Source of the DNA: Snowella sp.
GTDB taxonomy: Bacteria > Cyanobacteriota > Cyanobacteriia > Cyanobacteriales > Microcystaceae
Length of the DNA: 32,000 bases
Direction: 5' to 3'
Assembly (NCBI GenBank): GCA_035285545.1
Contig: JAYKGY010000062.1
Span: 1 to 32,000 of the forward strand
Every line of letters begins with the position of its first letter. The stretch's first letter is position 1. A model generated the notes under the pieces. It worked only from the letters and a program-made list of their open reading frames with translations, made no database searches and was not told the origin of the DNA. Made by a program: the position numbers and the translations under genes. Of this stretch, positions 1 to 32,000 are shown piece after piece.

Positions 1-162
1 GAAAATCAATGGAAAGTTCTCTTAAAGGCGGATATTTCCCATTTAGGCGGAGATTGAAACCCCGCGATCGCCCAACAAGTTAAGGAATTCTTCAACGGGT
101 CTTCTCCTGATTATGAGATGATTAAGAAATATTACTAAATAAAGCTTGTAAGGAAAAATAAT

Positions 163-498
163 ATGGCTGAAATTCAATTTTCCCGTGGTGTTAAAGAGGA
201 TGTCATTCCAGAGGTTCGGTTAACGCGATCGCGGACTGGACAAAGCGGCACAGCAAAATTTTATTTCAATGAACCCAAAATTTTCGCCAAAGATAGCACC
301 GATGAAATTACCGGAATGTATCTCGTTGATGAAGAAGGGGAAATTGTCACACGGGAGGTTCAAGGAAAGTTTGTAAACGGTCGGGCAACCGCGATCGAAG
401 CAACCTTAAAAATGGGTTCTCAAGCCGAATGGGAGCGGTTTATGCGTTTTATGGAACGTTATGGTGAAGAAAATGGGTTAGGTTTTACCAGTGCTTAA
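163..498 (+). CDS. psb28: Photosystem II accessory protein Psb28 (Psb13/Ycf79)
   Basis: 111-aa ORF with full-length resemblance to cyanobacterial Psb28: N-terminal [27 protein letters not shown]-terminal [11 protein letters not shown]. Size is typical. Confidence 0.9.
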
Positions 499-546
499 AT
501 AACGGTTACCGAATCGTCACAGTCAGCAAATTTAACTCATTTAAAA

Positions 547-590
547 GGAGGATTGAAAATTAGTAATCAACCCTCCCTTATTATTTAGTC
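547..590. terminator. Hairpin between convergent psb28 and the SH3-domain gene; candidate bidirectional intrinsic terminator
   Basis: ggaggattga (547-556) pairs with tcaaccctcc (567-576) at 9 of 10 positions with a 10-nt loop. It is followed by T-rich cttattattt and preceded by an A-run. Confidence 0.45.
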
Positions 591-613
591 ATTTAATCAA
601 TTAACTCTGCCAA

Positions 614-1132
614 CTATTCTTCTTTTTTAAAATTTCCAGCTTTCACCCAACCTTCTTGGCCCGATTCCGGCGATCGCACCTTTGCCCAAGTTCCATCCGC
701 ATTCGTTTCTAAGACAATTAGATTGGCGTTATAACCAACTCCCCCCACGCGCTCAGCATCCGTATTCGGATTAGCCCGCAAACTCAAGCCGCTTGACCAA
801 GTAACTTTTGCTTTATAGGCTCCCTGGGGTAATGCTTCTTCCTTAGCCTGGGGCGAAGGGGTAGGAGAAGGAGAAGGTTTTGCTTCAGCCTTACTCTCAG
901 GACTCGATGCTGCTTCCGGTTTTGCTTTCGCTTCAGATTTTTCGGTTGCCTTCTTTTCCTTGGGGGCTTCCTTCACTGCTGCCTTATTTTCTTCTGTAAA
1001 GGTGGGTTTGGGTGGGGTAGCGGCTAATCGAGAAAACATTAAATAGCCTAAGAGAGATGTTGCGCCTAATAGGGCAAAAATTCCCAAGAAAAAACCTAAA
1101 ATAAACTGTAGTAAACCCGAAAACCGTTTCAT
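614..1132 (-). CDS. Membrane-anchored bacterial SH3 (SH3_3-like) domain protein with a low-complexity Pro/Ala/Lys/Glu linker
   Basis: N-terminal hydrophobic helix (LLQFILGFFLGIFALLGATSLLGYLMF). KPEAASSPESKAEAKPSPSPTPSP linker. C-terminal YKAKVTWSSGLSLRANPNTDAERVG...GWVKAGNF typical of SH3b domains. Confidence 0.7.
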   Translation of the reverse strand: MKRFSGLLQFILGFFLGIFALLGATSLLGYLMFSRLAATPPKPTFTEENKAAVKEAPKEKKATEKSEAKAKPEAASSPESKAEAKPSPSPTPSPQAKEEALPQGAYKAKVTWSSGLSLRANPNTDAERVGGVGYNANLIVLETNADGTWAKVRSPESGQEGWVKAGNFKKEE

Positions 1133-1177
1133 AGCCTTTAAACTGTAAATTATTAAAATAATATCAATCTTAGTTCA

Positions 1178-2695
1178 TTAGTTCATAGAAGTTTGAATCC
1201 GCCCAAACCGGCTGTCACGAGAGGCTAGTCTGGCCTTACCTGCGGCGGCCCAATCCTGTAAAAATTGAATTTGTTCTTGGGCAGTTCGGGCAAGGGGGAT
1301 AATTTGACTCGCGGCTTCTAGGATATCTTCCGTGACAAAATCACGGTTCTGGCTAAAACCAATGTGCATGGCTTCAATCAGGGTTTGCTCGATTTCTGCC
1401 CCCGAAAAATCTGGGGTTTCATAGGCAAGCCGTTTAATATCATAGTTTTTAATATTGTGAAGACGCAATCGAGATAAATGGACGTGGAAAATCGCTTCTC
1501 GTTCCTCCTGAGTTGGCAAGCCCACAAAAAAGATCTCATCAAAACGCCCTTTTCTCAGCATTTCGGGGGGCAAAGCTTGAATATTATTGGCAGTTGCCAC
1601 CACAAAAACGGGTGAGGATTTTTCGGCAAGCCAGGTAATAAAAGTTCCAAAAACCCGACTAGTGGTTCCCCCATCACCTTTTCCTTCGATTCCAGCAAAG
1701 GCTTTATCAATTTCATCAATCCAGAGAACGCAGGGAGCTAGGGCTTCGGCTAAACTAATCATTTGGCGAGTACGAGATTCCGATTCTCCGACTAATCCTG
1801 CAAACAAGCGACCCACATCGAGGCGTAATAGGGGTAAGTGCCAATGGTGGGAAATGGCCTTTGCTGTTAAGGATTTGCCTGTACCTTGAATCCCCACAAG
1901 TAACAAACCTCTGGGATGGGGTAAGCCGTAGGAACGGGCGCGATCGCTGAAGGAATTTCCTCTTCTCAGCAACCAATCTTTGAGATTATCTAAGCCGCCA
2001 ATATCGGTAATTTGTTCAGTGGCAGGGTAAAAATCTAAAATTTGGGTTTGACGAATGGATTGGCGTTTTTCTTCTAAAATTAATTCCACGTCTTCGGCTT
2101 CAATCTGCCCATGACTGGCCAAACAACGGGTTAACACACGGCGAATACGCTCTAAAGATAGCCCTTGAGCAGAACGGGTCAGTTCATCAATTAATTTCTC
2201 ATTCACTGATTGTCCTGTAGAAGCCAGTAGCCGTTGAATTTCTCGGCGAATCTCCTCTGCACTGGGTAGGGGAAAATCTACCACCGTTAAGACTTCTGTT
2301 AAGTCTGAGGGAATTTGTACTTGGGGAGAAACAATAACAATATTTTTCGGTTGGGATTTTAATTTTCGGGCTAAATTTCGTAGTTTTCGGGATACCGATA
2401 CATCTTCTAGGAAACGGTGAAAATCTCGCAAAATAAAAACACCACCGACTTTTTCGGGTAATTTTTCAATGAATTCTAACGCTTGTAAGGGATTGCGTTT
2501 ACCGACATTTTCGTTATTGGGATTATCCTGATAGCCATCCACAAAGTCCCAAATATAAACCGCCCGACTTCCTAAATTTCTCGCACAGTCAGCGATCGAG
2601 GTTTCAACCCGTTCTTCTTCGAGGGTGGGAATATAAATGAGCGGGTAACAGGCTCTCAGCAGTAATTCAAACTCGTTACTAAAACTCATGTTCAA
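1178..2695 (-). CDS. ycf46: AAA+ ATPase, Ycf46 family
   Basis: 505 aa. Walker A GIQGTGKS, Walker [11 protein letters not shown]. The N-terminal block [17 protein letters not shown]...[15 protein letters not shown] matches my memory of plastid/cyanobacterial Ycf46. Confidence 0.85.
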
Positions 2696-2716
2696 AGCTT
2701 ATTGACACTAAGTGGA

Positions 2717-2926
2717 TTAAACAGCAATCAGTTTACCCCGAACAGATGGTTCAGGAATGGCTTGCCCTTCTTCTCTTAGCGTATCAATATACAACGCGAT
2801 CGCTTCTTGAATGTTCGTTTTTATTGATTCTAAGCTTTTTCCCGTTGAAACACACCCAGGTAAATCAGGAACATAGGCAAAATAGTTATTATTTGCCCAT
2901 CGAGATATTCTTGCATCACGGATCCT
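2717..2926 (-). pseudogene. hicB: HicB-family antitoxin with a disrupted 5' end (no in-frame start codon; apparent 1-nt frameshift)
   Basis: Not in the ORF track. The minus-strand frame, open 2926..2717, reads RIRDARISRWANNNYFAYVPDLPGCVSTGKSLESIKTNIQEAIALYIDTLREEGQAIPEPSVRGKLIAV*. YxAYVPDLPGC and IPEP are HicB hallmarks. The only ATG (2916..2914) overlaps the hicA stop as TGATG but lies in another frame, which stops after 28 codons. Confidence 0.6.
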
Positions 2927-3059
2927 CTAGTTGGGCTTGCTTCCAAATGCTTTTTAGGGTGCCAAGTACTACTTCATCCGAAAAGTGACTTGATACTACC
3001 ACTATAACTGGCTTTATCGGATGTTTAAAAACACGATGGCTACTGGTGAAGTTCGACGG
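2916..3059 (-). pseudogene. hicA: hicA toxin, C-terminal fragment
   Basis: The minus-strand frame reads ..PSNFTSSHRVFKHPIKPVIVVVSSHFSDEVVLGTLKSIWKQAQLEDP*. This matches the HicA core (GSHxxFKHP...GTLxSILKQAGL). There is no start codon, and an in-frame stop lies just upstream at 3068-3066. Confidence 0.75.
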
Positions 3060-3172
3060 CTGACACTAACTTTAGGCAAAACGCCGAGATAAGAACATTT
3101 GTTCACAATACTTGCAAGCATACTGCTTTGACAGTAGCATGGGTACCTAGTTTTAGTTTCGCGCCCGAAAGC

Positions 3173-4603
3173 ATGACTACCCAATACCTCTCTGTAAAAG
3201 AAACCTCTGAAATCTTAAACTGCTCGGAGCAATATGTACGTCAGCTACTCCGGTATGGCGAAATCAGCGGGGAAAGGATTAGTAGTCGGTGGATTGTAGC
3301 ATCAGAGTCTGTTCAGAGCTACCGTCTCAAAGGAGAGGATATAAGCTTAAAAATCCCTGATCATGGGCGACGCTCGTTTAGCAAACCTAAACTAAAAGCT
3401 TTGAGCTTTTTTTCTGGCTGCATGGGTCTGGACTTGGGACTAGAAAAAGAAGGCATCCAAGTACTACTTGCTTGTGAAATTGATGCAGCTGCTCGAAAAA
3501 CGATTGAGATCAATCGACCAGATATGGCATTAATTGGGGATATTCGAGATTACTCAGCCACAGAAATTCGAGAAAAAGCAGGACTGAGTTCAACTGATGA
3601 GATTGATGTAATCGTTGGCGGACCGCCGTGCCAAGCCTTTAGCAGTGCGGGAAAGCGCCAAGGATTTAATGATGAACGAGGCAATGTCTTCTTGACATTT
3701 ATCGATTTAATCACTGAGCTTAAACCGAGATTTGCAGTTATTGAAAATGTTCGAGGATTATTATCTGCTCCGTTGAAGCATAGACCTCACGAAATGCGAG
3801 GAAAAAATTTCCCCCCCTTGTCTCAGGATGAGCAAAGAGGCGGTGCCCTGCTTTTTATCATTCAACGGCTCAGGAAGGCTGGGTATGGCATCTCCTTTAA
3901 CCTGTACAATGCTGCTAATTTTGGATCGCCACAACAACGGGAAAGGGTCGTCATTGCCTGTAGTCGCGGTGGAGAAAAACTTTCCTACCTCACACCCACT
4001 CATTCAGAAAAAGGTCTATATGGGCTGCCAACCTGGAAAAGTTTACGAGAAGCCTTAGAAGGTCTTCCCAAGGATGGACATCATTTTGTCAAGTTTCCTG
4101 AAAAACGGCTTAAGTATTACAGGTTGCTGAAACCCGGACAATACTGGCGGGACTTACCGGAAGAGCTACATCAAGAGGCACTAGGAGCTTCTTATCATGC
4201 AGGAGGGGGAAAAACAGGTTTTTATCGTAGGTTAGCATGGGATAAACCTGCCCCAACTTTAGTCACTCATCCAGCAATGCCAGCAACTGATCTGGCTCAT
4301 CCAGAGGAAGACAGACCTCTAAGTATTGAAGAATATAAGCGTATTCAAGAATTTCCAGATGATTGGATTATTGCAGGCACCTTACTTGATCAATATCGTC
4401 AAGTTGGCAATGCTGTACCTTGCTCTCTAGGAAGAGCAATCGCTAGGATGTTGCTATCTCGTTTAAGGAATGAACAGCCTATTGCTTATCCAGATTTCCC
4501 CTATTCCCGCTATCATAAAACAGATGATGTTAGTTGGATGAGCGATATGGGCTGCCTTGAAGGTGCTTCAATAAAGCAATTATCTCTTAACTTAGTTCGA
4601 TGA
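3173..4603 (+). CDS. DNA (cytosine-5)-methyltransferase with an N-terminal excisionase/MerR-type HTH
   Basis: m5C motifs in canonical order: FFSGCMGLDLG (I), GGPPCQAFSSAGKR (IV), ENVRGLL (VI), QQRERVVI (VIII), GNAVP (X). The N-terminus YLSVKETSEILNCSEQYVRQLLRYGEISGERISSRWIV is an HTH_17-like domain. The ATG at 3173 is preferred over the TTG at 3128 given in the ORF track. Confidence 0.9.
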   Translation: MTTQYLSVKETSEILNCSEQYVRQLLRYGEISGERISSRWIVASESVQSYRLKGEDISLKIPDHGRRSFSKPKLKALSFFSGCMGLDLGLEKEGIQVLLACEIDAAARKTIEINRPDMALIGDIRDYSATEIREKAGLSSTDEIDVIVGGPPCQAFSSAGKRQGFNDERGNVFLTFIDLITELKPRFAVIENVRGLLSAPLKHRPHEMRGKNFPPLSQDEQRGGALLFIIQRLRKAGYGISFNLYNAANFGSPQQRERVVIACSRGGEKLSYLTPTHSEKGLYGLPTWKSLREALEGLPKDGHHFVKFPEKRLKYYRLLKPGQYWRDLPEELHQEALGASYHAGGGKTGFYRRLAWDKPAPTLVTHPAMPATDLAHPEEDRPLSIEEYKRIQEFPDDWIIAGTLLDQYRQVGNAVPCSLGRAIARMLLSRLRNEQPIAYPDFPYSRYHKTDDVSWMSDMGCLEGASIKQLSLNLVR

Positions 4604-5344
4604 ATCCGATAAATCCTTCCAAGGATTGTCTACCTCAATGGCTAAGGCATCTGGATTGCGGATTAGAACCTGTTGAACAAAGGTAACGAAGTTTTCTTCT
4701 GAAAAGCGATCCGTGTTGTACTTGTTGTTGAAATAAGACCATCTATAGGAACCTGTTCTAGCATCAACCCGATACCATTTTTCAATGGGCTGATTAATTC
4801 TTACTCTGGAAGATGAGCTGTTTTCCGAGTTGCTACGGTTTTTGACCTGTAAAAGAGAACCGTCAACATTGCAAAAATCTACGTGCCGAACAGATTCTCC
4901 CCAACAACAATACCAACCATAATCAGCGAGTTGCTCAGCCAGAAACTCCTCTAGTAATAGTCCTTGGATATTTTCGGCAGACATCGATAACCTATGAGCA
5001 TATTTGATTTGCTCAAGATGCTCTGTTGTTAGTCCGGTCAATCGAGCGTTGATGATCATATCAACAATTGGATCGGCTACTGTGCCTGGGAGTTTTGAGA
5101 TTCGTCTTGAAATTCGATTTTCGTAGCTATCGTTATACTTCTTTAACCAAGTCTTTGCTAGCATCTCTGAGGTGCTGGCTTTTAGGGTTGGAGAAAGTCC
5201 TGGATTTCTGTAGCAGGCTGAGAGAATCGTTCGGTACGCTTCAAGTAATGGCTGATCTTGCTGAGAGAACGCATCTTCAAAAATCTTTAAAAAGTTTTCT
5301 TCAGAGCTTGAAGTGCTAATAATGCTATCGAAGTTAACAGGCAT
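4592..5344 (-). CDS. Putative type II restriction endonuclease, partner of the adjacent m5C methyltransferase; family uncertain, Eco47II/SinI-like is a guess
   Basis: 250-aa ORF convergent with the MTase, with a 12-bp tail-to-tail overlap. HVDFCNVDGSLLQVKNRSNSENSSS resembles the D...(E/Q)xK catalytic core and the xKNxxNT/SxNS signature seen in several type II REases. No other domain was recognised. Confidence 0.55.
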   Translation of the reverse strand: MPVNFDSIISTSSSEENFLKIFEDAFSQQDQPLLEAYRTILSACYRNPGLSPTLKASTSEMLAKTWLKKYNDSYENRISRRISKLPGTVADPIVDMIINARLTGLTTEHLEQIKYAHRLSMSAENIQGLLLEEFLAEQLADYGWYCCWGESVRHVDFCNVDGSLLQVKNRSNSENSSSSRVRINQPIEKWYRVDARTGSYRWSYFNNKYNTDRFSEENFVTFVQQVLIRNPDALAIEVDNPWKDLSDSSN

Positions 5345-5489
5345 CTAAAAATTTTCCCTCTAAACAGACAAATCATGCAACAAAAATGTCCACAATTGTA
5401 CGCCACAGTGATTTTCCCGGATTTGCTCTTCAGAGATTAAACAGTTATTCTCGAACAGGCAAGATCTCGGCTGAGGCAGTAGCCGAGAC

Positions 5490-5567
5490 TTAAGGCCATT
5501 GAACCCGCATTCTGGATTGATACCATCCATCAGTGTCTAATCGCTTAATCACTTGACGGATTTTCAT
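5490..5567 (-). pseudogene. hicA: hicA toxin, N-terminal fragment
   Basis: An ATG lies 3 nt after the hemA stop. MKIRQVIKRLDTDGWYQSRMR is a typical HicA N-terminus (xVIKxLExDGWY). The frame then reads VQWP and stops at 5492-5490. Confidence 0.75.
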
Positions 5568-5570
5568 TGT

Positions 5571-6854
5571 TTAGCCGTATTGTTCACTGACATCGAGGTC
5601 AAACAGCATTTGTAACGATTGTAAACAACGCTTACGGGCTTCGATATCCTGTTGAGCGCGCAGTTGTACCATTGGCTCGTGCAGAATCTTGTTAACAATG
5701 CCTCTGGTTAAAGCTTCGATGACTTCTTGATGTTTTTCAGCAAATTCTGTGCCTAAGCGAGAAAGGGCTTTTTCTAATTCCTGTTCCCGAATATCTTCCA
5801 CTTTACTTCTTAGGGAACTAATGGTCGGAACCGTATCCAGCGATCGCCACCACAGTTCAAAGGATTCGACTTCTTCTTCTAACAGCACTTCGGCTTCCTG
5901 GGCCATTTTGCGACGGCTTGCATGGTTTTGGGCCACAACGGCTTTTAAATCGTCCACATTAAACGCAACAACTCCCGCCATGCCATGAACATCGGAATCC
6001 ACGTTACGGGGAACAGAAATATCCACCAACATCACCGATTGGGTTTCTTGAACACAGGTCGTTAAGTTAGCCCGATTTAAAATGGGTTCCGTCGCGCCCG
6101 TACTGGTAAAGACAATATCCGACTGTCCCACAATACTCAACATTTCCGTTAAGGGTTGAAGATTCAAGGTCGCTTGGGGGAATTGGGCGGCTAATTCTTC
6201 GGAACGACGATGGGAGCGGTTCACAATGGTGATATCAGTCGCGCCTTTGGCTAACAGGTGTTTGACCAATAAGCAGGACATTTTCCCTGCCCCGATGATG
6301 GCAACTTTTTGGGTAGTTAGATCAACTTTGGTGTGAACCAGTTCTACGGCTGCCGAACTAATGGAAACGGCTCCAGTACCAATGCTGGTTTCAGTGCGGA
6401 CTCTGCGTCCTGCGGTAATGGCTTGTTTAAATAAACGGTCTAGTAAACGGTTAATGCCTTTATATTTTTGCCCTAATTTGTGGGTATTGCGAACCTGGGC
6501 GAGGATTTGTCCTTCCCCTAAGACTAAGCTTTCTAAGCCGCCTGCAACGCGCATGAGGTGACGAACCGCATCTTGATGTAAAAGGGTGAATAAATAACGT
6601 CTAAGTTGCTGTAGCTGGATATGACCGATTTCTGATAAAAATTGCGTGATCTCAGTAACGCCCTTTTCTGTTTCGGTAACGACCGCGTAAATTTCGAGTC
6701 GATTACAGGTGCTGATAATGGCGACCTCTTCGATATGGGGATAGCTGCGTAAATGGGCGATCGCGTCTTCTAATTTCGCTTCCTGAATACTGAGTTTTTC
6801 ACGAATTTCAACAGGGGCTGTTTTATGGCTCAGTCCCACAACGGCAATATTCAT
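5571..6854 (-). CDS. hemA: Glutamyl-tRNA reductase
   Basis: 427 aa. [29 protein letters not shown] with the catalytic Cys, the NADPH-binding motif IIGAGKM and a C-terminal dimerisation helix. Confidence 0.95.
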
Positions 6855-7077
6855 GGGTTCTCCTAAGGATTCTTATCGTTTGGATAATTAACGATAGTCG
6901 TTAAAAAAATGTTTATCTCTATATGTTTGAAATGTAGACCGAATCGGGCTTCAGGACAAGGGGCTTTGTCCATAACTCTATGAAATTTTGTTAAGAAATA
7001 AACGTCTAACGACTATAAGGAAGTCAATATTTTGGGATCTCGACGGCGATCGCTGTTATTAGGGGTCAGTCAGGAAA

Positions 7078-7797
7078 TTAACGCAAATAACCATCTTCTA
7101 ATTCCACAATCCGATCCGCCACATCTAAAATCCGGTTATCGTGGGTCACAATTAAAATCGTTGAGCCTTGTTCCTGGGCTAAGCGTTGCATCAGTACGAC
7201 GACATCGTGCCCGGATTTACTATCTAAGGCGGCAGTCGGTTCGTCGGCTAAAATCATTTTGGGATGGCTGACCAGTGCCCTGGCGATCGCGACCCGTTGT
7301 TTTTGTCCGCCGGATAAATTGTGGGGATAGTAATTAATATGTTGCCCTAAGCCGACCGCTTCTAACATGGCAATGGATAATTCTTTCGCTTCCCGTGAAG
7401 AGTATTGGGGATGTAATTCAATGGACATTTGTACATTTTGTCGTGCGGTCAGGGATTCCAATAAATTATGGGCTTGGAAAATATAACCAATATGCCGACG
7501 GGTTTTCACTAAGTCCTGCTTTCTTGCACCGACTAATTCTTTGCCAAAGACTTTTAAACTGCCAGATTGGGGCGATCGCAAGCCGCCCATTAGGGTTAAC
7601 AACGTCGTTTTTCCTGACCCCGATGGGCCTTTCAGAATTACCACTTCCCCTTTATTGAGCGTTAAATGAATATCAAACAAAATTTGTTTTTTGAGCGCGC
7701 CTTCCCCATAAAAATGATTGAGATCGGCGATCGCAACTACAGCCTCATTATTTTCATTGTCCTGGGTTACGCTCACATTCGGTAAAAGTATCTGCAT
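7078..7797 (-). CDS. devA: ABC exporter ATP-binding subunit, DevA family
   Basis: Walker A GPSGSGKTT, signature LSGGQKQR, Walker B ILADEPTAALD. It is the last gene of a devB-devC-devA order. Confidence 0.85.
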   Translation of the reverse strand: MQILLPNVSVTQDNENNEAVVAIADLNHFYGEGALKKQILFDIHLTLNKGEVVILKGPSGSGKTTLLTLMGGLRSPQSGSLKVFGKELVGARKQDLVKTRRHIGYIFQAHNLLESLTARQNVQMSIELHPQYSSREAKELSIAMLEAVGLGQHINYYPHNLSGGQKQRVAIARALVSHPKMILADEPTAALDSKSGHDVVVLMQRLAQEQGSTILIVTHDNRILDVADRIVELEDGYLR

Positions 7798-7815
7798 AAA
7801 TCGATTGACAACTCC

Positions 7816-8970
7816 CTAAAAAATATCAGCCGGATCGGCCGCTCGTAATTTCCCGACCGCGATCGCCCCCGAAATCGTACACATAATCATGGTTAAAATT
7901 AAAACCGTTGTCGCCCTAGAAACCGTCATAATCAGGGGTAAGCCGGTTGCCCTTGCCGTATTCGCGTAAAACAGCATAGAAATCCCTAAACTGGGCAGAA
8001 AACCAATAACCGCTAACAACAGAGCTTCCTGGAATACCACCATTAATAAATAATTATCCCCATAGCCCATCGCTTTTAACGTGGCATATTCCGGTAAATG
8101 ATCCGCCACATCGGTATAGAGAATTTGGTAAACAATCACCGTTCCCACAATGAAACCCATCGCCGTTCCTAACCCAAAAATAAAACCGATGGTGGTGCGT
8201 TTTTCCCAATAATTTCTTTCGTGTTGGACTAATCCGGCTTTCGTAAAAACCTGAACATCCTTATTCGTCCCTAATTTATCCTTAATCGTTTGATAGACCG
8301 CATTCACATCAGCAGTTGGTTCTACCTGAATAACCCCAACATCAATTAACCCTTTAGAACGGTTGGGAAAAATTCGGAAAAAATTGACATCACTGGTAAT
8401 GACCGTTCCATCTGCCCCAAACGACCCGCCTAGCTCAAATAATCCGCCTACTTGAATGCGACGGTTGCCAATTTCCGTCTTGACTGTCTCACCGGATTCA
8501 AATTGTTTTTTAATCGGGCCAAATTCAGCACGGGATTTGGCATCAAATAGAATGACATCCGGTTGCTTGATGATGGGTAAAATCTCCTCAACGCCTGATA
8601 GGGTAAAGAGATTATTAACCGGATTCACCCCCACCACAAAAATTCGCCGAGAACCTTTTGTTTCAGGATTTTTCCAATCCGTCACATTAATATACAGCGG
8701 ACTAACATTTTTAACCCCCTCAATACCCATGACTTCGTAGAGTCGCCGCGAGGAAAAACTTCTGCCCCCCACTAAGCTGTCAGTTTTGGTGTGGAGAATA
8801 AAAATATCGCCCTGTAAACTGTTATGGAGACGAACCGAACTATCAAAGAGGGCGTTTTTAAAGCCTAATTGGATAAACATCAAAATATCTGCAAAGGCGA
8901 TTCCCGCTAAAGCAACGGCTAAGCGCATCTTTTCGTGGGTGAGTTGAAGCCAGGACAGGGGAATTTTCAT
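7816..8970 (-). CDS. devC: ABC exporter permease, DevC family (FtsX-like)
   Basis: 384 aa. It has an N-terminal TM segment, a large periplasmic loop and a C-terminal FtsX-type 3-TM bundle. It sits between the MFP and ATPase genes. Confidence 0.85.
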   Translation of the reverse strand: MKIPLSWLQLTHEKMRLAVALAGIAFADILMFIQLGFKNALFDSSVRLHNSLQGDIFILHTKTDSLVGGRSFSSRRLYEVMGIEGVKNVSPLYINVTDWKNPETKGSRRIFVVGVNPVNNLFTLSGVEEILPIIKQPDVILFDAKSRAEFGPIKKQFESGETVKTEIGNRRIQVGGLFELGGSFGADGTVITSDVNFFRIFPNRSKGLIDVGVIQVEPTADVNAVYQTIKDKLGTNKDVQVFTKAGLVQHERNYWEKRTTIGFIFGLGTAMGFIVGTVIVYQILYTDVADHLPEYATLKAMGYGDNYLLMVVFQEALLLAVIGFLPSLGISMLFYANTARATGLPLIMTVSRATTVLILTMIMCTISGAIAVGKLRAADPADIF

Positions 8971-9004
8971 GTTAAAAATTTACATTAGGGGTAAATAAGC
9001 TCAA

Positions 9005-10327
9005 TTAGGGCAAAATTTTCACTAAAACGTTGGCGTAGGTTAAACCGGCGACTTTTTTGCTGGATTCGGGACTCAAGAGGATTTTGACCTCAACAACCCG
9101 TGCATCGATATCGGCGGATGGATCGCTGTCTAATACATCTTTTTTCCCAACTTTTAGCCCAATGGCTCGCACCTGCCCTTCTAGTTCATCGGGGAAGCTG
9201 CCATTTTCACTCTTGATTAGGGCGTTCTGTCCGGTTTTAATGCGTTGAATATCGCTTTCATAAACTTCGGCAACGACCATCATCTGCTCCGTTCTGCCAA
9301 TATCCGCTACGCCGTCAGCTTCTTTCACTTTTTCACCAGGTCGAGCATAAACTTTTAAGATCTGCCCATCAATAGGAGATTTGACCAGAGCGGTATCAAT
9401 ATTTTCTTTCGCCTCATTAAATTGGGCCAGGGCTAAATTTAGTTCCGATTGAGCTTTCATCACATCGACTTGCCGTACTTCCGCCACTTTAAATAAATTC
9501 GCTTCGGCTTCTCGTGCCTGTTGATAAAGGGTGACTTGATCCTTGTCGGCGATCGCTTTTTGTTCCCGAATTTTTTCTTCTAGGGTTGCTTCCGTTTTCA
9601 TTAATCGCGCTTGGGCTTCTTCTAGCCGTTGTTTGGCCGTTGCCACATTTAGCCCCCGCTGTTCCAATTCTGCTACAGGAAAAGCTCCTTCTTCCGCGAG
9701 AGTCCGATATCGTCGAAAATCATTAGATGCCTGACGTAACTCCGCTTCTAACCGCGCGATCGTGGCTTGTTGCTCGATCTTTTCCCCTTCCAATTCTTTG
9801 ACTAAGCTATTGTAAGCGGCTCTATTAATGGCTTGCTTCTGCTCAAATTCTGCCTTGGAACGATCAAATTCTGCTTTTTGGGCTTGGATCTCTCCCGCTT
9901 TTGCTCCGGCTGTCACAATGGCTAAATTGGCTCTGGCGACCTTCACTGCTTCACGGGCTGTCATTAAAGCCGCCACTTTGCGCTCGTAATCATCCATGAC
10001 CGCAATGACTTGATTCGCCTTAACCTTTGCCCCTTCCGGTACTAATAATCGCGCAATCTTTGCTCCCCCCATACTGGGAGCCGGAGCCAGTTTAATCACT
10101 TCGCCAACGGGTTCAATTCGTCCTAATGCAGAAATTACGCCAGTATCCAGGGATTTTACCGTAGGAGAAGACGGGGGCGTGTTTTCAGAGGCACCCGTTT
10201 TGCTGCTTTTTAATCCGTAAAAAATTGTGCCACCCGTAACCGCTAGACCCAGTACCAAGACGGTCATGATCCATTTTAAGCTGGATTCTGGAAGGGCAGG
10301 TTTAGAAGACTTGAGGGATTCACCCAT
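9005..10327 (-). CDS. devB: ABC exporter membrane fusion protein, DevB/HlyD family
   Basis: 440 aa. It has an N-terminal TM segment, a long coiled-coil region (AELRQASNDF..., LEEAQARL...) and a beta-barrel C-terminus typical of HlyD-type MFPs. Confidence 0.85.
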   Translation of the reverse strand: MGESLKSSKPALPESSLKWIMTVLVLGLAVTGGTIFYGLKSSKTGASENTPPSSPTVKSLDTGVISALGRIEPVGEVIKLAPAPSMGGAKIARLLVPEGAKVKANQVIAVMDDYERKVAALMTAREAVKVARANLAIVTAGAKAGEIQAQKAEFDRSKAEFEQKQAINRAAYNSLVKELEGEKIEQQATIARLEAELRQASNDFRRYRTLAEEGAFPVAELEQRGLNVATAKQRLEEAQARLMKTEATLEEKIREQKAIADKDQVTLYQQAREAEANLFKVAEVRQVDVMKAQSELNLALAQFNEAKENIDTALVKSPIDGQILKVYARPGEKVKEADGVADIGRTEQMMVVAEVYESDIQRIKTGQNALIKSENGSFPDELEGQVRAIGLKVGKKDVLDSDPSADIDARVVEVKILLSPESSKKVAGLTYANVLVKILP

Positions 10328-10562
10328 AGCATTGGGAAGGTTGGATTGAATTGTACCGTTTGATGGCTAAATAGCGGGTTAAGTTCCTAAAGAATAAGCT
10401 TTTTGGGAGATTGATTGAATTGCGTTGTCGGAATTCAGAAAATTTGTATGAATCTTGTATCACTCAAAGATGAATGGGTGACATTCGCGCTAGGAACTTG
10501 CTGTTTAATTGTAACGTAAAGTTAAGTAAACAGCTTGGAACAATTCTGTAATCTACGGGATT

Positions 10563-11300
10563 TTAAACGGGAATATCAAACAGAACCTGGGTCATGTAAC
10601 GTTCGGCCCAATCGTCTCCAAAGGCTTTTTCGAGAACCCGACGGGTTTTATCGTTCTGTTGTTGTTTGGTGCAGTAGTAGCGTTGGCCGTTTAAATGCTC
10701 GGTTTGTTCTGGCTCGGATAATTGAGCGGCTTGGGTTGCTTGTTGACAGTGAACTTGTAAAAAATCACTTACTCGGTTTAAAAAGGCTTCTTCTTCTGCG
10801 CGATCGCTGGGTCGAATAAAGAGACAGTACTGAGAAAAAATATCGCCCCATTCAGGTAGGTCACGCATTTGGGAAAATTCTGGTGCAGAAAGTTGATCTA
10901 AGGCTTGACAGTATGCGGTGGATAGGGTTCGTTGTTGATTGGTGGGCGATAAATCGGCGATCGCGGCACTGACCCCCCCTCGACCCGCCACAATATCACA
11001 ACCAAACATCGGTAGGCCATACTCAGGATTGGGAAACATCACACAATGAAGAATATCTAAATTAGTGCCCACCTTGGCCAATTCGAGGTGCATTTTCCGA
11101 AACTGTGGCGTTTGGTAACACCGATTTTCAATTACCAGTTTTTCTCCTTCTAGGCGGCCTTCGATATAGCCCAATCCCTCTGGTAATTCGTAGGGAGATA
11201 ATTGTAAGTATTGATGCCAATTCGCCAGAATGCGATCGGCCAGTTGATGAATCAGGGGATGGAGTTGCTCGCGGAGATCAGGAGAAGAAGTTTCTAACAT
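10563..11300 (-). CDS. pcyA: Phycocyanobilin:ferredoxin oxidoreductase
   Basis: [35 protein letters not shown] is near-identical to known PcyA. The ATG at 11300 (MLETSS) is preferred; the ATG at 11324 is an alternative. Confidence 0.9.
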
Positions 11301-11553
11301 GATGAAAAATCGACAGAAGGACATTGCAGACCTTGATCCACCGTATCACGTTACTCGACTTCCGTTGGGCTTGCTTTACATTTCACAAAATTTATTTCGG
11401 ATTTTCTGTAACCTTGGACTTAATTAATGACATTAATGACATACCCGGATTAGCGAGTTCAAAAAATTTTTTAAAGGGCTTGTATAAAACAATACTTATG
11501 CTATGATGATTAATCGTCGGTTAAAGATGAAATGCCGATGAATCCCAGATGCT

Positions 11554-11639
11554 GGGGGTGTGGCGGAATGGTAGACGCTGCGGACTTAAAATCCGTTGAG
11601 CCTTATAAGCTCGTGAGAGTTCAAGTCTCTCCACCCCCA
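11554..11639 (+). tRNA. trnL: tRNA-Leu (anticodon UAA), class II long variable arm, no intron
   Basis: Acceptor stem gggggtg/caccccc plus discriminator a. Anticodon stem gcgga/tccgt with loop cttaaaa. Long variable arm tgagccttataagctcg. T arm gagag-ttcaagt-ctctc. Confidence 0.9.
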
Positions 11640-14600
11640 TTCAAATGATTGCTCTCAATGCTCCCTTCGGCTTGGTGGACGATTTCTCGTAATTGATCCA
11701 GTATTTGAGAATTCGGCGATCGCCACAGCCCCCGTTGACTGGCTTCTAATAATCGTTCTGCCATATCCCGTAAGGCCCACGGGTTTTTAGATTGAATAAA
11801 GGCTTGTACTTTTTCGTCTAACACATAGGCTTCGGCTACCCCTTGATAGATAAAATCTTCCACACAATGGGTAGTGGCATCGTAGGCAAATAAATAATCG
11901 ACCGTTGCTGCCATTTCAAACGCGCCTTTATAACCGTGTCGCATGACTCCTTCGATCCATTTGGGGTTAATCACCCGCGATCGATAGACTTTTTTAATTT
12001 CTTCGGTTAATAACTTAACTTTAGGATTTTCAGGAATGGCATTATCCCCAAAATACAGCGTCGGATTTTTGCCCGTTAAGGCCCGCACCGCGACACTTAA
12101 CCCACCTTGAAATTGATAGTAATCATCGGAATCGAGCAAGTCATGTTCCCGATTATCCTGATTATGGAGGACAATATCTAACTGTTTTAAGCGTTCTTCA
12201 AATACCTCTGGAACACCGTGACCGATACCGTTTTGATCATAGGCATAGCAACTCCAATTGATATAAGCTTTGGCTAAATCCTGATCGGTCTGCCAATTTT
12301 GAGATTCAATTAAGCCCTGCAATCCTGCCCCGTATGCCCCTGGTTTTGATCCGAAGATTCGGTAGCTGGCTCGTTTCTCCGCTTGTTCTACGGATAACCC
12401 CTGGGTTTGCCAAAATTGAGTTTCTTGTTGAACTTTGGCCGCTAAGGGGTTTAATTCTGGCTCTTCGTCTAAATCAGAAACGGCTTGAATGGCACTATTT
12501 AATAACTGCAATAAATTGGGAAAGCTATCCCGAAAAAATCCTGAAATTCGCACGGTCACATCAACTCTCGGTCGTCCTAAGGCTGAAACCGGCAAAATTT
12601 CAAAGTCCACCACTCGCCGCGAGGGGCCATCCCAGATCGGTCGAACTCCCAATAGAGCCAGCACTTGCGCCAAATCATCCCCCCCTGTCCGCATAGTGGA
12701 AGTTCCCCAAATGGAAATGGCTAGGGTTTTGGGATAATCACCGTGATCCTGAGTATAGCGTTCGACTAAGGCTTCGGCGGCTTTTCGACCTACATCCCAG
12801 GCGGTTTCGGTGGGAATAGCACGAATATCGACAGAATAAAAGTTTCGGCCTGTGGGTAACACTTCTGGACGGCCTCTTGTGGGTGCGCCCGATGCGCCAC
12901 TGGGAACATATTCTCCGTTTAAGCCTTTGAGTAAGTTAGTAATTTCTTGGGTCGTTTGCTGAAGAGAGGGTAACAGGCTGGTTTGAATCCATTGCAAAAT
13001 TTTTTGCGTTTCGAGGAGATTGATCCCCCCTAGCCCCCCTTGATAAGGGGGGAAATAAAAATTCGTATAGTTTTTATTAAGTAAGGTTTCAATTAACTGG
13101 TGGCTATAGTCTTCTAAAACTGCGATCGCGTCTCCTACGATCCGAGCTTTTTGGAGGGGTTCTGCTAGTTCCGTAACGTGAATATCAGGGTAAATGAAGG
13201 GATCATTAAAGGGTGTCGTTAGGGGATTAAAATCGAGGTCTAAATCCTGTGCTAATGCCTGAGTTAACCCTAATCGGTTCAACCCTGGGGAACGGGCGAT
13301 CGCGAGAATTAAATCTCTGAGTTGTTGACCCTGGGGACATTCTCCAAAAATATGTAAACCGTCACGGATCTGGGCTTCTTTTAATTCACAGAGATAACCA
13401 TCGGCAATATTCAGAAATTGGATAATACTTTCTTTTTGGTTAATATCGATTCCTAAATCTTGGTGTAAGTCGGTTTTAGTGATTAATTCCGTTAGGCGAT
13501 CGCTGATGGGTTTTAAGCGGGTGGGATCAAGCGATTGAGCTTCGTAATATTCATCAATTAAGTTTTCCAATTTTTGTAAATCCCCATAAAGTTCAGCACG
13601 GGTTAAAGGCGGCGTTAAATGATCTAAAATGACCGCATGGGAACGGCGTTTTGCTTGGGAGCCTTCCCCTGGATCATTGACAATAAAGGGGTAAAAATTA
13701 GGAATAGAATTTAAGGCAATTTCGGGATAACACTGATTGGATAGGGCTAAACTTTTTCCGGGTAACCATTCTAAATTACCGTGTTTTCCTAAATGGATAA
13801 TCGCTAAGGTTTTAAACTTTTCCCGTAACCAATAATAAAAGGCTAAATATTCAGGGGTTGGTTCTAAATCGGGCGCATGGTAATTCAAACCGGGATCAAT
13901 ATCGTAACCCCGTGACGGTTGAATACCGATGAAAATATTACCGCATTGAATACCTGCAATCGGAAGTTCGGTTAATTGTTCAGTAAAAATTTTATCTTTA
14001 AAATAATCTTGCCAACGTTCATTAATGGCGGCTTGAACTGTAAGGGGCAAACTTTCAAAATAACGGTGATATTCATTTAACGATAAAGATTGATTAACTT
14101 GACGCAATTCTCGACTTTCTAAGTCATTGGTTACGCCTTGAGTTAAACGTTCGATTAATTCCTCAGGGCTTTTGGGTTCATTTTCTAAATAATATCCTGC
14201 TGCTTTTAAGGCTTCCAAAATTTTGATGCAACTTGCGGGCGTATCTAACCCCACGCCATTGGCTAAACGGCCATCTTTATTAGGATAATTGGCTAAAATA
14301 ATGGCAATTTTTTTATCTTGTATAGGCGTATTTTTTAAAGTACATAAATTAGCGGTTAAATCAGCAACAAAATTTACCCGATCGCGTTGAGGTTGGTAAC
14401 TAACAACATGGGTTTCTAAATACTCGTTCCAAGTCGCGATCGCTTTAAAAGAAATAGCTCTGGTAATAATCCGTCCATCTACTTCGGGTAGGGCAACATT
14501 CATGGCCACATCGCGGGGACTTAAACCTTGAAACGAATTTTCCCATTGTTCTACAGTCCCACTACTAAAAATAACTTGTAGGATAGGAAGATTTAACTGT

Positions 14601-15544
14601 TTCCAAAGGGCTAAATTATCATCTGTTTCCCCTTCTGCTTGGATTTTTGCTAAGGAAAAACTGGTGGTATTTAATAAAACCTGAATACTGGAATTATGAT
14701 TAACTTGAAAATAATTGATTAATTCTTCTTGAACTTCAATATCGCGGAGTGAAGAAATAAAAATGGGGACAGGAATTAAATTTCTTTCGATCAAAGCTTG
14801 ACATAACGCATCAATGGGTAAAGTGTTCCCCGCTAAATAATGCGATCGATAAAATAAAATACCAACTTTAACTTGCGAGCTATCTTGTTCTGATTTTCCT
14901 TTTAAATCTTGCTTAATCGGGTTATTTAAGGAATAACTGATATCGGGAAGAGATGGAGAATTTAAACTATTTTCAGGTTGTTTTTGTTTATTTCTAAAAG
15001 CATAAATACCTACTTTTGGAACAACTTGTGGTGGTAAAAAAAGATGCTCCGTTTTAAGACAATAATTGCTAAGATATTTCAATCCATTAATCCAATTTTC
15101 AATGCCGCCTTCGGTGAAGTATTGCCAAACTTGATGGACAATTTTTAGGGGAACGGTAGAGTGGCTCATCAACTCTGGATCGGGTCGATCATCGCCTGGT
15201 AGCACTAGCAATGCAATTTCCTGATTTTTAGCTATTTCTTTTAATATTTCTAGCCCATACAACCAATAGGAACGTCCGCCGAGTAATCGCAAAATAATGA
15301 CCTTAGATTGAGACAGCACCTTATCCGCGTAGTCATCAATACTCAGGGGTTGTTGCAGGTTTAATAGGTGAACTGAACGAATAGTGGGAAAATCAGACGG
15401 AAGATGGGGAATAGTCGCTGCTAAACATTGAATATCTGTGTCGGCTGCGGTCAGAATAACGATTTCCCCCGGATTTTGTTCAATAAAAATTACACCATCA
15501 GTCTCAGGTGTCCAGCCACCAGGGGTCGCGGTGAGTCGGTGCAT
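11621..15544 (-). CDS. cobN: Cobaltochelatase subunit CobN
   Basis: 1307 aa. The N-terminus MHRLTATPGGWTPETDGVIFIEQNPGEIVILTAADTDIQCLA is typical of CobN rather than ChlH. There is CobN/Mg-chelatase H-family similarity throughout. Confidence 0.9.
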   Translation of the reverse strand: MHRLTATPGGWTPETDGVIFIEQNPGEIVILTAADTDIQCLAATIPHLPSDFPTIRSVHLLNLQQPLSIDDYADKVLSQSKVIILRLLGGRSYWLYGLEILKEIAKNQEIALLVLPGDDRPDPELMSHSTVPLKIVHQVWQYFTEGGIENWINGLKYLSNYCLKTEHLFLPPQVVPKVGIYAFRNKQKQPENSLNSPSLPDISYSLNNPIKQDLKGKSEQDSSQVKVGILFYRSHYLAGNTLPIDALCQALIERNLIPVPIFISSLRDIEVQEELINYFQVNHNSSIQVLLNTTSFSLAKIQAEGETDDNLALWKQLNLPILQVIFSSGTVEQWENSFQGLSPRDVAMNVALPEVDGRIITRAISFKAIATWNEYLETHVVSYQPQRDRVNFVADLTANLCTLKNTPIQDKKIAIILANYPNKDGRLANGVGLDTPASCIKILEALKAAGYYLENEPKSPEELIERLTQGVTNDLESRELRQVNQSLSLNEYHRYFESLPLTVQAAINERWQDYFKDKIFTEQLTELPIAGIQCGNIFIGIQPSRGYDIDPGLNYHAPDLEPTPEYLAFYYWLREKFKTLAIIHLGKHGNLEWLPGKSLALSNQCYPEIALNSIPNFYPFIVNDPGEGSQAKRRSHAVILDHLTPPLTRAELYGDLQKLENLIDEYYEAQSLDPTRLKPISDRLTELITKTDLHQDLGIDINQKESIIQFLNIADGYLCELKEAQIRDGLHIFGECPQGQQLRDLILAIARSPGLNRLGLTQALAQDLDLDFNPLTTPFNDPFIYPDIHVTELAEPLQKARIVGDAIAVLEDYSHQLIETLLNKNYTNFYFPPYQGGLGGINLLETQKILQWIQTSLLPSLQQTTQEITNLLKGLNGEYVPSGASGAPTRGRPEVLPTGRNFYSVDIRAIPTETAWDVGRKAAEALVERYTQDHGDYPKTLAISIWGTSTMRTGGDDLAQVLALLGVRPIWDGPSRRVVDFEILPVSALGRPRVDVTVRISGFFRDSFPNLLQLLNSAIQAVSDLDEEPELNPLAAKVQQETQFWQTQGLSVEQAEKRASYRIFGSKPGAYGAGLQGLIESQNWQTDQDLAKAYINWSCYAYDQNGIGHGVPEVFEERLKQLDIVLHNQDNREHDLLDSDDYYQFQGGLSVAVRALTGKNPTLYFGDNAIPENPKVKLLTEEIKKVYRSRVINPKWIEGVMRHGYKGAFEMAATVDYLFAYDATTHCVEDFIYQGVAEAYVLDEKVQAFIQSKNPWALRDMAERLLEASQRGLWRSPNSQILDQLREIVHQAEGSIESNHLNGGGET
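13034..13052. repeat. GC-rich perfect palindrome embedded in frame in cobN
   Basis: cccccctt-gat-aagggggg gives an 8-bp stem and 3-nt loop. It is preceded by gatcccccctag. On the coding strand it encodes FPPYQGGLGGI. Confidence 0.7.
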
Positions 15545-15648
15545 CCAAACTCCTTTTCTTTAGAAATGCTTAGGTTTTAGGGAAAACAGACGAAGAGTAT
15601 TCATCATAGAAATAACAGTGTTCCTGTAGTATCTACTCTGGGAAGATA

Positions 15649-17928
15649 ATGACTCCAGTTACTTCTACCATCTTGCGTCGAGTCCTATCGGATGTAGTCT
15701 TTGAGAAACTCGTTTCTTATTGGCAGGAATTGGCGAAGACCAATAGTAATAATACCATTCTTTTAACGGATGAGATTGGGATTGATGATCTGATAAATTA
15801 TCCCTTTCAAGTTAAACGCGATCGCTTCTCCCTTTTACTTTCTCCCCAGGGAAACGCTCTCCTACGAGGTCAACCTTTAACATCAGGTTATGATGTGAGT
15901 ATCATTGTTGATAATCAATTAATCACAGAGTTTTTAACCGAAATTGAGTGTTCAGATCAGATTAATTTAAAACAGCCAATCATCTCAGAACAACAATCTC
16001 ATTTTCAAGATCAGCTATTGCTTAAAGTCGTCGATATTATTCTGCCAGAATCCCTCAAGAAAGAAGCTTTTTTTCACACAGAAGCAATTAATAAAAACTC
16101 TAATTCTATTGCGATCGAGGCTGCTCTTTATCAACAAATTGCTCAGGAAAGATTATTAAGCCAAGTTATTGCACAAATTCGCCAAAGTCTAGAAGTTTCA
16201 ACGATTTTAGAGACTGCTGTGACTGAGGTTCGGCGTTTTCTGCAAGTTGATCGGTTAGTAATTTATCAATTCTCTGAACCCCATTTAACTCCGTTTCAAA
16301 GTGTCAATAGTAGAACCATTTATGGAGAAGTCACCTACGAATCGAGAATTTCTAATGCTATTCCATCCCTTCTACATTTAGTGACTGAAAATGATTGTTT
16401 TACTCAGGTTCCCCATTATCAAGAAAAATATTTAAATGGTCAAGTGGTTGCCATTGATCAAGTTGGAACGGCTTATTCTTCTTCCTTTTGCTTAGTAGAT
16501 CTATTACAAAAATATCAAATTGAAGCAAAATTAATTGCACCTATTTTAGTAAAAGGAAAGGTCTGGGGATTACTCATCGCTCATCAATGTTCCCATCAAC
16601 GCCAATGGCAAAAAAATGAAATTAGTTTTTTAGGACAAATTGGAGAACATTTAGCCGTTGCGATTTACCAAGCCCAACTTTATGCAGAAGTTCAGCATCA
16701 AAAAAATACCTTTGAGAAGCGTGTTGTTGAACGGACTCAAGATCTCCGAGATGCCCTACTAGCGGCCCAAGCCGCAAGCCATTTGAAGAGTGAATTTTTA
16801 GATAATATTAGCCATGAACTCCGTACCCCTTTAACCTGTGTAATTGGTTTATCAGGAACCCTACTCCATTGGTTTGAGCAGGAAAGATCCTTGTCATTAC
16901 AAAAACAACAAGCTTACTTGAAAATGATTCAAGATAGCGGCAAAAAATTAATGGGATTAATTAATGACATTATTGAACTTTCTCAACTAGAATCTGGTAA
17001 AGCCGCCCTCAATTTTCAAATTTTTTCAGTTTATAATTTGGCTCAAACAATTTTAGAACGTTTACAAGGGGAGGCTCAAAGTAAACAAATTCATTTGCAA
17101 CTTGATTTTCAAATGGATCTTAAGCATGATCAATTATGTGCTGATCCGGAGCGTATCCAACAAATTCTGTTGCATCTATTAGGTAATGGTCTTAAATTTA
17201 CCCCTGAACGGGGGAGTGTTATTTTGAGGATTTGGGAAGAAAAAAAACAAATTATTTTTCAGGTAGAGGATACGGGAGTTGGTATTGAGCAAGACCAATT
17301 TATTTTCTTATTTGAAGCCTTTAAACAATTGGATAGTACTCGTCAACGGAGTTATGAGGGAAGTGGTTTAGGATTAGCGTTAACGAAACAATTAGTCGAA
17401 TTACACGGTGGGAGTATTGACGTTGAATCGATTAAAGGAAAAGGATCTATTTTTACCATCTTTATTCCTGTTCAAAGTGTCGATAAAATCAGTGAACTTG
17501 TTCCTGTCTCCCTTGAGCCTGAAACGCCAACATTATTTAATTCAGGGGTTGTGGTATTAGAACGAAATGAAGAGGTTGCAACCCTGATTTGTGAGCTATT
17601 AACGGCGGCCGATTATCAGGTGATCTGGTTGATTGATAGTTCAATTGCGATTAAGCAAATTGAGTTATTACAACCGGGTATTGTTTTAATCGATCGCGAT
17701 TTTGAAGATGTGAAAATAATGAGTAAAATTCTCAAGCGATCGCAGTATCTTAAATCGATTAAAATAGTTGTTTTAAATGACAATCTCCCTCTAGAAGAAG
17801 AACAAGCTTATTTAGCTAGTGGCGTTGATGCTTTTTTGCCTAAACCGCTACAACCCGATGCTCTTTTACAGCAGCTAAATACATTGATTAATCATGACGC
17901 TGAGGGACTAACGGAGACGACAAACTAA
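15649..17928 (+). CDS. GAF-domain sensor histidine kinase with a C-terminal degenerate receiver domain (CikA-like architecture)
   Basis: 759 aa. GAF region about aa 170-340, H-box SHELRTPL, N/G boxes (LLGNGLKFT, DTGVGI, GSGLGLALT). The C-terminal REC-like fold has LERNEE in place of the acidic DD pair, LID retained and PKP present. Confidence 0.8.
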   Translation: MTPVTSTILRRVLSDVVFEKLVSYWQELAKTNSNNTILLTDEIGIDDLINYPFQVKRDRFSLLLSPQGNALLRGQPLTSGYDVSIIVDNQLITEFLTEIECSDQINLKQPIISEQQSHFQDQLLLKVVDIILPESLKKEAFFHTEAINKNSNSIAIEAALYQQIAQERLLSQVIAQIRQSLEVSTILETAVTEVRRFLQVDRLVIYQFSEPHLTPFQSVNSRTIYGEVTYESRISNAIPSLLHLVTENDCFTQVPHYQEKYLNGQVVAIDQVGTAYSSSFCLVDLLQKYQIEAKLIAPILVKGKVWGLLIAHQCSHQRQWQKNEISFLGQIGEHLAVAIYQAQLYAEVQHQKNTFEKRVVERTQDLRDALLAAQAASHLKSEFLDNISHELRTPLTCVIGLSGTLLHWFEQERSLSLQKQQAYLKMIQDSGKKLMGLINDIIELSQLESGKAALNFQIFSVYNLAQTILERLQGEAQSKQIHLQLDFQMDLKHDQLCADPERIQQILLHLLGNGLKFTPERGSVILRIWEEKKQIIFQVEDTGVGIEQDQFIFLFEAFKQLDSTRQRSYEGSGLGLALTKQLVELHGGSIDVESIKGKGSIFTIFIPVQSVDKISELVPVSLEPETPTLFNSGVVVLERNEEVATLICELLTAADYQVIWLIDSSIAIKQIELLQPGIVLIDRDFEDVKIMSKILKRSQYLKSIKIVVLNDNLPLEEEQAYLASGVDAFLPKPLQPDALLQQLNTLINHDAEGLTETTN

Positions 17929-18022
17929 GGGAGATTTGATAAAATACCAGCAATTATCCCGCTAAGTTTAAGGCTGCAAGCATTTTAAAACAATTATTTT
18001 AAAAAAATAAACTCAAAAATCA

Positions 18023-18574
18023 ATGTATTCTGACTATTCTGATTCCCCACCGGAAAGGCGTTTTCCCAAAGTCCCGCTAGACCGACGAGCCTATGCCTTT
18101 TTGTTAGATTTTGTCTCAGTTTGGCTATTAAGTTCCTTTGCATCAGGATTTTTACAAATCATCATTTTTTTAGGCTGTTGGTTTGGTTTGCGGGTGGTGT
18201 TAGTCGAAGTTAATCAGGGTCAAAGTTTAGGTACTTGGGCGTTTGATACGAAAGTGATCGATCTCCGCTTACGGCGAATCCCCGGTATTGTTGAATTATC
18301 GAAGCGGGAAGGCATTTTAGGGGGTGCCTCTTTACTCGCCATGATCGGACTGAATATTAATTTTATGAATGCAATTTCCATGCTGCTATTGGTGGCTCCC
18401 CTTGCCTTCGATTGTGGATTAGCCATTGGAGATGAAGCCTTACATCAAGCCTTCCACGATCGCGTAGCAGGAACAGCCATGATGCGGGCAAAACGGGGAT
18501 TTTCTTTAGATCTGCGTTTAAAAAGATTATGGTATGAAATAAAACGCCAATTGGATCAGCGAAGACAACGATAA
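18023..18574 (+). CDS. RDD-family membrane protein
   Basis: RRAYAFLLDFVSVWLL is an RDD-type motif. It is followed by several hydrophobic helices. Confidence 0.65.
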   Translation: MYSDYSDSPPERRFPKVPLDRRAYAFLLDFVSVWLLSSFASGFLQIIIFLGCWFGLRVVLVEVNQGQSLGTWAFDTKVIDLRLRRIPGIVELSKREGILGGASLLAMIGLNINFMNAISMLLLVAPLAFDCGLAIGDEALHQAFHDRVAGTAMMRAKRGFSLDLRLKRLWYEIKRQLDQRRQR

Positions 18575-18828
18575 CCCGATTCATTTTGATGATTGATTTA
18601 TTTAAATCGTAAAGATTGCTTAAAAAGCGGATTAATTGATTGCTTAATTGGCCTATCACAAAACGTAAAGATTTGTAATAGTAACGAAGGGATGATAGCC
18701 GAGAGTAAGAAAAAAACTGGTAGAATTTGGCATTAAGTAAACTGGATAACCTGTTGATTGTTTTCTTTTCGGGAAAACGAAAAATCGGTTTTTTTTGAAA
18801 TACGGACTTATTCAAGGAATAAACATCT

Positions 18829-19059
18829 ATGGCTATCAAACGTGGAGACATCGTTAGAATCAAACGTCCCGAATCCTATTGGTACGGTGATGTGGGAACT
18901 GTAGCAACAGTTGAAAAAAGCGGTATTCTCTATCCAGTGATCGTTCGTTTTGACCGCGTTAACTATAACGGGTTTAGTGGCAGTGCAACGGGCATCAACA
19001 CCAATAACTTTGCTGAAAGTGAATTGGAATTGGTTAAAGCCGCACCCGCAAAAGGTTAA
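18829..19059 (+). CDS. psaE: Photosystem I subunit IV (PsaE)
   Basis: [44 protein letters not shown] is near-identical to known PsaE. Confidence 0.95.
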
Positions 19060-19114
19060 TTAACCGTTAAGATTGGCAAGGAGTATTCCTTGTTGATTTT
19101 TTTATTAGCCGATT

Positions 19115-19963
19115 GTGCCAGAGTTACCTGAAGTTGAAACGGTTTGTCGGGGTCTTAATCGTTTGGCCTCGAATCAAGTCATTAAAGGGGGAGAGGTGTT
19201 GCTCCATCGCACGCTGGCTTACCCCTTTTCTGTTGAGGATTTTTGGCAGCAGCTACAGGGTGTTAAGATTCAAGTTTGGCAACGACGAGGCAAGTATTTA
19301 TTCGCTAAGTTAGAAAACGCAACGGGACAGTCGGCTGGTTTTCTGGGGGTTCATCTGCGGATGACAGGGCAATTACTTTGGGTTAACGCCACCGAACCGC
19401 GATCGCCTCATACTCGTATCGTGTTTGCCTGTGAGAATGGGAAAGAGTTACGCTTTGTCGATATTCGCACCTTTGGGAAAATTTGGGCAATTCCGCCGAA
19501 TGTTAAACCTGAAGCCATTATGACGGGGTTGCAGAACTTAGGCCCAGAACCTTTTGCTTCTGAATTTACAGTTGAGTATTTACAACAAAAGTTAGCCAAA
19601 AGTCAGCGATCGCTTAAAACTGCCCTACTGGATCAACGAGTAGTCGCAGGATTGGGGAATATTTACGCCGATGAAGTGTTATTTAAATCCGGCATTCACC
19701 CCACAACCTTAGGGAGTCAGTTAACTTCAACTCAGGTTGAAAAGCTACATGCGATGATTATTGAAGTCTTGAAAACTGCGATCGCGTCTGGGGGAACAAC
19801 CTTTAGTGATTTTCGAGATGTGACGGGACTTAATGGAAACTATGGCGGCGTTGCCTGGGTTTACGGTCGGCGCAATGAACCCTGTCGAGTTTGTGGAACC
19901 CAGATTGAACGAATTAAATTAGTAGGACGATCCAGCCATTTTTGCCCGCAATGCCAGAGATAG
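19115..19963 (+). CDS. mutM: Formamidopyrimidine-DNA glycosylase (Fpg/MutM)
   Basis: GTG start followed by PELPEVETV with the catalytic N-terminal Pro. H2TH region. C-terminal zinc finger CRVCGTQIERIKLVGRSSHFCPQCQ. Confidence 0.95.
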   Translation: MPELPEVETVCRGLNRLASNQVIKGGEVLLHRTLAYPFSVEDFWQQLQGVKIQVWQRRGKYLFAKLENATGQSAGFLGVHLRMTGQLLWVNATEPRSPHTRIVFACENGKELRFVDIRTFGKIWAIPPNVKPEAIMTGLQNLGPEPFASEFTVEYLQQKLAKSQRSLKTALLDQRVVAGLGNIYADEVLFKSGIHPTTLGSQLTSTQVEKLHAMIIEVLKTAIASGGTTFSDFRDVTGLNGNYGGVAWVYGRRNEPCRVCGTQIERIKLVGRSSHFCPQCQR

Positions 19964-20071
19964 ATTATATTTACAGGTAGTGATATATAGAGGAGGCTTA
20001 AACCTTTGCTAATCAGGAATTGTCGTCGTGTATCAAGTCCCAAATTGCTCCAATATAATTCTCCAAACTTT

Positions 20072-20440
20072 TACGCGATGTGCAACTAAGAAAAAATCTC
20101 ACAGCTAAAAGGCTATATCTCGCAAGCTCTCAAAACAGAACTGAGTCAGTACCATATTCAACTTGAAACTACTTTACGGGAAAATATGACTGATTTACGA
20201 CCTCAAGCATGGGTTAAATTATTCAATCGAGTCCGTCGTTTGATTGAGACGGTAATTGGTCAGTTAGCTGGACGATTTCATTTTGAGAGGATTTGGGCTA
20301 GAGATACTCGGCATCTCACCAGTCGGATTAATCGTAAACTCTTGGCTCATACGGTTTGTTATTGGCTTAATCGTCACTCTCCTGATCCCTTGCAATTTGA
20401 CAATTTAGTTTCCGTTTAGTTTTAGTTGCACACCGCGTTA
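20072..20440 (+). mobile_element. Internally deleted IS982-family insertion sequence (non-autonomous remnant)
   Basis: Terminal inverted repeats gcgatgtgcaactaa (20075-20089) and ttagttgcacaccgc (20422-20436) match at 14 of 15 positions. Only the transposase C-terminus survives: KGYISQALKTELSQYHIQLETTLRENM...RRLIETVIGQLAGRFHFERIWARD...KLLAHTV. It begins about 20 nt after the left IR. Confidence 0.6.
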
Positions 20441-20464
20441 ATTAATATATTTTGCCTTTACCCA

Positions 20465-20680
20465 ATGAATAGCAAAGATTTAGCCCGTTATATTGAAGCG
20501 ACTGATGGAATTTCTAAACCCTGGTTACTCAATCTCTTGCGGATGCAGATGCTGAAGGAAAATCGAGAAAATTTATCGCCAGAGGAATATGAAGCTAATA
20601 TTGAAGAATTACACCAATCTTTGATGAATTTAGGAGAATGGTGGGTTGGCATGGAAGATGAGGTATTTGGCCCTCAATAG
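20465..20680 (+). CDS. Small hypothetical protein (71 aa)
   Basis: The ATG at 20465 (MNSKDLARYIE...) is preferred to the TTG at 20426, which lies inside the IS inverted repeat. No family was recognised. Confidence 0.45.
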   Translation: MNSKDLARYIEATDGISKPWLLNLLRMQMLKENRENLSPEEYEANIEELHQSLMNLGEWWVGMEDEVFGPQ

Positions 20681-20801
20681 ATTTCTCGGTTTTGCAGTGA
20701 AGAATTCAAGAAATCTAAGATGAGTCGCAGGAAATTATATAAAAATCAAAAAAGTTAGACGAAATAGAGAAATTTGATTAAAGTCCCTATTTCTTCTTTT
20801 T

Positions 20802-21026
20802 TTATTCAAGAATTTCTAGTTCATCTTCTCGAAAATGCCCCCGAAAAGGCTTGGTAAATTTAACTAAAATAGGAAGGTTGGCACTAATAGGTCTTCCCTG
20901 CCAATCATTAAGAATTGCAATGATTTCGCCTTCCATCCCGTGGATATCAAAGGGTTGCTGTCTATGATCGGGATGGTGGTAAACAATGATCGAAGTTTTT
21001 ACACGGACGCGATCGCCAACTTTCAT
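20802..21026 (-). CDS. ftrV: Ferredoxin-thioredoxin reductase variable subunit
   Basis: MKVGDRVRVKTSIIVYHHPDHRQQPFDIHGMEGEI...WQGRPISANLPILVKF matches FtrV nearly residue for residue. Confidence 0.9.
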   Translation of the reverse strand: MKVGDRVRVKTSIIVYHHPDHRQQPFDIHGMEGEIIAILNDWQGRPISANLPILVKFTKPFRGHFREDELEILE

Positions 21027-21279
21027 AGTGTTTTTACTCTCTTATCTCCTCGTCGGTCTAAAAATCCGATTCAAGGATTCCTAAACGAACAATCTTATTA
21101 TTTTGGCATAGGATAGGCCCTATCAATCAAGTTGCAAGGTTTCTTCGTAATCGGGTGACGAGGGACAAAGGCATAAAAAATAAACAGGCGTTAAATTCCG
21201 CAGTTCTTTCTCAAGCTAGATTTAATCCAATGACACGATACTACGATGAGTCTTAGAGAGCTATGTAATTAATTGCGGT

Positions 21280-21732
21280 ATGGAAAATATCAAACAAATC
21301 AATGATGAACTGGCTGTTATCATGACTCAAGTAACTCCCGAACAAGTTCATCAGTTATCTCAAGCGGGATTTAAGTCCATTCTCAATTTAAGATTGCCGA
21401 GTGAGGAGGGCTTTTTAACGACTGAACAAGAGCAAGCCAAAAACGAAGGGCTGGAATACGTTAATATCCCCGTTAAGTCTGATTCCATGAACGATGAGTT
21501 AGCGGATCAGGTGATTCATACCATTGACCAATTACCTAAGCCTCTCCTAATTCACTGCAAAACCGGAATGCGTTCTGGGGCAATGGCATTAATGTATGTT
21601 GCAACTCAACAACAAATGACGGCTGAAGAAGCATTAGCAATGGGCAAGCAGAATGGGTTTGATTGTGATGCTTATCCCCAAATGAAGCAATTTTTTGAGC
21701 ATTATGTTACAGAAAATACGCAGATTTTTTAA
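21280..21732 (+). CDS. DUF442/TIGR01244-type phosphatase-fold sulfur-transfer protein (Blh N-domain-like)
   Basis: 150 aa with the CX5R loop HCKTGMRS. It sits immediately upstream of the MBL-rhodanese gene, the arrangement found in sulfide-detoxification operons. Confidence 0.7.
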   Translation: MENIKQINDELAVIMTQVTPEQVHQLSQAGFKSILNLRLPSEEGFLTTEQEQAKNEGLEYVNIPVKSDSMNDELADQVIHTIDQLPKPLLIHCKTGMRSGAMALMYVATQQQMTAEEALAMGKQNGFDCDAYPQMKQFFEHYVTENTQIF

Positions 21733-21791
21733 AAGCAAGCAACCGTCAGCTTTTGTTGTGCTTCAGGAGTAAAAATCGGAGGAAATTGGTA

Positions 21792-23198
21792 ATGGCACTA
21801 GTTTTAGAGCAATTCAATGTGGAAGGATTAGCCCAGCTATCCTATCTTGTCGGTGATGATAAAGCAGGGGTTGCTGCAATTATTGATCCTCGTCGCGATG
21901 TTGATCCGTATCTGCAACGGGCGAGAGAGTTAGGGGTCAGATTAATTGCGAGCGTAGAAACCCATATCCATGCAGATTTTGTATCGGGTTCCCATGAACT
22001 CAAGGCCCGTCTGGGAGTCCCCATTTATGGAGGGAAGAGTGATGCCTATCAATTTGAGCTACATCAGCTTCAAGAGGGGGATGAATTAACCTTGGGAAAC
22101 ATCAAGCTTAAAGCAATTCATACGCCAGGCCATACCCCTGAGCATATTTCCTTACTCATTTACGATGCCAAGCAGGGACAAGAACCTTTCGGTTTGTTTA
22201 CCGGAGATACGCTGTTTAATTTAGATGTGGGTCGTCCCGATTTGTTAGGCGGCGGTACTGAAAAGACTTTAGCCGCTCAGCTCTATCACAGTCTGTTTGA
22301 TAAAATTCTGCCGTTAGGCGATCGCATCGAAATTTATCCTTGTCATGGGGCCGGATCTGCCTGTGGAAAAGCCATCGGCGATCGCCGTCAAAGTACGATT
22401 GGAAACGAACGAATTTTTAACCCAGCTCTACAGGAACGCTCTGAACAGGACTTTATTGAATGGCTATTGGGAGGAATGCCCGAACCACCCCGCCACTACG
22501 CCCGACTTAAAAAAATTAATGCTCAAGGTGCCCCCATTTTAGGTTGTCCTCCGACTTTGCAACCGCTTACCCCCCAAGAATTCCAACAAAAAATGCAGGA
22601 TGACAACACCTTAATTATTGATGCCCGCTCTATTCTGGCCTTTGGTGGTGGCCATATTCCAGGCGCGATTAATATTGCCCTGCGTCCAGAGTTTCCTAAT
22701 TGGGTTGGTTGGATGATTGAACCTGAGCGATCGCTGTTAATCGTGGTAGAAAGTGAGCGAGATGTCCAACTGATCGCAGAACAGCTATTTCGGATGGGTT
22801 ATGACCATTTAGCCGGTTATTTACACGACGGAATGACAAGCTGGCAGAATGCAGGATTACCCCTACAACAGGTCACGGAATGGACGGTGCAGGAATTAAA
22901 TCAACACAAAGATGATCCCAAAATCACGGTGTTAGATGTGCGGGGGGATGAGGAATATGAGCAAGGATTTATTCCTGGGGCTGAACATATCTTTGTCGCC
23001 CATCTCGAAGAGCATTTGAATCAGTTGGATAAGGAACAAGCGATCGCGACCTACTGTGGCAGTGGTTATCGAGCCTCGATTGCCGCTAGTCTGTTGCAGA
23101 AACATGGATTTAAAACAACAATTAACATTCCTGGGTCTTGGATCGCTTGGAAAAACGCGAATTTACCGATTCAACAATTCGAGCCTGTCCCTTCCTAA
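21792..23198 (+). CDS. MBL-fold persulfide-dioxygenase-like protein fused to two rhodanese domains
   Basis: Metal motif ETHIHADFVSG, plus HTPGHTPEH and CHGAGSACG. Two rhodanese-like modules end with the active-site loop CGSGYRAS. The ATG at 21792 is preceded by GGAGG and is preferred over the TTG at 21753. Confidence 0.8.
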   Translation: MALVLEQFNVEGLAQLSYLVGDDKAGVAAIIDPRRDVDPYLQRARELGVRLIASVETHIHADFVSGSHELKARLGVPIYGGKSDAYQFELHQLQEGDELTLGNIKLKAIHTPGHTPEHISLLIYDAKQGQEPFGLFTGDTLFNLDVGRPDLLGGGTEKTLAAQLYHSLFDKILPLGDRIEIYPCHGAGSACGKAIGDRRQSTIGNERIFNPALQERSEQDFIEWLLGGMPEPPRHYARLKKINAQGAPILGCPPTLQPLTPQEFQQKMQDDNTLIIDARSILAFGGGHIPGAINIALRPEFPNWVGWMIEPERSLLIVVESERDVQLIAEQLFRMGYDHLAGYLHDGMTSWQNAGLPLQQVTEWTVQELNQHKDDPKITVLDVRGDEEYEQGFIPGAEHIFVAHLEEHLNQLDKEQAIATYCGSGYRASIAASLLQKHGFKTTINIPGSWIAWKNANLPIQQFEPVPS

Positions 23199-23309
23199 GC
23201 TTATAGACGAAATCACGATTTCAAAAAAAGTGAGACCAATATGGCCAGTTAGATGTGATAGCATAAGAAATGCTGTGTTTTAGCAAAAGAATTCTAATCG
23301 AAAAGTCTT

Positions 23310-23612
23310 ATGGCAAAAAAATCCATGATTGAACGCGAGAAGCGTCGTAGTAAGCTCATCGCCAAATATTCAGAAAAACGGGAACAACTCAAAGAAGAAT
23401 TTCGCCAAGCAACTACTTTAGACGAAAAATTAACGCTTCAACGTCAATTACAACAGTTACCCCGTAATAGCTCCCCCAACCGCCACCGTAACCGTTGTTT
23501 AGTAACTGGTCGTCCTAGAGGATATTATCGGGATTTTGGTTTATCTCGTAACGTCTTCCGGGAATGGGCCCATGAAGGGTTATTACCTGGGGTTGTTAAA
23601 TCCAGTTGGTAG
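23310..23612 (+). CDS. rpsN: 30S ribosomal protein S14
   Basis: [13 protein letters not shown]...[40 protein letters not shown]. Confidence 0.95.
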
Positions 23613-23670
23613 TTCAGTAAATTTTAGTTATTGCTGAATTCATTAAGAGGTAAATGAAGTTAATTGGGTA

Positions 23671-23760
23671 ATGAGCATTATGGTGTTGCTGTTACTAATT
23701 TTTCTGGTTTGCCTTTTATTATTGGGTTTATTGGTAATGGCGAATAGCGGCGATCGCTGA
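23671..23760 (+). CDS. Candidate small hydrophobic peptide (29 aa)
   Basis: MSIMVLLLLIFLVCLLLLGLLVMANSGDR is a single predicted TM helix. It is preceded by a 5-codon mini-ORF (23654-23671, MKLIG) whose TAA overlaps this ATG as TAATG. No homology was recognised. Confidence 0.25.
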   Translation: MSIMVLLLLIFLVCLLLLGLLVMANSGDR

Positions 23761-23798
23761 TTAAGCTTTATAGTTAAAATTTTGAATATTAGCAAGAA

Positions 23799-23853
23799 AC
23801 CTATAGTAAAGTTGCAAAGTTTTGGCTCTACTATAGGTAGTTTTATTTTTTGA
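23799..23853. terminator. Stem-loop between rpsN/small ORF (+) and rubrerythrin (-); candidate bidirectional terminator
   Basis: acctatagta (23799-23808) pairs with tactataggt (23829-23838), a 10-bp perfect stem with a 20-nt loop. It is followed by agttttatttttt. Confidence 0.5.
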
Positions 23854-23860
23854 TGAATCT

Positions 23861-24559
23861 TTAGGCAGCGATCGCTTCTTGGTAGGGAACAAAACTTTTC
23901 TTCTGGGCACCACAAATCGGACAACGCCAATCATCGGGAATCGCTTCAAAGGGAGTACCCGCCGCAATACCGGAATCGGGATCACCGACGATGGGATCAT
24001 AAATCACGGAACACTGACGACAGATCCACTTTTGAGTTGCCGCTTTGGGAGTCGGAGCAATGCCCTTTAAGCCATTTAAGGCTTCGGTATATTGTTGGGC
24101 GTGGTGCTTTTCAATGGGGGTTAACAGGCCAAAATTATGGGCGGCTTTACGGAAAATTGCAGCATGTTCTTTAGATTCCGCAACTTGGCTTGCAAATTCA
24201 GCAGCAGCATCCTCATCCCGATCCACTATGGCCTGAGCCGTGAATTCGGGGTACATGGTGGTGTATTCGTAGGTTTCCCCTTCAATGGCTAATTCTAAGC
24301 AACGGGCAGCGATCGCTTGTTTTTGTTCAGAGGTTAAACTCGCCGGATCACTCACGACTAATTCGGGGTGAATTAAACGGAAATGGGCAAAAGCGTGTTC
24401 TGTCTCTTGATTGGCGGTTTCCTTAAAAAGTTTAGAAAGGTCAGAAAAACCAAGTTGACGAGCCACTTCAGCAAAAAAGAGATACTTGCGATTGGCCATG
24501 GATTCCCCGCCAAACGCCGCTTCTAAATTTTTACTGGTATTCGCATTCGAGAGATCCAT
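23861..24559 (-). CDS. Rubrerythrin-family diiron protein with a C-terminal rubredoxin domain
   Basis: N-terminal ferritin-like four-helix region (NLEAAFGGESMANRKY, ETEHAF, EGETYEY, EKHH). C-terminal WICRQCSVIYDP...DDWRCPICGAQK carries the rubredoxin CxxC...CxxC. Confidence 0.85.
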   Translation of the reverse strand: MDLSNANTSKNLEAAFGGESMANRKYLFFAEVARQLGFSDLSKLFKETANQETEHAFAHFRLIHPELVVSDPASLTSEQKQAIAARCLELAIEGETYEYTTMYPEFTAQAIVDRDEDAAAEFASQVAESKEHAAIFRKAAHNFGLLTPIEKHHAQQYTEALNGLKGIAPTPKAATQKWICRQCSVIYDPIVGDPDSGIAAGTPFEAIPDDWRCPICGAQKKSFVPYQEAIAA

Positions 24560-24624
24560 CGATAATCCTCAGAGGTTGTGCAGATGTTGAGCTAAATTAT
24601 CATGCCATATTGTAGCGATCGCTG

Positions 24625-25935
24625 TTACCAAGGGCTACCAATTAGGGAAAAACCGGCCCAATAAAAGGGATGGGAGAGATCCTGGGGTTGGGGCGTACTT
24701 AAAATGGCGGGGAGTGTGACATTCCCTCTAGAACTAATTAATTCACCTTGTTTTAGGTAAACTTGACGGCGAATCATGGCAATCTGAGTTTGTTGCAACG
24801 CATCGGCTTTATTTAACGTTGTTTTTAAGCGTTGATAAAATTCACTCATTAAGGCCAAGGTTCCCGCATCACTCACTGACCAAAAACTAGCTAAGGCAGA
24901 TTTAACCCCTGCTTGTAGGGCCAAGCCGGAAAAACCTAGCTCTACATCCTTATCGCCCACAGCAGTCTGGCAAGCACTCAGAACTAACAATTCAACCGGC
25001 GGCTGATTTAACCCTAGTTCGGGCAGATCGGCTAAGGTTAATTTGCGATCGCTAAATTGAATATAGGACTGATTCGGCTCACCAGGCTGAAAACTAGCAT
25101 GGGTTGCTAAATGGAGAATTTGAAACGGTTCACTTTGACGCAGAGTATTCAAATTATTAACCGTAAATCCCTGATTGAGAACGGATCGTCCCTCCCACGG
25201 CGTATCAAGAATGGTATCAAGTTCAATGGCGACTCCGGGTAAAGCCGGTTGCTCCTCAAATTTTGAGGCTCCCATCGCTAAAACTTTAGCGTTTCGTAAT
25301 TTTCCTTGATCAATTTCCGATAAATTAAAGCCTGGAATACGGGTCAGACTATATTTTTCAATCAAAAATTGTTTTCCGTCATAGAGGGCTGAAAGGGGTA
25401 AAGACCGTAACCCTTCCCCTAAACACAGAATTAAAGTGTCAATCTTATTGACTTGTAACTCGGATTCAATCGGCGCAATCAACCAATCGTACAGTTGTTT
25501 ACCCAAGATTAAATAGTCCTCTGAAGGTTTGTTTTGGACAATTTCCGACAAAAAGGATTGAATAATCGGAGAGAGCTTAGCTTGATTGACTTCCGGGTTT
25601 TCTTGATGAATTAGTGGTTTTCCGGGCGCAATTAAATACAAATTCAGTTTTTCTGAATTGGCTGCTATCCAGAGAACCGCAGGATTTTTTTGGGTTTTCT
25701 GTTGTAGGGTTAATAATTCTTGCGCGATCGCGGTTGCCCCTAAGCCTTTATGGGAAAAATCTCCTTGAAAATAGTTATTGTATTGATTCTGCCAGCGACC
25801 TTCGAGTTGAATAACGGGATCGGCTTTACCTTCGGGAGAAATCGTTTGAGACAATAGGGAATGATGGATGCCGATAATCATTAAAGCAGTCAACCCTATG
25901 GCCAAACAGTATTTTTTTAGTCGATAAAAATTCAT
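24625..25935 (-). CDS. CHAT-domain (caspase-fold) protease with an N-terminal signal/anchor
   Basis: 436 aa. It has a hydrophobic N-terminus. LHLATHASF is the catalytic His region and LLVLSACQTAVGD the catalytic Cys region. ASFWSVSDAGTLALMSEFY is typical of the CHAT C-terminus. Confidence 0.85.
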   Translation of the reverse strand: MNFYRLKKYCLAIGLTALMIIGIHHSLLSQTISPEGKADPVIQLEGRWQNQYNNYFQGDFSHKGLGATAIAQELLTLQQKTQKNPAVLWIAANSEKLNLYLIAPGKPLIHQENPEVNQAKLSPIIQSFLSEIVQNKPSEDYLILGKQLYDWLIAPIESELQVNKIDTLILCLGEGLRSLPLSALYDGKQFLIEKYSLTRIPGFNLSEIDQGKLRNAKVLAMGASKFEEQPALPGVAIELDTILDTPWEGRSVLNQGFTVNNLNTLRQSEPFQILHLATHASFQPGEPNQSYIQFSDRKLTLADLPELGLNQPPVELLVLSACQTAVGDKDVELGFSGLALQAGVKSALASFWSVSDAGTLALMSEFYQRLKTTLNKADALQQTQIAMIRRQVYLKQGELISSRGNVTLPAILSTPQPQDLSHPFYWAGFSLIGSPW

Positions 25936-26390
25936 ATTATTAAGAATTTAAACTTAATTTAAGCTTAATTGAAACTTTAGATTAGTAGAGAGTCATAATT
26001 AATCCTAAAACGATGATTGATTTGATCCCCTCTATCTCTCTTCTTAAGGTATCAAGGTCTGGTCTGGCTCATTCTCAGGGGCTAAAAAAGTAAGGCTAAC
26101 AAAATCATCCGAAAATGAATAATGTCACCTAATTTTTTTATAACTACGCTTACCCTATTTTGTTCCTGTCCCTTGAGATGCTATCTTTAAAGAGTATTTT
26201 TTCCCTCTCCATCACTTTACAATTAACAATTAGTCATTAATTTATCTATTTTGCAAACCATCGCCCTCAAGTTTTTCCGAGGTTTAGATTTCCTCTCTAT
26301 TACAGCAGGGCAGCGATGTCTTGGCCGAAGAGGCTTCAGGCTTTGCCATTTGCTAGAAAGCGGGAAACTGTAGGTGGGGGGATTAATTCA

Positions 26391-27098
26391 ATGCAATATT
26401 TTCTATTGAATTTGGTCTTAGAAACATCTCCTGAAATTTGGTCATCCGTTGGGTTAATCGCGCTTTACTTAAGTCTGATTTTGATAGTTGCAGAAGGAAT
26501 TAACCGTCTTACGGATACCCAGGGAGAAATTACCCGCAAAATTGTTCATATTGGTAGCGGTCATGTCGTGTTGTTTGCCTGGTGGTTACAGATTCCTGAA
26601 TGGATTGGCATTGCAGCGGCCTTTGTGGCGGGTTTAGTAGCTCTAATTTCCTATTTTTTGCCTATTTTACCGAGCATTAATAGTGTGGGACGGCAGAGTT
26701 TAGGCACGTTTTTTTACGCGCTAAGTATTGGCATTGTTATATCCATTTTTTGGCCGTTAAATCACCCTGAATATGCAGCGATCGGTATTCTGGTGATGGC
26801 GTGGGGTGATGGCTTAGCGGCTCTGATTGGCCAGAATTTTGGCAACCATCCCTATCAACTGGGAAATATCCAAAAAAGTTGGGAAGGTTCGTTAACGATG
26901 ACCGTGATTAGTTTCCTGGTTATTTTGATTATCCTCGGCTCAGTTAATGGGCTAAATTGGCAAGTTAGCTTAACGGCTTTTGTCGTTGCCATTGTCGCAA
27001 CTGCGTTAGAGTCGTTTTCAAAGTTTGGTGTCGATAATTTAACTGTTCCTGTGGGGAGTGCTATGCTGACCTTTATTCTCCATCAATCTCTGCTTTAA
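26391..27098 (+). CDS. Polytopic membrane phytol/polyprenol kinase-like protein (CTP-dependent kinase family)
   Basis: About 235 aa with 6-7 TM helices. RKIVHIGSG and WGDGLAALIG motifs resemble the cyanobacterial VTE5-type phytol kinase/dolichol kinase family. The ATG at 26391 is preferred over 26316. Confidence 0.6.
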   Translation: MQYFLLNLVLETSPEIWSSVGLIALYLSLILIVAEGINRLTDTQGEITRKIVHIGSGHVVLFAWWLQIPEWIGIAAAFVAGLVALISYFLPILPSINSVGRQSLGTFFYALSIGIVISIFWPLNHPEYAAIGILVMAWGDGLAALIGQNFGNHPYQLGNIQKSWEGSLTMTVISFLVILIILGSVNGLNWQVSLTAFVVAIVATALESFSKFGVDNLTVPVGSAMLTFILHQSLL

Positions 27099-27102
27099 CC
27101 CT

Positions 27103-27972
27103 ATGTACGCGATCGCTTTTAAACAAGAGCAATATTTAACCTACATTCTCACGGATCAAGACAAACTGGCTCGCTTAGAAGTCGTCCCCGAACGCGGCGG
27201 CATCGTCACCCGTTGGACAATCCAAGGTCAGGAAATCCTCTACCTAGACCAAGAACGCTTCCAAGACCCCAGCCTCAGTGTCCGAGGCGGCATTCCCATT
27301 CTCTTTCCCATTTGCGGTAATTTACCCAATAATCACTACACCCATAACCAGAAAGCCTATAAGCTGCAACAACACGGATTTGCGCGAGAACTGCCTTGGC
27401 AAGTAGTTGATCAAAAAACAGAATCAAGTGCCAGTCTAACCCTCCGCCTCACCAGCACAGCCGCCACCAAAGCCTTATACCCCTTCGATTTCCAAGTGGA
27501 TTTTACCTATCAGCTTCAAGGAAATACCCTAACCATTCACCAGCGTTATACCAACCTCTCTACTGAAAAAATGCCTTTCTCAACAGGGTTACATCCCTAT
27601 TTTGGGGTCAAAGATAAATCTAAGCTCAGTTTTGAGATTCCCGCGAGTATGTATCAAGATCAAAAAAGTTTAGCCCTACATCCTTTCGAGGAAACTTTTG
27701 ACTTTGCTCAACCGGAAATTGACGCAGCCTTTAAATCTGTCAAGCACCATACGGCTAGTTTTACTGATTCTAAAAGGAAATTAACCCTAAATCTCCAATA
27801 TTCCGATGAATACTCTACCGTAGTTTTTTGGACGCTGGCTGACAAAGACTATATCTGTTTGGAACCCTGGACGGCTCCCCGCAATTCCCTCAATACAGGA
27901 GAAAAATTGCTGTATCTCAATCCCCAAGAGACTTTGGAAACAACGGTTACGCTTCGGGCTGACTTTTTTTAG
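27103..27972 (+). CDS. Aldose 1-epimerase family protein (mutarotase fold)
   Basis: 289 aa. RGGIPILFPICG, QHGFAR and GLHPYF motifs are typical of the galactose mutarotase-like/glucose-6-phosphate 1-epimerase family. Confidence 0.8.
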   Translation: MYAIAFKQEQYLTYILTDQDKLARLEVVPERGGIVTRWTIQGQEILYLDQERFQDPSLSVRGGIPILFPICGNLPNNHYTHNQKAYKLQQHGFARELPWQVVDQKTESSASLTLRLTSTAATKALYPFDFQVDFTYQLQGNTLTIHQRYTNLSTEKMPFSTGLHPYFGVKDKSKLSFEIPASMYQDQKSLALHPFEETFDFAQPEIDAAFKSVKHHTASFTDSKRKLTLNLQYSDEYSTVVFWTLADKDYICLEPWTAPRNSLNTGEKLLYLNPQETLETTVTLRADFF

Positions 27973-28035
27973 AAAATTGATTGCTTTTCCTCGGTGCCTA
28001 TGATACATTGATAAATCGTGTGAAGGACACAACAC

Positions 28036-28107
28036 GGGTCGCTAGCTCAGCGGTAGAGCACTCGGCTTTTAACCGAATGGTCTTGGGTTCGAATCCCAGG
28101 CGACCCA
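28036..28107 (+). tRNA. trnK: tRNA-Lys (anticodon UUU)
   Basis: Acceptor stem gggtcgc/gcgaccc plus a. D arm gctc-agcggta-gagc. Anticodon loop cttttaa. T arm tggg-ttcgaat-ccca. Length 72 nt with no encoded CCA. Confidence 0.9.
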
Positions 28108-28113
28108 TAAAAG

Positions 28114-28233
28114 ATGATATCTGATGCTGATGCTTTATCTCTTAAAGCCCCTGCTAATGCTCGACATATAGAAGAAGCGATCGCGAAATATAAAGCGGGT
28201 AAAAAACAAGAACATGATTTAATCAATGCGTAA
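28114..28233 (+). pseudogene. C-terminal remnant of a Phd/YefM-family antitoxin, truncated at the tRNA-Lys boundary
   Basis: The frame opens only at 28111, directly after the tRNA 3' end. MISDADALSLKAPANARHIEEAIAKYKAGKKQEHDLINA* resembles the YefM C-terminal half (..LxxSPxNAxxLxxSIxxxxxGK..). The N-terminal half is absent. Confidence 0.5.
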
Positions 28234-28540
28234 GTGAACCTGGGCTAGTAAAGCGTTACTATCATTGTCAAGATTAGTAGGATTCGCTGAGTTTGTACGC
28301 GCTTGCTTTTTTTAATAGTTTCTTGGTTGTTGAAGCAGTTTTAAGAAAGTGAGATATCCGCAAAATAGCAGATTTGCCAATATAACATGCCTTTAAGACT
28401 AGTAAAAATAAATTTAGAACGATTTCGCGTCATTCTTATGAAGAATTGTACACTCTTCTTAACTCTAGAGATTTTTATGTCATGAAACCCTGAATTTAGA
28501 ATCTTGAGGATATACGTTTTTAGGGCATACTATAGCAATC

Positions 28541-28777
28541 CTAAATGATTTGTGTTATTGAGAAGCCTGAAACCCTTACCCAGCGTAGATCAATATTTGC
28601 AACCTGTTTAGGACTGCTATATAATGATGAAAAACTTCTGGTTCTTCTGGTTTCTGTGTAGAAATAAGGTTTATACAGATGCTTTTTTCCTAGAGTAGTC
28701 TTTAAAGCCTTGCCCAATGAGTGTTTCACAGCTAAAAAAAATATCACACACAGTAGTGAAGAGCAAACCTCTTTCAA
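28541..28777 (-). CDS. Hypothetical ORF in the AT-rich islet (TTG start); doubtful
   Basis: The only support is that an open frame is unusual in DNA this AT-rich. The composition is atypical and no motif was recognised. Confidence 0.15.
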   Translation of the reverse strand: MKEVCSSLLCVIFFLAVKHSLGKALKTTLGKKHLYKPYFYTETRRTRSFSSLYSSPKQVANIDLRWVRVSGFSITQII

Positions 28778-28782
28778 TCATG

Positions 28783-29055
28783 CTATTTGCAGATAATATA
28801 AAGACAAAAATTTCTTAATAAAATTTGTATTTGGAGTGATATATGGGAAATTTTTGTACAATCTAATCTATTGTCTCTAGTCGAGATTGGGCTAGTAAAA
28901 ACAGTAGGCTTTGCTGATGAGTTTCGAGAAGTTATCTGTGATCGCAAAGATATAATGAACATCAACTGATCAGAATATAACAAAGCATTGGAGCAGACAA
29001 TATTGACATTTTTCGTTCCGTTAAAAGGAGAACACTTTCTGCTTAATTCAGCCAT
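28783..29055 (-). CDS. Hypothetical ORF in the AT-rich islet; doubtful
   Basis: A 90-codon ATG ORF is longer than expected by chance at about 30% G+C. The protein is Ser/Ile/Cys-rich with no recognisable fold or motif. Confidence 0.2.
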   Translation of the reverse strand: MAELSRKCSPFNGTKNVNIVCSNALLYSDQLMFIISLRSQITSRNSSAKPTVFTSPISTRDNRLDCTKISHISLQIQILLRNFCLYIICK

Positions 29056-29117
29056 TAAGGCAGAGATCTTCTTATTTCAAAAGCTTAATACATGTTTAAT
29101 TTTTATTTTGTAAAACT

Positions 29118-29432
29118 ATGACCTATCAAATCACAGCTAAACTTCTCGAACGTCAAATAAATTCACTAAAATCAGCTCTTCCACAACTTAAAGATAACTT
29201 TCCAAAAGCTACTCCAGCTTTAACTGTAGGAGCAGCAGTAGGTGCATTAGTAGGGCACTATGTACAAAAAGCTTTAGAGGATGGCAGCAATATATACAAA
29301 TACGAGGAAGAATTGTCTTCTTTTATTTTTGATGTTAATCCTCTAGAAATTGTAAATAATAAATTGTCTTGCAGCGAACTCATCAAAATCCGAAAGAATA
29401 TTTTTATTCAGAGGACTCAAGGCAAAGAGTAG
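29118..29432 (+). CDS. Small glycine-zipper protein (104 aa), first gene of the islet operon
   Basis: An N-terminal amphipathic helix is followed by ATPALTVGAAVGALVGHYV (GxxxGxxxG glycine zipper) and an acidic YKYEEELSSFIFD segment. Its stop lies 23 nt before the next ATG. Confidence 0.5.
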   Translation: MTYQITAKLLERQINSLKSALPQLKDNFPKATPALTVGAAVGALVGHYVQKALEDGSNIYKYEEELSSFIFDVNPLEIVNNKLSCSELIKIRKNIFIQRTQGKE

Positions 29433-29455
29433 TTATAAAGTATTGGTGCTCGAAT

Positions 29456-30001
29456 ATGTTATGGAGTAGCGTCATTTATCACGAGAAATATTTTTATGTT
29501 GTTTTTTCTCTGTATTTTATATGGTTTGCCCTAACACTACTAACACAAAGCACAAGTAAAGTTTCTAAATCCATTAAACAATATGACTTTTTTTCATTAA
29601 TTCCTTCATGGCATTTTTTTGCTCCGAATCCATCTGTTTCAGATTATGACATTTTGTATCGAACAAAGACAAAATTAGGTCAGGAAAGCGATTTTATTGT
29701 AGCTTATATTACTCCAATAAAAACGATAAAGAATATTTTAATTAATCCTCAAAAAAGGAAGCAAAAAGTTTTTTTTGATACAACATATATGCTTTTAGAA
29801 ATTTCATCAAAGAAAGATCATAAACATATTGTGCTTACTATTCCATATCTTTTGAATCTACACTATGTATCTAACATTGTAAAGAATAGCAAAGTTAAAG
29901 CTGATGCATCTCAGATTCAATTTGCTATTGCAGAGACGAAAAATAAAGGGCTTTACTTTACGACAAGAATAGTCTTTTTGTCATCATGGCATGAACTTTG
30001 A
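29456..30001 (+). CDS. Membrane-anchored HTTM-partner protein (SdpA/DUF5819-like)
   Basis: 181 aa from the ATG at 29456; the track's TTG at 29369 overlaps the upstream gene. N-terminal TM helix YFYVVFSLYFIWFALTLL. The IPSWHFFAPNPSVSDYDILYR motif resembles the W-x-(L/F)-F-(A/T)-P signature I recall from proteins encoded next to HTTM/SdpB genes. Confidence 0.5.
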   Translation: MLWSSVIYHEKYFYVVFSLYFIWFALTLLTQSTSKVSKSIKQYDFFSLIPSWHFFAPNPSVSDYDILYRTKTKLGQESDFIVAYITPIKTIKNILINPQKRKQKVFFDTTYMLLEISSKKDHKHIVLTIPYLLNLHYVSNIVKNSKVKADASQIQFAIAETKNKGLYFTTRIVFLSSWHEL

Positions 30002-30007
30002 ATATTT

Positions 30008-30832
30008 ATGAACAATATTACTACTGTAGAAAATATTATTTTATTTTTTGCTTTGATAGGATTGATTATTGTTGATCTAGAATATCTTTTAACCTCTTCA
30101 ATATACAGTCAACAAAGTTTGCTGACATGGCAAATACTTAGAATTAGAAGCGAGTATTTAAAATCAAATAAAATCGCTCAATACCTAGATGTATTTTTTG
30201 ACTATCCAGGCATTATTTTTATATTTGGATGTAGATTGTTTTTTTCGCTATTTTCTTTGCTAATATTAGCACAAAATAGTTCTTATAACTTATTTTTAAT
30301 TTTTGGAATTTTTATTTTGACCTTGCTTGTTAACTATCGTAATCCATTAGGTCAAGATGGTTCCGATCAAATGCTAAATATAATTATTTGTATTTTATTA
30401 ATAAATAAACTATTTTCAGGAAATTTTCAAGTTCGTGAAATAGGAATTTTTTTTATCTGCCTTCAATCATGTTCATCTTATACTATTGCAGGTTTAGCAA
30501 AATCAATAGGAAATAAATGGTTAGAGGGAAATGCTGTAACTGAAATTTTAAGTACACGCTCTTATGGGAATCTTTATGTTGCTAATTTACTAAATAAAAA
30601 TCTATGGCTAGGAAAAATATTAACGTGGAGTTCGATCATCATAGAAACTATTTTTCCTTTTGTAATTATTCTTCCTAATCCATACTGGAGCTTTTTTTTA
30701 GCATGGGGATTCTTGTTTCATTTATTTAATGCTATTGTGATGGGTCTTAATGTATTCTTCTTAGCATTTATTGCCACTTATCCTGCGATCATATATGTGC
30801 ATTTGGTAATTGAAAGATTACTAAATAAATGA
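30008..30832 (+). CDS. HTTM-domain / SdpB-like polytopic membrane protein
   Basis: 274 aa with about 8 TM helices. NPLGQDGSDQMLNIIICILLI (GGDQ-like motif), AGLAKSIGNKWLEGNAVTEIL and FHLFNAIVMGLNVFFLAF resemble conserved blocks of the SdpB/HTTM (vitamin-K carboxylase-related) family. It starts 6 nt after the previous stop. Confidence 0.6.
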   Translation: MNNITTVENIILFFALIGLIIVDLEYLLTSSIYSQQSLLTWQILRIRSEYLKSNKIAQYLDVFFDYPGIIFIFGCRLFFSLFSLLILAQNSSYNLFLIFGIFILTLLVNYRNPLGQDGSDQMLNIIICILLINKLFSGNFQVREIGIFFICLQSCSSYTIAGLAKSIGNKWLEGNAVTEILSTRSYGNLYVANLLNKNLWLGKILTWSSIIIETIFPFVIILPNPYWSFFLAWGFLFHLFNAIVMGLNVFFLAFIATYPAIIYVHLVIERLLNK

Positions 30833-30958
30833 TAATGTGATTGCGACTTTTTAAGGAAGCATGCCTTGATGAGCCGTTTACTACTGTTTTCACCCCAATT
30901 CAGTGGCAATTAATATTAACCAAATCGAAAAATGATTTAAAATTCCATCAAAAGGTAA

Positions 30959-31099
30959 GTGCAATCCGATGGAAGAATGCGTTTTTGGTCAAAAATCGAG
31001 GAAATGGATGGAAAATACTTGCGTGTTATCCTGTTGGAAGACGGAGAAACTGTTCATAATGCTTTTTTTGACAGAAGTTTTAAGGAGTTAGCAGAATGA
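30959..31099 (+). pseudogene. Probable degraded toxin gene (DUF4258-like C-terminus) coupled to the DUF2283 gene
   Basis: This short frame, not in the ORF track, reads (V)QSDGRMRFWSKIEEMDGKYLRVILLEDGETVHNAFFDRSFKELAE*. GKxLxVxxxxxxxxxxVxTAFxDR resembles the end of DUF4258 toxins. Its stop overlaps the next start as ATGA. The N-terminal part is missing or scattered across frames. Confidence 0.35.
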
Positions 31100-31293
31100 A
31101 GATTCAATATTTTGAAGGTACCGATACCCTGTTTATTACTTTTTCTAATAAAATTCCTGTCGAAACTCGTGATTTGGATGAAAATACGCTATTAGATTTA
31201 GATGAAGAAGGACAACTTTGCAGCATGACCGTCGAACACGCAAAAGAAAGAGTCGGCATTCCTGAAGTTGAATATGAAACAATTTCGGCTTAA
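31096..31293 (+). CDS. DUF2283-domain protein (putative antitoxin)
   Basis: MKIQYFEGTDTLFITFSNKIPVETRDLDENTLLDLDEEGQLCSMTVEHAKERV follows the DUF2283 pattern (Y D xx D xL xI ... D xD xxG xxxG IE I). Confidence 0.8.
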   Translation: MKIQYFEGTDTLFITFSNKIPVETRDLDENTLLDLDEEGQLCSMTVEHAKERVGIPEVEYETISA

Positions 31294-31312
31294 TTCAGTT
31301 TAATTTATCAAT
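31267..31312 (+). repeat. Direct repeat copy A (3' end of the DUF2283 gene plus downstream)
   Basis: gttgaatatgaaacaatttcggcttaattcagtttaatttat. Compare copy B at 31858. Confidence 0.7.
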
Positions 31313-31339
31313 AAATGCAAACAATCAACCTGAATAACG

Positions 31340-31849
31340 ATGGTTCAACAACTTAACCCGACTCAACTTGTCGTCCATACCCTCTCCAATAAATTAGACG
31401 ACTCAAGCCCCCAAATCCGTGCCAAAGCCGCAGAATCCCTCGGCAAAATCGGCGATCGCATGGCAACTGACACCTTACTTAATCATCTACATGAAGAAAC
31501 CGACCTAGAAACGCGACGCACCATCATCCAAGCCCTTGGCCAAATTGGTCAAGAATCCGCTATTCCCTACCTTGCCTTATTTCTAGCCGATATTAATCCC
31601 AGTATTCGTATTGCTGCCACCGAATCCATCGGAAAAATTGGCACAGAAAAAGCCGTCTCCTATCTCGTTCAATCCCTTACCGATGAAGAACCCCAAGTAA
31701 GAGCGATCGCGGCAACTGCATTAGGGGAAATTGGCACAGAAGAAACCCTACCTCCCCTTTCTCATGCCTGTTCTGATGCAGATGACAATGTGCGCCTTAG
31801 TGCCGTTGAAGCTCTGGGAAAAATTGGTCATCGCTATGCCATAAATTAA
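31340..31849 (+). CDS. HEAT-repeat protein (PBS-lyase HEAT-like repeats)
   Basis: 169 aa with five tandem copies of the motif xxVRxxAAxALGxIGxxxAxxxLxxxL. Confidence 0.85.
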   Translation: MVQQLNPTQLVVHTLSNKLDDSSPQIRAKAAESLGKIGDRMATDTLLNHLHEETDLETRRTIIQALGQIGQESAIPYLALFLADINPSIRIAATESIGKIGTEKAVSYLVQSLTDEEPQVRAIAATALGEIGTEETLPPLSHACSDADDNVRLSAVEALGKIGHRYAIN

Positions 31850-31857
31850 TATGTCCC

Positions 31858-31905
31858 GTTGAATATCACCAATTTCAGCTTAATTCAGTTTAAATTTTAT
31901 TAAAA
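31858..31905 (+). repeat. Direct repeat copy B
   Basis: gttgaatatcaccaatttcagcttaattcagtttaaattttat. It matches copy A at roughly 85% by eye and lies 591 bp to its right. Confidence 0.7.
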
Positions 31906-31914
31906 TATCCAACT

Positions 31915-32000
31915 ATGACTGAGCTACTTGAACAGGCAATTTCACGATTAAAAACCTTACCATCTAGTGAACAGGACGCGATCGCAAGACTGATTTTAGA
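31915..32000 (+). CDS. Antitoxin-like small protein, 5' partial (runs off the window)
   Basis: MTELLEQAISRLKTLPSSEQDAIARLIL resembles the N-termini of small cyanobacterial addiction-module components (LxxAxxxLxxLPxxEQDAIAxxIL). Confidence 0.35.
   Translation, partial: MTELLEQAISRLKTLPSSEQDAIARLIL

Follow-up and report, generated by a model that had tools for sequence, protein, structure and literature searches.

We describe here a conserved, presumably horizontally acquired operon of the cyanobacterium Snowella sp. that is probably a minimal linaridin-type peptide-maturation system without LinE. The operon lies in a 32,000-nt stretch of DNA, called the window below, and consists of three open reading frames on the plus strand, P1, P2 and P3, with gaps of 23 nt and then 6 nt between them. 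P1 (29118..29432) is a 104-aa precursor-like protein resembling LinA of type C2, as judged from the ORF, an orthologue, family synteny and HMM searches; P2 (29456..30001) is a 181-aa LinL/DUF5819-like protein that combines an alpha/beta domain with an N-terminal transmembrane anchor (residues 12-30), identified by BLASTP, family HMM and AF2 modelling; and P3 (30008..30832) is a 274-aa polytopic membrane protein of the HTTM/LinG/SdpB superfamily that folds like the transmembrane domain of GGCX, as indicated by its homologues, an AF2 model and Foldseek. The co-directional layout given in the original prediction, with these lengths and gaps, agrees with the ORF list, and the motifs quoted there are all present (DGSDQ, AGLAK...W.EGNA and H..N...MGL in P3, WHFFAPNP in P2, GAAVGALVG and YKYEEEL in P1). 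Of the systems described so far, linaridin RiPP clusters (LinA/LinL/LinG) of the bioinformatically predicted type C2 are the closest, a link that the original prediction did not make.

The operon is carried by a low-GC, HIP1-free stretch (28500..31000, from a composition profile and HIP1 scan) where GC is 0.25-0.34 compared with about 0.42 elsewhere; the window contains 41 HIP1 sites, none of them between 28185 and 31451, and a tRNA-Lys(UUU) gene detected by ARAGORN (28036..28107, plus strand) marks the upstream edge. These features bear out the idea of a foreign, tRNA-adjacent islet; a second copy of the tRNA-Lys 3' end, as an integration repeat, was looked for and not found. The other ORFs of the islet are fragments and a single DUF2283 gene, and it holds no transporter, protease or immunity gene, which is awkward for a toxin. 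A role in defence, which had also been suggested, gains no support from PADLOC, where none of the three proteins gave a match. Identical 181-aa and 274-aa products are annotated by NCBI in a Snowella sp. MAG (VKJ02_08225 and VKJ02_08230), and an exact look-up of P1 returned no record. The 181 aa of P2 are counted from an ATG, and an alternative longer start exists at a TTG at 29369, overlapping P1. A scan for promoters and terminators gave signals no different from those of shuffled sequence; the spacing of the genes and the absence of an internal terminator suggest that P1, P2 and P3 are co-transcribed.

The operon is genuine and all three genes are under purifying selection. A metagenome contig (L090) with 81% nucleotide identity keeps the P1-P2-P3 order and the 23-nt gap, and dN/dS between the window and this contig (NG86) is 0.26 for P1, 0.20 for P2 and 0.27 for P3; because of this, and because the pairing of P2 with P3 recurs in other loci, the locus is more than a chance arrangement. 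That the ORFs arose by chance, or are what is left of decaying genes in AT-rich junk DNA, has a probability close to nil: long ORFs do arise readily in such DNA, promoter and terminator signals are not enriched and gene fragments lie nearby, but selection on P1, P2 and P3, homologues with conserved synteny in at least nine phyla and the confident structure predictions for P3 and P2 effectively refute this explanation.

P3 itself had no match to PF05090 (HTTM) in a direct search even at E<=10, and scored 18 bits (E 0.0017) against TIGR04033 (SdpB), for which the curated cutoff is 178.4 bits. Its 29 homologues, which match P3 at E values between 1e-19 and 1e-50, provide the connection: 23 of them match TIGR04033, weakly (best 9e-11), eight match PF05090 (best 6.9e-10) and two match LMF1. 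The AF2 model of P3 (pLDDT 93, pTM 0.90) finds human GGCX as the best Foldseek match in the PDB (9bux_A and 9wf3_A, prob 1.00, TMq 0.57), all remaining matches having prob <=0.13 except for a short partial match to a pectin methylesterase inhibitor (prob 0.60, E 4.1). Against PDB sequences, neither the family profile nor the single sequence gave anything even at E<=10. Transitive homology together with the predicted structure thus indicates that P3 is a divergent HTTM-superfamily protein, and the assignment made in the original prediction holds by this route, the direct PF05090 match being absent. Scans for further relatives, with P3 of the window as query in metagenomes and with its profile in viral contigs, returned nothing.

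Three motifs stand out in the alignment of this family (A1): D-G-S-D-Q at residues 117-121 (30356..30370, plus strand), in which G118 and Q121 are invariant; A-G-L-A-K...W (30488..30520, plus strand), with K165 and W171 invariant; and H238-x3-A-x3-G-L-N (30719..30751, plus strand), with H238, A242, G246 and N248 invariant. In 29 sequences K165, W171, H238 and F250 do not vary, and K165 may be the equivalent of Lys218 of GGCX. The spacing of K165 and W171 is that of Lys189 and Trp195 in an HTTM protein modelled with menaquinol in a preprint (10.64898/2026.08.19.745780), making K165 a candidate catalytic lysine and W171 a candidate tryptophan of a quinone pocket.

P2 is related to linaridin proteins: BLASTP aligns 175 aa of it with WP_116048513.1 at 27% identity (E 1e-20). 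Published type C2 entries give this protein and WP_091675004.1 as their LinL accessions, and NCBI names both DUF5819. Against PF19136 (DUF5819) P2 reaches 16 bits (E 0.019, residues 51-82 only), below the gathering cutoff of 27.1, while 16 of 29 P2-family members match this model (best E 4.8e-7) in a family that has 1826 representatives. The DUF5819-like character proposed for P2 is supported in this way by the BLASTP match and by the family. Its proposed likeness to SdpA has to be given up: P2 does not match SdpA (TIGR04034/PF17418), none of the 29 family members matches TIGR04034 at E<=0.1, and SdpA membership was rejected. The AF2 model of P2 has a pLDDT of 88, and a search of PDB sequences with the P2 family yielded no match at E<=10. 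Conservation within the family (alignments A2 and A3) is highest in W-H-F-F-A-P-N-P at residues 52-59 (29609..29632, plus strand), around which P50, F54, F55 and P57 are invariant. Residues 51-60 have a pLDDT of 59 in the monomer model and confident flanks, which suggests an interface loop; Leu59 and Phe60 of the DUF5819 protein in the preprint are located at the quinone pocket (10.64898/2026.08.19.745780). A 441-aa protein (P0267) considered as a P2-P3 fusion was ruled out by BLASTP.

The original prediction had placed the operon beside SdpABC of Bacillus subtilis, and at the level of a superfamily analogy, through P3, this stands: SdpB and YitO belong to the HTTM superfamily, the SdpABC/YitPOM systems need a small partner protein, and what they produce is a hydrophobic peptide taken from the interior of a longer precursor, the 42-residue SDP requiring both SdpA and SdpB for its excision from SdpC. 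The relations to SdpA, SdpC and SdpI/SdpR fell away. A cannibalism or competition toxin of this type, with P3 as SdpB, P2 as SdpA and P1 as an SdpC-like pro-toxin killing siblings or competitors, would account for the TIGR04033 matches of 23 of the 29 P3-family members, for the likeness between SDP and the internal hydrophobic segment of P1 with its N- and C-terminal extensions, and for the position on a foreign islet. We nevertheless consider it unlikely, since P3 has 18 bits against an SdpB cutoff of 178, no P2-family member matches SdpA, to which P2 is unrelated in sequence, the precursor gene comes first in the window, and the LinL and LinG families are closer relatives. SdpC, a protein of 203 aa, is secreted by the Sec route, whereas P1 has no signal peptide, and the Sdp operon, with a host in the Bacillota, is accompanied by the SdpI/SdpR immunity/regulator pair; the islet contains neither an SdpC-like secreted precursor nor an SdpI/SdpR-like immunity or regulator gene, and with SdpC, SdpI and SdpR absent it is not an Sdp system.

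Taken together, P2 and P3 resemble a split vitamin-K-dependent carboxylase. A DUF5819+HTTM pair has been modelled as a split GGCX in the preprint (10.64898/2026.08.19.745780), work that the original prediction missed; its AF3 model resembles the whole of GGCX, DUF5819 taking the place of the clamp. That pair, a DUF5819 and an HTTM(-DCC1) protein from Melghirimyces thermohalophilus, is like ours in that a TM-anchored DUF5819 protein lies beside an HTTM membrane protein and that Lys, Trp and Phe line the quinone pocket, the corresponding K165, W171 and F250 being invariant in P3; the DCC1 domain is missing from P3 and no DCC1 gene is adjacent in the window, while Bacteroidota relatives have a DCC1-like gene downstream of P3. 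The preprint names no substrate for the pair. Human GGCX (PDB 9bux, 9wf3 and 9L54), whose transmembrane-domain fold P3 reproduces, by contrast unites two clamps and a CTD in one chain of 758 aa, and its sequence similarity to P3 is undetectable. In GGCX the active site lies at the membrane interface, and the propeptide helix binds some 25 A away from it, on a lumenal clamp. The arrangement that we propose for the P1 helix, P2 and P3 mirrors this one, with the difference that the recognition helix is N-terminal in GGCX and C-terminal in P1.

P1 has a layout of leader helix, TP motif, hydrophobic Gly/Ala stretch and conserved C-terminal helix. The motif P-K-A-T-P, read from the sequence at residues 29-33 (29202..29216, plus strand), has the form PxxTP and is one residue shorter than the PxxxTP leader/core junction of linaridins (bioRxiv 10.1101/2020.07.09.196543). 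It is kept as LPKATP in L090, has counterparts (KATP, QVTP, TTP) at the equivalent place in P1s of Bacteroidota and others, and aligns with the 'atp' cut-site of the C2 LinA HMM. The hydrophobic Gly/Ala-rich segment that follows at residues 34-49 (29217..29264, plus strand) aligns to the C2 LinA core and is a candidate core or membrane segment; its GxxxGxxxG pattern (G38, G42, G46) is conserved in L090. The glycine-zipper models PF13488 and PF05433 give 14.5-15.1 bits (E 0.02-0.035), below their cutoffs of 24-25, and the Kyte-Doolittle profile stays under the TM threshold, which is exceeded by two homologues (L002 and L005). Near the C-terminus lies the helix motif SCSELIKIRKNIFI (S84-I97; 29367..29408, plus strand), defined by a motif HMM and the family consensus [DE]-L-[LI]-x-x-R-x-x-hydrophobic, which is also present in published C2 LinA candidates; this helix is a candidate recognition element. 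The motif HMM found 59 of 5165 ORFs at >=9 bits, every one of them inside a P2/P3 cluster; the median distance between the end of the motif and the C-terminus is 2 residues. No N-terminal signal sequence could be read from P1.

Across the related loci P2 and P3 are paired in 87 of 90, usually abutting, and most of the loci have a P1-family gene beside them, with the family HMM placing a P1-like ORF immediately upstream of P2 in 40. The check proposed originally, namely whether homologues of the pair adjoin a gene like P1, has thus come out in favour of the original prediction, and the idea of P1 as a substrate or precursor is further supported by its likeness to type C2 LinA: an HMM of 13 published type C2 LinA candidates hits P1 of the window collinearly at E 1.2e-3 among 5165 ORFs, and the P1-like proteins of two actinomycete loci (L068 and L069) are identical to published candidates. 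There are multiple copies of P1 paralogues, which vary in their middle regions, and in actinomycete clusters these small hypervariable paralogues are accompanied by ABC exporters. A local jackhmmer search with an actinomycete LinE-like query gave strong matches in 22 actinomycete loci only and none in the window segment or in the 50 non-actinobacterial loci among the 80 genome loci recovered, weak matches in the latter being out-of-frame overlaps with P3 that were discarded. The minimal, LinE-less form is also found in Bacteroidota, Acidobacteriota, Myxococcota and other phyla.

Another explanation is that P1 is not a RiPP-like precursor at all, and is instead a structural or regulatory third subunit or a C-terminally tagged cargo (the tag being TP motif, hydrophobic segment and terminal helix) of a protein sorting or processing machine formed by P2 and P3. 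P1-family proteins range from 75 to 335 aa with unrelated or domain-sized N-terminal parts, those of 250-335 aa carrying a conserved N-terminal domain, and yet share a motif about 2 residues from the end; the tripartite layout recalls C-terminal sorting signals, and DUF5819+HTTM, as noted in the preprint (10.64898/2026.08.19.745780), lacks one half of the clamp of GGCX. This seems improbable to us, as among the ORFs searched tagged proteins were seen only beside P2/P3, N-terminal signal peptides are absent, and the multi-copy hypervariable small paralogues with ABC exporters in actinomycetes typify RiPP precursors.

The preferred, linaridin-type reading rests on the comparison with type C2 clusters (LinA/LinG/LinE/LinL), which come from genome mining of Actinobacteria (ref. 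33 of Georgiou et al.) and are RODEO-valid entries in Supplementary Dataset 4 of that paper; in its RODEO output LinG homologues match PF05090, LMF1 and TIGR04033. P2 is homologous to LinL (E 1e-20), homologues of P3 (31-35% identity, E about 1e-38) are encoded within the published LinL/LinA clusters L065, L068 and L069, and P1 has in common with LinA a TP junction, a hydrophobic stretch rich in Ala/Gly, an acidic linker and [DE]-L-[LI]-x-x-R at the end. The window differs in lacking the LinE alpha/beta hydrolase (separate or as fused LinH), the LinT exporter, LinM and LinD, in its tightly packed P1-P2-P3 order, in having PxxTP rather than PxxxTP and no FANxxL leader motif, and in its cyanobacterial host, the 2020 survey having found all linaridin clusters but two in Actinobacteria. 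No type C2 product has been isolated according to the literature searched. With the characterised linaridins cypemycin, legonaridin and corynaridin (CypH/CypL, LegG/LegE/LegL, CrdG/CrdE/CrdL) the operon shares an HTTM-type membrane protein and a LinL protein, both essential for the product (deletion of cypL, cypH, legG or legE abolishes production), and a precursor whose hydrophobic core follows an xTP junction. Their cores are, however, C-terminal and rich in Thr, which becomes Dhb, whereas P1 has few Thr and a 55-residue extension beyond the hydrophobic segment, and in their clusters LinE is always there and tailoring enzymes are usual.

In the mechanism that we propose, P3 would be the quinone-binding catalytic core (K165, W171, H238) of a complex with P2, with a dependence on phylloquinone in this host, and P2 would, in the topology that we infer, serve as the substrate clamp, its WHFFAPNP loop reaching the pocket. 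P1 would be the client, docking on P2 through the amphipathic C-terminal helix [DE]-L-[LI]-x-x-R in the manner of a propeptide or follower peptide, which would bring the TP motif and the Gly/Ala-rich segment to the active site at the membrane interface. P1 might then be modified and/or excised, and the result would be a small peptide that is hydrophobic and active on membranes. The candidate reactions are proteolytic processing, carboxylation, and dehydration of Thr of the kind seen in linaridins.

Some observations sit uneasily with a linaridin-type system. P1 has PxxTP and two Thr only (T32 and T36) near the putative core, so that a Dhb-rich linaridin product is not evident; neither the islet nor any of the 50 non-actinobacterial loci has LinE, which all accepted linaridin clusters possess; P1-family members of 250-335 aa are atypical for RiPP precursors; the hydrophobic segment of P1 is sub-threshold as a TM segment and Bacteroidota P1s have none; the window proteins fall under the curated cutoffs for PF05090, PF19136 and TIGR04033; and Foldseek gives the P2 model no GGCX-like match.

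Of the candidate reactions, carboxylation would make the operon a genuine bacterial vitamin-K-dependent carboxylase, in which P2/P3 with phylloquinol, O2 and CO2 would carboxylate Glu/Asp of P1, for example in YKYEEEL, the C-terminal helix working like a VKD propeptide. The GGCX-like fold of P3 with its invariant Lys and Trp fits this, as does the acidic stretch kept in the L090 orthologue, and the DCC1-like thiol-disulfide oxidoreductase of Bacteroidota could recycle the cofactor. None of the 80 genome loci belongs to Pseudomonadota, and the taxa carrying the cassette are, as far as known, all menaquinone or phylloquinone producers. The preprint proposes DUF5819+HTTM as a carboxylase-like complex, and MloH, a fused enzyme, is a proven bacterial HTTM carboxylase, though with a PKS-NRPS intermediate and not a ribosomal peptide as its substrate. 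We nonetheless hold carboxylation to be quite improbable: no Glu/Asp position is conserved across the P1 family, the Glu-rich stretch being shared with the close orthologue only, which weakens the original idea of a gamma-carboxylation target; according to the preprint (10.64898/2026.08.19.745780), the bacterial model has the channel that takes the substrate in GGCX blocked; HMMs detect no sequence similarity between P3 and GGCX; and linaridins and SDP, the characterised relatives, are not known as carboxylated.

A broader proposal, doubtful if conceivable, is that HTTM+DUF5819 pairs, widespread in bacteria, correspond there to the vitamin K carboxylase that is directed by a propeptide, modifying proteins at the membrane interface, driven by naphthoquinone, and choosing their clients by the C-terminal helix tag [DE]-L-[LI]-x-x-R. 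A client could then be anything from a 75-aa peptide to a 335-aa protein, the LinE-less Snowella cassette would be the minimal form, and linaridin and SDP maturation would be specialised offshoots.

For more than 10 years it has been an open question which enzymes are behind the class-defining modification of linaridins and how SdpA and SdpB act on SdpC, both systems relying on an HTTM membrane protein and a small partner. The HTTM, LinL/DUF5819 and precursor trio is a self-contained three-gene unit without LinE, transporter or tailoring genes that is distributed far outside Actinobacteria (50 of 80 genome loci), and the Snowella trio offers a minimal system for reconstitution in which the C-terminal helix is a concrete, testable candidate recognition element. 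It also places a protein with a predicted GGCX-like fold in an organism that makes phylloquinone; were the chemistry quinone-dependent, vitamin-K-type catalysis would be extended to bacterial ribosomal peptides. As a minor observation, Amycolatopsis clusters contain two P2 paralogues each, the second of which matched the published LinL accessions.

The small precursor-like gene P1 (29118-29432, 104 aa), the LinL/DUF5819-like gene P2 (29456-30001, 181 aa) and P3 (30008-30832, 274 aa), which encodes an HTTM-superfamily membrane protein, lie on the + strand of the window as three co-directional ORFs separated by 23 nt (P1-P2) and 6 nt (P2-P3), just as originally predicted, and this spacing suggests that they are co-transcribed; a promoter and terminator scan was uninformative. 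A Snowella sp. MAG has the products of both P2 and P3 annotated as hypothetical (VKJ02_08225 and VKJ02_08230), which makes the host a cyanobacterium. A 1092-bp metagenome contig with 81% nucleotide identity keeps the P1-P2-P3 order and the 23-nt gap, and Nei-Gojobori dN/dS between it and the window is 0.26 for P1, 0.20 for P2 and 0.27 for P3, which indicates that all three, the small P1 included, are real genes under purifying selection. Together with the homologous loci described below, this excludes chance ORFs.

A direct Pfam search with P3 gave no HTTM match, and the sole relevant direct match was to TIGR04033 (SdpB), at 18 bits against a cutoff of 178 bits, on which grounds P3 is rejected as a member of the SdpB equivalog. 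A large-database search recovered 29 homologues at 27-40% identity which, scanned singly, matched SdpB in 23 cases (best 9e-11), HTTM in eight (best 7e-10) and LMF1 in two. In the alignment of P3 with these homologues G118 and Q121 (DGSDQM), G162 and K165 (AGLAK), W171 and H238 are invariant, as are the further motifs A242/G246/N248/F250 and ATYP. The AlphaFold2 model built on this alignment (pLDDT 93, pTM 0.90) has human gamma-glutamyl carboxylase (GGCX; 9bux and 9wf3, probability 1.00, TMq 0.57) as its only credible PDB neighbours, the next match having a probability of 0.13. Judged from its homologues and predicted structure, P3 belongs to the HTTM superfamily, as a short and divergent member, and has the transmembrane fold of GGCX; of the HTTM/SdpB family first proposed for it, the superfamily assignment holds and the SdpB equivalog does not.

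P2 reaches 16 bits against DUF5819 (cutoff 27.1), with only the WHFFAPNP region covered, and a single-sequence search with it found one relative. Clear homologues were found among the translations of genes beside P3 homologues, and a local HMM detects a P2 homologue in 87 of the 90 related loci compared, its end usually falling at the P3 start. The resulting family profile matched 180 proteins in a word-indexed database and, in an exhaustive one, 1826 cluster representatives, of which 1543 reach E<=1e-10; nearly all of the proteins are without a name. DUF5819 is matched by 16 of 29 family members (best 4.8e-7) and SdpA by none of the 29, so that only the DUF5819 part of the original SdpA/DUF5819-like description survives. 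The Sdp-type toxin system in which the operon had been framed fits only at the superfamily level, SdpA, SdpC, SdpI and SdpR all being absent. In its AlphaFold2 model (pLDDT 88) a TM helix at the N-terminus precedes a small alpha/beta domain, and the invariant WxFFAPNP loop is the sole low-confidence stretch, which would fit a role as an interface loop.

ORFs resembling P1 were found directly upstream of P2 in approximately 25 Bacteroidota loci and in L005, L007 and L002, the last of these carrying two copies. These P1-like proteins have in common an N-terminal helix, a (K/Q)xTP motif, an Ala/Val/Gly-rich stretch and a terminal motif (...GLSLDKLIELRKKFN in Pedobacter, ...SCSELIKIRKNIF in the window). 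With an iterated HMM such ORFs are recognized in 40 of the 90 loci, and in most of the others the upstream ORF (75-335 aa) likewise ends in [DE]-L-[LI]-x-x-R-x-x-hydrophobic. Among 5165 six-frame ORFs, 59 scored >=9 bits with a 17-residue HMM of this C-terminal motif. The median distance from the end of the motif to the C-terminus is 2 residues, and all 59 ORFs lie within the clusters with no outsiders, a specificity figure that is somewhat circular because the 21 seeds came from the same loci. A P1-like gene does co-occur with the P2-P3 pair, as the original grouping of P1 with the two as a possible toxin precursor had implied.

The C-terminal motif, located at 29367-29408 in the window, can be written [AS]-x-[DE]-L-[LI]-x-x-R (examples are AAQLLQARRALL and GAELLNIRA), and by eye we take it to be suggestive of vertebrate vitamin-K-dependent propeptides in their C-terminal half, A(-10)..I/L(-7)L(-6).R(-4)..R(-1), from whose consensus it differs by one additional residue ahead of the Arg. 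In L002, the closest non-cyanobacterial locus, the tandem P1 paralogues are found at 3519-3839 and 3961-4287, and the cassette is bracketed by two inverted FtsK/SpoIIIE genes (876-2474 and 5912-7549).

HTTM proteins have been tied to linaridin RiPP clusters in the literature. In these clusters the precursor, LinA, has a leader/core junction of the form PxxxTP, the membrane protein is LinG, and the alpha/beta hydrolase LinE also occurs fused to LinG, as LinH; LinL, a protein of ~175 aa and of unknown function, is described as consisting of a signal peptide and a non-cytoplasmic domain. Production is lost when cypL, cypH, legG or legE is deleted, and the enzyme that dehydrates Thr is unconfirmed (Georgiou et al., bioRxiv 10.1101/2020.07.09.196543). 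In the RODEO output of the same study LinG homologues match PF05090, LMF1 and TIGR04033, and an earlier mining set, reproduced in its Supplementary Dataset 4, includes "type C2" LinA candidates (bioRxiv 10.1101/2020.07.09.196543).

These published type C2 candidates are identical in sequence to actinomycete P1-like ORFs, that of Amycolatopsis antarctica (MNGIEKAAQ...APVLATPAAAAVV...GRSGAELLNIRAEGLRG) being L068 1449-1787, and all of them end in the C-terminal motif of the P1 family. Exact look-ups showed that one P2 paralogue in L065 and one in L069 are WP_116048513.1 and WP_091675004.1, respectively, which are the "LinL accessions" of the type C2 entries and bear the NCBI name "DUF5819 family protein"; P2 of the window is 27% identical to the former over 175 residues (E 1e-20). 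When an HMM was made from 13 published C2 LinA sequences only, the window P1 was the best non-actinobacterial match (E 1.2e-3 among 5165 ORFs) and was collinear with it, ATP lining up with the cut site, ALTVGAAVGALVGHYVQKALEDG with the hydrophobic core and SCSELIKIRKN with the terminal motif. P2 and P3 thus correspond to LinL and LinG, and P1 probably to LinA. The actinomycete type C2 clusters also contain LinL/P2 as two divergent paralogues some 5 kb from each other (L065 372-947 and 5802-6398; L069 290-865 and 5772-6401; L051 2934-3500 and 5793-6368), and the published LinL accession is just one of the two.

Two architectures can be distinguished among the related loci. Architecture I runs LinA(s)-LinG-[ABC exporter]-LinE-LinL, and frequently there are also several LinA paralogues, a LuxR regulator and an additional LinL. 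The loci with this arrangement number 22 and are all from actinomycetes (Amycolatopsis, Prauserella, Saccharomonospora, Kutzneria, Kitasatospora and some Streptomyces). Architecture II, in which P1, P2 and P3 are tightly packed without a LinE-like gene, is that of the window, of all 50 non-actinobacterial genome loci and also of Nocardia, Kineococcus, Geodermatophilus and some Streptomyces. In contrast with the linaridin-type clusters of architecture I, the window has no LinE-like gene and no exporter in the islet that carries the operon, where no immunity gene was found either. The 2020 survey, in which LinE was required, found linaridin clusters to be actinobacterial save two (bioRxiv 10.1101/2020.07.09.196543).

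The 50 non-actinobacterial loci belong to Bacteroidota (28), Acidobacteriota (11), Myxococcota (3) and, with one or two each, Planctomycetota, Chloroflexota, Gemmatimonadota, Verrucomicrobiota and Eremiobacterota, a taxonomy that is biased because the genome scan used one peptide pattern not matching the window P3 itself (FFLAFIATYP), and which may have missed cyanobacterial relatives; among the best 80 genome loci there are none from Pseudomonadota or Bacillota. All of the phyla among these 80 loci make menaquinone or phylloquinone.

The Bacteroidota loci differ from the window in having a DCC1-like thiol-disulfide oxidoreductase gene directly after P3 and a HisKA_3/LuxR two-component pair. 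There is an overlap between the DCC1-like gene (PF04134, E 2e-25; L014 4789-5205, L010 4687-5235) and the stop codon of the P3 homologue, and some dozen Bacteroidota loci have a 127-139-aa ORF at this place, the Pfam scan covering L014 and L010. Its product is possibly a cofactor-recycling partner; in the Melghirimyces example of a 2026 preprint (10.64898/2026.08.19.745780) the DCC1 domain is fused to the HTTM protein. The islet of the window lacks it. The HisKA_3 histidine kinase and LuxR/GerE response regulator accompany the cassette along with two unknown genes (184 and 220 aa) at L014 1218-2786, at equivalent places in Pedobacter/Mucilaginibacter loci and at L001 8251-10855. The majority of Pedobacter loci have them upstream of the cassette; L010 has them downstream. 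In a Phycisphaerales MAG a radical SAM gene (L071 2268-3461; PF04055, E 1.6e-21) is found directly upstream of P2, in the usual place of P1. In L005 the gene directly upstream of P1 (1625-2998) encodes a 457-aa protein with no Pfam match, whose HGMGEQ...SHSLG resembles, by eye, a lipase-like nucleophile elbow and which could be a very divergent LinE analogue.

The best-supported model for P2 and P3 is a split GGCX-like enzyme, by analogy with a modelled pair and with GGCX itself. An adjacent DUF5819 and HTTM(-DCC1) pair modelled with AF3 gives a complex resembling whole GGCX, the DUF5819 TM helix aligning with a GGCX TM helix, its domain taking the place of the GGCX clamp and its Leu59/Phe60 touching the menaquinol pocket of Lys189, Trp195 and Phe273; MloH is a fused, experimentally proven bacterial carboxylase (10.64898/2026.08.19.745780). 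In GGCX the propeptide helix of the substrate is held on the lumenal clamp, ~25 A from the active site at the membrane interface. P3, with its invariant K165, W171, H238 and F250, would be the catalytic core, and P2, presumably in complex with it, would be the clamp, with the FF loop at the pocket. P1 would be recognized through its C-terminal amphipathic helix, while its TP/hydrophobic segment would be held at the membrane interface and acted upon there. The active site is probably outside, by homology to GGCX and the Sec-secreted SdpC, the positive-inside rule being uninformative here. Cyanobacteria make phylloquinone, which P2/P3 may use.

The reaction may be dehydration, carboxylation or proteolysis. 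A true carboxylation of Glu in the YKYEEEL stretch of P1 is conceivable, but across the family of P1 none of the acidic positions is conserved. The product of the split enzyme would be a small hydrophobic peptide, paralleling the linaridin cores and SDP, an internal 42-residue peptide whose excision from SdpC needs SdpAB. Long members of the P1 family (142-335 aa) are atypical of RiPP precursors; they were found at L074 2666-3421, L080 2607-3380, L081/L085 2580-3369, L088 847-1692, L077 2859-3410, L079 3006-3434, L086 2372-3379 and L067 2570-3415. An N-terminal domain (...YNGGRL..E.TL.EH...AVALRH.P.LT..E.AA.E.VP..QLE.N...) is conserved among them, and they also contain a GDCC/AGC Cys motif, a hydrophobic segment and the C-terminal helix of the family. 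These long forms speak for P1 being instead a subunit, or the tagged cargo of a sorting machine, which we consider improbable given that the small actinomycete paralogues are multi-copy, hypervariable and accompanied by exporters.

The component families are already named (HTTM, DUF5819/LinL and the type C2 LinA candidates), HTTM with DUF5819 as a split GGCX was published in 2026 as a prediction (10.64898/2026.08.19.745780), and the Snowella trio is not a categorically new system. In the searched literature we found no description of the LinE-less three-gene form, no report of the wide spread of the cassette outside Actinobacteria, cyanobacterium included, and no mention of a conserved C-terminal helix marking the co-encoded client across these loci; no member of this branch has a known product. 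The trio offers a compact, testable way into this enzymology.

In the window the operon lies in an islet in which GC falls to 0.25-0.34 (approximately 28500-31000, against ~0.42 elsewhere) and in which HIP1 octamers, 41 in the window, are absent between 28185 and 31451; a tRNA-Lys(UUU) gene is located at 28036-28107. The remaining window holds ordinary cyanobacterial genes such as Psb28, Mg-chelatase, bilin reductase and GluTR. Several genes between 11624 and 25935, none of them adjoining the operon, encode a SinI-type restriction endonuclease alongside a C5 DNA methylase, as well as a CHAT-domain protein and exporter components (an ABC/HlyD/FtsX set). The toxin-antitoxin debris reported around the operon could be verified only partly: a 39-aa ORF directly after the tRNA (28114-28233) has an end, ...RHIEEAIAKYKAGKKQEHDLINA, that by eye is like an antitoxin C-terminus, and a small DUF2283 gene (31096-31293, E 1e-14) is preceded by an overlapping 46-aa ORF (30959-31099) that has no family match. 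A 21-nt direct repeat, AACACTTTCTGCTTAATTCAG, occurs in three copies of 86-100% identity (29031-29051, 31278-31298 and 31868-31888), the first of them 67 nt ahead of P1, the second directly after the DUF2283 gene, so that the operon is bracketed; the second and third copies can be extended to 27 nt, and the repeats may mark the ends of the islet, or they may be a dispersed cyanobacterial repeat.
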